The translations under genes were made by a program, and so were the position numbers. DNA of 63,146 nucleotides, counting the filler, from Reticulomyxa filosa (Eukaryota > Protista > Foraminifera), in assembly GCA_000512085.1 (NCBI GenBank). It is 13 parts of 13 records of this genome, joined end to end, with 100 filler letters (N's around TTAATTAATTAA, not from the genome) between each part and the next. Parts side by side here need not be neighbours in the genome. Positions count along the whole stretch, not along the records: positions 54,606 to 56,467 come from ASPP01028392.1; 12 more parts are not named here. One strand, given 5' to 3'. Shown piece after piece: positions 1 through 63,146 of the stretch. Every line of letters starts with the position of its first letter. The first letter of the stretch is position 1. The notes beneath the pieces were generated by a model that saw only the letters and a program-made list of their open reading frames with translations, was not told where the DNA came from and searched no databases.

Positions 1-968
1 AAAAAAAAAGAGAAGACACAAGTTCAATGAGATTAAATCTTTAATAACAAACATGCCAATGATAACAAAATAAAAGTGTGAAACTTGAGCCCAAAAAAGG
101 AAGCAAAGTAACGGGTGTGAATAGGTAGATATTCCAAAGACTGAAAATAACTTGAAATCATAATCTAAAAACGATTTTTCTTGAGTTTGGGAGTTGGGGT
201 TGCTTAATTGCTCGTATGAGCGTGTTCTTTGATTATACATTGTTTGCGTTATGTTTTGCGCTTTTTTCGTAGGTCCCTGGTACCATGAAAACTGCCACGA
301 AAAACTAAGATAATTTTTGTACTAGTTTTTGACCTCAAGATAACAGCAGAAAATTATTCCTTGTGAATATGTAATGATAAATAGATATTATGTTATGTGA
401 TAAAACAAAGATATTTTTTTTTAACATGACAAACTTTAAAAGTTAAATAATGCACAAGTTATCAATTATTTTATTGTATCCTTTTAGAAATATTGCTTAC
501 AAGCGAAATTAAATAACTTTAAAAACAAGGTTCGATTATTTTATGAATGCAAAAAGAAAAAACATTATACTTAGTCAAGATCCCAGTGTTTGAAGGGGGA
601 TCCATTTGTCAACAATATTTTTTTTTATTGTTGTTTGGAAAGAAAAAAAGAGCCTACTTTCTTTGCACAAAAAAAGCACACCATTGATTCACATTGTTCC
701 AAAACAAATCAAAAACAGAACAAAAACTAAAATAAGTAAGATAACCAAATCAAAAGCAAGACGCATTTGCAAAGGCATATCAAGCAATAAAGACGGTAAT
801 AAACGAACTATGAGCGAAGTTAGCAAGTAAAGAAGTGAACAAGTGAAGAAAAAGTTTGTAGCAAAACATTGTAAAACAGTTTAGCGAAAAATAAATTAAT
901 TTTTTCAATCTTTTATTGATATTTCTTTCTTTTTCCTTCATTCTTCTTCTGTTTTAGTATTATTATTA

Positions 969-1492
969 TCAATATCCACTTTTTTTTCGTCTGGTCCTTC
1001 TTTCATAGATTCTATCTCCAGATCCTCCCACTCATTGTCTGTCAGATTAATTATTACTTGATATGATTCGTCACATTTTTGTGGCGAAAAAAAAGAGAGG
1101 ACAGGTATTTTGTTTTGTTTTTGAAAAAAAATATCTGTTGATTTGAGTTATCCTAATTAACTTGGCTCTTTCAAAACATAAAATATGACATTGTCTTCTC
1201 GTAAATTTAATTCTTGTATTGATTTGTCTTCATCCAAAATACACTGTTTTAGCACTTCATTTATTATGCGCAGTTGAATATTTGATGCCTCAATCTTTAT
1301 TGCTCCACTTAATCGCATTTTTACCATTGACAATTCTTCTTTGGCTTTGGCTGTCAAAAATACGGTACACTTTTCTCTGTTTGTTGTGTTTCAAAAAGGT
1401 TCTGTGTTATGAGAGCCAAGATCTGTTTCGCAAAAACATTAAGAAAATATTTTGGAAATGTACCGCTTAAAACGAAGATATAAGGTTGTCAT
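969..1492 (-). CDS. Elongin-B-like ubiquitin-fold protein, 3 exons
   Basis: Manual GT-AG splicing gives MTTLYLRFKR|EKCTVFLTAKAKEELSMVKMRLSGAIKIEASNIQLRII...ILDEDKSIQELNLREDNVIFYVLKEP|NNEWEDLEIESMKEGPDEKKSGY*. The N-terminal YLRFKRxKxTVF and the acidic tail resemble Elongin B / UBL proteins. Confidence 0.65.
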
Positions 1493-1960
1493 CTGATAGA
1501 TTAACAAAACAATAAAGTCAAATGTTTTCGAAGGGGAAGATAATCCTGAAAAACTGAAGTTCAGATCATACTTTTGTAGTCATCCTACCCCAAAAGACAA
1601 AAATATCTAAATCTTTTAACAAAAATAAAATACAATCATCACTGAGTAACGCATTGTAGTGTTGATATTATATAATCAGTAATATCAATGATTGCTCTTT
1701 TTTTTTTTTTAACAAACAGTAACAACTGAATCGTACTATGTCATTCAATAAAATCTAGCTTGTATTGATTTCTTTCATAGCGAAGCCCTCAAAGAACTAT
1801 ACAACACTATTAACAATAAAAAAGCTTGTACCAATTACAAAAAATTTTGTGCGTGTGTGTTGCCTCCAAAATAACTCTCCAGCACCGAAAGGAAACTTGT
1901 TTTGTGGAAAAAAACAGGTAAAAAGGGTATTATACCTATTATCTCAGTCGATTTGGATAT

Positions 1961-2305
1961 ATGAGCTGGGTGAGCAATATTAATATTGCACAAGAGCCAG
2001 AAAATGGAGATAATTTGGAAGTTTTGACAGAGTTTGAAATAGGTCAAGTGTCACACCAAATACTAGAAGAGCAAGAAAGAGAACCAAGTGGGATATCCCA
2101 AATCTTTGAGGCGACAAATAACGAGACAACGCCCATACGTTCTGGAGTGGTGATTAATGACGGTAACGTATTAGACCTGTCAAAGCGCGCGTCGCTCTCA
2201 TCGAATATGCCAGTAAAAAAAAAAAAAAAAGCACATAACACACATTCATACATATTACATATACAATTGCTGTTCAATTTGATTATTCATTTAGAAAAAA
2301 AAAAA
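1961..2305 (+). CDS. 5' part of hypothetical protein, truncated at contig end
   Basis: ATG-initiated ORF of about 85 coding-like residues, then intron-like A-rich/ATAC sequence. No recognisable domain. Confidence 0.4.
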
Positions 2306-2405
2306 NNNNNNNNNNNNNNNNNNNNNNNNNNNNNNNNNNNNNNNNNNNNTTAATTAATTAANNNNNNNNNNNNNNNNNNNNNNNNNNNNNNNNNNNNNNN
2401 NNNNN
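2306..2405. other. Artificial contig linker
   Basis: N44-TTAATTAATTAA-N44, giving stops in all six frames. Confidence 0.99.
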
Positions 2406-2444
<39 letters not shown>

Positions 2445-2528
2445 TTTTACCTTCCGCAAGGACTCTTTCGAACTGAGCACGACTAACAAATGAGATAAAT
2501 AAATAAACAAATACATAAAAGATACAAT

Positions 2529-2859
2529 ATGAACCCATTTGTGATATTAATTTGTGTCAGTTTATCAGTAAACAACTTGGGACATATGCTCTTGACAAGC
2601 GCATTGAACGCAGCATGCTATGGCTATCTAACCGTCTCGGCATGCATGTTGGCGTTGGCAACAGTGATCGATGTGTATCCACTAGTCCTCATACCCGTTT
2701 GCATTCTCTTCCTAACTCATTATCGTGCAAGTCATAACAATCACAACAAAAAAATTCAAACATGGCAAATTGCGTCATTCTTTTCAATTTTTTATCTCAC
2801 TTTTTTTTTCTTCTTTTTCACTTTCAACTTTTATTTCTCTGGGTATGTTTTTTTTTTTT

Positions 2860-2891
<32 letters not shown>

Positions 2892-2918
2892 GTCACAATT
2901 CATACAAATACATATTAC

Positions 2919-2960
<42 letters not shown>

Positions 2961-3590
2961 GTATTTGTATGACCTCGGTATCGGTGCTCACTTTTTGTAT
3001 TAATGCTAATTTGTCTTTTTTGAATAAATAATAATCGAAGCAATAATTGGGATTTCGTGAGACACTTTTATGGATTTATGTTTGTTGGCGATGACCCAAT
3101 GCCAAATATTGGCCCTTGGTGGTACCTTCGGATGCAAATGTTTCATCAATTTCTTTTGTTTTTCATTTTGATAGTCCACATGCAACCCGTTATATTTGCG
3201 GTTCCATTTTTCATTCGGTTTCGCGAATATCCTCATCTCATATGCTATTTGTCCATTCACTTGTTTTCTACCTTTCGAGTCTATCCCGTCTATTCAGATT
3301 CGATGGGTTTGTCGCTGGCGTTTCTCATGATCGTTTTTCCCATTCTCTATGGCGGAGACTTCTCCAACCTTTTGATTTACACTCTAGTCTGCGTGATCAG
3401 TATTATTTTAATGTATTTTGAATGGTTCATGTGGATCGACGCTGGCACTGGTAATGCCAACTTTTTCTATGGAAGCAATTTGCTGTTCTTATTTTGTCAT
3501 GCTCACCTCATGTGTTCTGCTATTGCTTCTGCAAGAAAATTCTTACATTTTTACCCCTCTTCTATTTTACAAGCCAAAAAAAACAATTAG
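2529..3590 (+). CDS. PIGU: GPI transamidase subunit PIG-U/GAB1, 5'-truncated, spliced
   Basis: Hallmark motifs NPFxILxC, YPLxLI, PNIGPWWYxxMQMF and MWIxAGTGNANFFY; multi-pass hydrophobic protein. Confidence 0.9.
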
Positions 3591-3989
3591 TTTTGTGTAC
3601 TCTGTTTTATTTCTTTTTTTTTTTATTCAACACAAAATCTGGTTTTATCACTTTATTATTAATTTTTTTTTTTTTTTTACGTGTTGGAATATTCAAGACA
3701 TATTTATTCAAAGGGCAAAATCATCACAAAAACAGCAATCCCATTTTGTGTACAATTTAAATTGTTTACCACAAAGCAATGCTGCTGTTTTTCAAATATC
3801 TTTTTTTTCTTTCTATTCACAACGATGGCAAAGGCCGAAAGATAATAAGTCAAAACTTTCAGTGTATTTTTTCTAACGAACTTTTTTTTTTTGATATAAA
3901 TAGGGGGATCACGGCAAAAGTGCATCGGGGATTCGCGCACAGGATTGAGCAAATCATTTTAACTATTACTTTCTGCATAAAAGATAATA

Positions 3990-4495
3990 ATGTCTAAAGA
4001 AATAGAACCAAAATATAACTTTGGTAAGGGAGGGAAATTGTCGTTGGATCTAAATATCTCTCGTCAACATACTGACGCTTCTCAAAACGTGACATTTTAC
4101 GTGATTCAAGTTCGTCTGGATAATTTTGGTGTTCAATATGAAGTTCAACGAAGATTTCGAGATTTTGATAGTATTGATCTATGCGATAGACTTTACATCC
4201 ATACGCATACATATCTATGTCCATACATACATATGTATACGCTCATAATACAAAATGGTCTTCTGTGAAAAGAGTAAAAGAAAAAGAAAACAAATAAAAC
4301 AGCACTTCACAAAAAGTTGTCATTAACATATCGGAATAAAATGTTGCCTGCATTGCCACCAAAGACATTGCGAAAGAAATTTGATATCGAATTCATCAAT
4401 GAAAGGAAGAAGAATTTGAACACGTGTGTGACAAAAGTATTTTGTTGTCTATGTGCATCTATAGTCATATCTGTATACGTATCCAGATCTTTTCC

Positions 4496-4529
<34 letters not shown>

Positions 4530-4882
4530 GTTGTTGTTGTTGTTCGTCATTGAAAAGGTACTTGCACGATATGGCGCAGCGTAGCTACTTGGTGAATGAA
4601 ATAAGTGTGTGGAGCTTTTTGGAACTGGCCAAGCATATTGACCCGAATTTGTATCGTTACCACTGTATCCATTTGAACACATTTTTGTGCAATGATTACA
4701 ACGTTACCGCAATTGCGGAGCCATCTCTCAACCGCGACAATGACCCCAGTTCCAACCCATTCCAGCTGTTGGTAATTGTTTCTTTGTGTTTCCTATCTCC
4801 TTTTCTATCACATACACGCACACGCACACGCACACTCTATTGTGCAAAAAACTATTTCTCTGTGAAAACAAAACAATATGAC

Positions 4883-4929
<47 letters not shown>

Positions 4930-5617
4930 GCGTGAATGGGATGTTATCTTTGCGATGCCAGTGGACTCGAATACATTTGTGACAGTGTCGCGAATTCGAT
5001 TGGACCACACGAAACCGAGTTGGTGGGAGATATTTTTTGAGACTGATCCCAGCGCAAGATCATTGCATACTGGACGCGGCGACAATAAGGCCAGACATAC
5101 GACGCAGACAAAGGAAGCGGATATACCCAAGGACCAAGAAAATGAAAGAGAAGAGGAAGAGGAAGAGAAGCGGGTGATTGAGACAACAACGGACAAAAAT
5201 GGAGTTGATGACGATGAAAAGGAGGACAAAAAGAAGGAAGAAGAGGATGGAAATGACGAGAAGGAAGAATATCAAGTCGGAAAAATCGAGCTTTGGAAAT
5301 GGCAAGAAAAAGATGACAATCATGTCTTGTCAGATAAAACAGCACGTCACTCTACGTATATCGCGTCCCCTGCGTCGGAACATTATCTGACGATGACAAG
5401 CCAAGACAGCAACACAGAAATCCACAACTCTCCTGTATTTTCCTTGCACATTCGAGTACATCCTCCCAAGTCTGCGTACTTTTGTCGTCTTAACAATGTT
5501 TTATTTGTTGGACAAGAGTTTGGTGCTGTCCTCTTGTTCCGCTACAATCCGCACAAACAAGTTTTGTTCTTAGAATGTTGCATTGCTTTTGATTTGAGAA
5601 TCATCTCTTTATTTTAG
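3990..5617 (+). CDS. PX-domain protein with probable beta-propeller-like C-terminal part, spliced, probably 3'-truncated
   Basis: Spliced PX signature TFYVIQV...VQRRFRDFD|TLHKKL...LPALPPK...FINERKKNLN..YL...SFLEL. Exons about 3990-4170, 4303-4423, 4558-4771 and 4931 onward. Confidence 0.8.
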
Positions 5618-5635
5618 TTAGAAAAATAATTAATT

Positions 5636-5669
<34 letters not shown>

Positions 5670-5769
5670 NNNNNNNNNNNNNNNNNNNNNNNNNNNNNNN
5701 NNNNNNNNNNNNNTTAATTAATTAANNNNNNNNNNNNNNNNNNNNNNNNNNNNNNNNNNNNNNNNNNNN
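5670..5769. other. Artificial contig linker
   Basis: N44-TTAATTAATTAA-N44. Confidence 0.99.
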
Positions 5770-5805
<36 letters not shown>

Positions 5806-7053
5806 CATTAGACCTACTCTGATTTCACAAAACTGAGCGAAATGCAACTCAACTACTGATCGCAAGAATGTGACAACTTGTTCTTGCCTTTCTTCAAACG
5901 TGATATCCGCTTTTCCCAGTATCTTTTTCAGACGTTCGTACTCCTGCTTGCTCGACTCCATATTCTGCCTGAGCATGTGCGTCCGCTGTTGCCGCTCCGG
6001 CACGTCATTTGACAGCCGAATTTTCCACGCCGTGTGGAACGCCGTCTCTACATTCAGACGTACGTCTTCGATATTCCAACGCCGATTCGATCGGATCTTT
6101 TTGCTGGCCGCTTTCAATTTGTTTAATTTTTCTTTGAAACATGCCATATGCAATTTTTCCAGCGCAATTTGCTCTTCGTAATACGATATTGTAGTAGTGT
6201 GATATTCCCTAATTATTATTATTAGTATTGATAACTATAAATAAAAGTTTGTTTTTTTTTTTTCTAATTATACATGCATATATATATATATATACACATA
6301 TAAATTTATACATATATGACATACCGACAGGTTGTTTGCAAATCAACGACATGCCACAGCTTCCATTTTTGCAAGTCACCTGACATTTGATCTTTGAGTT
6401 TTTCAACCTTTTCTTCTAGCTTCATGATCTGCTGTGCATGCTGTTGCAATGTGTTTTCTAACTTTTGGATTGATTTGTCCAATTCAAATTGCAATGCTTT
6501 TTTTGTGCTATTTGTGGTTGTTTTATTGTTAGCGGTACTTTTTTTTTTTTTTTGTGCTGTGCACACAACATAATATATGTATTATTCATATATATGTACG
6601 TATACATGTATATTTATATATTTATATATATATATATGTATATGTGTGTGTGTATATAACTCGAGTTTCAGCAATCGTCGAGAAATTCTTTCGGCATCCC
6701 TCGGCGGCATTTGCGCAATGCTGTATTTGGTGTTCCAGTCTGTCTCGCTCATCATACTGTCGTCTTTGGCGTTGACAGACTCGACCACTTTGGTCCTGCT
6801 GCTGGGCTGCCATTCCGATGTGCTGCGGCTGCGGCCGATGGGACTTACGGTCGGTGGTAAATGCTCCTCTTCCGTGCTCGTTGTGTTCATCATATTTGTT
6901 GTATTTGTTGTATTCGTCGTGTTTGTCGTGTTCGAACTCCCTCCAACGATGCGCTGCCAAAAGCCTCCCCATTTGCGTGTGCTGGTTGGTTTTTCGGTCT
7001 TGTTTGTGCTATCTTGCACGGACGGTGACTCATCATCTTTTTTTTTTTTTTTT
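5770..7053 (-). CDS. Internal fragment of helical coiled-coil protein, possibly sorting-nexin/BAR-like
   Basis: Spliced exons give ..EKLKDQMSGDLQKWKLWHVVDLQTTCR|EYHTTTISYYEEQI.., resembling the last helix of SNX-BAR domains. Truncated at both ends. Confidence 0.4.
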
Positions 7054-7153
7054 NNNNNNNNNNNNNNNNNNNNNNNNNNNNNNNNNNNNNNNNNNNNTTA
7101 ATTAATTAANNNNNNNNNNNNNNNNNNNNNNNNNNNNNNNNNNNNNNNNNNNN
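7054..7153. other. Artificial contig linker
   Basis: N44-TTAATTAATTAA-N44. Confidence 0.99.
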
Positions 7154-8090
7154 TCATCTGATCCAGATAATATTGTATTTAATAATCCATTTGATCCGTA
7201 TTTTACAATCATCACGAAATTTTTATGTCATTTGAATATATTGAATTGTTTAGTTGTTTCAATATATCATTCTTCAGTCTGTATTAGTCACAAATTATAT
7301 ACAAAAATAAAACAATAAAAAAGGTAATGTATTTGCAATAAAGCTTACTAATTCTAGTTGTGTTGAAGTTCGCTTCTCATATTGTCTCATAATTAAATTC
7401 TTTGTAAACAAATAACTATTTTTGTTGTATAATTTTTTCCATAATCAAATTGTCTTATCACTAAATTTAAATCATCGGATGATAAATGAACATAATTAAT
7501 TATTCCGTTATGTCATTCTAGCACTTGCATTTGTTTTCTTAAAGCCATATCTCATCGTTAAAATATATTTAAATTGATTTTCTAGTCAATATATCACATA
7601 ATCAAATTGTTTTATCTTTCCGGCAAGATGTAATTGTAGTGCAATCTGGAGAAAATTTTATATCAATTACACTTTTATTTCCTTCAAATAAAAACATCTG
7701 ATCTTTTATTATATGATATATCACATACTAATATTTGATCTTTGATGTTGCAATATCCCTGCAGATTGATTCTTCCAATTTATATTTTTTCCATTTCCTT
7801 TTGTATGATCTTGTTGTCATTAGTTGTATTCACTGTATTTTCTTATTCTTGTTTTTATTCATTATTTTAAACAAAGCGATATAAAATATTTATCAATTTA
7901 ATGACTTTGTTATTATCTGTTTTATATTCTTCAATTCATTGATTTTGCTTTTTTGCTTTTTGATTCTAATTTGTCCTTTAAAATAATAACATATTCCAGC
8001 ACTCTTTTATTTTGTTATTTGAATAATATAATCTCTTATATTATCTATAAAAAGATAACAGAATACAAAGTTTCTCCTCTTCTATTATTC
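7154..8090 (-). pseudogene. Decayed coiled-coil/WD40 family remnants
   Basis: Fragments such as VKYGSNGLLNTILSGSD and VIDIKFSPD are interrupted by stops and frameshifts. No ORF of 60 aa or more. Confidence 0.65.
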
Positions 8091-8779
8091 AAAGTGCTAA
8101 TATAAACAACATAAAATATAAAATAAAACATCAAACTCTTTCGTCTTATTTTCTTTGTCGGAATTATGTACTTCAACCAAAAATAGTCATGTAGAATTTT
8201 TTTTTTAAGAACATGGCTGACAGATACACTTTTTAAAAAAGTAAGATATTTTCTTCTTGTGACTGTTTAATAATTATTTAACATAACTCCAAAATATTAT
8301 GTGCAAAACATTTTAAAAAAAAAAATTTAATGATCTAATGTCTCACTCTGTTCTTTAATAAATATTACCTTATTAATATCCTCATTTTAAAAATATTCTC
8401 AATCTTTTTTTTTATTGTGAAATGGCAATTGTATCTTTGAGAGGACACGTGCTTCAAACAGTCCCAAATACTATATGACAGCCCTTTAAATCTATTTGTG
8501 CAACTTGCAAAACCATTATTTTTTAAAGGAAATAATTAAATACTTTATCTTCCATCTAACTTCAGAGTATTATTGAGTTACATGAAATGTTTGAATATTG
8601 TATGTTTTTATCTGCCAATTTCCATGACATTGAACAACACTTTAGATACTATCATTTGAAACATAGTAATATTATCCACATAATTCAATTGAAAAAAAAA
8701 ACCAAAACAAATTTTTATCAGTACCTGTTCAATTCACAAAAATAGTATTAGCTTCAAAAAAAACATCGCTCACATTTGT

Positions 8780-9240
8780 TCATCCCCAAATACAAATTGA
8801 ACCATTTTTTGAACCATAACATAAATTAATGCTACTATCACCATTTGATTTTTGTTCATAATCATTTATTTTCTTTTTCAATCCAATATATTTAAGACAG
8901 CCTATTCCTTCATCTAATTTCATTGCATACAATTGTTTCTTACTTGATCGAATATCCCAAAAACGAATTGTATTATCCAATGATCCAGAACATAACACAT
9001 TTGGACTACCATCACTATTATTTATTACAAATGGTGAATATTCAACAGCATATACATAATCTCTATGTCCATTGAATACTTGAGTTTGTTGACCAGATCG
9101 AATATCCCACAAACGAACACTTCTATCAGATGATCCAGATAATATTGTATTCATTAATTCATTTGGTCCATATTTTACAATCCTAATCCAATTTTTATGT
9201 CCTTTGAGTACATTCAATTGTTTTGTTGTTTCAATATCCC
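8780..9240 (-). CDS. 3' part of WD40 repeat protein (expanded family)
   Basis: GH...VKYG..NTILSGSSDRSVRLWDIRS, VEYSPF..LCSGSLDNTIRFWD, C-terminal LCYGSxNGSICIWG. Confidence 0.9.
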
Positions 9241-9340
9241 NNNNNNNNNNNNNNNNNNNNNNNNNNNNNNNNNNNNNNNNNNNNTTAATTAATTAANNNN
9301 NNNNNNNNNNNNNNNNNNNNNNNNNNNNNNNNNNNNNNNN
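9241..9340. other. Artificial contig linker
   Basis: N44-TTAATTAATTAA-N44. Confidence 0.99.
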
Positions 9341-9649
9341 AAAATCTTTAATTTGTTTCTTTTTCTAGACCTATATAACACATTGTTAAAAAGTATGCAA
9401 AGTAGAAAATTATTCATTACCTTTTTTTGCTTCCATTGTATTTAGTTTCACTTAAAAAAAAGATCATGTGTATGACAATCTTAAATGAGAAATGACTACC
9501 AAGAAAATATAATTCTTGTAACCAAATTAATTAAATCAAATGTCTTTCGTTATTTATTTAAAGGCAAAAATGCTTTAAAAAATAAAAACAACTCCAACCA
9601 GATATAAAAAAGTTAGAGAATGATAAAATAAAGAAATTGCAAAAAAAAT

Positions 9650-11579
9650 TCATCCCAAAATCTTGATGTTACCTTTTCTTGAACCGTAACATAAATGAAC
9701 ACCACAATCTCCATTTATTTCTTCATTGTCGTTTTCTATCTTTTTCAATGACAAAAATTTAAGGCATGTTATTCCATCATCTTTTTCATCTGCTTTAATT
9801 GCATATAATTCTTTATTTGATCGAATATCCCAAAAGCGAATTGTATTATCCCATGATGCAGAACATATTATATTTCCACTATTCTCCACTACAAATGGTG
9901 AATATTCAACAGCGCACACATAGCTTATATGTCCATTGAACACTTGGATTTGTTGACTAGATCGAATATCCCACAAACGAACACTCTTATCATCTGATCC
10001 AGATAATATTGTATTTGCACCAATAATACCTGATCCATTTGGTCCATATTTTACACTTCTCACTGCACTTCTATGTCCTTTGATTACAATAGATTGTTTG
10101 GCTGTTTCAATATCCCATACATAAATGGTTTTATCAAATGATCCAGAACAAATAGTATATCCATTACCACCAATTAAACCAATGCTATTACTTTTATTGT
10201 TATCATTATTATTGCTTTGCAAAGGTGAAAAATCTACACACCAAACAGTTCTTAAATGTCCATTAAAAATATGTAAAGACTTAGATGTTTCGATATCCCA
10301 TAAACGAACGGTTTGTCATTTGATCCAGAACACAAATATCGACCACCATTAAATGGAGAGAATTCAATACCACAAATAGTATCAGTATGTCCGTTGAGTA
10401 TTTGTAATTGTTGATTATTTTTGATATCCCAAAAGCCAATGATTTTGTCAGTTAATGAAGAACAAATGGCATTATAATGATGACTATAATAATGGTATGT
10501 TGAAAATTTCACACAAGTTACTTGACCTGAATGTCCATTGAATAATTGAATTTGTTTGTTGGCATCTACATCCCATACACGAATCGTTTTATCTTGTGAT
10601 CCAGAACAAATGAATTGACCACCATCAAATGTTGAATAATCAATACTGCATACACGACCAGTGTCTCCATAAAACGTTTTGATTAATTTGAGTGATGAAC
10701 GAAATAAATCAAAAGAGAAAGATTTTAACGATGTAGTAGTAAGTTGATACGTTTCTTTTTTATCTGGTTTTTTTTCTTCTTCTTTGTTTAATTCTTGAAG
10801 TAATGTTTGATAGCTATGATTCAATTTCTCATTATCTTGAATCAATTTTTCATTATCTTGCTTCAATTCATCATTACCTTGAGTTAATAATCCAATAGTT
10901 TTTTCAAGATTGGATATAATATCGTCTTTAGTATCATTTAGTTCATTTTTATACAAATTACGTTTTTCTTCATTTTGTATCATATCGTTTTTAATTTCAA
11001 TTGTCCTCATATAGTTCACTTGCATCTCTTTATTAATTTCAATCATCTTATAAATTTCATTTTTCAAAATACCATTTTCAATTTTCAACTCATCGTTTTC
11101 TTTTTTCAATTGGCAAATGTGAGAGTTAAATTGTTCTGCTTTAATCTTATTTTTTTATTTAATTTTATAATATTACAAATATTTATATATTTTAAAAAAA
11201 AAAAACTAAACTTTATAAGATTGTAATAAGCTGGTTACTAAATCAAAATGTTGTTTCATATTTTTAATCAAATGATCATTCAAATTTTTCCTAACACAAG
11301 TATTGTCACAGCCAAAGGATTTGAAACAACAATCAACCAATCCGAATTGACAATCATTAACTAAATGATTATTTAAACAACTAAGTGTTCCTTGAAAACA
11401 ACATTTAATCGTTTCATCTACATTTTCTTGTTTGATAACTTGCGAATCTTGTTCAACTTGTCTTGGGCATCTTACTCGTAAATCTTCAATGCAATTTTGT
11501 ACAGTTATATTCTTTTCATATTGACAATTACTGTGTAGCTGAACAGGACAACAATAGTTATTGTCTTGAAAAAATTTTT
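9650..11579 (-). CDS. RING/TRAF zinc finger - coiled coil - WD40 protein, 5'-truncated, one frameshift near 10312
   Basis: 11230-11579 translates to CCPVQLHSNC...RCPRQ...CCFQGTLSCLNNHLVNDCQFGLVDCCFKSFGCDNTC..LNDHL...HFDLV, followed by a coiled coil and about 7 WD40 repeats. One extra A joins the two WD40 ORFs (SNDK-TVRLWDIETS). Confidence 0.8.
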
Positions 11580-11679
11580 NNNNNNNNNNNNNNNNNNNNN
11601 NNNNNNNNNNNNNNNNNNNNNNNTTAATTAATTAANNNNNNNNNNNNNNNNNNNNNNNNNNNNNNNNNNNNNNNNNNNN
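11580..11679. other. Artificial contig linker
   Basis: N44-TTAATTAATTAA-N44. Confidence 0.99.
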
Positions 11680-13737
11680 AAAACAAAAACAAACATGAAG
11701 TGGTAAAATGTCAGACATAGGGTCATATGGCAATCGCGTTGGATTGTAACCACTATTTTCAAGCAGTCTATGAATAACAAAAGCAATGGCAGCATTGGTC
11801 GTTTCTTTGGTGCCAGTGATATCCACTGTCTTTTCGCTCGAGTTTCTCAGCACTTGAGAAGAAATGGCAATGTTTGCACCAGTCACTTTTCGAATGTGGT
11901 TGATTCCTTCTCCACCCTTTCCGATGAGGAAGCCAATATTTTTCTCCTCCACTAACAAAGTGATACCGCAGCACAAGCTGGAAGCACTTGGATCTTCTTT
12001 GCTTGTGCCCTTTTCTCCCGGCACTTTGCCTTCCTCCGAATTTGCGGGCTTGTTCAACGTATGCGTTTGCAAAAGCGCTGCATTTTTGCTTGCGGCCATC
12101 GCCTCTTTGGCGAGAGCATCATTTATCATTTGCAAGGCGCGAATTATGCAACGTATGGGGCCTTCTACTGACCCGATACGGCATAAGGCACTTGGAATCG
12201 GTTTCTGTCATTTTTTTTTTGTTTTTTATTTTTTTTTTAAATTTACTATTTTCAAAAAAAAAAAAAACAACCTTTTGTTTAATATTCAAAAGTTTATTTA
12301 AAAAAAACTTGACACAAAAAAAAAAAAAAAATGTGTGCGTAATCTTTTTCAATCATCTACTTAACAGCAATGAGTATTTTGGCTTCTGATTCCTTGCGAA
12401 TGGCAGTGATAGTTGCACCTGACTTGCCGATCAAACCTCCGACTTTTTTGGAATCCAACAGCAAGCGCACATGAAATGTGTTTTCGGCTGGAAACATGTT
12501 GTTCAAAGTAGAAATGTATCCTGCGACACTGGCCATTGTGTTCTGTGCATTGCTAGAGAGTGTCCACATATTGTTTTTTTGTTTGTATTTTTTCTTTGAT
12601 TCAAAAGCCTCGTCTTTTTTTTTTCTTTGGAAAAGGGGGGGAGAGGAGAGGGGGGGGGGGAGGGGAAAAAATTTGTAAGTGATGTTGTGACTGTCTTCTC
12701 TATTGTTTGTTCGTACCTGTAGTCTTTGTGGTTGTTGCTAATGGTATCATTGCTGTTGTTGGTGATGTTGGTGGCAGTGTTGTTGCTGGTATTAGTGTTA
12801 GCACTTATATGATTGCTGGTGTCGATGATCGGCTGCTCTGGTTTAACGGCTGCAAGATCATTCGACGGTGCGCCTGAAGTCTCAATTTTGGTCTTTTCTT
12901 GTCCGGAAATTTCTTTTGTAGTGTCCCCCCCCCCTCAAGATGTTACAAAACATGAACCAAATATCAAAAAAAAAAAATTTACTACTTTTTGGTTCGTTGA
13001 AAAAAGGGTTCAATCAAAATGTACAGAAAAACTCACTTTAGTTACCTGGTTTGACAGAAGTTACAGTGTTGGTATTACTGTTTGACTTTTCAGATTTTTC
13101 TTCATTCGCGTTGCCCGTGAATGTAGATTGTTGGCCTTTTTATTTATTTTTTTTTTTATGTCTTTTTTTTTTTCATTCGCAAAAACGAATGCCAAGGGGC
13201 AAGAAAAAAAATAAAATTTTTTTTTCTCAAGGGAAACGATGTGGGATCTTGAAAAAAGATCCACACAAAGTATAAAAGGGAATAAAATGAAATCAACAAG
13301 TTGATGAGGAGCTTGGAAGAGAGGAAGCAGGGTTGGAGGAAGTGCTTGAGGCTGATAAGGGGAAGGAACTATCGTCATAGTTTGGGGGCCCTCTGACACG
13401 CACTTTTTTGTAGCGTTTTTCATTTTCACTTCCATTTTCGTTTTCCTCCAAAATTCCACTTTCTGTTAATGACTACGGACGGCCCGATCATGCAAACACA
13501 ACAGATTCACAAAGCCAACAATGCTCGGTAATCGACAATCACAAGCGAAAAAACAAAGAGAAAATTAGGATATTCTTACTCTTTTAGACATTCTTACTCA
13601 AAATAACTTCTTATATTAAAAAATAATCACTACCTCAACAACAATCAATGAAAATACTGCCTTTTTAAAACTTTTCCTTGCACACTTTGCCAGTGAGGTT
13701 GCTTTCTCGTATATTTGTGCGAAAGTTCGTTGTTCAT
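11680..13737 (-). CDS. KH-domain RNA-binding protein (PCBP/hnRNP-K-like), spliced, 3'-truncated, start uncertain
   Basis: Two type-I KH domains with GxxG loops: VRLLL..VGGLIGKSGATITAIRKESEAKI and LLV..IGFLIGKGGEGINHIRKVTGANIAI. Confidence 0.85.
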
Positions 13738-13985
13738 TTGTAATTTCTTTTGGAAAATTTTTTTGAATAGTGTAAAGTTTAAAACATGACATCGCAAAGA
13801 CTGGTGGTTAAAATAAAATGTGCAAAAAGAAATTCTGATAAGTGGCAACAACAAAACAGAAGGAATAAAGAAAACAACAAGCAAAACGGGAAAGTAATAA
13901 GCTTATTTGATAGAAAATAAAGAAAACAATTGAAGTAGACTGAAAAATTTAAAGGAACATGAATTTAATGGACCCTTGAGTTGTA

Positions 13986-15827
13986 ATGAAATGTTGTCAT
14001 ATTTTGTTACGGCGACCTCTTATTTTTGTGGGCGCCTTATTGGGTATGATTCTGGTAATGTTGGGCTTTTATTCACAATTAAATTTATCTGAAGCCCACT
14101 TTGCATTTGTTTCATTGGTCAGCGAATTTATCTTTTCACGAAGAATTGAAGCAGCATTGAATGAGCACATCCAGAAAAATCACATATCGGCAGAGTCAAG
14201 GCAGCAAATCTATCCATTACCGAACTTTTTGGTGATTGGAGGATTTAAATGTGGGACTACGTCTTTGTACCATTATCTCAAGCGCCACCCGTCGATACGA
14301 GGGATACAACAGCGATTTTTACTTCCCAACTCAATTCGTATACAGATCCAAGAATACGTTCGAATGGTCCAGCAGCACGATATTTTGAGAAAAAAAAAAC
14401 CCTTTAAATCAAAGTCGATGCAACAAACATACGACAGATTGGGGAAAAATATTCAAAATCACGAATTCACGAAATATCATCAAGTATATAGGTTTGGTAT
14501 TCTTCTTATGGCTCTATGCAAATATATAAAACAACGGCAGTATACGTATGCACATACGTACACGTACACGCGTATGCGTATACGTACAGAAGAAATATAT
14601 ATATATATGCAACTCCCTTTCCCCCTACAAAAAAAAAAAAAAAAAAAATGTGACATCGATTTTAAGAAACACGCCGAAGAACTTCGTCGACTGAGCAAGC
14701 CAATAATTGGAACAAAAGAAGCACGATTCTTTGACATGTCTTGGACAAAGTACTTATTTTTATTAGCAAAAGAGAATACGACGTTGATGTTAGAATGGTA
14801 TTCGCAGGTATTTGGACCAATAAATCAGATAGAAATGGCACAGCGCGATGAGTTATTGTACTTTGAAGCCAGTCCAGGTTATTTTACGCAGCCACAGGCT
14901 CCAAAGCTCATTCAGTACTTTTTAGTAGACCGTCATCGGCCGATCAAACTCATTTTGCTGCTGCGTGACCCCGTGTTCCGCTTTTTATCTCACATCCGGA
15001 TGGAGTTCCAAATTTGTTTGTTTGACTTGAAACATGCAAGCGAGCATGTTTCACAGCAGCAACAGCAACAGCAACAACAACAACGAGGGAGGAGACTAGA
15101 TACACTTGTTTCACAACACCGACAAACACATGTACCCCCCTCGGAAGTCAAAGGTAAGGAGCATCAGAACATTGGAGCCAGTTTGCCTGCAAAGGGGGAT
15201 CTCAAGAACATGCGCGAAGAAGCGAACAGCACCAATCCGGATGCAAGGCCTTCAATCGACATGATTTGGAGTCCCTCGCGTGCAGTGTTTTGTGAGTGTT
15301 TACACACGTTGCCGATCGACGAGTTGGCATTGCTTGCGTTGCAACCGCAAAGCTGGCAGGCTCTCCTTTCGGTCAGAGAGTTGGAGCACAGCATTATGCC
15401 GACTGACAATAACCAGCAAAAGATAAGTGCACGCAAATGCGGCGTGCACTTGTACTTGTTGCACAAAGTGCAGTCGTTTTTACAGATGGGCGTTTACCAC
15501 AAACACTTGGAGATTTGGCTGACCCTTTTTGACTTGGACAAAAGTTTGTTGGTGTTGTCCAGTGAAGAGTTTTTCCGCAATACTCTCCACGTCATGCAAC
15601 AAATTGAAGAGTTCTTACCCATTCTTTCCCATCAAAAATTAAGTGAGAAACAGTGGGCTGATATTGGGCTACAACAAAAGTTCAATATTCTAAGCACTAC
15701 TGGAAATGAGCAAATCAAAACCACTTTTAAGGAAACCAATCATACTATTCAACAATTGGCTCTGTATTACAAACCTTTTAATCGGATTCTTTTCGAAAAA
15801 ATTCAAAAACAATTTGACTGGACATAA
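13986..15827 (+). CDS. Type II membrane PAPS-dependent sulfotransferase (HS3ST/NDST-like)
   Basis: N-terminal TM helix; PNFLVIGGFKCGTTSLYHYL..HP (5'-PSB), KEARFFD, FEASPGY, LLRDPVFRFLS (3'-PB), GVY..HLEIWL..F. Likely in-frame intron at 14484-14666. Confidence 0.88.
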   Translation: MKCCHILLRRPLIFVGALLGMILVMLGFYSQLNLSEAHFAFVSLVSEFIFSRRIEAALNEHIQKNHISAESRQQIYPLPNFLVIGGFKCGTTSLYHYLKRHPSIRGIQQRFLLPNSIRIQIQEYVRMVQQHDILRKKKPFKSKSMQQTYDRLGKNIQNHEFTKYHQVYRFGILLMALCKYIKQRQYTYAHTYTYTRMRIRTEEIYIYMQLPFPLQKKKKKKCDIDFKKHAEELRRLSKPIIGTKEARFFDMSWTKYLFLLAKENTTLMLEWYSQVFGPINQIEMAQRDELLYFEASPGYFTQPQAPKLIQYFLVDRHRPIKLILLLRDPVFRFLSHIRMEFQICLFDLKHASEHVSQQQQQQQQQQRGRRLDTLVSQHRQTHVPPSEVKGKEHQNIGASLPAKGDLKNMREEANSTNPDARPSIDMIWSPSRAVFCECLHTLPIDELALLALQPQSWQALLSVRELEHSIMPTDNNQQKISARKCGVHLYLLHKVQSFLQMGVYHKHLEIWLTLFDLDKSLLVLSSEEFFRNTLHVMQQIEEFLPILSHQKLSEKQWADIGLQQKFNILSTTGNEQIKTTFKETNHTIQQLALYYKPFNRILFEKIQKQFDWT

Positions 15828-16143
15828 CTTTGCTCTTGCCAAGCTTTGCTTGCTCCATTACTGTCGATAAATTCATATGCATAGAAGTAAACACATTAAT
15901 GTAAATTACTTGTCAATCAACAATTGACTTGACACGGATCAATACACTCCTTTTTTTAAACTTTGCAAATACACTTTTCGACACCTCGGTTACATTTCAA
16001 TAACTAAACGATGAAAAAAAAAATAAATAGCGTTGTTAAGGTTGTCTCGTAGTCCATCTCCACAAAAAAAAATATTAATAAGTTTATATTGTCAACTTGG
16101 ATAGCCAAGCATTGAATGCTTGCTCTGAAATTGTTTTTTTAGA

Positions 16144-16157
16144 AGTGCTATGGCAAC
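16144..16157 (+). promoter_or_regulatory. X-box-like element upstream of dynein
   Basis: AGTGCTATGGCAAC, 12/14 match to GTTGCTATGGCAAC, about 33 bp before the probable ATG. Confidence 0.2.
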
Positions 16158-16189
16158 GTAAATTATTCGAGCGCCAGATAAAAAAACAA

Positions 16190-19100
16190 ATGACAGAATC
16201 AAATGTGACGCCAACTCCTTTCGTTTTTAACTTTTTGAAATAAAAACCGGTGACGGATTGGAAATCCTACACAATGGCCAATCGGCAACCAAAGAATACA
16301 AGCACGTTGCCATTATCTCCTCCATTGCTGGCAAAAACTCAGTCCAAAAGTAAAACCAAATATTTTAACTTTTGTGGAAGCCCCGAGAAAAAATTTCCGT
16401 GCTAATGAGGGCACAAAAACTGGAAGCAAAATCAAAAGTAATTTGAGATTTCCGTCTCAAGCTGCTCCAGTGTATCATATCGATGATCCGTTACCAACCT
16501 TCTTGAAAAGTGTTAACAGCGAGAAGAGTAAAACACTAGAAAATTCGCAAATTCAAAAAGAGACTGCTCCTCATTCAAAGGAAACTGAAAACTATGACTC
16601 TCAAAAGTTTACACATACAGCTCAATCTCTTCTCCATAGCAATATATCGTCCATTGGTCGCATAGTGCGCAACAAACACAATCGTCAAGTGATTGTTGCA
16701 AAAGATTTTATTATTGATCATATCCGGTAAAAGTTGACAGACTTCTTACATCTTTTTGGAAGGAAGAAAAGGAAAAAGGAGCAAATGAAATCTCAAAAAA
16801 ATTCTCAATTTTTTTTCTCTATAAAATTTTTTTCTACTTTTGCAAACGATCAAAATGGAGTCATTAAAAATACAGAGTTCATACTTTTTTTTGTGTTGCA
16901 TTAAAAAAACAAATAAAACCAAACCAAAAACAGCAAAATGCCTCGCGAGAAATATAGCAATTCTCCCTTTGGTTTTATTGACAAAGTCGAAAAGGGAGAA
17001 ATTCAAGCAAACGACTTTGTATATTTAAAAAAGATAGGGCCCTATGATTTACAAATTATTCCGTCTTCTCAAATTGAGAGACAGCACTACTACACACTAT
17101 CTTCCTCGGGTTTGACATGTTTTATCGATGATATAATCATTTTTACACCTTTGGACATGTGGCAAAGAGAGTATTACTTATACACATCTATCATGGAAGT
17201 TATGCTCTACCTTTCTAAACGAAGCCACTCCGTTTTTTGTGAGAGCAAGTATAATATAACTTTTGCAAACTTACAAAATATTTTTTTAAAAAAAGATTAC
17301 ATTTTTTCGCCAATTTCGGATTTGGAAGTACTTTAGAATGTGGAAAACGTACATACGGAGCCGAAAAATCAAACACTGCAACGATGTCATGAACAGCCGC
17401 ATGTTCATATTAAATGCCCATTTGAGGAAGCAATTGTTTCAAATCCGGGATCTATGTTGCGAAATCAACACTTGGCAAGTCTTTGCCTTGGAATTTAAGG
17501 AACCACAGACATTGGAGCAATTCATTGAAGCACAAAAAGTTCCGTTCCTTTTTTTTTGCCCCCTTCTAATCAACTTCCAAAAAAAAAGTTATCTTTTTTT
17601 TTTGGTCTTCTCATTTTTTTCCTGCATTAGAATCATCGTGAAATATTGCAGAGTCAATTATGTATCCAGTATGAAAAAATTAAAGACGCTTTGTTGGTTG
17701 CATGTGAGCAACATCTGCATACCTACTTAGTAGAAAATGAATTTAAAGAGTCTAGCAACACACAGCCCAAAACACACGCACGACATGAAAACGTCTCAGA
17801 GCATACATCAATGCAAACACAGTACAACAAACACGTTACTAGGACAAATGGCTCCGTTCATCGGCATGTCACGCATGCAGAGCGTGCAGCCATGAGGAAA
17901 GAGTACTTAGTATTGAATACATTTATTCGAATGATCAACCATTTCTTAAGAGATGCCGTCATGACTCTAATTCGCGAACGCGTTTATGAATTATTGCAAT
18001 TAATTTGCAAACCCTCTTCGCAAGTTACTGACTCTAACGTTCCGGAAGTTGTTGGCGTAGCCTCCAATCCAAATAACGCGTCCACAAATAAGCGCAAAAT
18101 CAAAAAAAAGTCCAAGGAGACAGATACTTTGTTAGTCACGACATTGATACATAATGCAAATACACAATCTTTGGAGCTGTTACCCAATGTCCTTGAAATC
18201 AAGGAAACATTCCATGCCATCATTCATGATGCACTGTCCGTAGTCTTGCACCCTCCAAATTTAATTGTTGGAGATGGAGATGAGCAATTTGCTGCTTTTA
18301 CGCAGCAAGAATATAGCAATACTCGTACCAATGCCTCTGCCACTATCGACGTTGCCTCTTCTCTTGGAGACAACAAACAACCGCAATCAGATGATGAGGA
18401 TCAGTCCATCGACTTAGAACAAATCGTATTAAACCAGTTCGACTTTTCAACATGGATGAAAGATATTCGACACAACATTGATCTAATTTTTGAATGTTCC
18501 AATCAATGGGTCAAAAGTCTTGGTACGCTTTTTTTTTTCCTCTCTCTCTCTCTTTCTTTCTTTTCTTTTCTTCCTCCACTCCTCGTTCATATGTACTGCT
18601 CCCTCTTTTTTTTTTAAGGATCAACTGGCTCTACTCTTTTCCTCTTTTGTAAATAAATAAACTACAAACATACAAGACGTATTTACAAGCATCGTCTACG
18701 AAATGCCAAGACCAGAAGATCTCGATTATACCTTGTTTGATGGTAATGCTTTCGATAGTTATTTGGAAAAATACAATCAACAAACGGTGTCATTCAATAC
18801 GTTTCCGAATGATCACAGTGTTTCCTTGCTGAAGATTGACTCTTATAAGTTGAAACATGAGTGGCTTCCAATTCCGAAAGACCGATTGAAATATATCCAA
18901 ATAATGCTCCCGAAACAGGCAGATATACGTTGTGAGCAACTTTGCAAAGAATTATCATTGATGAACGAAGCTATTGTAAAGACACCGGCAAAAGTCAGAG
19001 AATTTGTTCACTTTAAAATGCACTTGAAAGAGGTCCACAATAGAGAAGACGAAATTGAAACCCGATATGACCAAATTGCTAAAATTTTTGATTTGATTAA

Positions 19101-19359
19101 TAGACACAGTTTACCAAAAAAAAACAAAAACTTGGAATGGATCAGATGTTTACTTCATTATATGTCTTTTTCTCCCCTCAAAAAAAAAAAAGAAATTCGA
19201 ATGCACAAAGAAACAAGCAAGAAGTTTAGTCAATTGCAGCAACTTCGCTCAACAGTAAAAACTAATCTCACCATTTCTGACGGTCTAATTGAAGACTCGC
19301 TAATCAAATTTTCTCAACAGATGAAAGAAGCGGTTGCACAGTTTGGAAAGAAAAAAAAA
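16190..19359 (+). CDS. Axonemal inner-arm dynein heavy chain N-terminal tail (DNAH6-like), spliced, 3'-truncated
   Basis: FVYL...PYDLQI..HYYTLSSSG..FTPLDMWQREY...I.FFRQFRIWKYFRMWK..IR...LFQIRDLC matches the DNAH6-type N-terminus as recalled. Later VSLLKIDS..LK..LP.P and P.KVREFV are tail motifs. The motor domain is not in the contig. Confidence 0.75.
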
Positions 19360-19459
19360 NNNNNNNNNNNNNNNNNNNNNNNNNNNNNNNNNNNNNNNNN
19401 NNNTTAATTAATTAANNNNNNNNNNNNNNNNNNNNNNNNNNNNNNNNNNNNNNNNNNNN
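19360..19459. other. Artificial contig linker
   Basis: N44-TTAATTAATTAA-N44. Confidence 0.99.
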
Positions 19460-19481
19460 AAAAAAAAACCAATTAATTTTT

Positions 19482-20033
19482 TTATTTGTTGATTTCCAAT
19501 TTTTCTTGTTTTTGGTCAACAATTTGAACAGCAGAAGCATATGGGGTCAATATTTTACTCCAGAACCCCATAATGCTGTTGACATCATTGGTATTAACAT
19601 CTCCCAATTCATTGATATGATGTTCATGGATGTGGTTTAACATTGTTTCCACATCATCAGTTGTCCCATGACATCTTAAACACAATGTATACTCAACTTC
19701 ATTATCACCACTAGTTGAATTACGTACAAATTGGAATGTGTACTGTTCATTCTCAAAATTTACAGTCACTAACCCACTTGTTCCTAATATCTCATCCTTG
19801 GTAACGTTTTCCGATTTTATTTTCTCTTGAACTGCATTCATTACTAATTTTTCGTCTACTTTCACTTCTCCACTCATTGCAAAGTTTCCTGTATAATATT
19901 TTATTGGATCTTTGCTCATTTGGATCCTTCCAATAAATTGTTGCAATCCTTGTTTCACTTCTTTTTGTTCTGACACATTATTTTCCTTTTCTTCTAGCTT
20001 TTGTTCTGTGCTTTCTTCAGTATTTTCTGCCAT
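19482..20033 (-). CDS. Hypothetical acidic protein, 183 aa
   Basis: Clean ATG-to-stop ORF with globular composition; no family recognised. Confidence 0.65.
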   Translation of the reverse strand: MAENTEESTEQKLEEKENNVSEQKEVKQGLQQFIGRIQMSKDPIKYYTGNFAMSGEVKVDEKLVMNAVQEKIKSENVTKDEILGTSGLVTVNFENEQYTFQFVRNSTSGDNEVEYTLCLRCHGTTDDVETMLNHIHEHHINELGDVNTNDVNSIMGFWSKILTPYASAVQIVDQKQEKLEINK

Positions 20034-20242
20034 GATTGGGAAAAAAAAGAAAGTTTTAAATCGTAATGATACTCAAATGGTTATGCAAAAAAAAAATAAA
20101 ATTCTTTTTTATATAATTGGTTTCCCCCCCCTCACCTTCCCCTTAGTTTGTCAGTTTTTTTAAATGCAAATTTGAAATAAATCTTTTGCTTAAATATTCA
20201 TAACATCATTCTTTAGCAAAATTGCACTAGTAGATATAATTT

Positions 20243-20804
20243 TTGTTAATAAAAGAGAAAAACTTGCAGATATTCGAAGGGACAAGAACAATCAAGGGAT
20301 CGTGCTTCTTTACTTTCTTTTTTCACCTCTTCCCTTCCTTTATTGGAGGCAATGAAATTTTGACTTTTTATCATGAGGAATATGTCAGAAGAGTCGTGGG
20401 GGATAGTGGTAATGGTGTTGGAAGCTGTATTTTTTTGGCTGTTTCTGGCGTAGGTTTGTATTGGATAGTGCAAACATTTAAATTGGGATTTTTGCCAGCG
20501 ATTCACAATCGTCATTATATAATGGGTTTATGGTCGTGCATATGTTGCATTGTGGCATCGGTGATATATATGCCACTATTTGCGTTGTACGCATTTATGC
20601 TGCAATTTGACTTCCGCAATCCAAACAGCAAACAAGGAGAGCGTATGTTGTTACGACAGCTGAGTTCACTTAGTTTTGTGTGGGGTTATCATGGTGCCTT
20701 GTTGTTATTCGCAGCCCGAGTATGGTTAATGTTAATACGCTATGTACATACATGCATATACATATATGTATGCATATATACTTTTTTTTTTTTTTTTTTT
20801 TTTT
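20243..20804 (+). CDS. Multi-pass membrane protein fragment, possibly 7TM/GPCR-like
   Basis: Three spaced hydrophobic helices, the third ending LLFAARV. Start uncertain, 3'-truncated. Confidence 0.45.
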
Positions 20805-20904
20805 NNNNNNNNNNNNNNNNNNNNNNNNNNNNNNNNNNNNNNNNNNNNTTAATTAATTAANNNNNNNNNNNNNNNNNNNNNNNNNNNNNNNNNNNNNNNN
20901 NNNN
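20805..20904. other. Artificial contig linker
   Basis: N44-TTAATTAATTAA-N44. Confidence 0.99.
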
Positions 20905-21427
20905 TACACAGGATTTGAATGTCCATTAAATGATTGAATTTGTTGTGTTATCAACGTCCCATACACGAACTGTTCTATCATTTGATCCAGAACAAATGAA
21001 TTGACAATCATCAAATGTTGAATAATCAATACTCCACACATAACTGGTATGTCAGTGAATGTATTGATTAATTTGGATGAGCGAAATGTATCAAACATAA
21101 AGAGTGTAGTTGCCTGCGATGATAAAAAGTTACAAATATATTTGTATATTTTGTTGTAATTAAATGAAAGAACAAAAATAAAATAAAACGTAACATAATT
21201 GACAACTAGTTTATCGAAATGATTTATCCATCCAAATTTAATGTGCAATATTCGAATCCAATGCTGAATAATGACTTGGATTTCGTTTTTCTCTGGCTAA
21301 TTCAATCACAAGCCACATATAATAAATAAAATAAAAACTTGAAGAAATCAACTTTTTATAAATTTGGAATAAAACTTACAACTACTAGTTGAGGTAAAGT
21401 TTGTTCATGATTGATAAGAGCTGTCAT
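20905..21427 (-). pseudogene. WD40 family gene 5' part with N-terminal QHWIR..GWI..FDK module, frameshifted
   Basis: Exon 21195-21296 = PEKNEIQVIIQHWIRILHIKFGWINHFDKLVVNY. The next exon has indels in TFT(G)HTSYVWSIDYSTFDDCQFICSGS. Confidence 0.75.
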
Positions 21428-21677
21428 TTTGCAACTTCTTTTATTTTTTTGCTTGGATAGTCTTCAATGATGTAAAATGTAAAAGTTTAACTTTTTTTTT
21501 CCAGTTCAATGAAGGGACTTTAAAAATTGAATTTTGCAACATCTGCTTGCAAACAGAAAAAAAATTTATAATGATCCAATGAACTAATTATTTTAATGAA
21601 ACAAACAAACCAAAGCAAAGAAAAAACATAAAATGAAAACTAGAAAGAAAAACAAAGATTTGTTGAAACTAAAGTAG

Positions 21678-21788
21678 CTAGTTGATGCAAATATGACTGC
21701 GGCCAAATGGTTGCAACAAACAATCAATTAAATTCAAATTGTATTCATTGATTAAATGATTATTTAAATTTTTTAATTTTCCTTTATT
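21678..21788 (-). pseudogene. Remnant of TRAF-type zinc finger
   Basis: KGKLKNLNNHLINEYNLNLIDCLLQPFGRSHICIN* aligns with the TRAF finger at 11230-11400. Two cysteines are lost and it is flanked by stops. Confidence 0.6.
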
Positions 21789-22104
21789 GTTTCAATTATT
21801 ATCCATCCTGCTTGATGTACTTCCTCTAAGAATATTGAAATCAATAGTCAAAACAGATATTAAAAAAAGTCCTACTGATGTTTGAGTAGTAAAACTTATG
21901 CAATTCAATTGTTTATTCTTTGTGTCTATTGAAGAACAATTGCTTATTCCTGCAATTTTGTTAAAAACAATTAAAAAAGAAAAATCGAGTTATTTATTTT
22001 TAAATCTTCTTTTTGAAGGACATTTGAACCTCCAGATTCAAAAAATAAACAAATGACCAATTGAAAGAACAAGCAACAGAGTTGAACTAACTATTCAAAT
22101 CTTC

Positions 22105-22204
22105 NNNNNNNNNNNNNNNNNNNNNNNNNNNNNNNNNNNNNNNNNNNNTTAATTAATTAANNNNNNNNNNNNNNNNNNNNNNNNNNNNNNNNNNNNNNNN
22201 NNNN
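22105..22204. other. Artificial contig linker
   Basis: N44-TTAATTAATTAA-N44. Confidence 0.99.
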
Positions 22205-25200
22205 GTTGTATATGTGGCCCAACCGTATATTCTAGAGGCACTGGATCAAAATAATGACAATGATGACAATGAAAATAACAATAAGGCATTGGAATCGCTG
22301 CCATTGAACACAGCTGAAATAGTGCAAAATATCGAGCGAAGACAAAGAAGAAAGTGTGACAATATCGAACGACACACGGTCAAGCAACTCTCGGTTGGAA
22401 TGCATTGATGAAATTGACAACGACAATGAGGACGAAGACGAAGACGAAGAGAAGAGGATAACAATGACATGGAACAACGTGAAGAGTGGAAAGAAAAGAA
22501 AAGCAAAAGCGAAGAAGCAACTACATCACATGCATATCCAACAAGCACGGTGTCGTCTCCCCAAAAACAAGGCACCAATCAGGGAAACACTTGTTCCAAA
22601 TCCAACGCATTCACTGGCACAAACAACACCACAACGATAGCAAGTCAGAACACTACAAAAAAAGGGGTCAGAAGAAGTACCGCAGTTGTATTGGATCTGC
22701 CTCGAGGCAATGCAAAGCCACCACCCATTCTCAAACCTTTGGACCTCTCAACAATACATGACTGGGTTTTGCATGACATTTGTGAGAGAATCAATGTCGC
22801 TGTCCGTTTATGTTGTGTGAAAGGGTCAAGAAAATCTTTTATGGAAACGGCTCTTGCTGGTGTGTGTGTGTGTGTAGTGCTTATAACTTTTTTAAAAATT
22901 TTTTTAGATTTTTTTACGCATAACACAATTTTCATTCTTTTTTCCTCCCCTCCATTTTAAGGTGGCTGTAAACTGCTGCATTTTGTTGGCTACGCCGACT
23001 CAGCAGGATATTTATTGCTCGAGTCATCGAGCGTATATGGAAAAGGTAAATGGGTTTCGCACTTGGAATTATCAAGTTGGATTGACCCACGCGTCACAAA
23101 ATGTGTCTTCATTCAAACCCCGACCCCACGGTCAGCTGCAAACACCTTTTTGAAAGCTGGTGTGAAACATGTCGTATCCGTGAAGTTGCGAAGCAACGGC
23201 TTTAGCAGTCATGCCACCCAATTTACGTTACAGTTTTACAATGCCATTTTAAATGGTTGTACTATTCAACGGGCCTTTGATACTGCAAGACATATTGCTT
23301 TAATGGGATTGACACAGTTTTCTTTCTTTTTCCCCCCCCCCCCTTCAGTATTTGAGCCATCTGAATACTAACCAAATTACAGGCAAGAGAGTGAAGAAAT
23401 CAGTTCGAAATTTCGTTTGTGGCCACCATCTTCAACGGATATTTACGAACATGAACTTGCACTTTTCCCGAACCTGGTATCAGGATCTCCAATCGACAAA
23501 TCGCAAAAACTGGCATGGACGAATATATTACCAACTCGTCCATTTTTAGGAAGATGGATTGATATGCAAACGATTATGAGTTCGCTTTCCGAATTTAGCG
23601 CTTTGGTTGTCCATGGTGCAGATGGCATTGGACGTAAAAGCACTGTCGGTGAGACTTTTTTTTTTTTTTTTGGCTAGTGTGGTGTGATCATAGTTATCTA
23701 ATCCACACATGTAATGTCCATATTCATATATACATATATGTATATGTGTATTTATGTATATGAGTGTGTAGGCATGGCGTTGCGCTACTTGTGGGAACGT
23801 AATCGATTCCCAGGAGGCGCAATACTAGTAGACATGCAAGTTGGGGACTCAGAGTTGTACATGAAACCAGAAATATGCCGACATTTTGTCGGAAGAAAAT
23901 TGAAAGAGACTGGAATTGATATTAACTTAATGAGTCTGTACAGTGACAATGATTTAATTTTGCAAATTGAAAAGCACACCCAACAACATGGGGCTATTGT
24001 GGTTGCTTTAGTCAACTTTGACAAAGCGTTATTTAACTTGAAAGATCGCATCAGCTTCCTACAAAACTTTACCAAATGCGCAGATCAAATCCAGTGTAAA
24101 TTGGTTATTACCTGTGAATCGAACTCATTGTCCATGGAATGTAGTCGTAAGTTGCGTTGTTCCTACGATCTTGTGCCCTTGCAGCATTTGGAAAAGGAGC
24201 TCTTGGCGCAATTGTTTGTTGAAATTACAGGTATGTTTTTTCTTTTCTTCTTTTTTGTTAGCATTACAATTTTGGAAATAACTTTGTTTAAAAAATAGAA
24301 AGAAGAGAATTTGATGTTTCAATATCAAAAAAAAAAAAAAAAAAGGGATCACTACAAATTGCAAGAGCTATTGCAACATCGAGAGTTGATGAACTTGTTT
24401 GAAATGAAACCGTCACAAGTGTGTCGAGTTTCGCAATATACATTGTGCATAGTGGATGAACGATTACAAGAACGCGAAAAAGAACAAGAACAAGAACAGG
24501 AACAGGAACAGGAACAAACGACTCCAATCAAATATGTAAATGATAATTCCAAAGTTCAATTGTTGAATGACCAAAGTGGAAGAACAGCAAGTTTGATTCC
24601 CCAATTGAAGCCTATCCATTCATTGACGCATCGCAGTTTTCACAGCATGAACCGCCATGATTCTGGTATTTTCCCGGTGGATCATCACTCTTTGTCTAGC
24701 AGTGATAGTCTTCATCCCAACTCAACTGCTCAACTGCAAATGCGTTTATCCAATGTGATGAGGCACGATAGCAATAGCAATTGTAACAGTAACAGCAATT
24801 GTAATTCCAATAGTAACAGTAACAGAAACAGTAATAGCAAAATGAAAAGCAGGGACAGTGACAAACACACATTAACGGATTCCAAAAGCAGTCGAAGGGA
24901 TTCCAATGATAATGCCGCAGACGATTACAATCCATACTGGCCTTGTTTGGATGAAATCGTCGCGCGATATTGTCACGAGCTTAGCTCGCATAAAACTACA
25001 GAGTCCAAATCTTTGTTCCCCGCTACACTTGTTGAATCTCCCCTCCCTGTTGATAATGCTCTGACTGATAGAACTGGGTATAATTTTTTTTTGTTTGTTT
25101 TGTTCTTGTACATTTTGAATTTCATATCTGACACCAATACACACATACCACGTATATATGTGTATAGAACAAAACGATTAACAGTAAAAGGTTCTGAAGC

Positions 25201-26022
25201 AATCACCGGTTCGCAACGCTTGTCAAAAACGGTAATAAGTGGTATCCGCATCGAAAATTTGTTGCAAGAAAATTATTTGCACTGCGATGACGAATGGTCA
25301 GAAAAGTGTTTGTGGGCAAAGTGTTTGAAAAGCAACAGTAACAATGAGGATAAGTTTGCTTTGTTTGGCCAAATAACTTCAGTACTTCAACAATTTTTTA
25401 TCAACCGAACCAGCAACCACTTCTTGGCGCAACATATATCACCGGATAAACTATTTTCGTTCCTGTCCCATCCTCATTTCGACTTGACATTGAATCCGCA
25501 ATATGCAAATAACAACAGAATTTCGCAAGAACAGTTCCACACGATTTACGAGTGGTTCAAAGGTATCTGTTTGATTGTCACCGAGTCAGATCGGGTTTGG
25601 CAACATTCGGAACTTGAGTTTCACGGATTTTTCCCAAAGGATGAAGTGGATGAGGTTTTACAGGTTTGTTTGTCTTTTTTTCTTTTTGCATAATGATCAA
25701 TAATACAACACTATGAGGGCTGTCATGACTTTTCCAGAAATTTCCCCTGGGAACCTTCATTCTTCGCTTTACTTCGTCTCAAAACAACGGCGTGGATTTA
25801 TGCTATCGGCAAAAGTCTTCGCGCGGAATTAACCATGTACTGATGATTCGACAACAAAATGGAATCTATTATCCACTCAATGCCGATCATGGAGAAAGAT
25901 TGGATATTATTATTTGCAGATGGAAAGCTTTAGAATACGTCTACCATCCAGGGGGAGTTAAGCCGAAACAAAAAGTTTTCGAACAAACTCATGTAAGACA
26001 AAAAACGTCACGCGTTTGGTAA
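22205..26022 (+). CDS. CHAT-like domain - degenerate STAND/NB-ARC NTPase - STAT-type linker-SH2 protein, spliced, 5'-truncated
   Basis: CHAT: LLHFVGY..GYLLLE, CVFIQT, FLKAGVKHVV, ATQFTLQFYNAILNG.TIQRAFDTAR. NTPase: FLGR..MQTI...VVHGADGIGRKS...RFPGGAILVD. SH2: YEWFKG...W....FHGFFPKDEV..L..FPLGTFILRFTSS...LEYVYH....PKQKVF. Confidence 0.75.
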
Positions 26023-26427
26023 TGAAACGAACTTTCAAACGTACCTTTTTATTATTTTTTAATTTGCTTATTTTTTTTGTTCAGTGTAATCTATGCAGCT
26101 GTGATTTTCTTTGCCTTGGAGGGAGGAGCATTGTATCATCATTTGCGTTGTAGACAGCGTCAAGAACCGGATTTCTTTCATTGATTTTTTGTTTTTTTTT
26201 TTGTGTTTGTTTGTCTTATAATCTTTTTTTGAAGAAAGTTCTCAAAACCAAAGAAAATACTTTAAAGGAGACTTCCTTTTTAATTTGAAGGAGACAATTG
26301 CGATTGTGGGAGTTTTTTTTTTGGTTTTTATTTTGTTTTTTATCTGAGTAAATTGAAATTGGTTATTTTTGAACTAGGACTTTTTTCCTCCCTATTTTTT
26401 CTGTTCTAATTTATTGTTAATAAATAA

Positions 26428-28841
26428 ATGCATGAAAATTTTGAATCTGTAATCTCGGTACTGCTGACTTGCTCTTCTCTTAGCCGTCTGCTGACAACAA
26501 CAGAATTATGCTCCTTAGAGATAGCACTCAATTTTCAGGTGACAGGAGGAAAAATAAGCGAGAAATGCCAGCGTGTCAAAGCACTTAGTCGCTTAAGATA
26601 CCAAATTGATAACTACTGTCGAATAAGCTGTCAGCACCAATTTTACGAAAGTATGTCAGCAATAAAGAATGATAACAAGAACTGTCCAAGTCCATTGCCC
26701 GGAGAAACATGGCGGCATCTGTGGCATTATATGGTATACTTGAATAAAAAATGCAAAATCTCAAAGAAGCCAGCATCATTAACTACTGGCCATTGTTTGT
26801 TGCTATTGACATATCATTACGAGCACCCAGACCCAACACACTTTTTGGAAAGCCTGCAATTGAATGAATTTGCATCAAAGTTACATCAAGTAGTGGCGCT
26901 TATTCATCAATTTGAAGAAGACGTGCTATCTCGCATTCAAATTAAGTTTGACTTATGTGCTATATATTCGTTCTCCAACAACTACAACAAAAGGAGAGAT
27001 AAATACATTCGTTTTTATAATTGTTGAGAAAGGGTTCTTTGTGCGTCAGTCACTCATATGTGCACATACTATAATCTCTCATTGTGATATATCCCACGTA
27101 TACATAGTGCGTTCAGATGTAAAAGTGATGGGTTCACCAAAGATTTGTTCGATGATATGCAACAAAAATGGAAATTGTATCACGAAAGTCAATTCCAGCG
27201 TGTCAAAAATTATTTCAGTGGTGTGTATACGTATTCGTATGCGTATACCTGTTGATCACTTTAAAATAAAATGCAATAAAATAATTATGAAAAACATAAC
27301 AAAGGAACGAAACTGAACGACAGTCAAATTGAAAAATTCACAGATATTGATGCAAAGAGTCAATATTATCAAACCGAAAGCATTACATTCTACCATCACA
27401 GCAATATAAATGTGCGACTAAGACAGTATTGTATGGCAAAGCTATTGGGCATTTTCGATGATTGGAAAGCCTTTTTCACTGCTCTACAAGTTTGTGTAAA
27501 ATGAATGAGAGAGATATCAGAAACAGAAAATAGATGAATAAAAGTTATATATAAACCAAAATGTGTATAGGATATCGGTGATTACTTTTTGAGATTGTAT
27601 CAAGAAATAAACGGTCAATCTTCATCAACAAACGACAAAAATACAAGTGAATATCAAAATGAAAATGAAAATAAAAGTGAAAAGGAAGACACAAAAGAAA
27701 ACGCATTGCCTGTGATGGATTTGTATCGTCGCTCCTATGTGCAATTGATTACAGATATCACAGAAGCCACAGTTTCGCACAGCTATGCACAAACGTACGT
27801 AAGTTCGAATGAAGAGGATTTCAGTCCAATAGCTTATTGCATTACGTCTTGTGAGGAAGCTATCAAATTACAATCAAAACATTCACCTTTGGATCCTTGC
27901 TTGTCCTTGGAATCTTCTCAAAACATCTCTGATATTTTTAAGTCGAATCTACTTGAATGCAAAGAATTTTTTCTATTAAGTTATACTTTTTCCATCGTAT
28001 CATGCACTTTCATATCTTATATTTTTGATCCGAAATGGGAAGTAACAAGTTTCTCCTAATATATAAAACGAAATGAACACGAAAGACAAACTAAAAATGG
28101 CATTGACGCAAGCACTTGCCCTGACAGCTCAAGCTGCGGGACTAGGTGCACTCCCTATCAAATTTGTAGACTCGATGCCCTTATTCGATGATCAGTTCAA
28201 GGCTGCTAAGCTAATGTGTTCTGAAGTTATACAAAAAACAGCACAGTTAATGCAACATTTGGAGCCCGATGCTTCAGCTAAAGTTAATTTATTTGACACT
28301 TTTTCTTTTTCTCAAGCCTTTATTGGTTGAAAAACAAAATATAATAAAGTCTTCAAACGATTCATTCGCTCTCAAAGATGATCTTTCATTGGACTTCTTA
28401 TCACTGCATCTAAAAAAAAGAAAAATGTTACAAATTATTAAGCTGCAACATTATGAAATGATGGGAATATTAGGTGAATTGTCGTTTTGTGCATCTACTG
28501 TGGCGTTTCGGGGTGATCGTCCTGTGCTGTCTAAATCGGGGGGAAGTTTATGTCTGGACAGCGTTTTACACACGAGTACAGCAATCCAGAATATTGATAA
28601 TTTAAACAGTGATTCCAAGGACAAAAATAAGTTCATCGTAATGCGATTGAACAAAGACTTAGGAAAAATGTTTAATTATTTCGAAGAGCTAAGACGTTTT
28701 GGAGTTTTAATGTCCGAAGAATTCAAAGATTCAACTAAATTAAGAGAATCAGCATTTGAGAACGCTTTGAAAATTTGTGTCAATCTTTTTGGGAAAAAGC
28801 ACAGTGCCTACCAAAATATTTGCCGTTTAATGAATTCCTAA
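26428..28841 (+). CDS. Hypothetical multi-exon, mostly helical protein
   Basis: Chain of + strand coding-like ORFs separated by intron-like stretches. The C-terminus ALKIC..LFGKKH is weakly TPR-like. Confidence 0.55.
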
Positions 28842-29609
28842 TGAGTTTTAATACATTTTCAATTTCACTGTCACTGTCACTTTTTTAATGTATTGTTTAA
28901 AGGTGCAAAAAATTACCAGTTAAAAAATTAACAGTTTGAAACTTTTTGAAGCAATACTTTTTCAAAAATTAACAAACAATTTTACTTCTCGTTCTTGCAT
29001 ATAATTTCAACTTGTTAAAACTATCCACATTTTTTCGTTTGCCGCCACTGTATGTTTTTTGTAAAGATTCTTTTAGGAAAAATTTATTAAAAAGTAATAA
29101 AATAAAATTTTGAAGTATCAGCTTATATCTTTTTATAGGTCATCATAAGACAATCTTTGTTGTCTTTGCAGATAACCGCATCAATGTTTGTCATCATTCA
29201 GCTTGTAACTTCCTCTCAACAAATAGCTTAACTTCAAAAGGCACTTTTTTCCGAAATTGCGGTTAAGCGGTCATTTGTGATATCATTTTTTTTTTACCAT
29301 TCTCGTATTTTTTTTGTTTTGTTTAGCACTTTCCATGCAATCAACAAAAAAAAAAGATTAAACAAGAAATCACGTCACGTGTTTTTTTTTGAGCGCAGGT
29401 CCCTTGCTTGTTTCATGGCATAAAGACTTGTGTTATTTCTTATTTAAAGCAGATAAAGTTGCTAAACTTTAAAAACTTCAAAGATAGATTTGCATTTGGT
29501 ACACTTTTTTATGAAAAGATTATTACATAAGTAAATTTTCGACTAACGTTAATCACAAACGAGTCAAAAGGGGAATTAGCTGAATTTTATTTTTTGAATA
29601 TGTTTTGAA

Positions 29610-32600
29610 ATGGGCCAACCGCTTTCGAAATCACTCAACTCTCCAGCTATTCAAGAGCGAATTCTGCTCTTTTTTCATGACGTATATGAACTATTTTCTG
29701 AGCTTGTGCAAATTTTCCGCGAATTCGTGCAATCGAAAATACCAGTGCAATTTTCAAGAGCACCAGTAACGACCGCTACATTATCATTATGGTCCTTGTT
29801 TGTAGTACTATTATCCAAAATCTATTCCAAAATGATAATACTGTGCAAATTTTTGTTGTGGTTGCTCGCACCAGATTTAATGCTCAAATTGGGCTTGCGA
29901 CATTCCGTGTTGTTTTCAATATTGTTCTTCACACCTTTTTTTTTCCGAAAAATTCTGAAGCCGTTGGTACGTAATATGGACTTCAAAATATTTTTTAGAT
30001 TGATACATGGGCAAGAGTGGTTAAAAAAATATAAAAAACTGTTATACAAAGACTTACCGTTTAAGTGCAAAACATTTGGAGATTACAAGGGTATAGCCAC
30101 CCAACTGGATGAAATGGATGGATTATATGAATGGAAGGTTAATCACGTGGACAAATCTTACGATTATAAACGAATCAAAGCTGATTTAAATGAACTACAA
30201 AAGTTAATTCACAACGTGAAGTGGCACCGACATCAATTGGATGGGACGAATATACTTGACGAGAACGAATCAAAAGTGCCAAACTTCCAGGACAAAGAGG
30301 ACGATAAAAAGACCAATAAAAAAAAAAAAAAAAGCTGACGACGGGGCAAAAAGATCCCACAACGACAGTAGTGATTTTGAAAATGAGTTGGAGAGACCTG
30401 TTTTGTTTTTCTTTGATTATAACCAAAAAAAATTCATTAATAATTATAAATGTGTACATGAATCCCCCCTCATTCATTCACATTTATACAACAATATGTA
30501 TATGTACACATACAAATAAATATTCATGTATCAATGTGTATATGTGTATGTGCAATGGGCTTGGTTGAAGAAACGCTATGATAGCAGTGATCCGGTAAGT
30601 TTGATGCAAAAATCATCTCGTTATGTCTTCCATTCGAATATTCGAAATCACGATCGAGGTGTAAGTACACAAGAAGCTGACGCTTCTTCGCAAGCATTGC
30701 AAAGCTCTTTGCAACGTCCCTATCTGCCCTTGCAAGAATTGATGGAATTTGTTCGGTCACGCATTATGCGAAATTACTGTGGTATTAACAATGCTGAATT
30801 GTATTCTGTCACTAGGATTGGCACCAAAAAATTAATTACTGATTTTAATGATCACATCATCCAGGCCTTAGAAGCCATTGCCAATACTGAGGATCCTGAT
30901 ATCACTGTCTCTGAAAAAATTGTCTTTTTCCAAGAAACAAGACATGGTTCTTTTTTTTTTTTTTTTCAATTTGTTTTTTGTCATATTCTTTCATTTTGTT
31001 TTTTCCTTTTTTAAATTTTTTTTTTTTTTTGGTAACGTTTACTTGTCACAGTACTTGGACGAAGCGCATTGTTGCTCTCTGGTGGAGCGGGATTAGGTAA
31101 GTATGCAACAACATCGTTTCGTGATGCAAACCATAAATTTGTAACTATTTGTGTTTGTGCAACAGGTGTATTCCATTTTGGTGTCGTGCTCGCATTAGCG
31201 CGCAAAAATTTGATGCCGAAAATTATTTGTGGATCCAGTGCTGGGGCTATCATTGCATCTATTGTTGCAACCAAACCAACAGATGAAATGATCGCTTTTA
31301 TTACCGATCCAAACAAACAGCATTTGAATTATTTACGGAAAGAAAGTCACAAAACATGGTTGGAAGCATGGGCTGTTCATCTGAGGTCTGTTGGCGACTA
31401 TATTGTTTGTGTATATGTACACTTGGTATGTATACACATTTTTTTATTTTATCGAATATTCTCTTCATTGCCGTTGTTCAAAATAGACGTTTGTGGAGAA
31501 CTGGAAATTTGTTGGATGTCATGGTGTTACGTGAAGCCGTGCGAGCCAACATTGGCGATTTGACGTTCTTAGAAGCCTATGAAAAGACGGGACGAATATT
31601 GAACATCACAGTGACTGGAGCTGATGCCAATTCAATGCCACGGCTCCTCAACTATTTAACTGCACCAAACGTGGTTATATGGTCAGCAGTTGTTGCATCG
31701 TGTGCTATTCCATTGGTATTTGGTCCTCAAGAATTATACGTAAAACAAACAACTTCTGACTCCTTTGGCAACGAATCCTCCATGATTCATCGTGTGTTTT
31801 TACAAGGTACATGTTTTCTCCTCTCTTGCTATTGTTACTGTACATCTTTTCAAATTATAAACCAACTTTTATACATTTGGATAGAAGTATAACTAAAAAA
31901 CAACTGGACATTGACAGGCGTAACTTTTTCAGATGGATCAATTGCACACGATTTACCAATGAACCGATTGCAACAACTGTTTAACGTTGACAATTTTATT
32001 GTAAGCCAAGTTAATCCTCATTTAGTGCCTTTCTTATTTCATAGCATTAAAGCACCAATTCCATTGTTTGATCGATTATTCCGATTCTTAGGAAATGAGT
32101 TCCACTTGTACATATCTTCTTTATTGGTCAATTTAAGGTATGAAATTTATTCTTTGTGTTGATTCTGATGTTGCATAACTATATCATTGAATAACAAACA
32201 AAAGAGAGCTCGGTATTTTGCGCGGATTTCAAACATTGGATATGCTAATTTCTCAACGATATACTGGAGATGTGACTATTGTCCCAGACGTCAAATCTTC
32301 CGACTATTTCAAGCTGCTTTCCAATCCTTCACCCAACGATGTTTTGCAATGTATAGACTTATCACAGCGAGCGGTATGGAAAATGATGAGCCGAATTGAA
32401 GGATTGTGCGCCATTGAAATATGCTTGGATGATTGTTTACAAAAATTGCGCGCAGAAGCATTATTGCTGCAATCACGAATAAATGAGCAATTAATTTATT
32501 CGTCAATGAACAACTTAGCTGATTTAACGTCACCACACGATGTTGGTGTTATTCATGAAGACGCTCAAGATGAGTCGAATACTAATGTAGAACAGAAAAA

Positions 32601-32978
32601 CATTCGTCCCAAAAGCAACATGGTAAATTTTACATTGTATCTAAATATGTTCCTATTTTTTGTGAGTAGCTAAACTAGAAAACTTTTGCTCTTGAACAGA
32701 ATCGCATCAGCTCGTTTCAGGCTCCTATACGTGGAGAATTGTCTACATCCTTTCTAGTAAATAATATGCAATCTCTAGGAAGGCTTCATCTTCCAGTATC
32801 TCTCTTACCAACACCCAAATCAACACAGCCAATACGTTCAAGTGTTGAAATAGAGAGTGATCCAGGGAATGGCGTAGGTAACAATAAACTGACCACAAGT
32901 AATTCCTTGGAAAAATTAGGCACCAACAATTCCATACGAAATACAACAGGTCAGCTAAATTCTCTTTCGGATGTGTAA
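29610..32978 (+). CDS. Patatin-domain triacylglycerol lipase (SDP1/TGL4-like), spliced
   Basis: ALLLSGGAGLG..HFGV oxyanion motif, GSSAG nucleophile, GDLTFLEAYEKTGRILNITV, LLNYLTAPNVVIWSAV, DGS..DLPM.RL..LFNVDNFIVSQVNPH. Confidence 0.93.
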
Positions 32979-33612
32979 ACATGACATAAACTAGATCATT
33001 TGTTTTGTATTTTATTCCTTCAAGATGCATTACCAAGTGATAAAAACAAAAAACCGGTTGGCCGAAGTCTGAGTATGACAGAGTTGGTCTCTGATGTAAG
33101 TCAGTTTTCGTAAATGTACCCACAGTCGATTGTTTTATTTTAATATGGCATATCCTTTTCTGCAAATTTAAAAAAAGAGGGAATGGGAAAAAAAGCGCCT
33201 CAGAAGAGTATCGGTGTTTTGTGATTTGCCTGTCACTGAGCAAAGTATTTTGCATTTACAAATTATTTTCAATTGATTGTTTCTTCCACAAATGATTCCT
33301 ACATCTTTTTAAATCTATCTTGCCATAGTCTCAAATTGGAAGATTTCCTTTTTGTATCAGCACGATATCTACAGTTAAATATAAAACCAAAAAGCACGTT
33401 CTACAAAAATATGTTGGCCACACATTGGTTGGAAGAAAACATTCAAAATAGCCTGAAGTTCTTGGATTTACAGACAATTGCAACCTTGCTTAAGGTGCTA
33501 TGCTACTTAAAGTAAAATTTATCTTTTCTGTTCATAAAATTTTCTAGCATTTGAGGAAGTACGACGATGAACAACAATTAAATGCATTGAACAACAACAA
33601 TCAAGACAATGC

Positions 33613-35564
33613 TTAAATCTTGTCAATTATTAGATTTGTTAATTTTTGTCGCAACCAAGTTAAATTTAAAAGTTTCAAATTGAATTGTAAACGGCCTAAT
33701 TTCCTTTTAACTTCTGCATTCCTATGTCGAAAGTTTATTAATTCTTTGTTGCCGTTGTAAATTGGCAAGAAATTGTTCAAATTGTGCCAATTTTTGTTGG
33801 AATTCGATCGGATTGGTATAGAGTGTGTCCGAATGTGGGCCAAACTGTGACATGTATATATGTGGTGAAGAGGGGGGAAAAATATATATAAATATGGATC
33901 AACTCAACATTTTTATGGTCGAAATATTGCTCAATCGTGGTGAAGCAAACATTACAAACGGGACAATAGACACAAGGCGTAGTTGGATAATACAAAGGCA
34001 AGCAAAAAGACAATTCTTGAAGTTTACAGAAAATTTGGACAGATATTTGAGAAGAAAGGCCTTGATAAAAAATCGAAGTGGTGGCATTGTTGATAGTTGG
34101 AATATTTGGTGGATGTGTTTGCGTCAATTTTATTTTCTTTGAAGGAGAGGGGTTAACGCTCATAGAATTGGATGGAAGCTTAAGGTTAGAACTTTTTGAT
34201 GGCTGCTGTTTTGTCAAATGCTTTTGAAATGATTTAATCCCAGGATGTATTTTCGAGTGTTCCGCAGAAAGATAGTGCTGAATAATTTTTTCAAACGAGG
34301 AAAAATCCATTTGGCAAGGAACACAAGTAAAATTATTGTCCCTACACATCATTTTTTTTATATGTCTTTGAGATGCAAGATGTTGTTGTACAGCATTGTA
34401 ACCATTAAATCGTTTTTCACAACAATTGCACATTAAAAGTGTATCATCTGCTACAGGTTTTTTGTAGTTGATTCCGCGTTGTGAAACATTGGAGATAACA
34501 CGAGGGAATGTCCGAATGCCATCATTATTTTTCCTTTTTTTTGTTGTTGTGGTTGAAGAGAATTTGAAAATAGTCTCAATATGACCATGTCATATATTAC
34601 ACGTGCATATATCGTTTCTATTGTAGTAGGTGCCACATGATATGTGTGAGCACGTAATATGGACTATCTACATACCTAATCCTTCCCCAGGTTTAAAACC
34701 ATACTTTTGCATTAGCTTCATTCCATATTCGCTGACGACAGAGAATTGCTGCTCGTTTTTTATTGGTAGATGCAGGGAATGATTATTGCTATCAAGTTTT
34801 TTTGCCCCGTAGTTGTTTGCCCAGTTGTAGTGTATTCCACGCCATCATAAAGAGTTGCCCCCTTTTCAAAATGATTAAAAATATTTCCAATTGTCTGTTT
34901 TTCATTGCTTTTATCCTTGCTGTTTTTACTATTGTTACTGCCATTGTGATTGTCATTAGTCCCATTGGTTGCCTTTGGATAAGCTGCTGATTCACTATTT
35001 TGGAATTGCGAGTTTTCTTTTTGAAAATTTAATTGATTTCCCCCATTTGTCTTTTGTTCATTTGTACTCGGCCATTCTCCATTCCATACATTGCTATTGT
35101 CAGTGAGGCTGTGTCCATTCTGTTTTGAATGCGTGTCTTTTGAATTTGTTTCTGCACGATTTAAGTTAGCCTTTTTCAATTCAAAAAAATTTCTTTGCTA
35201 CATCTTGAATGTGCGTTATCTTTTTGTTGATCACTCTTGCAAAAAAAAAAAAAAACTTTACATTAAATTGTGATACTTTTATTCTTTGAACAATTGGTAC
35301 ATTTCCTTGATATTCATGATCGTTTTTCACCCTTGTTTTGCTTTCTGATTCAATATCTCTTACTATTTCTTGGCTAGTCTTTTTGGTTGGCAATATCGAA
35401 TTTTCTATTTTGGTACCGTTCTGACTAGATGGTACTGCCGTCTGATTGCCTGTTAACCTCTCTGGTCTGAAATAGGGTTTTGCATCAGGAGGAGGCGGAC
35501 AAGAAGGGGGTGGAGGCTTTACTGCTGGGGGAGAAGGCACAAAATAGAAATTTGAAGCACTCAT
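33613..35564 (-). CDS. G-patch plus U1/JAZ-type zinc finger protein, spliced
   Basis: A G-patch missed by the ORF track spans an intron: YGMKLMQKYGFKPGEGLG|KNNDGIRTFP..RGI (about 34470-34735). Fingers follow: CNCC..QHLASQRH, CVPC..QHYLSAEH, CPVC..DH. Confidence 0.8.
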
Positions 35565-35987
35565 TCCTCCTTATAATTCGGTTATTGTGCCTTTTTTTAG
35601 ACTGGGACAGGTTAACGTCAAAACATAGTACTTTTTGAATCGGTTGCGCCAACAACCGTAACTGATATTATTTGAATTTGACACTCTTCAAAAAATTCAG
35701 GTTGATGACAACCTCAGTCACGTGAGAGCCTCAAAACAAAAATTTGCTTCTGAAATTTTTTATGCAAGTCGAAACGCGACATGCGCAAAATTCAAGCCGC
35801 TAGCGATGTAAAACAAAATCGATTAAAATGAGAAACAAGGCAGTCAATATTAAGTTGAAGTTTGCAACTTCAGTTCAAAGTAGAACTGTGTTTAAATTAC
35901 AAAAATCAGTCCACCTACCGGCTGACTTGTTCAAACTTAATAATTCATTGAGGAATAGCATAAGATGACTCCAAAAACACTGTCACT

Positions 35988-37115
35988 TTACTGTTTGGGT
36001 TTTTTGCCTTGCTTTTTTGATTGTTGTGCGGTTGCTTGTGGTTGTTTTTTTCCTTGATCCGCTGATTGTGTTTGTTTGGTCTGTTGTTTCTTTTCAGCTC
36101 CTTTCTTTCCACTGCCCTTTTGTTGGCCTTTTTTTCTCAGGTCCTTTTGATGCAGTCTTTGTTTTTTGAGTGGTTTTCTTTTGTTCCAGAGCATCTTTTT
36201 TTTCTTGAACACGTTTGTGTGTTCCTGCCAACTTTTCAAAGTATTCTTTGCGTTTTTGGAAGGAGCGTCTGCGGCGGTTTATCACACGTTTTTCCATTGC
36301 TCTGCGTCGATGTTTAATTGTTGGGGTAATCAAGCGCTGTTCACAATAGTTTTTTAAAATTATTATTATTTTTTTTGTAAACACCACACTCACGGGGTTG
36401 CGCATGTCTTTTGTCACTTAACTTGAATTTTTGGTTTTTTAACGCGAATTTTGCCACTTGCAGCTTTATATTTTCTACGGACAATGTAATCTCGGACATC
36501 GTCACTTTTCGTCAAATTGAACATTTTTTTGATTTTGTCCACACGTTTAGGACCCAATCGGCGAGCAACCTCAGTATCTGTTAAACCTGCTATTGGTTGT
36601 TCTCCACGTTTCACAATTATAAGTGACAACACTGCTATATCAGAAGCGACAATGCACCCTCGAACAGCTTTTCTTTTTGGTTCTCCTTTCTTTTTGGATA
36701 ATAGCAAGGCATGCCTATTAAGGAGAAGGGGAAAGAGGGAGGGAAAAAAAAGTGGTCATAGGTCGGGCGAGATTGCGCAACACTTCACACCCTGAACATC
36801 ATACCTCGTCTCAACAATAATCGCACACGACGGTTGACCAAAACACCTTGTCTCATTGGAAAGCCATCTTTGTCATTTCCACCGGTAATTTTGAAAACAT
36901 AGCCTTTGAATTCATCTCCCAAAGCATCAGCAGGGACTTCTTCGGCCATTCGTCTTTCCATGAAAACACGTAATTTGTTCTCATCTTCAATTTCAATCTT
37001 TTTTTGAGCGCCTGTGGCTGGGTTAGCAATGTTGAGCTATTGTTCCACGACAAACCATATGACAACAACAGAAAAGCTAGAAAGAGAGGACATATTATTC
37101 TTTACAGACCTTCAT
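35988..37115 (-). CDS. RPS6: 40S ribosomal protein S6 (eS6), 4 exons, with K/Q-rich C-terminal extension
   Basis: MK|[57 protein letters not shown]|RLITP. Single-base shifts occur in the homopolymers near 36693 and probably 36132. Confidence 0.97.
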
Positions 37116-37506
37116 TGTTCTTGTTCGAAGAAGAAATGCGAGTTACAAATACCCTTTTTTTCGTTTGCGTCCTTTTTGAAAAGGCCATTCGTTTTTTTAA
37201 AGGAAAACTCTAGACACTGGTTTTGGTGAGAATACGTAATCCTGGAGATGAAAAAAATAAATTTAAGGTAGCACAAAAACAAACTCACATGAGAAAGTCA
37301 GAAATATAGTCCAATGACATAACATTCATTGTAAACTAGAACTTAGGAATTACACAATATTGTGCAATCTGTTCATTTTGTCTGCTTGAAACAAGGACAT
37401 AAGCAGTAGACAAACGTATTACATTATCTCAAGTTGGAAAAATAAAAACACTCCGAGAAAGGATAAAAGAGGTGATGACATGAGGATACGAGGGGAGAGA
37501 TGAATA

Positions 37507-40500
37507 TTACGAGGTAGATTCATGTTGCAATAACGGAGCAACTTCGGCCAAAATTGCCCAGCTTTCTGTCCACACGTCTTCTCCAGAAACTTGACTGGAC
37601 TGCTCCATTACCTCGTTTGATTTTACTAACAAAATTAAATCTTTGAGCCATTCCATGCAACGGATTAAGATGGCTTCGTTGCTGCAATTCAACAGAAATT
37701 CTTTCATGCATTTCAAGAAATGATACCAAAATTTGTCAAAGTGTTTCGCATGGGCTAGCGTATCCAATTTGCTGTCAAATATATAAACTATAATTTCCAA
37801 CAGCGAGGTTCTCAAATCAACTGTTGACACACAAAACATTTCGCAATTTACAATAATTGCACCAAGATTGCACATTACAAAAAACACTTTGAAATGAAAC
37901 GTATACAACATATAATGTAATTTGCAAAAAAAAAAAATAAATATTGTATATCATAGCAAACCATCTTTAGCTTCCAAAGTCTCTGACTTAAATTTGAGGT
38001 CATTGGCAAGAAAGAACCTGTGGCCTTCTTTTTCGGACAGTGGAACAAGTAACGGCAACAACACATACTCCAATACCTTTTTGAGATCTTCTCCAGACTC
38101 GAATTGACGAAGATTGGGAATTTCAACAGGTTGTGAAATGAGTGTGGCCTTTTCACATTATATACATGTATGTATATATTGGCATTTGAAAATATCGTTA
38201 GCAAACGTATACGTAAAACAACACAAAACAAAAAAACAAGCTGTTAACATGTAAACAATCAAGAGCATATTTCCGCGTATGAAAATCAGCATGTATAGCG
38301 AATTTGGCAATGGTAAAAATAGCCTTATACCACAATGAATGTAATTTTTGCAAAGGCAGTCGAGACATGTTTGGAATATCGTTGTGCAAAGTGAGAATGA
38401 TATTAATGATACGATTGCAAGCGACCGCATCATCGAAATGATTAGCGGCAAAGGACGATAGGACATCTAGCAAAACAGCAAAGTTGACCTCAGTGGTATA
38501 CTCTTTGAGAATGGTTTCAACTAATTGAAATGCCTCCAGATAGCATTCTTTGTCGTATTTGCAATCAGCGAATCTTTGTAGCAACTGGAGGACAACCGTC
38601 CAATCATCCTCACTAACAATACATCGAAACGATGTTGGTTTCGTTTGGACATTGGATGATGACTTGAGGTCCTTGGGAGACTGTTCCTTTTGATCGGTGG
38701 TAGATACACGTGTGTGTTCCTCGTGTTCATCGACACCGGACAAGTGTTCCGCAGATAGTAACAGCACGAGACCAGCCACAACGCGTCGACCCACAGCAAA
38801 CAACAGATGGTCATCCAAGCATCCAATCAAGTGTAGAAATGTGACGGCCTTATTTCGGATGGTGGCATCAGGTATGTCCGACAGACAAGAGCACAGCTTC
38901 ATGACATGCACGACAACCCTTTCAAAGAAAAAGTCTGGCTCCACGTGATGGACAAATGGTTCATCCACATCATCATTGCCAATGTTGTCGATATACTTAC
39001 ATTGATAACTTTGGAGTAGGTTTTGATAATGTTCGGAGACAGGCGTCCAAATTTGTGGAAGTCGATCTAAGTTGGCCACAACCACCTGTCCTAATCTCTC
39101 CAAACAAAAGATCTTCATGTCCAATGACAAAGGCAAGCAAATGACGTCTTTGTCCACATACGGCCCATGTTCGTTGTCCTTGTCGATATTCGAAGCAGAC
39201 CGATCTGTTTCTTCACTGCTGCTGGAAGTATATCTCGGCTTGACTGGAAAAGGATCCAAGGACGTCAAGACTTGTGTGGCTGCAAATGGCGAGGATAGAT
39301 CCGTGGAGACATTAGCCTTGCTGCCCTTTGTCGTGGTTGCCAAGCCGTTTTGTTGTCGCAGGACAGGGACGTGTTGCAGCGAGTTGGAGGACAACGTCAC
39401 CAATGTTCGCACCAGAGGCAATAGCACGTGCAAGTGATAGAACTTGGCATTGCTAAACGCCTTGGACAAGTCACACTTGGCTACTTGATCAGTTATGATC
39501 TCTGAAGAAAGATCACGAAGGTCTTGTCCCCACGGCAGCGCATCGATTTCATTAGCCAGGGCAGCTTGTTTTTGTTGTGTAGGATATGTATGTGTGTGTT
39601 TTTGTGTACTTGATTTTTTTGACCGTTTGGGAACATTGATCATTTCCTCATTGCTATTGCTATTGCTATTGCTATTGCTATTGCCATTATTATTACTACT
39701 GGTATGTACTGTGGACGTTTTCAAAAAGTCGTGCTGGTATGCAGACATAGCCGCAGTGCTAAGGACATACTCTTCCTTGGTTGCCACCGAAAATAAGGCA
39801 TTCCAAGCCAATGAAAACCAACTGGTCCACGCATCTGTGGAACTCTTGTTGTCATCACTTTTTACCGACTGATGTCGAATTGAAGGGAAAGGCTCAAACT
39901 TGCTATCAGTGAAATCGTCCATTTTAAACAAATGCGACGGCATCACGTTCAACTCCAACAACCACAATACAACCTTCATCACCGACGACCATCCATCAGT
40001 CAACAACATTCCCCCATGACTATGAACCAGATCAAAGAATAGCTTCAATTCGAATACAATGTTCGACTCCACACACTTTTGAGTGGAAAAGGACAATGGA
40101 TTCCAAATGATCGCCGTCACAATGCTACCGTTGTTGCCACTTTGATTACTGCTACTGATGTTGCTGATGTTGCTGTTGTTGTTATTCTTGCGTGTTTTTT
40201 CCGCGAATTGCAAGAGATGGGCCATCAAGTTGTTACAAATGCTATGCACAATGGCATTGAAAGCACTTCGGATCTGATAACAATGAGCAATACGTGCCAA
40301 CGTCTTGAACCCTTGGGCAATCTTTTCCAGCACCTTGGAGTGTGGAGCACACTGCAAATGGAACTCCAAAATCTGTAAAGCCGGCTCCCATACGATATTA
40401 AACATTTCCATTCCATTGCTATGCAAGGCAATCGTCTTGAACTTGCCTCCAGTCTGTGCTTTTTTCAGCACGTGTTTCCATTCGCTTTTCTTGATGTCGT

Positions 40501-43500
40501 ATCCACTGTTATTTCTCGAGTGACTGGGCCTGTCTACAAAAAAGTCTTCATTGTCATAATGTTGTTGTTGTTGTTGTTGTTGTTGTGAAAGATTGGTGGA
40601 ATCAATGGAACTCTCACGGTCATTGGAATGATTTTTACTATCCTTCTCCTGGTCTTCTCCATCCACTACATCTCGACTGCCATTGTCCTTGTCAATAATG
40701 CTCCCTGGGAAACTGGACATGGAGCTAGAAGATCGAAGTGGCTCCACACTGTGTCCTTGATCGGCAATGGCCGAATAGTCGGCAGTCTCCAGATAAGGGT
40801 AAAACTGGTGGTCGGAGGTGAAAATGTCTCTGAAATCTCCGGTGCGGATTTTGATTTCGTTGGCGGTGATGGAATAGTAAATCTTTTCAATAAATGGAAT
40901 GGGAAAATCCTCTTTTGCATTCAGTCCCTTGAGATTGGCCTTGTAATTGTCCAAAGTCATTTTCGTTCGAATTTGTGTGTTATGCGCGTCGGTATTGAGT
41001 TGGATGATAGAGAAAGCCACCAAAAAAGCCGCGTCTTTGGTACGCAGTGGACTATCTTTGGGTTGCTGCTCAAAGTACTTTTCGCTAAACACTTCGATGA
41101 TTCGCGACACCTCTTGGGCCTCGCCGCGCAACACAAAGGATTCCAAAAACATGCGCAACGACTCGTCGATCGACAAGTCATGAAAGTCAAACTTGGCCAC
41201 GTAGTGCTTGAGGACCTCTTGATGAAAGCTCTTGCTGCTTCCTAAAAATGATCCAATCTGCACTTTGTCCAAATACGGGTTGCCGTGAAAAAATTCGCTG
41301 ACATTTTCGGCGGACAGAGGGTCTTGCAACACACCAATTTGTTGTAAGTATTCAAACGAGTGGTGACCTTTGTCGTTGAAATGCTTCGCCGCCAATTTCA
41401 TTCGCCTTTTTTTTGTTGTTGGCGACGGATCTCTTCGATTTCGCTATCCAATTCTCGTTTCGATTCGGTCGAGTCATTTAATAAGTACTCTTTTACTTCT
41501 TTTTCATCGTTATCATCATCGTCATTATTATCATTATTATTATTATTATCATTATTATTATTATTGTTATTGTTATTGTTATTGTTATTGCTATTGCTAT
41601 TGCTATTGCTATTGATATTATTATCTTCTTTTTCTTCTTCCAATGGGGGTAACACGATATCAGCACTGTTATGCTGTGGAGTGGAAAGGACACGTTGCCG
41701 GTTGCTCGGCTTGAGACGCGCAGACTTGCCTGCGGACCACAGCGAATTGCGTGTGCAAAACTTGCGACCGATGCAATCGATAACAGCCAAGATGCCCTCC
41801 ATCGCGATGAAATTGAGTTCAGTCAGCACATTTGTGGCATTGGCATTGAGATTGGTGCTGGAGTGTCTGCGATGGTGTGAGGTGGACGAAAGGGGCTGGG
41901 ATGATGATGATGATGATGATGAAGAAGAAGAAGAATTATATACGTCCACAGGCATGGCTTGCAACGCCAGGAACTTGCACAAGTCTTCAAACAAATGAGT
42001 GCATCCGACTTGACAGTCATAATTTGTGTAAAGTCCCACGATCAAGTCCGGCTCTCTGCAAAACTCGACGATGCTTTCCAAAACCAACTCCTTTTGTTCG
42101 AAAGATGATTGATTGGACTCTGCGATTCGCAAGTGCACGCTAATGAAAAAGACCTCCAGCTGCACTCGGATGACTTCCTTCACCGCATTGAACAAGTCAA
42201 AGATGATGCGCAGCGTCAGCGACAAAATTCCAAAGTGTTGACTTTGCGAGTTGGTTAGCAAGTGGCGACACAGGTCGTCTTGGATGATCATGATCAGCTC
42301 GCTGTGCTTATTCAAAAAACGCCCACTCGTTTCCAACGCCACGTTAATGAGTCGCAGTCCAAACTCGCGCACGTTGGGCGTATTTTCGGCAATGTTCGGG
42401 TTGATCAGATGTGTCAAGTAACGGAATATCCGGACCATTGCTTTCACTCCAAATGGACGACCGAGCTTGCTCAGTCCATTGCCTGTGCTCGTATACGACT
42501 GGGAGTGCAATAGTGACCATGGCTCCATCATTTCCGCACTGTCTGTCGAGGATACTTGTCGATCGTTATTTGTTTCATTGTTGTCATTCACTTTTGTCGT
42601 CAATGGCCTTTGGCTCGATGAACTCTCTTTCCACCATTTGTCTTGCAACGAATAGTGCATCATCCTTTGCATTCGTTGTCTGTGTCCAAAGGGTTGGATC
42701 ATGCCACTCGTATTGTAATATCTCATCCATCGATTCTCACTTTCCATAGCCACAGGGTCACTTATCTTTTTCTTATTCATCGCTGTCATTGTGGTTGTCC
42801 AATGGACGCCATCATGTGCTGATTCGTGTTTTGGCTTGGCCTTGCTTTTATTCACATTTGCATCTGCATTTACATTTACATTTACATTTGCATTTACATT
42901 TGCATTTGCATTTGCATTTGCATTTGCATTCGCACTTGCTTGTATCAATGACTGACAATTTGCATTCCAAATATCCTCATCCACTAATTCGCTAAATATC
43001 AACAAGATCATTTGAATCAATGTGTTCTCGATATATCGCACCATCAACAAACTGTTGTTATCAGAGTAATACGTGCGCATCTCAAACACGTGCTGAATTA
43101 TCTTACACACGTCATCGTCGGATAACATATATCCCGCGGGTGATCGTAGTGTTTCTAACAACACTTCCATTTTTCGGATTGACACCAGCTCTTCTTCACT
43201 GCGAAAATTTCCTGTGTCATTCAAAAACATGCTCTGGTCTAGTGTTTCATTTGCAACAATTAAATTCAAAGGAGAACAATAATAAATACAATACATTTAT
43301 ATTAGAGAGGGAACACGAAAGAGAACACAAATTATATTAAAATGTGCGTCGGATGTACATGTTATTATATAAAGCTTACAAACTGTCGAACTTGGCATGA
43401 ATAACGGCTTCTAAAATCTGATGAAGCGCCTGACAGATATTTGGAGACTCCTCGTCTAACAGAGAATATAATAGAAATTTGTGGATTGCTGAAAGTGTCA

Positions 43501-43777
43501 CGTTCATCACATCGACGGCTTTCACTTCTGATTCAATTAAATTTATAAATGGCTTTAACAACATACATGTGTCAATGTCTTTTAATGAACTTTGCAGTGC
43601 TAAATATCCATGCAGTTCTTTAAATGATACTATCAATTCATTTCGTAAATGCTCCAATTTTTCATCTACTCCTGTAAAGTCGAATAATCCCAGGCCTTTT
43701 GAACGGGACCTTCCCGTCACTCGTAGGATCGCTAAGACATTATGAATTTCTCCTTTCACACAATTCAGACCATTCAT
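37507..43777 (-). CDS. GBF1: Large Sec7 ARF-GEF of GBF1/GNOM type, spliced; one homopolymer frameshift near 41410
   Basis: GEIHNVL N-terminus, L.PF..I DCB region, IQDDLC..L, YTNYDCQ (HUS box), Sec7 FVLRGEAQEVSRIIEVF and AFSIIQLNTDAHN. Confidence 0.92.
42855..42935. repeat. Coding hexanucleotide microsatellite (GCATTT/ACATTT)n giving an (AN/VN)n insert in GBF1
   Basis: Direct tandem repeat inside the ORF. Confidence 0.85.
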
Positions 43778-44719
43778 TGATGCTACCCTTAGTGTGTTTT
43801 ACTTAGCTTCTATCCTATCAATTAACCAATGCTCGAGAAAAGATTTTTATTCAATATTCCAGATAAAAAAATAACGCAATCAAAAATTCTGACGGACAAC
43901 CTTGAATAACAAGGCCGACTTTACACCTGAAAAAATATCAATTTTCTGCAAAGTTCCTTTGTTGGTTTTTTCTATTTTTTCCTACTTTGTAGTTCATAAG
44001 CTTTGAGCACTTGTATTTGAAAGGATACATAAGTTGTGAATTTTGTTTTAAATATTGAACTATCTTTTAAATAATTTAAGATAGTACGATAAGAATAACA
44101 TTTAAAGGACACGAATATGGACAAAAACCAAGCACACTTAAATACTGAAGTACTTGCTATATTTTTAAAAAGACGTTTTTTAATTGAGAAAATAATTACA
44201 TTTTAGTTTTAAATTTCATTTTTACATATATGTCGAGTGTCTAAAACAATTTCAACTGGACCAAAGTGTCAAAAAAATTGCGACGTACAAGTTAGCACTT
44301 TATTTCATTTGATCATTTGATAAATTTTATTGCTAAAATTCGATGGACAATGATAATAGCGTGCATTGTAAGCATACAATTTTTTAGCAAATGACGAAAC
44401 TTGATTTAATATATACACTTATACATTATGTTCTCAGCATATTTGGCGAATTTCATTGGTTTTCAGTTAAATTTCAATTATTTAGTTTTTCCATTATTTC
44501 AACAGCTTTCATTAATAGAATACAGTAAATATTCCATCAATATTTAAATTAAAATTTTAATATTTCTCTGTCCAGTGTTTCATTATCGCTTGATTCAATC
44601 CAAATCCTGATGATATTTTTCACTATTTAGTACTACAGCATATTATCTGACATTGTTAAGTACATATTAATTCGTATGACAAATGCTCTATCTCTTTTTA
44701 AGTTTGAAACAGTAAGGAA

Positions 44720-45070
44720 ATGGTTTAGCAAATTAGTGCATCTTCTTCAGCAAGCTTGCTCGATTTTTCTAATGTAGAAAGATGAAAGATTTTAAAATTT
44801 CGATTAAAAAATTGTGTTAAGTTTTTGGACAAAAAGACCAAGCAAGTTCAAGAAGGTGCTCGATTCAATAAACGCCGAAAGAAAGGAGCCTTAACATGAT
44901 GGGTGCTGGCAAGATTTGGTCGTTTGTATTGGAAAGAATGAGTGACAGACAAAAACAATAAGAGTTATTCCTTCAATTTAACCAAAATTAAGCAAGTCTT
45001 GGCCGGAAAAGTGACACGTGCGTTACAAGAAGCAAAAGATGCTCATGATATAGCGGAAGTTGCAAATTAA
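44720..45070 (+). pseudogene. PH-domain-like pseudogene with in-frame stops
   Basis: One frame reads ..KQVQEGARFNKRRKKGALT*WVLARFGRLYWKE*VTDKNNKSYSFNLTKIKQVLAGKVTRAL, a PLC-type PH pattern (G..F.K, LYWK, I..V..GK.T). Confidence 0.55.
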
Positions 45071-46294
45071 TGGGTCAACCACCCAAAAGGGTATGTTCGA
45101 CATTACGAACGACAAGATGGAAAAGAGGGAGGACGAGAAAAAAGCAAGCAGCGACCACAAACATGTGCAACAGATGATGACACAGAAGAGGATTAAACAA
45201 ATCCATTATCTTTCTGTTTATTTGTTGATTTGTCTTTTTCACCGTTGTGAAGATTTGTTTTTTTGACCATTGTACGTTGTCGAAATATATTGTGGACTGT
45301 TACTTCTGAATAAATCATCAGATTAAGGTCAAAATGAATGCACTTTTATTTTTTCATTATCTCCATTAAAAAAAATAAGCACAAAAATCTTGTAATAATA
45401 GTATTTTTAATTTGGAAAAAAAAATAATCTGATCAGACCAAAACTGGATGTCCTCCAGGCCTCCACCAGCGGCCAGACAGTGACCAGGTAATGCATACAA
45501 TTCATGAATCACAATTCTTTTTTTCAATTGTTCAGTTTTTTTTTGCAAAAAAAGGCAGTTAAAGTATTCTGTCACGCTTACATTCATTTGCTTATTATCT
45601 TGAATTTTTCCAAAGAAATTGTTTAAATATATATTTCTTGTGTACCACTTTGCCTGTATTCTTGACTGAGGACACAATCATTCGTTTAAAAATATTGACG
45701 AAACTTGAATATTTGCAATGAAAGTATATTCAACTAAAAATTGATTACTAAAAATTTAAATAAAATTATTAAAGAATGTTTCAAATTTTCTTTTCACAAG
45801 TATTAAATGTGTTTTAAACACAAAACTTTTGAGCAGACTGAAGAATGCTTGCTGTATTATTCACATATTTATTTATCTACGCAATTCGTGACAAAGTGAA
45901 ACTTTATCGTATGAAATTGAAGCTATTCAACAAAACCTTTCTTAAGCATTTCTAGATATTGAACATGTTTTGGGGGACTTGTCTCGTTCCCTTTTCATTG
46001 TAGCAAAAAACTTACCTCTTTGTGAGGTTCTCAATAACATAACCACTTGAGTCCCGTTTTTTATTTGAAAATTTTGCAAATGCTTTGTAGGAAAAAAAAA
46101 AGCAGCAAAAGCTTCAGTCTCAAAAAACAGTAAACGTAAAACAAAAGTATCAAACTTACAAACAAGCACCCAATCAAAAAATCTTACCAGCAAAAAAAAA
46201 CGAATTGTGATAAAGATACCTGGTTAAGTATTATTTTGTTGTTGAGATACCTATTTCATAAGCAAATAAATTTATACTCGGTACACCAAAAAAT

Positions 46295-48435
46295 ATGTAT
46301 AAAGACCTCCGCTTGAAATGTCCTCGATGTCCAAAAGTATTTGGAAGTCAAAAGGAGGTCTGCAGGCATTTGAGGCTGCATCCCAATCCAAGACGATGCA
46401 CCTACTGTGATCATGTTGTTAAGTAATCAATAAACAACATATTTGTTCTCAAAAAGTAAACCTTTTGAACAAAACGACAGGCTATTACAGAACAAAATTT
46501 AATCAAACACGTACGTATTCATACTGGAGAAAGGCCTTACGCATGCCCAGAGCCTGGATGTGTATGGGCCTTCAAACAAAAGGGAGACTTGCTATCACAC
46601 ATCGAAAATGGGACTCATGGAGGAGTTAAGCTTTTGATGTTATTTTGATTGGTTTGAACTCTATTACAATTTCACTCAATCAATTTTTTTTCTTTCTATC
46701 CTTGCACAAGGTAAGGTATTTTTTCAAGGTGTTACTGTTCGATAAACTCTGTACAAAACATAGAAATCAAAGAATCACAAAAAACCTCCGAAGGAGAAGT
46801 TTTGTAATGGTATGACAAGCCTTCCAGAGATTATTTGTTCACAAGATGAAAGAGAGATTGAATCTGTATCAAGTGTCAGTGTAAGTGAAAAAATAGCTAC
46901 CTTTATTTAATGCTATGGCATTTCAATGTAAAAGATGCCTTGTGATTATTGAGAAACACAAAAATAAAAAAATAAAAAAAAGGATAGTACTCACAATGAT
47001 TCCCAAATGGACAAAAGAGTTAACAAAAATAAAAGAATCAAACGTCAGAGAAAACATATTGCTGAGAGCAGTGAAGAAATCTGGGAAGACACGATTCAAG
47101 AAACGGGTTGCACAAAAAAAAAAAGCAAAGAAGAGACTATTGACCAAGAATTTATCAAAACTACATTACCAATAGGAATTGAAGATGATAATACAAATTA
47201 TACGACTTTGAATGCGTCACTTAATTGTAATAAGAAAAAATCATCGTTATGTTATTTACTTTTTTTTTTTTTGTGTGTGCACATATAATTGACAGATCCT
47301 TACATTATGGAAAAAAATACAGATCGAGTTTCGCTTCTCAATTGTCTGCGCATTCTCATGAAATGGATGGCAATCATGAGAAAAGTCCTGTTGTCTGTAA
47401 TGTATCAATGAGTATCGATGATCAAATATTTGCCTGCAGTGCACCACAATGTGGCAATACTTTCACAACTGAAGCCAGATTAAAGAAACATTATGAATCG
47501 GAACATCCAACAGTTAGCATCTTTTCGTATTACACTTTGCTTATTTAAATGATTGTTGTAATGTATCGACTTGTAGGGTATCTACGAGTGTCCGTATTGC
47601 AAGAAATGTTTTAAAAAGCAGGCCACGACACTAAATCATTTGAAAGAAGTGCACGACGCAAATGAAAATTATATTCCAGGAAAATCATTTTCAGAATTAA
47701 ATCGCGTTGCTAATGTATGTTGTTTTTTGCAATCAAATTGGCCAATGCAGTTCATGTTCTCACACAGTTGGCGGATTCATGCTTGGATACCATAGATTCC
47801 ATTTTCGCTGCGGTCAAGGAGGCGCAAAGCAGCTGCACATATCGTTAACGTTAAATTTAAGTTGCCATCGGTACGTTTAATGCTTGTCTTTATACGTCAT
47901 TATATTGCCAACAGTGAAATGATATTTTTGTTAGATGTTTAAAAAAAAAAAAATGAAAATGGTATGTCAATGTGCTTTTAAAATATATGAACACGAGCCC
48001 TGCACTCCTTTATTCCCTTACGAGGCTGTGACGTCAACAATGGATGATAAACAAAGCAATTGCACGGAAAGATTGCAAAGTAGTGACGAAAAAATAGAAA
48101 GACCTAGAAAAAGACGAAGATTCAACAAATATCAGAAATCAAACAATATGATAGTCGAAAATATCAAATCTGAAAGTGAAATTCCGCCTCCTATTTTTGA
48201 CTTAACTCTAACAAAGTCAGTATTTCCCCAACATGTTATTCCTGCACAAGAAATGCATCCCCCAATCTTTTGGATCCAAACCAACAATATAATTCCAGAC
48301 AATATTTCGGCAACTTTACTGCCAAAAACTGTGTTCTCCACAGCTGCTGCATTTGAATGCTCCATCGATAATAAGCAAATCTTTGGCTGTATGCCAAGTG
48401 GATTGACTCTACAGCCAACTGTTGGTATGTTTTGA
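46295..48435 (+). CDS. C2H2 (Kruppel-type) zinc-finger transcription factor, spliced
   Basis: CPRC..F....V.RHLRLH, CTYC...[31 protein letters not shown], later [19 protein letters not shown] and [15 protein letters not shown]. The first fingers are absent from the ORF track. Confidence 0.88.
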
Positions 48436-48442
48436 AATATAT

Positions 48443-48542
48443 NNNNNNNNNNNNNNNNNNNNNNNNNNNNNNNNNNNNNNNNNNNNTTAATTAATTAANN
48501 NNNNNNNNNNNNNNNNNNNNNNNNNNNNNNNNNNNNNNNNNN
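48443..48542. other. Artificial contig linker
   Basis: N44-TTAATTAATTAA-N44. Confidence 0.99.
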
Positions 48543-48553
48543 TATATATAAAT

Positions 48554-48585
<32 letters not shown>

Positions 48586-49451
48586 TTATATATATAAATA
48601 TGTATATGTATATATTTATTTATTTATGTATTTATTTTATTTGAATGAATGACATAGTTTTCTCCGCTCCCTTGTTCGTTCTCTAAACTTGACTGGCCAT
48701 TTGCAACGTCGAAGAAAAGCGACCGACAGCGTTCACACTGTTTTGCATAAAGTTCAATCCCCAATTGGGGCCAAACACTATACGTACACACACATACACA
48801 TACAATACAGACAAATAGTTGAATCGGAATTTGTTCGCAGAATTTTTTTTACAAAACTCAAATCTCACAAAACATTGTTGAAAGACACGAACATAAAGAT
48901 AAAGATAAAGATATGCCAAACCAAACTCCCATATCCACCGTATCCACCGTATCCTCCATATGCTCCGTAGCCCCCCCCGTACGAACCATATCCTCCGCCA
49001 TACATGCTCCCGTATGGGTTGTACATGCTATTTTGGTACATGCCGAATGGCTGCACTGCTGTTTGGTAAGGGTCGCTACTCGGTGGCATGGCCACTGAGG
49101 TCTGCGCTGGGGTCACTCCTGTCGACAATGGCTGCAATTGATTTTGACTTTGACTTTGCGTTTGTGTGCTTGCTCCTGGAGTTATGTGAATCGTTGAATC
49201 TGCTGTTCCTGTGGATCCTCCACGGTTGATGTGCGGGTTATTCAGATGCTTGCTCACTGGTGGAGGTGCTTGCACTGCGTCAATTGCCAGTGACGATGTC
49301 TGACTCACATTGCTTGTTGCGTTTGTTTCCCAAGGCTTTGGTCGTGCTGTTACAGTTGTTTCCTAGTTGTAGCTTTGAGCTTTTTTTGTTTTGTTTTCCC
49401 TTCCTACTATCTCTTCCAGCAAACAATTGAGGAAAACTTACGTCGTGACAT
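48543..49451 (-). CDS. PEX13: Peroxin PEX13, 5' part, spliced
   Basis: Spliced start MSRP|RPKPWE, a YG-repeat region (YGGGYGSYGGGYG), then an amphipathic helix MQNSVNAVGRFSSTLQM. Confidence 0.82.
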
Positions 49452-49710
49452 AATACTTTATACTTTTATATTAAAAATCCAAAAAAAAATTATTCGGAAG
49501 GGAACACACCAAGTCTCGCTCTCAATCTGTTTGGGAAAAATCGTTGAACAAATTACTTTGTGGATGTTTTTTCTTTTATTTGAATTGAGAGCTGCCACTA
49601 ATTTTAAAAAAACGTATTGTGCTTACTGGAGGAACAACACATTGCCGAGTTTTTTTTGTTACGTCATCGAGCATTTGTTGTTTGAGATAAATTAAAAGAA
49701 AAAAGAAAAA

Positions 49711-51203
49711 ATGATAATGGAAGACAGTGATGTAAGTTGTAAACAACTCGATTCAAACAAGAGCTAAAAACCATTTATCAAAACAAAAAACACTGAAAAG
49801 GTAATAATTGATTTGGACAACCCAAATTACAAAGTGGCACCACTGCAAGTGAAAGACAGTATGAAAGAGGAGAAAAAAAACGACGAATTAGCAACAAAGA
49901 GACCACGACGATTTAGTGTAAGTGCAGAAGAGTCGAACGAGCATTCACAAAGGATTAAAGACGTGGTCCGTAAGATCTACACCAAAAAGCCAGAAGCCGT
50001 CGAGCGAATTCGAAATTCGGTCAGTGAATTGTTTATTTGGAAAGGTTTAAAAAAAAAAATTATACATGCATATACCATAAAAATAGTTTTTTTTTTTTCA
50101 TTGCCAAAAGTACAAAAAAAAACCCCCTTGTTTTTCATGTACACCCCGTTTTTTTTTTTTTTTTATTATGTTTGTTTGTAATTAGGATTAGACAAGGAGC
50201 AACAAAGCGCGTTAATCGACGCCATGTTTGAAAAGAAAGTGAGCAAAGGCGAAGAGGTGATAAAGCAAGGTGACAACGGCGACTACTTTTATGTGATCGA
50301 AAGTGGGACGTTTGAAGTGTGGAAGTCGTCCGACGTTAAGCGCGATACATCCGCGAAGAAAGTGTTCAGTTACGACGGGAAAGGTTCATTCGGCGAACTG
50401 GCCCTGCTCTACAACGCGCCGAGAGCAGCCACAGTGAGAGCCGCCACCGACGGCTTATTGTGGGTCGTGGACGGAGAGACATTTCGATACATTATGATTT
50501 CGTCCAGGGCAAAAAAGAGAACTCGCTTTGATGAGTTTCTAAAGACTATCGATTTATTTCGGAATATCAATGGTAGCATATATACATATACATACATATA
50601 TACATATATATATATGTATATACATATATATGGGTTGCAATGTGTTTTTGTTGGTACAAAGATGATGTGCGAAGCCAAATTGCAGATATCTTGGAAGTGT
50701 TTCAATTCGAAAAAGGGGATTATGTAATAACCCAAGGAGACGAAAATGCGGAACAGTTTTTCATAATCCAAAATGGCAGTGTCGAGGTAACGCTGAATAT
50801 TCCCAATTGGAACGAACTCGAAGATGCCAATGCTCAAGGATCTGACCACAAACACTTGTCACACGGTGACACTCACACTGCGCAAAATCGTGGCCGCGAA
50901 AATGGCAATATTTCCAAAAAGGAACGCGAAAAATATGTGAAAACCCTGCGGGAAGGGTGCTACTTTGGAGAAAGGGCTTTGCTCTTAAACTGTCCGCGAA
51001 GTGCCAATGTCGTTGTCTCGTCGCAAGTCTTGCGATGTGCTGCCATGGACAAGGCTTCTTTTCTTCGCTTTGTTGAAAAGTCCAGCGTTTATGACAAAAT
51101 TCGTCGAAGTCTGGCTCAGTACTCCTTCAGCGAAAAACTACACAGCGGCTTTGGTCATGATCCAACTGCCCCAGGAGATGACAGTGAAGATGAAATGAAA
51201 TGA
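49711..51203 (+). CDS. cAMP-dependent protein kinase regulatory subunit, spliced
   Basis: Inhibitor site RRFSVSAE; two cNMP-binding domains with GSFGELALLYNAPRAATV and YFGERALLLNCPRSANV. Confidence 0.93.
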
Positions 51204-51456
51204 TATGATTTTGATGATATATAAACAATTCCCACAATTTTAAAAATATAAAGTACAACAACCAAATCAAAGTGATTAACTGTAACAATTTTTTTTTTTT
51301 TTGTGCTGGTTTTTTTTCCTTTAGAAAAATGAGATGGTTGGTCTTATTATCACTTATTATTAAAAACCATTTACTCATACTTTCCCACACAGCCGATCAG
51401 GCCGGGAAAATAGTTGTTTGTGTTCAATTTATTTATCTAGGCTAAAAAATGTCTTT

Positions 51457-52330
51457 TTATTTCAAATGTAAATACAAGAAACAATAATTGATAGTGTTGG
51501 AGCATGTCAGTGTGTTCATTGTTTCCTCGTCTTGTATGTGTTCGAAGACAAGTGTCTGTTCCTTTCGGGGCCTGTTGTGTGGCGATTTGTTGTTGCAGCA
51601 ACAAAACTCTTTGTCCCAAATGCGATTGGAATCTTGCAAGCGTTTGATAATTTCGTTTTTTTCGAGATGGTCTATGAGCGATGAATGATCAGATGGTTGG
51701 GTAATCTCATGTTGTGAATGCACATTAGTGTTGGATGGCCAATCTCTAGATCATTGGAAAAAATTGATTTCGTTGATTTTTCTTTTTTTTTATCCTTCTA
51801 TCTTTGTCTTTATCAGTCTTATCTTTACTCAATTCTTGGACCTTCCAAGCGAAGAACCCACACTTTCGTTATCACTATCATTGTAATGAATTACTGCCAT
51901 TGTGGACTCACTTTTCTCTTCCAAGCCATGACTGGAATGGATCACAATACTGCTTTCCATCGGCTGACCCCAACTATCCAAACTCTGCAACGACGGCGCA
52001 GATGCATGTAAGATGGGTTGCTGCATGTAGATTGGATGACAGGACGCCTGGAATGTGTGAACTTTCTTTTGCAATTCATTTCGTTCATTGATCAAAATCG
52101 TGTACCTTTCTTCCCATTGCCCTCAATTTCTTTCAATTTCGCTTTCTGCCCGCTCATGGCCTGCTTGCACATTTGCAACTCAAGTTTGGAGTCAATCTTC
52201 ACTTGAATATATTTCGTGTTCATCGTCGCCAAGGCTTCGCGCAAACATTCAATTGTCTCCGTGCTACTTTCCACTTTTTCCTTTTTTATAGGGCTCTCCG
52301 ATTAATGGCAGGGACATGCTCACCTATGTT
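51457..52330 (-). CDS. Hypothetical coiled-coil protein, possibly frameshifted or pseudogene
   Basis: Three consecutive minus-strand coding-like ORFs with a frame change near 52095-52120. Confidence 0.35.
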
Positions 52331-52842
52331 TCTTTTTTCCTTTCGTTGAATGAAATTATTGGAAGTAAATTTTCTTATTTCAGGGGGTACTTTTCATGAC
52401 ATGGCCAACAAACACTAGTGTTTTTGACCTGAGGAACTAATTTGCCATTTTCATACAGCTTTATCCAATAAAAATACTAAATCTTATTAGATAAACGAAT
52501 AAAGGTAGTTTTGGAGACTTAACTTTGGAATCCACAAACCCGATTGATCGCAAACGTAGACTTGACGGCCAGCAACATATGTTGCATTGGCGGATCACGG
52601 AAAGTATTTGAAGGTCCCGGATTTTGACCGAACAAGTTGATTGGTTGAGAAAATGTTTGCTAAAATATGTACACCACTCGTGTTTTGATGTCAAACTCCG
52701 TTTACTCTTTTTTTAAAAAAGGGTACGAACATTGTATTTTTTGTAATTGTAGCGAATTTTTTTTAAAAAAAATTTGAAAGTATATCTGTATTTGAAGATG
52801 TCTTACACTAACTTCGAATATCATGTTCGAAAGGGACAGTAG

Positions 52843-54412
52843 TGCGAATATGAACAAGAAACGAAAGACTACGAAAAAGAAGACAACACTTGTGACGAAA
52901 TGGAAGATGAAGTGGACGATTATATACAAACATATAAATCTCCAGAAGTGATTCAACGAAATAGTAGATGAATATGACGAAGAAAGAATGAACGCAGCGG
53001 TACATACACGGATGAGTAATTCCAACAAGGTCCCGTGCTGTCAAATGCGAATGAAAGTAACGATGGTAGTGAACGAATGACACAATCGATAGCAACAATT
53101 GAGCTGTCCAGTGCAAACAAAAGTGTTTTATGTGACCGCACATTTGACGTGCAGCTGTATTTGCGTGATGCAAAGCATCGATGGACTTTGAACAAAGAAC
53201 AAGCACAAATTTGCATTTTCTGTGTTTCTCATAATATCGAAATTTTTGTTAGTGTTTATTGCAATAGTAGATCTGTAAAACACAGACGAATGGATTGTCC
53301 AGTTTCAAAAGCAATCAAGAAGTATGTTTTTTTTCACGCACACATATAAATAAAAACTCAATTTTTTAAAAATATTTAGCAATACATATATTTTTTTTTA
53401 AAGTTTAAAAAAAATTATTTTTTTGACTGGCACAGTTTATTTTTTTACCTTTTGTACTGTTACGTATACTTCCACGGATAATCATCTTCTCAAAAAAAAA
53501 AACAATGGCATTAAAAATAAAAATAAATTTGTTGAACCTTAGGACGAACTAGTAATGTACAGCTCATTCACACGAATACCAAAGAGGATGAAGGTCGTTC
53601 GATAGATTGAGATTGTGATGAGACAATTTGTAAAGGATATATTTACCAATTCCCCGACGTTAATGACTTTCCAATGCAAATGACCTTACATTGTCGTATG
53701 TAACCAAGTGTAGCACTAACAACTCACTGTTTAATGTAGTGAATTACCAGGACAATAATTATTGCAACGTTGTCAAAATTGGGCTAAAGTTTACTTGCGA
53801 CAGCGGATTGCACAAATGTTTGGAATGGTTCCAAAACATCCCGTTTCCGTATTAAATACGACACAATATGTGATCCATAAACTATATCAACTTTAGTTAC
53901 CCTTTGGCATGATCCACACATGATGCAAACCTATGTCCCGATCCAGCATACTGTCTTGTTGGATCAAGTATTTGCCCGTGGGATTGACAAGAAATATTTC
54001 GATTCTGGCAAAATCACAATTCACAGTCCAAACGTTCAAAAGCTTACCTTTGTGAACTTCACATCCTTCTGCAGCACATGCTGTATATGGTGTCTTCACG
54101 GCATCCAAGTCGTCGAGCCAATCTTCAATGCTCAAGAGATCTGTGCCGACAATGCTATAACGATGCAAGGGATGTTGGATCGTAAGCAACAATCAGTACA
54201 CAATCACACAGATAAATATATACACAAAAAAATTTTTCTTTTTTTTAGTGTATTAACATCACAAGTCCACGTTGCAACACCATGTCATAAGTTGCCACAA
54301 CAGTAAGAAGCTAATGCAAATCACACATTCGGTTTGACAGGGCAACAGAGTAGTTTACATTGACTCCAAAGAGGAACTGTTTAGATCAGCGATTGTGGAT
54401 GCATTCAGCTAA
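52843..54412 (+). pseudogene. Disrupted gene with EVH1/RanBD-like PH-fold segment
   Basis: Acidic N-terminus with frameshifts; VQLYLRD..RW, GRSID*DC, KIGLKF...KCLEWF; internal TGA codons. Confidence 0.35.
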
Positions 54413-54505
54413 GTGTTAAACTCAAATGCGGATTCTTCTTCTTGATTTTTAAAAATTTCGAAGGAGTTCATATAAATGAACCTGTATTAAAAATAAAAAA
54501 ATTTT

Positions 54506-54605
54506 NNNNNNNNNNNNNNNNNNNNNNNNNNNNNNNNNNNNNNNNNNNNTTAATTAATTAANNNNNNNNNNNNNNNNNNNNNNNNNNNNNNNNNNNNNNN
54601 NNNNN
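54506..54605. other. Artificial contig linker
   Basis: N44-TTAATTAATTAA-N44. Confidence 0.99.
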
Positions 54606-54862
54606 CACCATTTGTAATAAAGAACAATATTGGTAATTCAAATGTGATAAGTTCCGGATCAAGTGATAAAACAATTCGTTTTTGGGATATTCGTTCAAAT
54701 AAGAGTGAATTGCATGTGATGAAAGTAGGTGAAGGAGTATTATGTCTTAAATTTATGGAATTAAAAAGAAAAATAAATAACAATGAACAAAAATCAAATG
54801 TTAATATTTGTATTAACTTATGTCATGGTTTAGCTAATGGCTCAATTTATGTTTGTGGATGA
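54606..54862 (+). CDS. 3' end of WD40 family protein
   Basis: SSGSSDKTIRFWDIRSNK...LCHGLANGSIYVCG, paralogous to 8780-9240. Confidence 0.85.
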
Positions 54863-55245
54863 ACATATATGAATGATGTTTTTTGATTTATCCCTTTTTT
54901 TTTAAATGAAAAGACATTGACAACTTTTTTACTTTTATTCCTTAAAAAATTTAATACGTACTTCAAAAAAAATTAGTTAAAATTAATTTTAAATTAGTAA
55001 CGTATTTTCGAAATATTATGCATCAAGTGTAGATTTTGAGAAAATATTTATGTCATCAAATGGAAAATGGAAAAATATGAAAATATATTCGATTATGAAC
55101 ATCAAACAATAATATACATTAGTAATTAAGTAGGAAAAATCATAAATATTATTTGTTTGATTAAAAAAAAAAATGGATAAATTTCATAATTATGAATAAA
55201 ATCAAAAACATATTTAAAGATAGCATGGGTTCATTATAATGTATT

Positions 55246-56449
55246 TCATCTAATGTATTTCGTGATAATTTTATCAAACTCATCAATCCATCCTAATTTT
55301 ATCTTTAAAATTCGAACCCAATGTTGAATAGTAAATTTTATTTCTTTTTTTGACTGTTCAAAATTTATTATTTGTGCAATATAATTTATTTATGTCTAAT
55401 CAAAATAAACAAACAAATAAATAAATCATTACCAACAGTGAAGAATCCCATACACGCATTTTAGTCTTAATGTGAGTTGATACTGTTGCAAATTTATTAT
55501 TTTGTCCTCCAATAATATGTATATGATTATCTTCTTCACTCAATATTGCAGTACAATTAAATAATCGAGTGGGTAAAGTGTTTTCAAATGTCATCCATTT
55601 TGTTTTCTCGAATTGAATACTTGTGCACTAATTTTGAAGCAGTATTTTATAAATATTCCATCCACCAAATAACAAGATGATATCATTGATACACACATAT
55701 GCATATTCACAGAATAGTGCAATATCATCACAAACAGGTAATTGATGAAATTGAAAATTATTTTTATCTTCATCATATTCAATTGATAATCCTATATTTT
55801 TATGAAACAACAGCATTTGATAATTTTGTTTATTCGTTTTTATCATTTCTTGTCCTTGTCCATTTTCTGCATTTGATACAAAGCAATAATAATATATTTC
55901 ATTTTCAATTGGTAGAATATCATGTTTAATGAATTGAAATGTATTTAAATCAAACACACTAATATATTTATCTCTACAAGTGATAAATAGCAAATTATTG
56001 TTGACTCCACCAATCACTGCACGCGCTCCTCGATAGTCTTCATAACCTCTATCGATCATAATTGGATTACCATAATTGTCTGTGAATCGAGTCCATTTAT
56101 TGTAATTGTTTAATTCATTTGATTTGTTTGATTTCTTACTCCAAACACTTACATATTTCATTATCAATGTATGTCTTTTAAAATATGGAGCTCCACCAAA
56201 AGATAATAAAATGACTTGATTTTTGTCTTTTTTGTTATCTACCAATTTCACTACACAGTGTCCATCTAATTGAATATGACTTATATACTGACAAATAAAC
56301 TTGTATTCGTTTTTGAGTATATGATAAGAATAACAAGCTCTTTGTTTGTAACCTCCACAAATGAGGAGTTCGTGTTTGTGTAGCACACATTGAGCATGCT
56401 GAAATGGAATGGGCAAATTTTTCAAACGTTGAAAAGTTTGGTTGCTCAT
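55246..56449 (-). CDS. Kelch-like beta-propeller protein with C-terminal QHWVR..GWIDEFDK module; frameshift near 55640 (possible pseudogene)
   Basis: LLICGG, LLSFGG, LLFGGW and IHIIGG blades; last exon 55246-55353 = SKKEIKFTIQHWVRILKIKLGWIDEFDKIITKYIR*. Confidence 0.85.
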
Positions 56450-56467
56450 ATTGTTAATGTTGAGGAA

Positions 56468-56567
56468 NNNNNNNNNNNNNNNNNNNNNNNNNNNNNNNNN
56501 NNNNNNNNNNNTTAATTAATTAANNNNNNNNNNNNNNNNNNNNNNNNNNNNNNNNNNNNNNNNNNNN
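56468..56567. other. Artificial contig linker
   Basis: N44-TTAATTAATTAA-N44. Confidence 0.99.
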
Positions 56568-57149
56568 CGGTTTTTTTTTTTTTTTTTTTTATTCTATTGT
56601 TGGAAGGACAGAAAGAACGAGTGTTTCTACTCCTTCTCAAAAATGTATATAGTTTTTTTTTTGGTGAACGCATGGAGAAACGTATTACAAGCTGCATGAT
56701 GGAGCGGTAGAGTGCAATCAAAGTCCATGGTCTTGTCCACTCTGGCGCCGTTGTCGCACAAAATTTCGGCCACGTTCTTGTATCCTTTTTGTGCACATAA
56801 AAAGATTGGCGTGACTTCGCCCAACGCTAAACGAAATTGAAGGTTAGCGTCTGCGCCCATTTCTAATGCTGTCTTTACCTCCTCTGCATCACCTCGACGG
56901 CAGCCGTCACACAGTCTCTCAACCATTTAGAAGAGAGAAAGAGGGCAGTTTAGAGGGAGAAAGAATATCGATAAAAAAAAACAGTCAAAAATACAAAATC
57001 TATTGATAAGACCAACTGGATATGTGGAAATTAGAGTGCTTTTTTCGTTAATATTACCTTTTGTCAGCGTCACTCAGTGTAATGCTTGAACCAGTACCCC
57101 AACTGGTTGTGGTCCATCCTTTTAAAATCGATTCCATATTATTCGCCAT
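56568..57149 (-). CDS. Ankyrin repeat protein, 5' part
   Basis: GDAEEVKTALEMGADAN, TPIFLCAQKGYKNVAEILCDNGARVD, PLHHAAC. Confidence 0.88.
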
Positions 57150-57619
57150 CGTGTCTTTTTGGTTGTGTAAAATGAGCAGTAATGAGAAGCTACCTTTTCT
57201 TATTGTCTCTCTGCCTGATACACACAAAAATAAAGTGATTTACCTTTGTTGAATTAAGTAACTAGTAATTTTTTTTTGGAATCAAGAAATAGAGTATGAA
57301 ATATAGAGAGTTTTTTCTCTGAAACCAAGCAACGTCGAAGCACACTTACACATTAAAAAAATCTTGATCGGACTGAAAGTGTTCATATGACCATTTGCAC
57401 TAATGAAAAGCCTTTTGGCACCAAATATTTCAAAAAAGTGAGGAATATTTGCATTGCTTTTCTGAAAACATTTTTGGTGATGCCTCTAATCACTCTTTCT
57501 CTTTATTTTAAAAGTTTATGTTGCATACGATGTTTCAATATTTCTTTTTTACGGTAGAAATACAAAAAAACTTTATTTATTGCAAAAACGAATGTATTTC
57601 TGAAATATTGATTCTTAAA

Positions 57620-59685
57620 TCATTCAAAAAGTTTTTGATGAATTTTTTGTTTGTCTTCGTTTAGGTGGTAACTAATGTATTCAACCAACGAGTGGTTATC
57701 AATAAAGAGCTTTCCAATGTTGTTTTCCTCATACCTATATTGCAGTGGAGGATCAAAAAATTTCTTATTTTTTAGTGCCTTTGGGAGTTCCACGTGCAAG
57801 GGATGTCTATTTCCCTCTCGATTTACTCCTTTCCCGACAATAATAGACAAATTATTCTTAATATTGGGTTTGATATCGAGTTTAAGTGCATCACAAAGTT
57901 GTCTCAAGTTGTGCATAACAGCAATGATCGAAATAATTAGATCATAGTGATGCACGTCCATACAGAACAGATCACTGCGTTCTCTTTCTAGATATGGCAG
58001 CAAGCCCATCTCGAATCCAGCATCGAATACACTCAAAGCATCATCGATACGATCTTGCACAAAAAGTGCACGTATTGCAATTACATAGCAAGGTTTATTA
58101 TATGTTTCGCTGCAGCTGCGTACCTCCTCTAACACAATCAATCAATCCATTCATTCATCCATCAACAAACGATTATCTCATCAAAAAAAAAAAAAAGCTG
58201 AATAAATGATAAGAGCAATAATCTCACGTACCAAAAAACTCCAATACAGTCGCGCAATCTCTGGCCATCAAACATGCGTTCATAACCGCAGAGCGACAAA
58301 TCAAATCAATATCGGCAACATTATAAATTAATTCTCTGACATTGAAATAAAACAGAGCACGATCTGCAAAACCACATTGAGCCGCACAGCTAATTAAAAA
58401 GGAAAAAGTGAATGGATTTGGAACCAGATAACGAGGAGACAAAAAATCATCTCCAAAAGTTTGATTTTGAAAGTAGTTTTGAATGTATGTTTGTTGTGCT
58501 TGTGTCAGCGAGAGCATTTGATCTGGCGATTGAGAAGAGCATGCTGCGAACAATTTGTGTCCGCAGTGTCGTAAAAATACTTTCTCAGCATCATAAAAAC
58601 ACGTTGGACTGGAACTCAATTTGTAGCCTTTCAATATGCTATTGATTGTGATAATATCCATGTCAAAAGGGAATTCATGACTTCTTTGCAACCACCCCAT
58701 ATACAATTGTTCAATTTCGATAATGCGTTGATTCAATGCATAGGCAGTGATAACCGAATTCAGAGTCGACAGTGTGGGTCCCAATTTGTGATGTCCTGTC
58801 ATTAATTCAAGCAAAGGGGCAATTTGGTTCCACCATTTCAATTTCCCAAATGTTTTGATCAATATGTTATACAGCATCTGATTGGGAGTGATTGCCATAT
58901 TATTCACTGCGGAAGGGAATTGATACAGCTTCCGAGCATTGTCTCTATTTCAGTATTTTCATATCTGTGATAATGTGAACATGCAGTTTTTTGATTTGAT
59001 TTCGTTTCCAAGAATTCAATACAAATGTCTGCAAAGCACCAATGCTTGCACAAAGTCAATATGTCATGATAACGCTTATCATGATACAACACATCCAACA
59101 ATGAACAAAATACCACAATGTTGGGCTGCAATTTTGTAATTTCAATCATTTCCAAAAACAACTTCAGACACATATAACTCATTTTCTTTTTATGAATATT
59201 CATTATTTTTTTCAACACTTCATTGTACATGAACACATCAGGCGCATTGCCGTCGGTTGCACACTGACGCAATTGTGCAATCGCTTGCTCGGGTTCCATT
59301 GCTCTTTTTATTGCTTTGATGTTATTAGAATTATTTTTTTTTTTCAATGACAATAGTTAGTTTGTTTTTTGTCACTGATTTTTACTTCATACCTCACACC
59401 TGCCATGTAAGGTGCTAGTTGATACTTTCGCTGCGTGTCACCTGCTTCTCTGGTTTTTTGGAGGTTCTCTCTTCTTCCATAGCTGTCATTCTTTCTCTTG
59501 AGGTCTGAAATCCTTTTGTTTCTTTCACGGTCATGGATCTCGTGTTCGTTCACAAACTTCGCTTGTGCGGTTCCTTGGTATTCCTGTACGATACAGCGCA
59601 TTTGTAGCCGACAGGAGAAATTTGAAAACAAAGGACGTGCTAAATTACGAAATAGTAGAGCAGGAATATAGTTTTTGGACATCAT
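57620..59685 (-). CDS. PPR protein with C-terminal Smr-like domain, probable mitochondrial presequence, spliced
   Basis: PPR motifs PDVFMYN, PNIVVF, PNQMLYNILI, PTLSTLNSVI, DIITINSIL, PNPFTFSFLI. Smr: MDVHH, IIVGKG, PPL...NIGKL. R/L/S-rich N-terminus. Confidence 0.85.
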
Positions 59686-60225
59686 CCTTAAATATCCTCA
59701 ATTGTTGCTTCTTAAAAAAAAAGGTTTTTATTGACGCGAACCCTTGTTTGAAAAAGACGAACTGTTCTCTCTTAAGTTTTTGTGTAGTGAAAAATTTTTC
59801 ATAGTTTTTAAGCGAATATCTTTCAAAATATGTTGATTGTAGCTACATATTAAAATAGCAGAAGCTGTTAAAGAAAAAAAGTCAAATATGACGGACATAA
59901 ATGAACAAATGAGCTAAAAAAGGTTACTGGACCTGACACGGTGGAGTTAATAATTTAAAGGCTTTGACTTGCACTGTGTTGTCTTTATTCAAATTGGCCT
60001 GCCTCTATTAAAATACCACATGTTGTCAAGCATGCAAAAATTGCCAGATTATTTAGTCAACAATATTTATTCAGCAACAGAATATTTAGAGATTTTCGTC
60101 ACTGGCTGAACGATGCACCAGTTCATTTGTAAACTTAATCAAGTTTTTTTACTCGTATTAGAAAATGTCAAGCTTAAAAAATTTTATTTTTTTTTAGAGA
60201 CAATTTTGTTGTAAAAAAAACAACA

Positions 60226-61154
60226 TTACCGAAAATTATATTTTCGATTAATAACAGAAGGTCCAGTTTCATCATAATTACTTTTCGGTATCCACATTTC
60301 TTGGAAATCACTCAAACAACTCAAAATACTTCCTCCAATCCAAGCTGAATATCTGCGCTCTGGTGAGGATACAATTTTGATTTTTGTGCCATTTGGCAAC
60401 AAAGCCTCTAATTTTTTTTTCATTCGTTCTGCAATACCTCCAAACATAGTATTTCCTCCAGCAAATACAAGATTATTATATAAATCTTTTTGAATATCTT
60501 CATTACATTTAAGAATAGATGTACGAACCATTTTGTGGATGCCATCTTGTTCCAGTCCGAGTAGACTTGGAGTAAATAACGGTTCTGGACATTTAAATTG
60601 TTCTTGATCAATTCGGATCACCATTCCATCAGGAAGTTCATAAGATCTTTGTTCAATTTTATTTTTTTTAATCTTCAGGGCATCTTCGTAATTGAGTGTA
60701 ACAAATGTCAACCGTTCTTTAATATCTCTGACAATCTCCTTTTCTGCAACTGTGGTAAAAGTATAACCTTGTTCGGACAATAGTTTTATCATATAATCAG
60801 TTAACTGCTCACCGCCTATATCCAACTGTGACAAAGCGGAATTCACAAAACTCCCATTCTGAATTGGTACACCCAAAGTAATTCCATGCCCACTCTGAAT
60901 TACCATACCTGTGTGACTTCCTGTTGCAAACAGTGATAACACAGCTGCAGGTGCAATATAAAAAGAAGGAACGTTAAATGTTTCGTACATAATTTGCGCT
61001 GTTTTTTCGCGATGTGTCTCGGTATTGAAAGGATTGTCAGTCATCAACACAGGGACCTCTTCTGGATCAACACGAAGTTCACTTTTTTGTATTTTTTCGT
61101 GTTTGTTAAGCACACTCACACATATACGATAACATACATCTGTGGTATGTGTCA
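60226..61154 (-). CDS. Divergent actin / actin-related protein, 5'-truncated
   Basis: ELRVDPEE.PVL.T, ETFNVP, EIVRDIKE, YELPDG, PERRYSAWIGGSIL; colinear with actin from about residue 93. Confidence 0.95.
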
Positions 61155-61254
61155 NNNNNNNNNNNNNNNNNNNNNNNNNNNNNNNNNNNNNNNNNNNNTT
61201 AATTAATTAANNNNNNNNNNNNNNNNNNNNNNNNNNNNNNNNNNNNNNNNNNNN
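61155..61254. other. Artificial contig linker
   Basis: N44-TTAATTAATTAA-N44. Confidence 0.99.
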
Positions 61255-61699
61255 TTACAAAGAAATCGCAATATGTTTATTTTACCAGACGATGGAAAAA
61301 ATAAAAACAAAAAAGTACACTCTAAGAGAAATATTTGGCTGACACATTTTGCTAAAAAATTATTAATGATGATTATTTATTTGAAATTGTTCTTATGTTG
61401 TTTGCCATATTCTGTTGAACAAACTTTTCAAAGAGATAACAAATTTAATTTTCACATTTGTAGATGTAATTATCACAAACACGAATTAGACCTTTATTTG
61501 AACACAATATAAATTAACAACACAATCACCATTTAATTATTATCCATTTTTGTGTATATATTTCAAAATGCCTTTGTTGAACTTGTAATATCAAAACTCT
61601 TTTTTTTGACTGAAACCCCAGTTCAATCATTCACATGCTTTTTTGAAAAAATTATGCTTAAATGTTTGTTTTCATGGAGAAAATGGACTACATCAATAA

Positions 61700-62318
61700 T
61701 GTGACATTTTAGACTGTCAAAAAAAAATTGCTTTTTAAATTTCAAAGTCCCCAGGTTCCTATTGTCCTGTTAAAAAACCTACTACAAGCATTTTTCCATT
61801 AGGTGAAATATCCAAGCATTTTGCAGAAAAATTAGATCCTTCTAATTTTTTGATTTCATTTCCTGTGTTTACATCTCATAAACATATTGTTTTGCACTTG
61901 AACATGACACAATAGTTTGTCCATCTGGAAAATATTTTACATCACCTGAATGTCCAGTCAATATGTTTATCTCTTTTCCTGATATTATATCCCATATTCG
62001 AACTGTTTTATCAGATGATCCAGAACAAATGAATTCACAATCATCAAATTTTGAATAATCAATACTCCACACAGCCTCTGTATGTCCAGTGAATGTGTTG
62101 AGTAATTTAGATGATGAACAAAATGTATCAAACATGAAGACAGTAGACATCTATGTTAAGTAATATTGGAATGTTTTGATTGTTATTTTAAAAAAAAGAA
62201 GAACAAATGAACTAACATAATTGACGACAAGTTTGTCAAACTCATTAATCCATCCTAATTTGATTTTCAATATTCGAATCCAATGTCGTACGATTACTTG
62301 AATCTTTTCTTCTTCGGA
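61700..62318 (-). pseudogene. WD40 family gene with N-terminal RHWIR..GWINEFDK module, disrupted
   Basis: Exon 62217-62318 = SEEEKIQVIVRHWIRILKIKLGWINEFDKLVVNY, then WD40 repeats with a deletion (GHSGDVKYFPDG) and a frameshift (SSAKQYVYEM*). Confidence 0.8.
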
Positions 62319-63146
62319 CTGTTTGGATCACAAATTACATACAATAAACAAAAAAAAAGGCAACAGACTTTCTGAAAGCTTGTAAATCAATATGTAATAA
62401 AATACGACTTGATTGCATTAAGCATTTACAATTTTTTCAAAAATTTTAATCTTTCATTACTTTAAAAAAATTTTTTGTGGTGCCTGAGTATGATAAGATT
62501 TGTTTTTTAAAATTTAATTCAAGTTTACAAACGTGTTATATCTCCTCTGGCTTTGAACAGTTTTTCTGATCAATCTGATAAATATACATTTAATCCCAAT
62601 TGAAACTGTTGATTTTTTTTGTTAAGATTCGATTACTTCTCTTCATCGTCTTTCATGTATGAAGTTTGAAAAAAAAGACGTTTATAGAGAGTTTTTTTTT
62701 GTTATAATTACTCATCAATCCAATTTTTGTTACAGAAAAATCTGCACAAGTAAAACAGTGATCTCATAGCTTTTCTAGGTATTTTGTTTAGTTTTCCAAC
62801 TTTGTTTTAACTTGGATTAACGAATTGTCGCTCTTTTGTTCCAGACTTAGAGTATACAATTCTTTTTTTCAGAGTTTGTATGTCTGTATTTACAATCTTT
62901 ACAGACAAGAGTTATTACGTGTGGTTTTTTACAGTTATCTATCATCAAAAATTAGGTTAGAATTAATCCTTATCACTTTCACTGTCATTTCTTAAAAAAA
63001 AATTTCAAATAATAAAAATACATTATGGACTCTGCTGCTATAGAAGAGAAACAATCGTATTCACTGGAAACTATGGCTATTGCATTTGAATCAATTATTG
63101 AAAAAAGTAATATCCACAAAAAGCGCTTCTATTGTATCTACGAAGG

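What the first reader, a model, noticed from the sequence alone, without database searches (positions are those of the whole stretch)
55246..55353. One exon-encoded SOCS-box-like module shared by WD40 (N-terminal) and Kelch (C-terminal) propeller families
Seen: nearly the same peptide, I(Q/R)HW(I/V)RILxIK(L/F)GWIxxFDK(L/I)(V/I)xxY, occurs three times on different contigs. At 21195-21296 and 62217-62318 it is a 102-nt phase 0-0 exon before WD40 repeats. At 55246-55353 it is the phase-0 last exon after a Kelch propeller. Known: symmetric exons are the classic unit of exon shuffling, and cullin-RING substrate receptors pair a short adaptor box with WD40 or Kelch propellers. Inference: QHWIR echoes the BC-box LQHLCR and the DKLVVNY helix echoes the box end. 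This would be a lineage-specific adaptor motif on a large, rapidly turning-over receptor set, possibly for defence. All three carriers show lesions, consistent with birth-and-death evolution.
Basis: partly seen in the sequence, partly recalled or inferred. Interest (0 to 1): 0.8.

Follow-up and report, generated by a model that had tools for sequence, protein, structure and literature searches.

The report
Foraminiferan exon-encoded helical hairpin module
This is the last exon of a stop-codon-damaged Kelch gene of the foraminiferan Reticulomyxa filosa; it encodes a 33-residue two-helix module, so far seen only in this species, that hundreds of genes place after a Kelch propeller, before a WD40 propeller, or between the two, and it shows no similarity to a SOCS box.

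Summary
The piece is a 1,862-bp Reticulomyxa filosa contig. On the minus strand, a Kelch exon (56449-55433) carries one in-frame TAG at 55630-55628. A 79-nt GT..AG phase-0 intron follows, then the last exon (55353-55246), which encodes SKKEIKFTIQHWVRILKIKLGWIDEFDKIITKYIR-stop.

A profile of this peptide finds 197 representative proteins among 1.84 billion. All 30 that I looked up are R. filosa. They have three layouts: Kelch-module-stop, module-WD40 and Kelch-module-WD40.

In five of the six genes mapped that have WD40 downstream, the module is a separate 99-105-nt phase 0-0 exon. Its intron positions match those of the Kelch-only genes.

AlphaFold2 models the module as two helices outside both propellers, at moderate confidence.

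The SOCS-box reading is not supported:
- The BC-box pattern occurs in 0 of 154 modules, and LPxP in 0 of 154.
- There is no recurrent Pfam match and no credible PDB match.

The tripartite genes allow a simpler origin than exon shuffling: both two-part families could have kept the middle exon of a Kelch-module-WD40 gene.

Function is untested. I infer a protein-protein docking or self-association hairpin. This is a real, undescribed, lineage-restricted module of moderate interest.

The parts
55246..55353 (-). Last exon of the Kelch gene: 35 codons plus a TGA stop (55248-55246). It encodes the 33-residue helix-turn-helix module (core IQHWVRILKIKLGWIDEFDKIITKY).
   Evidence: translation, acceptor ag|TCA. 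(module HMM E 4.9e-21, same acceptor context as L003, L004, L005). (47-sequence alignment; invariant I, G, W, F, I).
55354..55432 (-). 79-nt GT..AG intron, phase 0, between the Kelch exon and the module exon.
   Evidence: The donor ..S-L-L|gtaatgattt and acceptor aaattttgaacag| are conserved in paralog loci L003, L004, L005 and in the tripartite gene L001.
55433..56449 (-). Kelch-propeller exon (ATG at 56449; 339 codons), in one frame but interrupted by a stop.
   Evidence: ORFs. (99% identical to RFI_32181; 360 paralogs). (weak Kelch Pfam matches). (paralog P0011 modelled as an all-beta domain at pLDDT mostly above 90). (1017 nt, frame 0, one stop).
55628..55630 (-). In-frame TAG inside the conserved stretch that follows the LFGGW motif. 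It is either a pseudogenising lesion or an assembly error.
   Evidence: In paralogs this stretch is coding. The public model RFI_32181 (P0001) omits this stretch, which I read as a 54-nt intron that deletes the conserved LFGGW segment.
54608..54862 (+). 3' end of a convergent neighbour gene: the last WD40 repeats of a P0186/P0159-like gene, a family that carries the same module at its N-terminus. The N-terminus is off the contig.
   Evidence: WD40 Pfam. (tblastn: 43-69% identity to the C-termini of P0186 and P0159, E about 1e-14).

Best explanation
What is shown: the feature is the terminal exon of a Reticulomyxa filosa Kelch-family gene that carries one premature TAG. The exon encodes an orphan 33-residue module (consensus E-E-I-Q-x-I-I-Q-H-W-I-R-I-L-x-I-K-L-G-W-I-x-D-F-D-K-x-V-x-N-Y), modelled as two helices joined at the invariant G-W. 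In this genome the module always sits directly after a Kelch propeller, directly before a WD40 propeller, or between the two in single tripartite genes. In most mapped genes it is its own phase 0-0 exon, with the same intron positions in all three layouts. Kelch-only genes replace the 3' donor (KY|gt...) with 1-3 codons and a TGA. What is inferred: the two-part families most simply arose from, or exchanged with, a Kelch-module-WD40 architecture and kept the middle exon. Each helix has a recurring hydrophobic stripe, and further conserved hydrophobic positions (I19, I25, L27, W29, I30 of alignment A5) fall off helix 1's stripe. The module lies outside both propellers and is as conserved as they are. 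I therefore infer that it works as a protein-protein interface. My preferred version is a self- or cross-associating hairpin, as in LisH-type two-helix dimerisation motifs, or a docking helix pair for one common partner. Such an interface would couple a variable propeller to another propeller or to shared machinery. It is not a SOCS box.
For: Identity and anatomy. Family size and distribution: 48 of the 120 best Kelch paralogs show the tail in their annotated proteins. Two paralogs annotated without it have the intact exon downstream (L003, L004). The profile search finds 197 representatives at E<=1e-3. WD40 Pfam matches occur in 96 of 147. Architectures among 153 hits: 68 module-WD40, 29 Kelch-module, 14 Kelch-module-WD40, 42 with neither, mostly short fragments. 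All 30 representatives looked up are R. filosa. Exon structure: 99 nt in L001, L002 and L009, 102 nt in L006, 105 nt in L008, all phase 0-0, with the upstream donor ..QL|gt shared. Structure: AlphaFold2 of Kelch-module-WD40 (P0150:320-990) has mean pLDDT 90.4. The module forms helices 343-359 and 363-377 at pLDDT 55-73, followed at once by the first WD40 strand. PDB WD40 matches span 375-671 only, so the module lies outside the seven blades. In the Kelch-only model the tail does not pack on the propeller (pLDDT 28-43). Constraint: tail pairwise identity is 70% against 67% for the propeller. Module dN is below Kelch dN in 6 of 6 paralog pairs. W, R, G-W-I, F and Y are present in 90% or more of 107 modules from families that are otherwise under 50% identical.
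Against: Module pLDDT is only moderate, and in the Kelch-only model no helices were predicted. I could not inspect whether the hairpin touches the WD40 propeller in the model. The Kelch tree that places tripartite genes at deep or basal positions is weakly supported and unrooted, so the direction of change (loss versus fusion or shuffling) is not settled. In one tripartite gene (L007) the module is not a separate exon. Only 30 of the 197 hits were checked for organism.
Confidence: 0.6

Rival explanations
1. SOCS-box-like (BC box plus cullin box) adaptor motif that recruits Elongin B/C and Cul2/Cul5, making the Kelch and WD40 proteins cullin-RING substrate receptors.
For: A short helical box next to WD40 or Kelch propellers is the classic substrate-receptor layout.
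Against: BC-box pattern in 0 of 154 modules, LPxP in 0 of 154, Cul2-box pattern in 2 of 154 (definitions). No SOCS_box or VHL Pfam hit for any of 107 modules at E<=10 or for the window exon. No PDB chain at E<=10 except a chance rBAT hit, although many SOCS-box complexes are in the PDB. Q and H vary across the family (Q/H/E/K and H/Y/N), while the invariant W and R fall at positions the BC-box pattern leaves free. The module is N-terminal in most carriers and internal in tripartite genes.
Confidence: 0.04
2. DCAF-type helix-loop-helix or H-box: a helical anchor directly N-terminal to a WD40 propeller that inserts into DDB1, making the proteins CRL4 substrate receptors.
For: DCAF H-box helices sit at the N-terminal edge of the WD40 domain and have only moderate sequence conservation, with key Leu and Arg residues (PMC3928422). 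Here a helix pair with a nearly invariant Arg abuts the first WD40 strand. One subfamility-sized group, including the neighbour gene in this piece, has two consecutive WDIR (WDxR) repeats.
Against: Paired WDxR occurs in only 8 of 36 multi-repeat carriers, and 22 of 36 have none. No sequence match to DDB2, CSA or DCAF1 chains in the PDB. The Kelch-only carriers have no WD40 domain to supply the second half of the bipartite DDB1 interface described in PMC3928422. The apparent ..K-L-G.. resemblance to viral and cellular H-boxes rests on my memory, not on a test.
Confidence: 0.1
3. Purely structural element: an N-terminal cap or linker of the WD40 domain with no interface of its own. In Kelch-only genes it would be a leftover of truncated tripartite genes.
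For: Wherever anything lies downstream, the module is followed within about 8 residues by the first WD40 strand. Kelch-only genes look like tripartite genes cut at the module's 3' splice donor. The tail is unstructured in the Kelch-only model.
Against: In Kelch-only paralogs the tail is as conserved as the propeller (70% versus 67%) and its dN is lower in 6 of 6 pairs. The G-W-I, F and I positions are invariant over 47 tails, which a relic would not keep. Its pLDDT (55-73) is far below that of the adjacent propeller (96-98), which argues against tight packing.
Confidence: 0.15
4. The locus itself does nothing: it is a dead copy (pseudogene) in a birth-and-death family, so this particular exon makes no protein.
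For: There is an in-frame TAG at 55630-55628 in a conserved strand region. Family dN/dS is 0.59-0.82. Other decayed pieces lie nearby, at 55044-55114 in this window and at L001 1066-1167.
Against: There is a single lesion in 374 codons. The splice sites and the module exon are intact. A draft-assembly error cannot be excluded, because no reads could be laid. This rival concerns only this copy, not the module family.
Confidence: 0.6

Closest known systems
LisH motif (LIS1/PAFAH1B1, WDR26, muskelin)
   Same: From my knowledge of the family: a roughly 33-residue two-helix unit placed before WD40 or Kelch propellers that dimerises into a four-helix bundle. Here there are also two helices and 33 residues, directly before a WD40 propeller. 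The LIS1 propeller is among the best structural matches to the WD40 part (7mt1, Z 45.6, rmsd 1.3 over 294 residues), level with WDR5 and G-beta.
   Different: No LisH Pfam match in 107 modules at E<=10. By my recollection of the LisH consensus, helix 1 here is about five residues longer. Dimerisation is untested.
SOCS box / VHL box (WSB1, ASB, SOCS, pVHL)
   Same: A short helical box appended to a repeat or propeller domain, C-terminal in the Kelch carriers.
   Different: BC box, Cul5 box and Cul2 box consensus motifs are absent. There is no profile or PDB similarity. The module is N-terminal or internal in most carriers. It is 33 residues in two modelled helices, against about 40 residues for a SOCS box (PMC4812663).
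H-box / helix-loop-helix of DCAF substrate receptors (DDB2, CSA, DCAF1)
   Same: A helical element immediately N-terminal to a WD40 propeller with a conserved Arg. A subfamily has paired WDxR repeats (PMC3928422).
   Different: WDxR is absent from most carriers. The module also occurs on Kelch-only proteins. No sequence similarity was detectable, and DDB1 binding is untested.
F-box of F-box/WD40 and plant F-box/Kelch proteins
   Same: A helical adaptor box combined with either WD40 or Kelch propellers in large, fast-evolving families.
   Different: No F-box Pfam match. One public record is named 'F-box and wd40 domain protein', but no F-box is detectable in its first 100 residues. From my knowledge of the family, an F-box is longer, has three helices, and sits N-terminal in both combinations.

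Membership tests
SOCS box | BC box (S,T,P)LXXX(C,S,A)XXX-hydrophobic (PMC3355856) | tested here: not met
   0 of 154 module sequences match. The definition was read.
SOCS box | Cul5 box with LP-hydrophobic-P downstream of the BC box | tested here: not met
   0 of 154.
SOCS box | Profile similarity to Pfam SOCS_box or to solved SOCS-box chains | tested here: not met
   No Pfam family for the window exon at E<=1. No SOCS_box hit among 107 modules at E<=10. PDB profile searches gave nothing, or one chance hit at E 0.41.
SOCS box | Binding of Elongin B/C and Cul5 | not testable with these tools
   No multimer prediction or experiment was available.
VHL box | Cul2 box hydrophobic-PXX-hydrophobic-XXX-hydrophobic, 8-23 residues after a BC box | tested here: not met
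   The pattern occurs in 2 of 154 modules, and without a BC box.
F-box | Match to Pfam F-box profiles | tested here: not met
   None among 107 modules at E<=10. None in the N-terminal parts of P0134, P0127, P0222 or P0272 at E<=1.
DCAF (DDB1-CUL4 associated factor) | Alpha-helical H-box at the N-terminal edge of the WD40 domain | tested here: inconclusive
   Helices 343-359 and 363-377 abut the first WD40 strand. The H-box has too little sequence consensus for a sequence test (PMC3928422).
DCAF (DDB1-CUL4 associated factor) | Two adjacent WDxR motifs | tested here: not met
   Two or more WDxR in 8 of 36 carriers with four or more repeats, and none in 22 of 36.
LisH motif | Match to the Pfam LisH profile | tested here: not met
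   No hit among 107 modules at E<=10.
LisH motif | Two-helix unit that homodimerises | not testable with these tools
   The two helices are modelled. Dimerisation could not be modelled.
Kelch beta-propeller family of R. filosa (the host gene) | Kelch repeats forming a propeller, and close paralogy to annotated Kelch motif family proteins | tested here: met
   360 paralogs at E<=1e-3, the best at 99% identity (RFI_32181). Kelch Pfam matches in this copy fall below threshold, but paralogs carry precomputed Kelch domains. The P0011 model is all-beta over residues 20-331 at pLDDT mostly above 90.

The most novel reading that the evidence does not exclude
The module is a heterotypic zipper. Kelch-module and module-WD40 proteins, each encoded by hundreds of fast-evolving genes, would pair through their shared hairpin to rebuild in trans the two-propeller receptor that the tripartite genes encode in cis. 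That would give a foraminiferan a combinatorial recognition repertoire, for example for non-self or cargo recognition, built from one symmetric exon.
Probability: 0.12. Interest if true: 0.75.

Novelty: new variant of a known kind. Interest (0 to 1): 0.42.

Why it matters
Short helical boxes next to beta-propellers (LisH, F-box, SOCS box, H-box) are how eukaryotes plug variable recognition domains into shared machinery. Here a box with no detectable relative has spread, as a single symmetric exon, over at least 197 distinct protein clusters and probably several hundred genes in one foraminiferan. All three possible layouts are still present in the genome. That makes it a clean natural case for asking how new domain architectures arise: exon shuffling, or fission of a tripartite gene. 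It also gives a concrete handle, a 33-residue bait, for finding what these very large Kelch and WD40 families of Reticulomyxa do. It also shows that the public annotation misses the module in many Kelch genes.

Tried and rejected
- SOCS, VHL, F-box and LisH homology were rejected by motif counts and by Pfam and PDB profile searches.
- 'Part of the propeller' was rejected. The module is modelled as helices outside the region matched by solved WD40 propellers, and it does not pack on the Kelch propeller.
- A ciliate-type genetic code as the explanation of the TAG was rejected. It is the only in-frame TAA or TAG in 339 codons, the many Gln residues use CAA/CAG, and a paralog gene ends in TAA.
- The IQ calmodulin-binding motif (IQxxxR) was considered but not pursued. 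The Q position varies (Q/H/E/K) and the best-conserved part is KLGWIxDFDK.
- The ESM Atlas search of the module gave only generic helical hairpins and the family itself.
- Foldseek and VIA searches of the two-propeller model returned only generic WD40 propellers.
- Word-based searches with the module region reached few proteins.
- Literature: no paper in the library mentions Reticulomyxa together with Kelch, and the seven that mention it with WD40 look unrelated from their titles and abstracts. The genome paper is not held.
The pieces were searched separately, and intact paralogs were used for folding.

Full report
**Source and anatomy**

The piece (54606-56467) is AT-rich, with GC 18-30%. The 273-residue ORF on the minus strand is 99% identical to Reticulomyxa filosa RFI_32181, whose contig is 1,862 bp, the length of this piece.

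The gene on the minus strand is laid out as follows:
- It starts at the ATG at 56449 and runs in one frame to 55433 (339 codons).
- It has one in-frame TAG at 55630-55628.
- A 79-nt intron follows (GT at 55432-55431, AG at 55355-55354).
- The last exon is 55353-55246. It reads SKKEIKFTIQHWVRILKIKLGWIDEFDKIITKYIR and ends in TGA.

I searched the pieces separately. Intact paralogs served for folding.

**The host gene**

There are 360 R. filosa 'Kelch motif family' paralogs at E<=1e-3. An AlphaFold2 model of the intact paralog P0011 is all-beta across residues 20-331, with pLDDT mostly above 90.

The TAG lies just after the conserved LFGGW motif, in a stretch that is coding in all paralogs inspected. 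The public model P0001 lacks this stretch. From the DNA I read this as a 54-nt intron that deletes the conserved segment, which looks like an annotation workaround. This copy is therefore probably a pseudogene, unless the draft assembly is wrong.

**How common the tail is**

- 48 of the 120 best paralogs show the tail in their annotated proteins.
- Others end in translated intron. For two of these (P0002 in L003, P0003 in L004), the intact module exon lies downstream with the same acceptor context, aaataatgaa(c/t)ag|TCAAAA.
- Annotation therefore under-reports the module.
- A 47-sequence alignment (A1) has 76% mean column identity and invariant I, G, W, F and I positions.

**Where else the module occurs**

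The A1 profile was searched against 1.84 billion representative proteins. It found 197 proteins at E<=1e-3, and 45 at E<=1e-10. All 30 that I looked up are R. filosa. WD40 Pfam domains occur in 96 of the 147 best hits.

My own classification of 153 hits:

| Layout | Count |
|---|---|
| module-WD40 | 68 |
| Kelch-module | 29 |
| Kelch-module-WD40 | 14 |
| neither (mostly short fragments) | 42 |

The module is always C-terminal to Kelch and N-terminal to WD40. Regions N-terminal to the module in some WD40 carriers have no Pfam match.

The convergent neighbour gene in this piece (54608-54862, plus strand) is the 3' end of a P0186/P0159-like WD40 gene. That is a family that carries the module at its N-terminus.

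**Exon structure**

| Locus | Layout | Module exon |
|---|---|---|
| L001 | Kelch-module-WD40 | 99 nt, phase 0-0 |
| L008 | Kelch-module-WD40 | 105 nt, phase 0-0 |
| L002 | module-WD40 | 99 nt, phase 0-0 |
| L009 | module-WD40 | 99 nt, phase 0-0 |
| L006 | module-WD40 | 102 nt, phase 0-0 |
| L007 | Kelch-module-WD40 | not separate; lies inside a 282-nt exon |

The acceptor precedes the same Ser or Pro codon in each case. The upstream exon typically ends ..QL|gt, in the Kelch genes and even in the WD40 gene L002.

WD40-bearing genes continue KY|gt... Kelch-only genes instead read KY plus one to three codons and then TGA. Kelch-only genes thus look like the tripartite architecture cut at the module's 3' splice donor.

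A FastTree of Kelch domains puts the tripartite genes at deep or basal positions. Support is weak and the tree is unrooted, so loss from a tripartite ancestor is the simpler reading but is not proven.

**Structure**

The AlphaFold2 model of P0150:320-990 (Kelch-module-WD40, 105-row alignment) has mean pLDDT 90.4. The module forms helices 343-359 and 363-377 at pLDDT 55-73. The first WD40 strand (380-387) follows immediately.

Solved WD40 propellers align to model residues 375-671 only. Examples are 5yzv_C (Z 46.3, rmsd 1.2, 289 residues aligned) and 7mt1, the LIS1 propeller (Z 45.6). The module therefore lies outside the seven blades.

In the Kelch-only model the tail has pLDDT 28-43 and no contacts are implied.

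**Constraint**

- In Kelch-only paralogs the tail is 70% identical pairwise, against 67% for the propeller.
- Its dN is lower than the Kelch dN in 6 of 6 pairs. Kelch dN/dS is 0.59-0.82. With only 99 nt in the module, this comparison is noisy.
- Across 107 modules from families otherwise below 50% identity, W, R, G-W-I, F and Y are each present in 90% or more.

**Test of the SOCS-box idea**

I used the published definitions: BC box (S,T,P)LXXX(C,S,A)XXX-hydrophobic, Cul5 box LP-hydrophobic-P, and Cul2 box hydrophobic-PXX-hydrophobic-XXX-hydrophobic (PMC3355856). A SOCS box is about 40 residues (PMC4812663).

Counts over 154 module sequences:

| Motif | Matches |
|---|---|
| BC box | 0 |
| Cul5 box | 0 |
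| Cul2 box | 2 |

No Pfam family recurs among 107 modules even at E<=10: no SOCS_box, F-box or LisH. The window exon has no Pfam hit at E<=1. PDB profile searches give nothing, or one chance hit at E 0.41. The conserved residues are not the BC-box positions. The homology claim is therefore not supported.

A DCAF-like H-box remains a weak possibility. A helix with a conserved Arg sits directly before WD40 (PMC3928422). However, paired WDxR repeats occur in only 8 of 36 carriers, and Kelch-only carriers lack WD40 altogether.

**Mechanism (inference)**

Four facts point to an interface rather than a passive linker:
- Each helix has a recurring hydrophobic stripe, and further conserved hydrophobic positions (I19, I25, L27, W29, I30 of alignment A5) fall off helix 1's stripe.
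- The module lies outside both propellers.
- It is only moderately confident as a monomer.
- It is kept under constraint in both split families.

I favour self- or cross-association, as in LisH-type motifs, or docking to one common partner. In the divergent tripartite genes a highly charged stretch (for example P0242 residues 285-335) precedes the module. I read that as a likely helical or coiled-coil segment, which fits an oligomerising stalk.

None of this was testable here.

**Novelty**

There is no Pfam model and no PDB relative. No paper in the library mentions Reticulomyxa together with Kelch, and the seven that mention it with WD40 look unrelated from their titles and abstracts. The genome paper itself is not held. 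The module is an undescribed, lineage-restricted sequence family of a familiar functional kind.

Noticed in passing
window 54608-54862 (+): The convergent neighbour is the C-terminal end of a WD40 gene of the P0186/P0159 type, the family that carries the same module at its N-terminus. Its last repeat reads IRFWDIRSNK (a WDxR motif). A Kelch-module gene and a module-WD40 gene thus lie tail to tail on this 1.9-kb contig.
   Followed up: partly
window 55044-55114 (+): A short frameshifted relic (SSNGKWKN.. / ..ENIFDYEHQTII) resembles residues 86-109 of P0150, in that tripartite protein's N-terminal 320 residues, which have no Pfam match. tblastn E 4e-4 in this small search.
   Followed up: partly
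window 55575-55650 (-), and P0001: The public model RFI_32181 lacks the stretch that holds the TAG. I read this as a 54-nt intron that deletes the conserved LFGGW segment. The model also uses a later donor, so it reads VMIYLF before the module. Both look like annotation artefacts.
   Followed up: partly
L003 2158-2259; L004 2394-2495: Paralogs annotated without the module (P0002, P0003) have an intact module exon downstream. In my set, 67 of 139 Kelch rows had no module match in the annotated protein. Several of these, P0002 and P0003 among them, end in translated intron, so the module is more common than the public proteome shows.
   Followed up: yes
L001 1066-1167 (+): A decayed copy of the module exon, with two in-frame stops but still flanked by ag| and |gt, lies upstream of the P0150 gene. 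It is a relic of turnover.
   Followed up: no
L006 2568-2629 (P0186); P0248 residues ~405-420: Several public WD40 models read through the intron that follows the module (for example ..NYVTLFFFYYLFI.. and ..IYIYIYIYLHMN..). This inserts spurious hydrophobic stretches between the module and the first WD40 repeat.
   Followed up: partly
model of P0150:320-990, residues 375-671: The WD40 propellers of this family are highly regular. Their closest solved structures include a prokaryotic WD40 domain and designer propellers (5yzv_C at 35% identity, 7big_A at 41%, 2ymu_A). The origin of this WD40 type in R. filosa may be worth a look.
   Followed up: no
Kelch exons of window, L003, L004, L005: Pairwise dN/dS of the Kelch propeller is 0.59-0.82, which is high for a folded domain. 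This could mean relaxed constraint, many dead copies, or diversifying selection on the propeller surface.
   Followed up: partly
P0127 (1021 aa): One public protein holds two modules (residues 31-64 and 789-822) in the order module-WD40-Kelch-module-WD40. It is probably two adjacent genes fused by annotation. It would be a convenient single chain for testing module-module pairing by folding.
   Followed up: no
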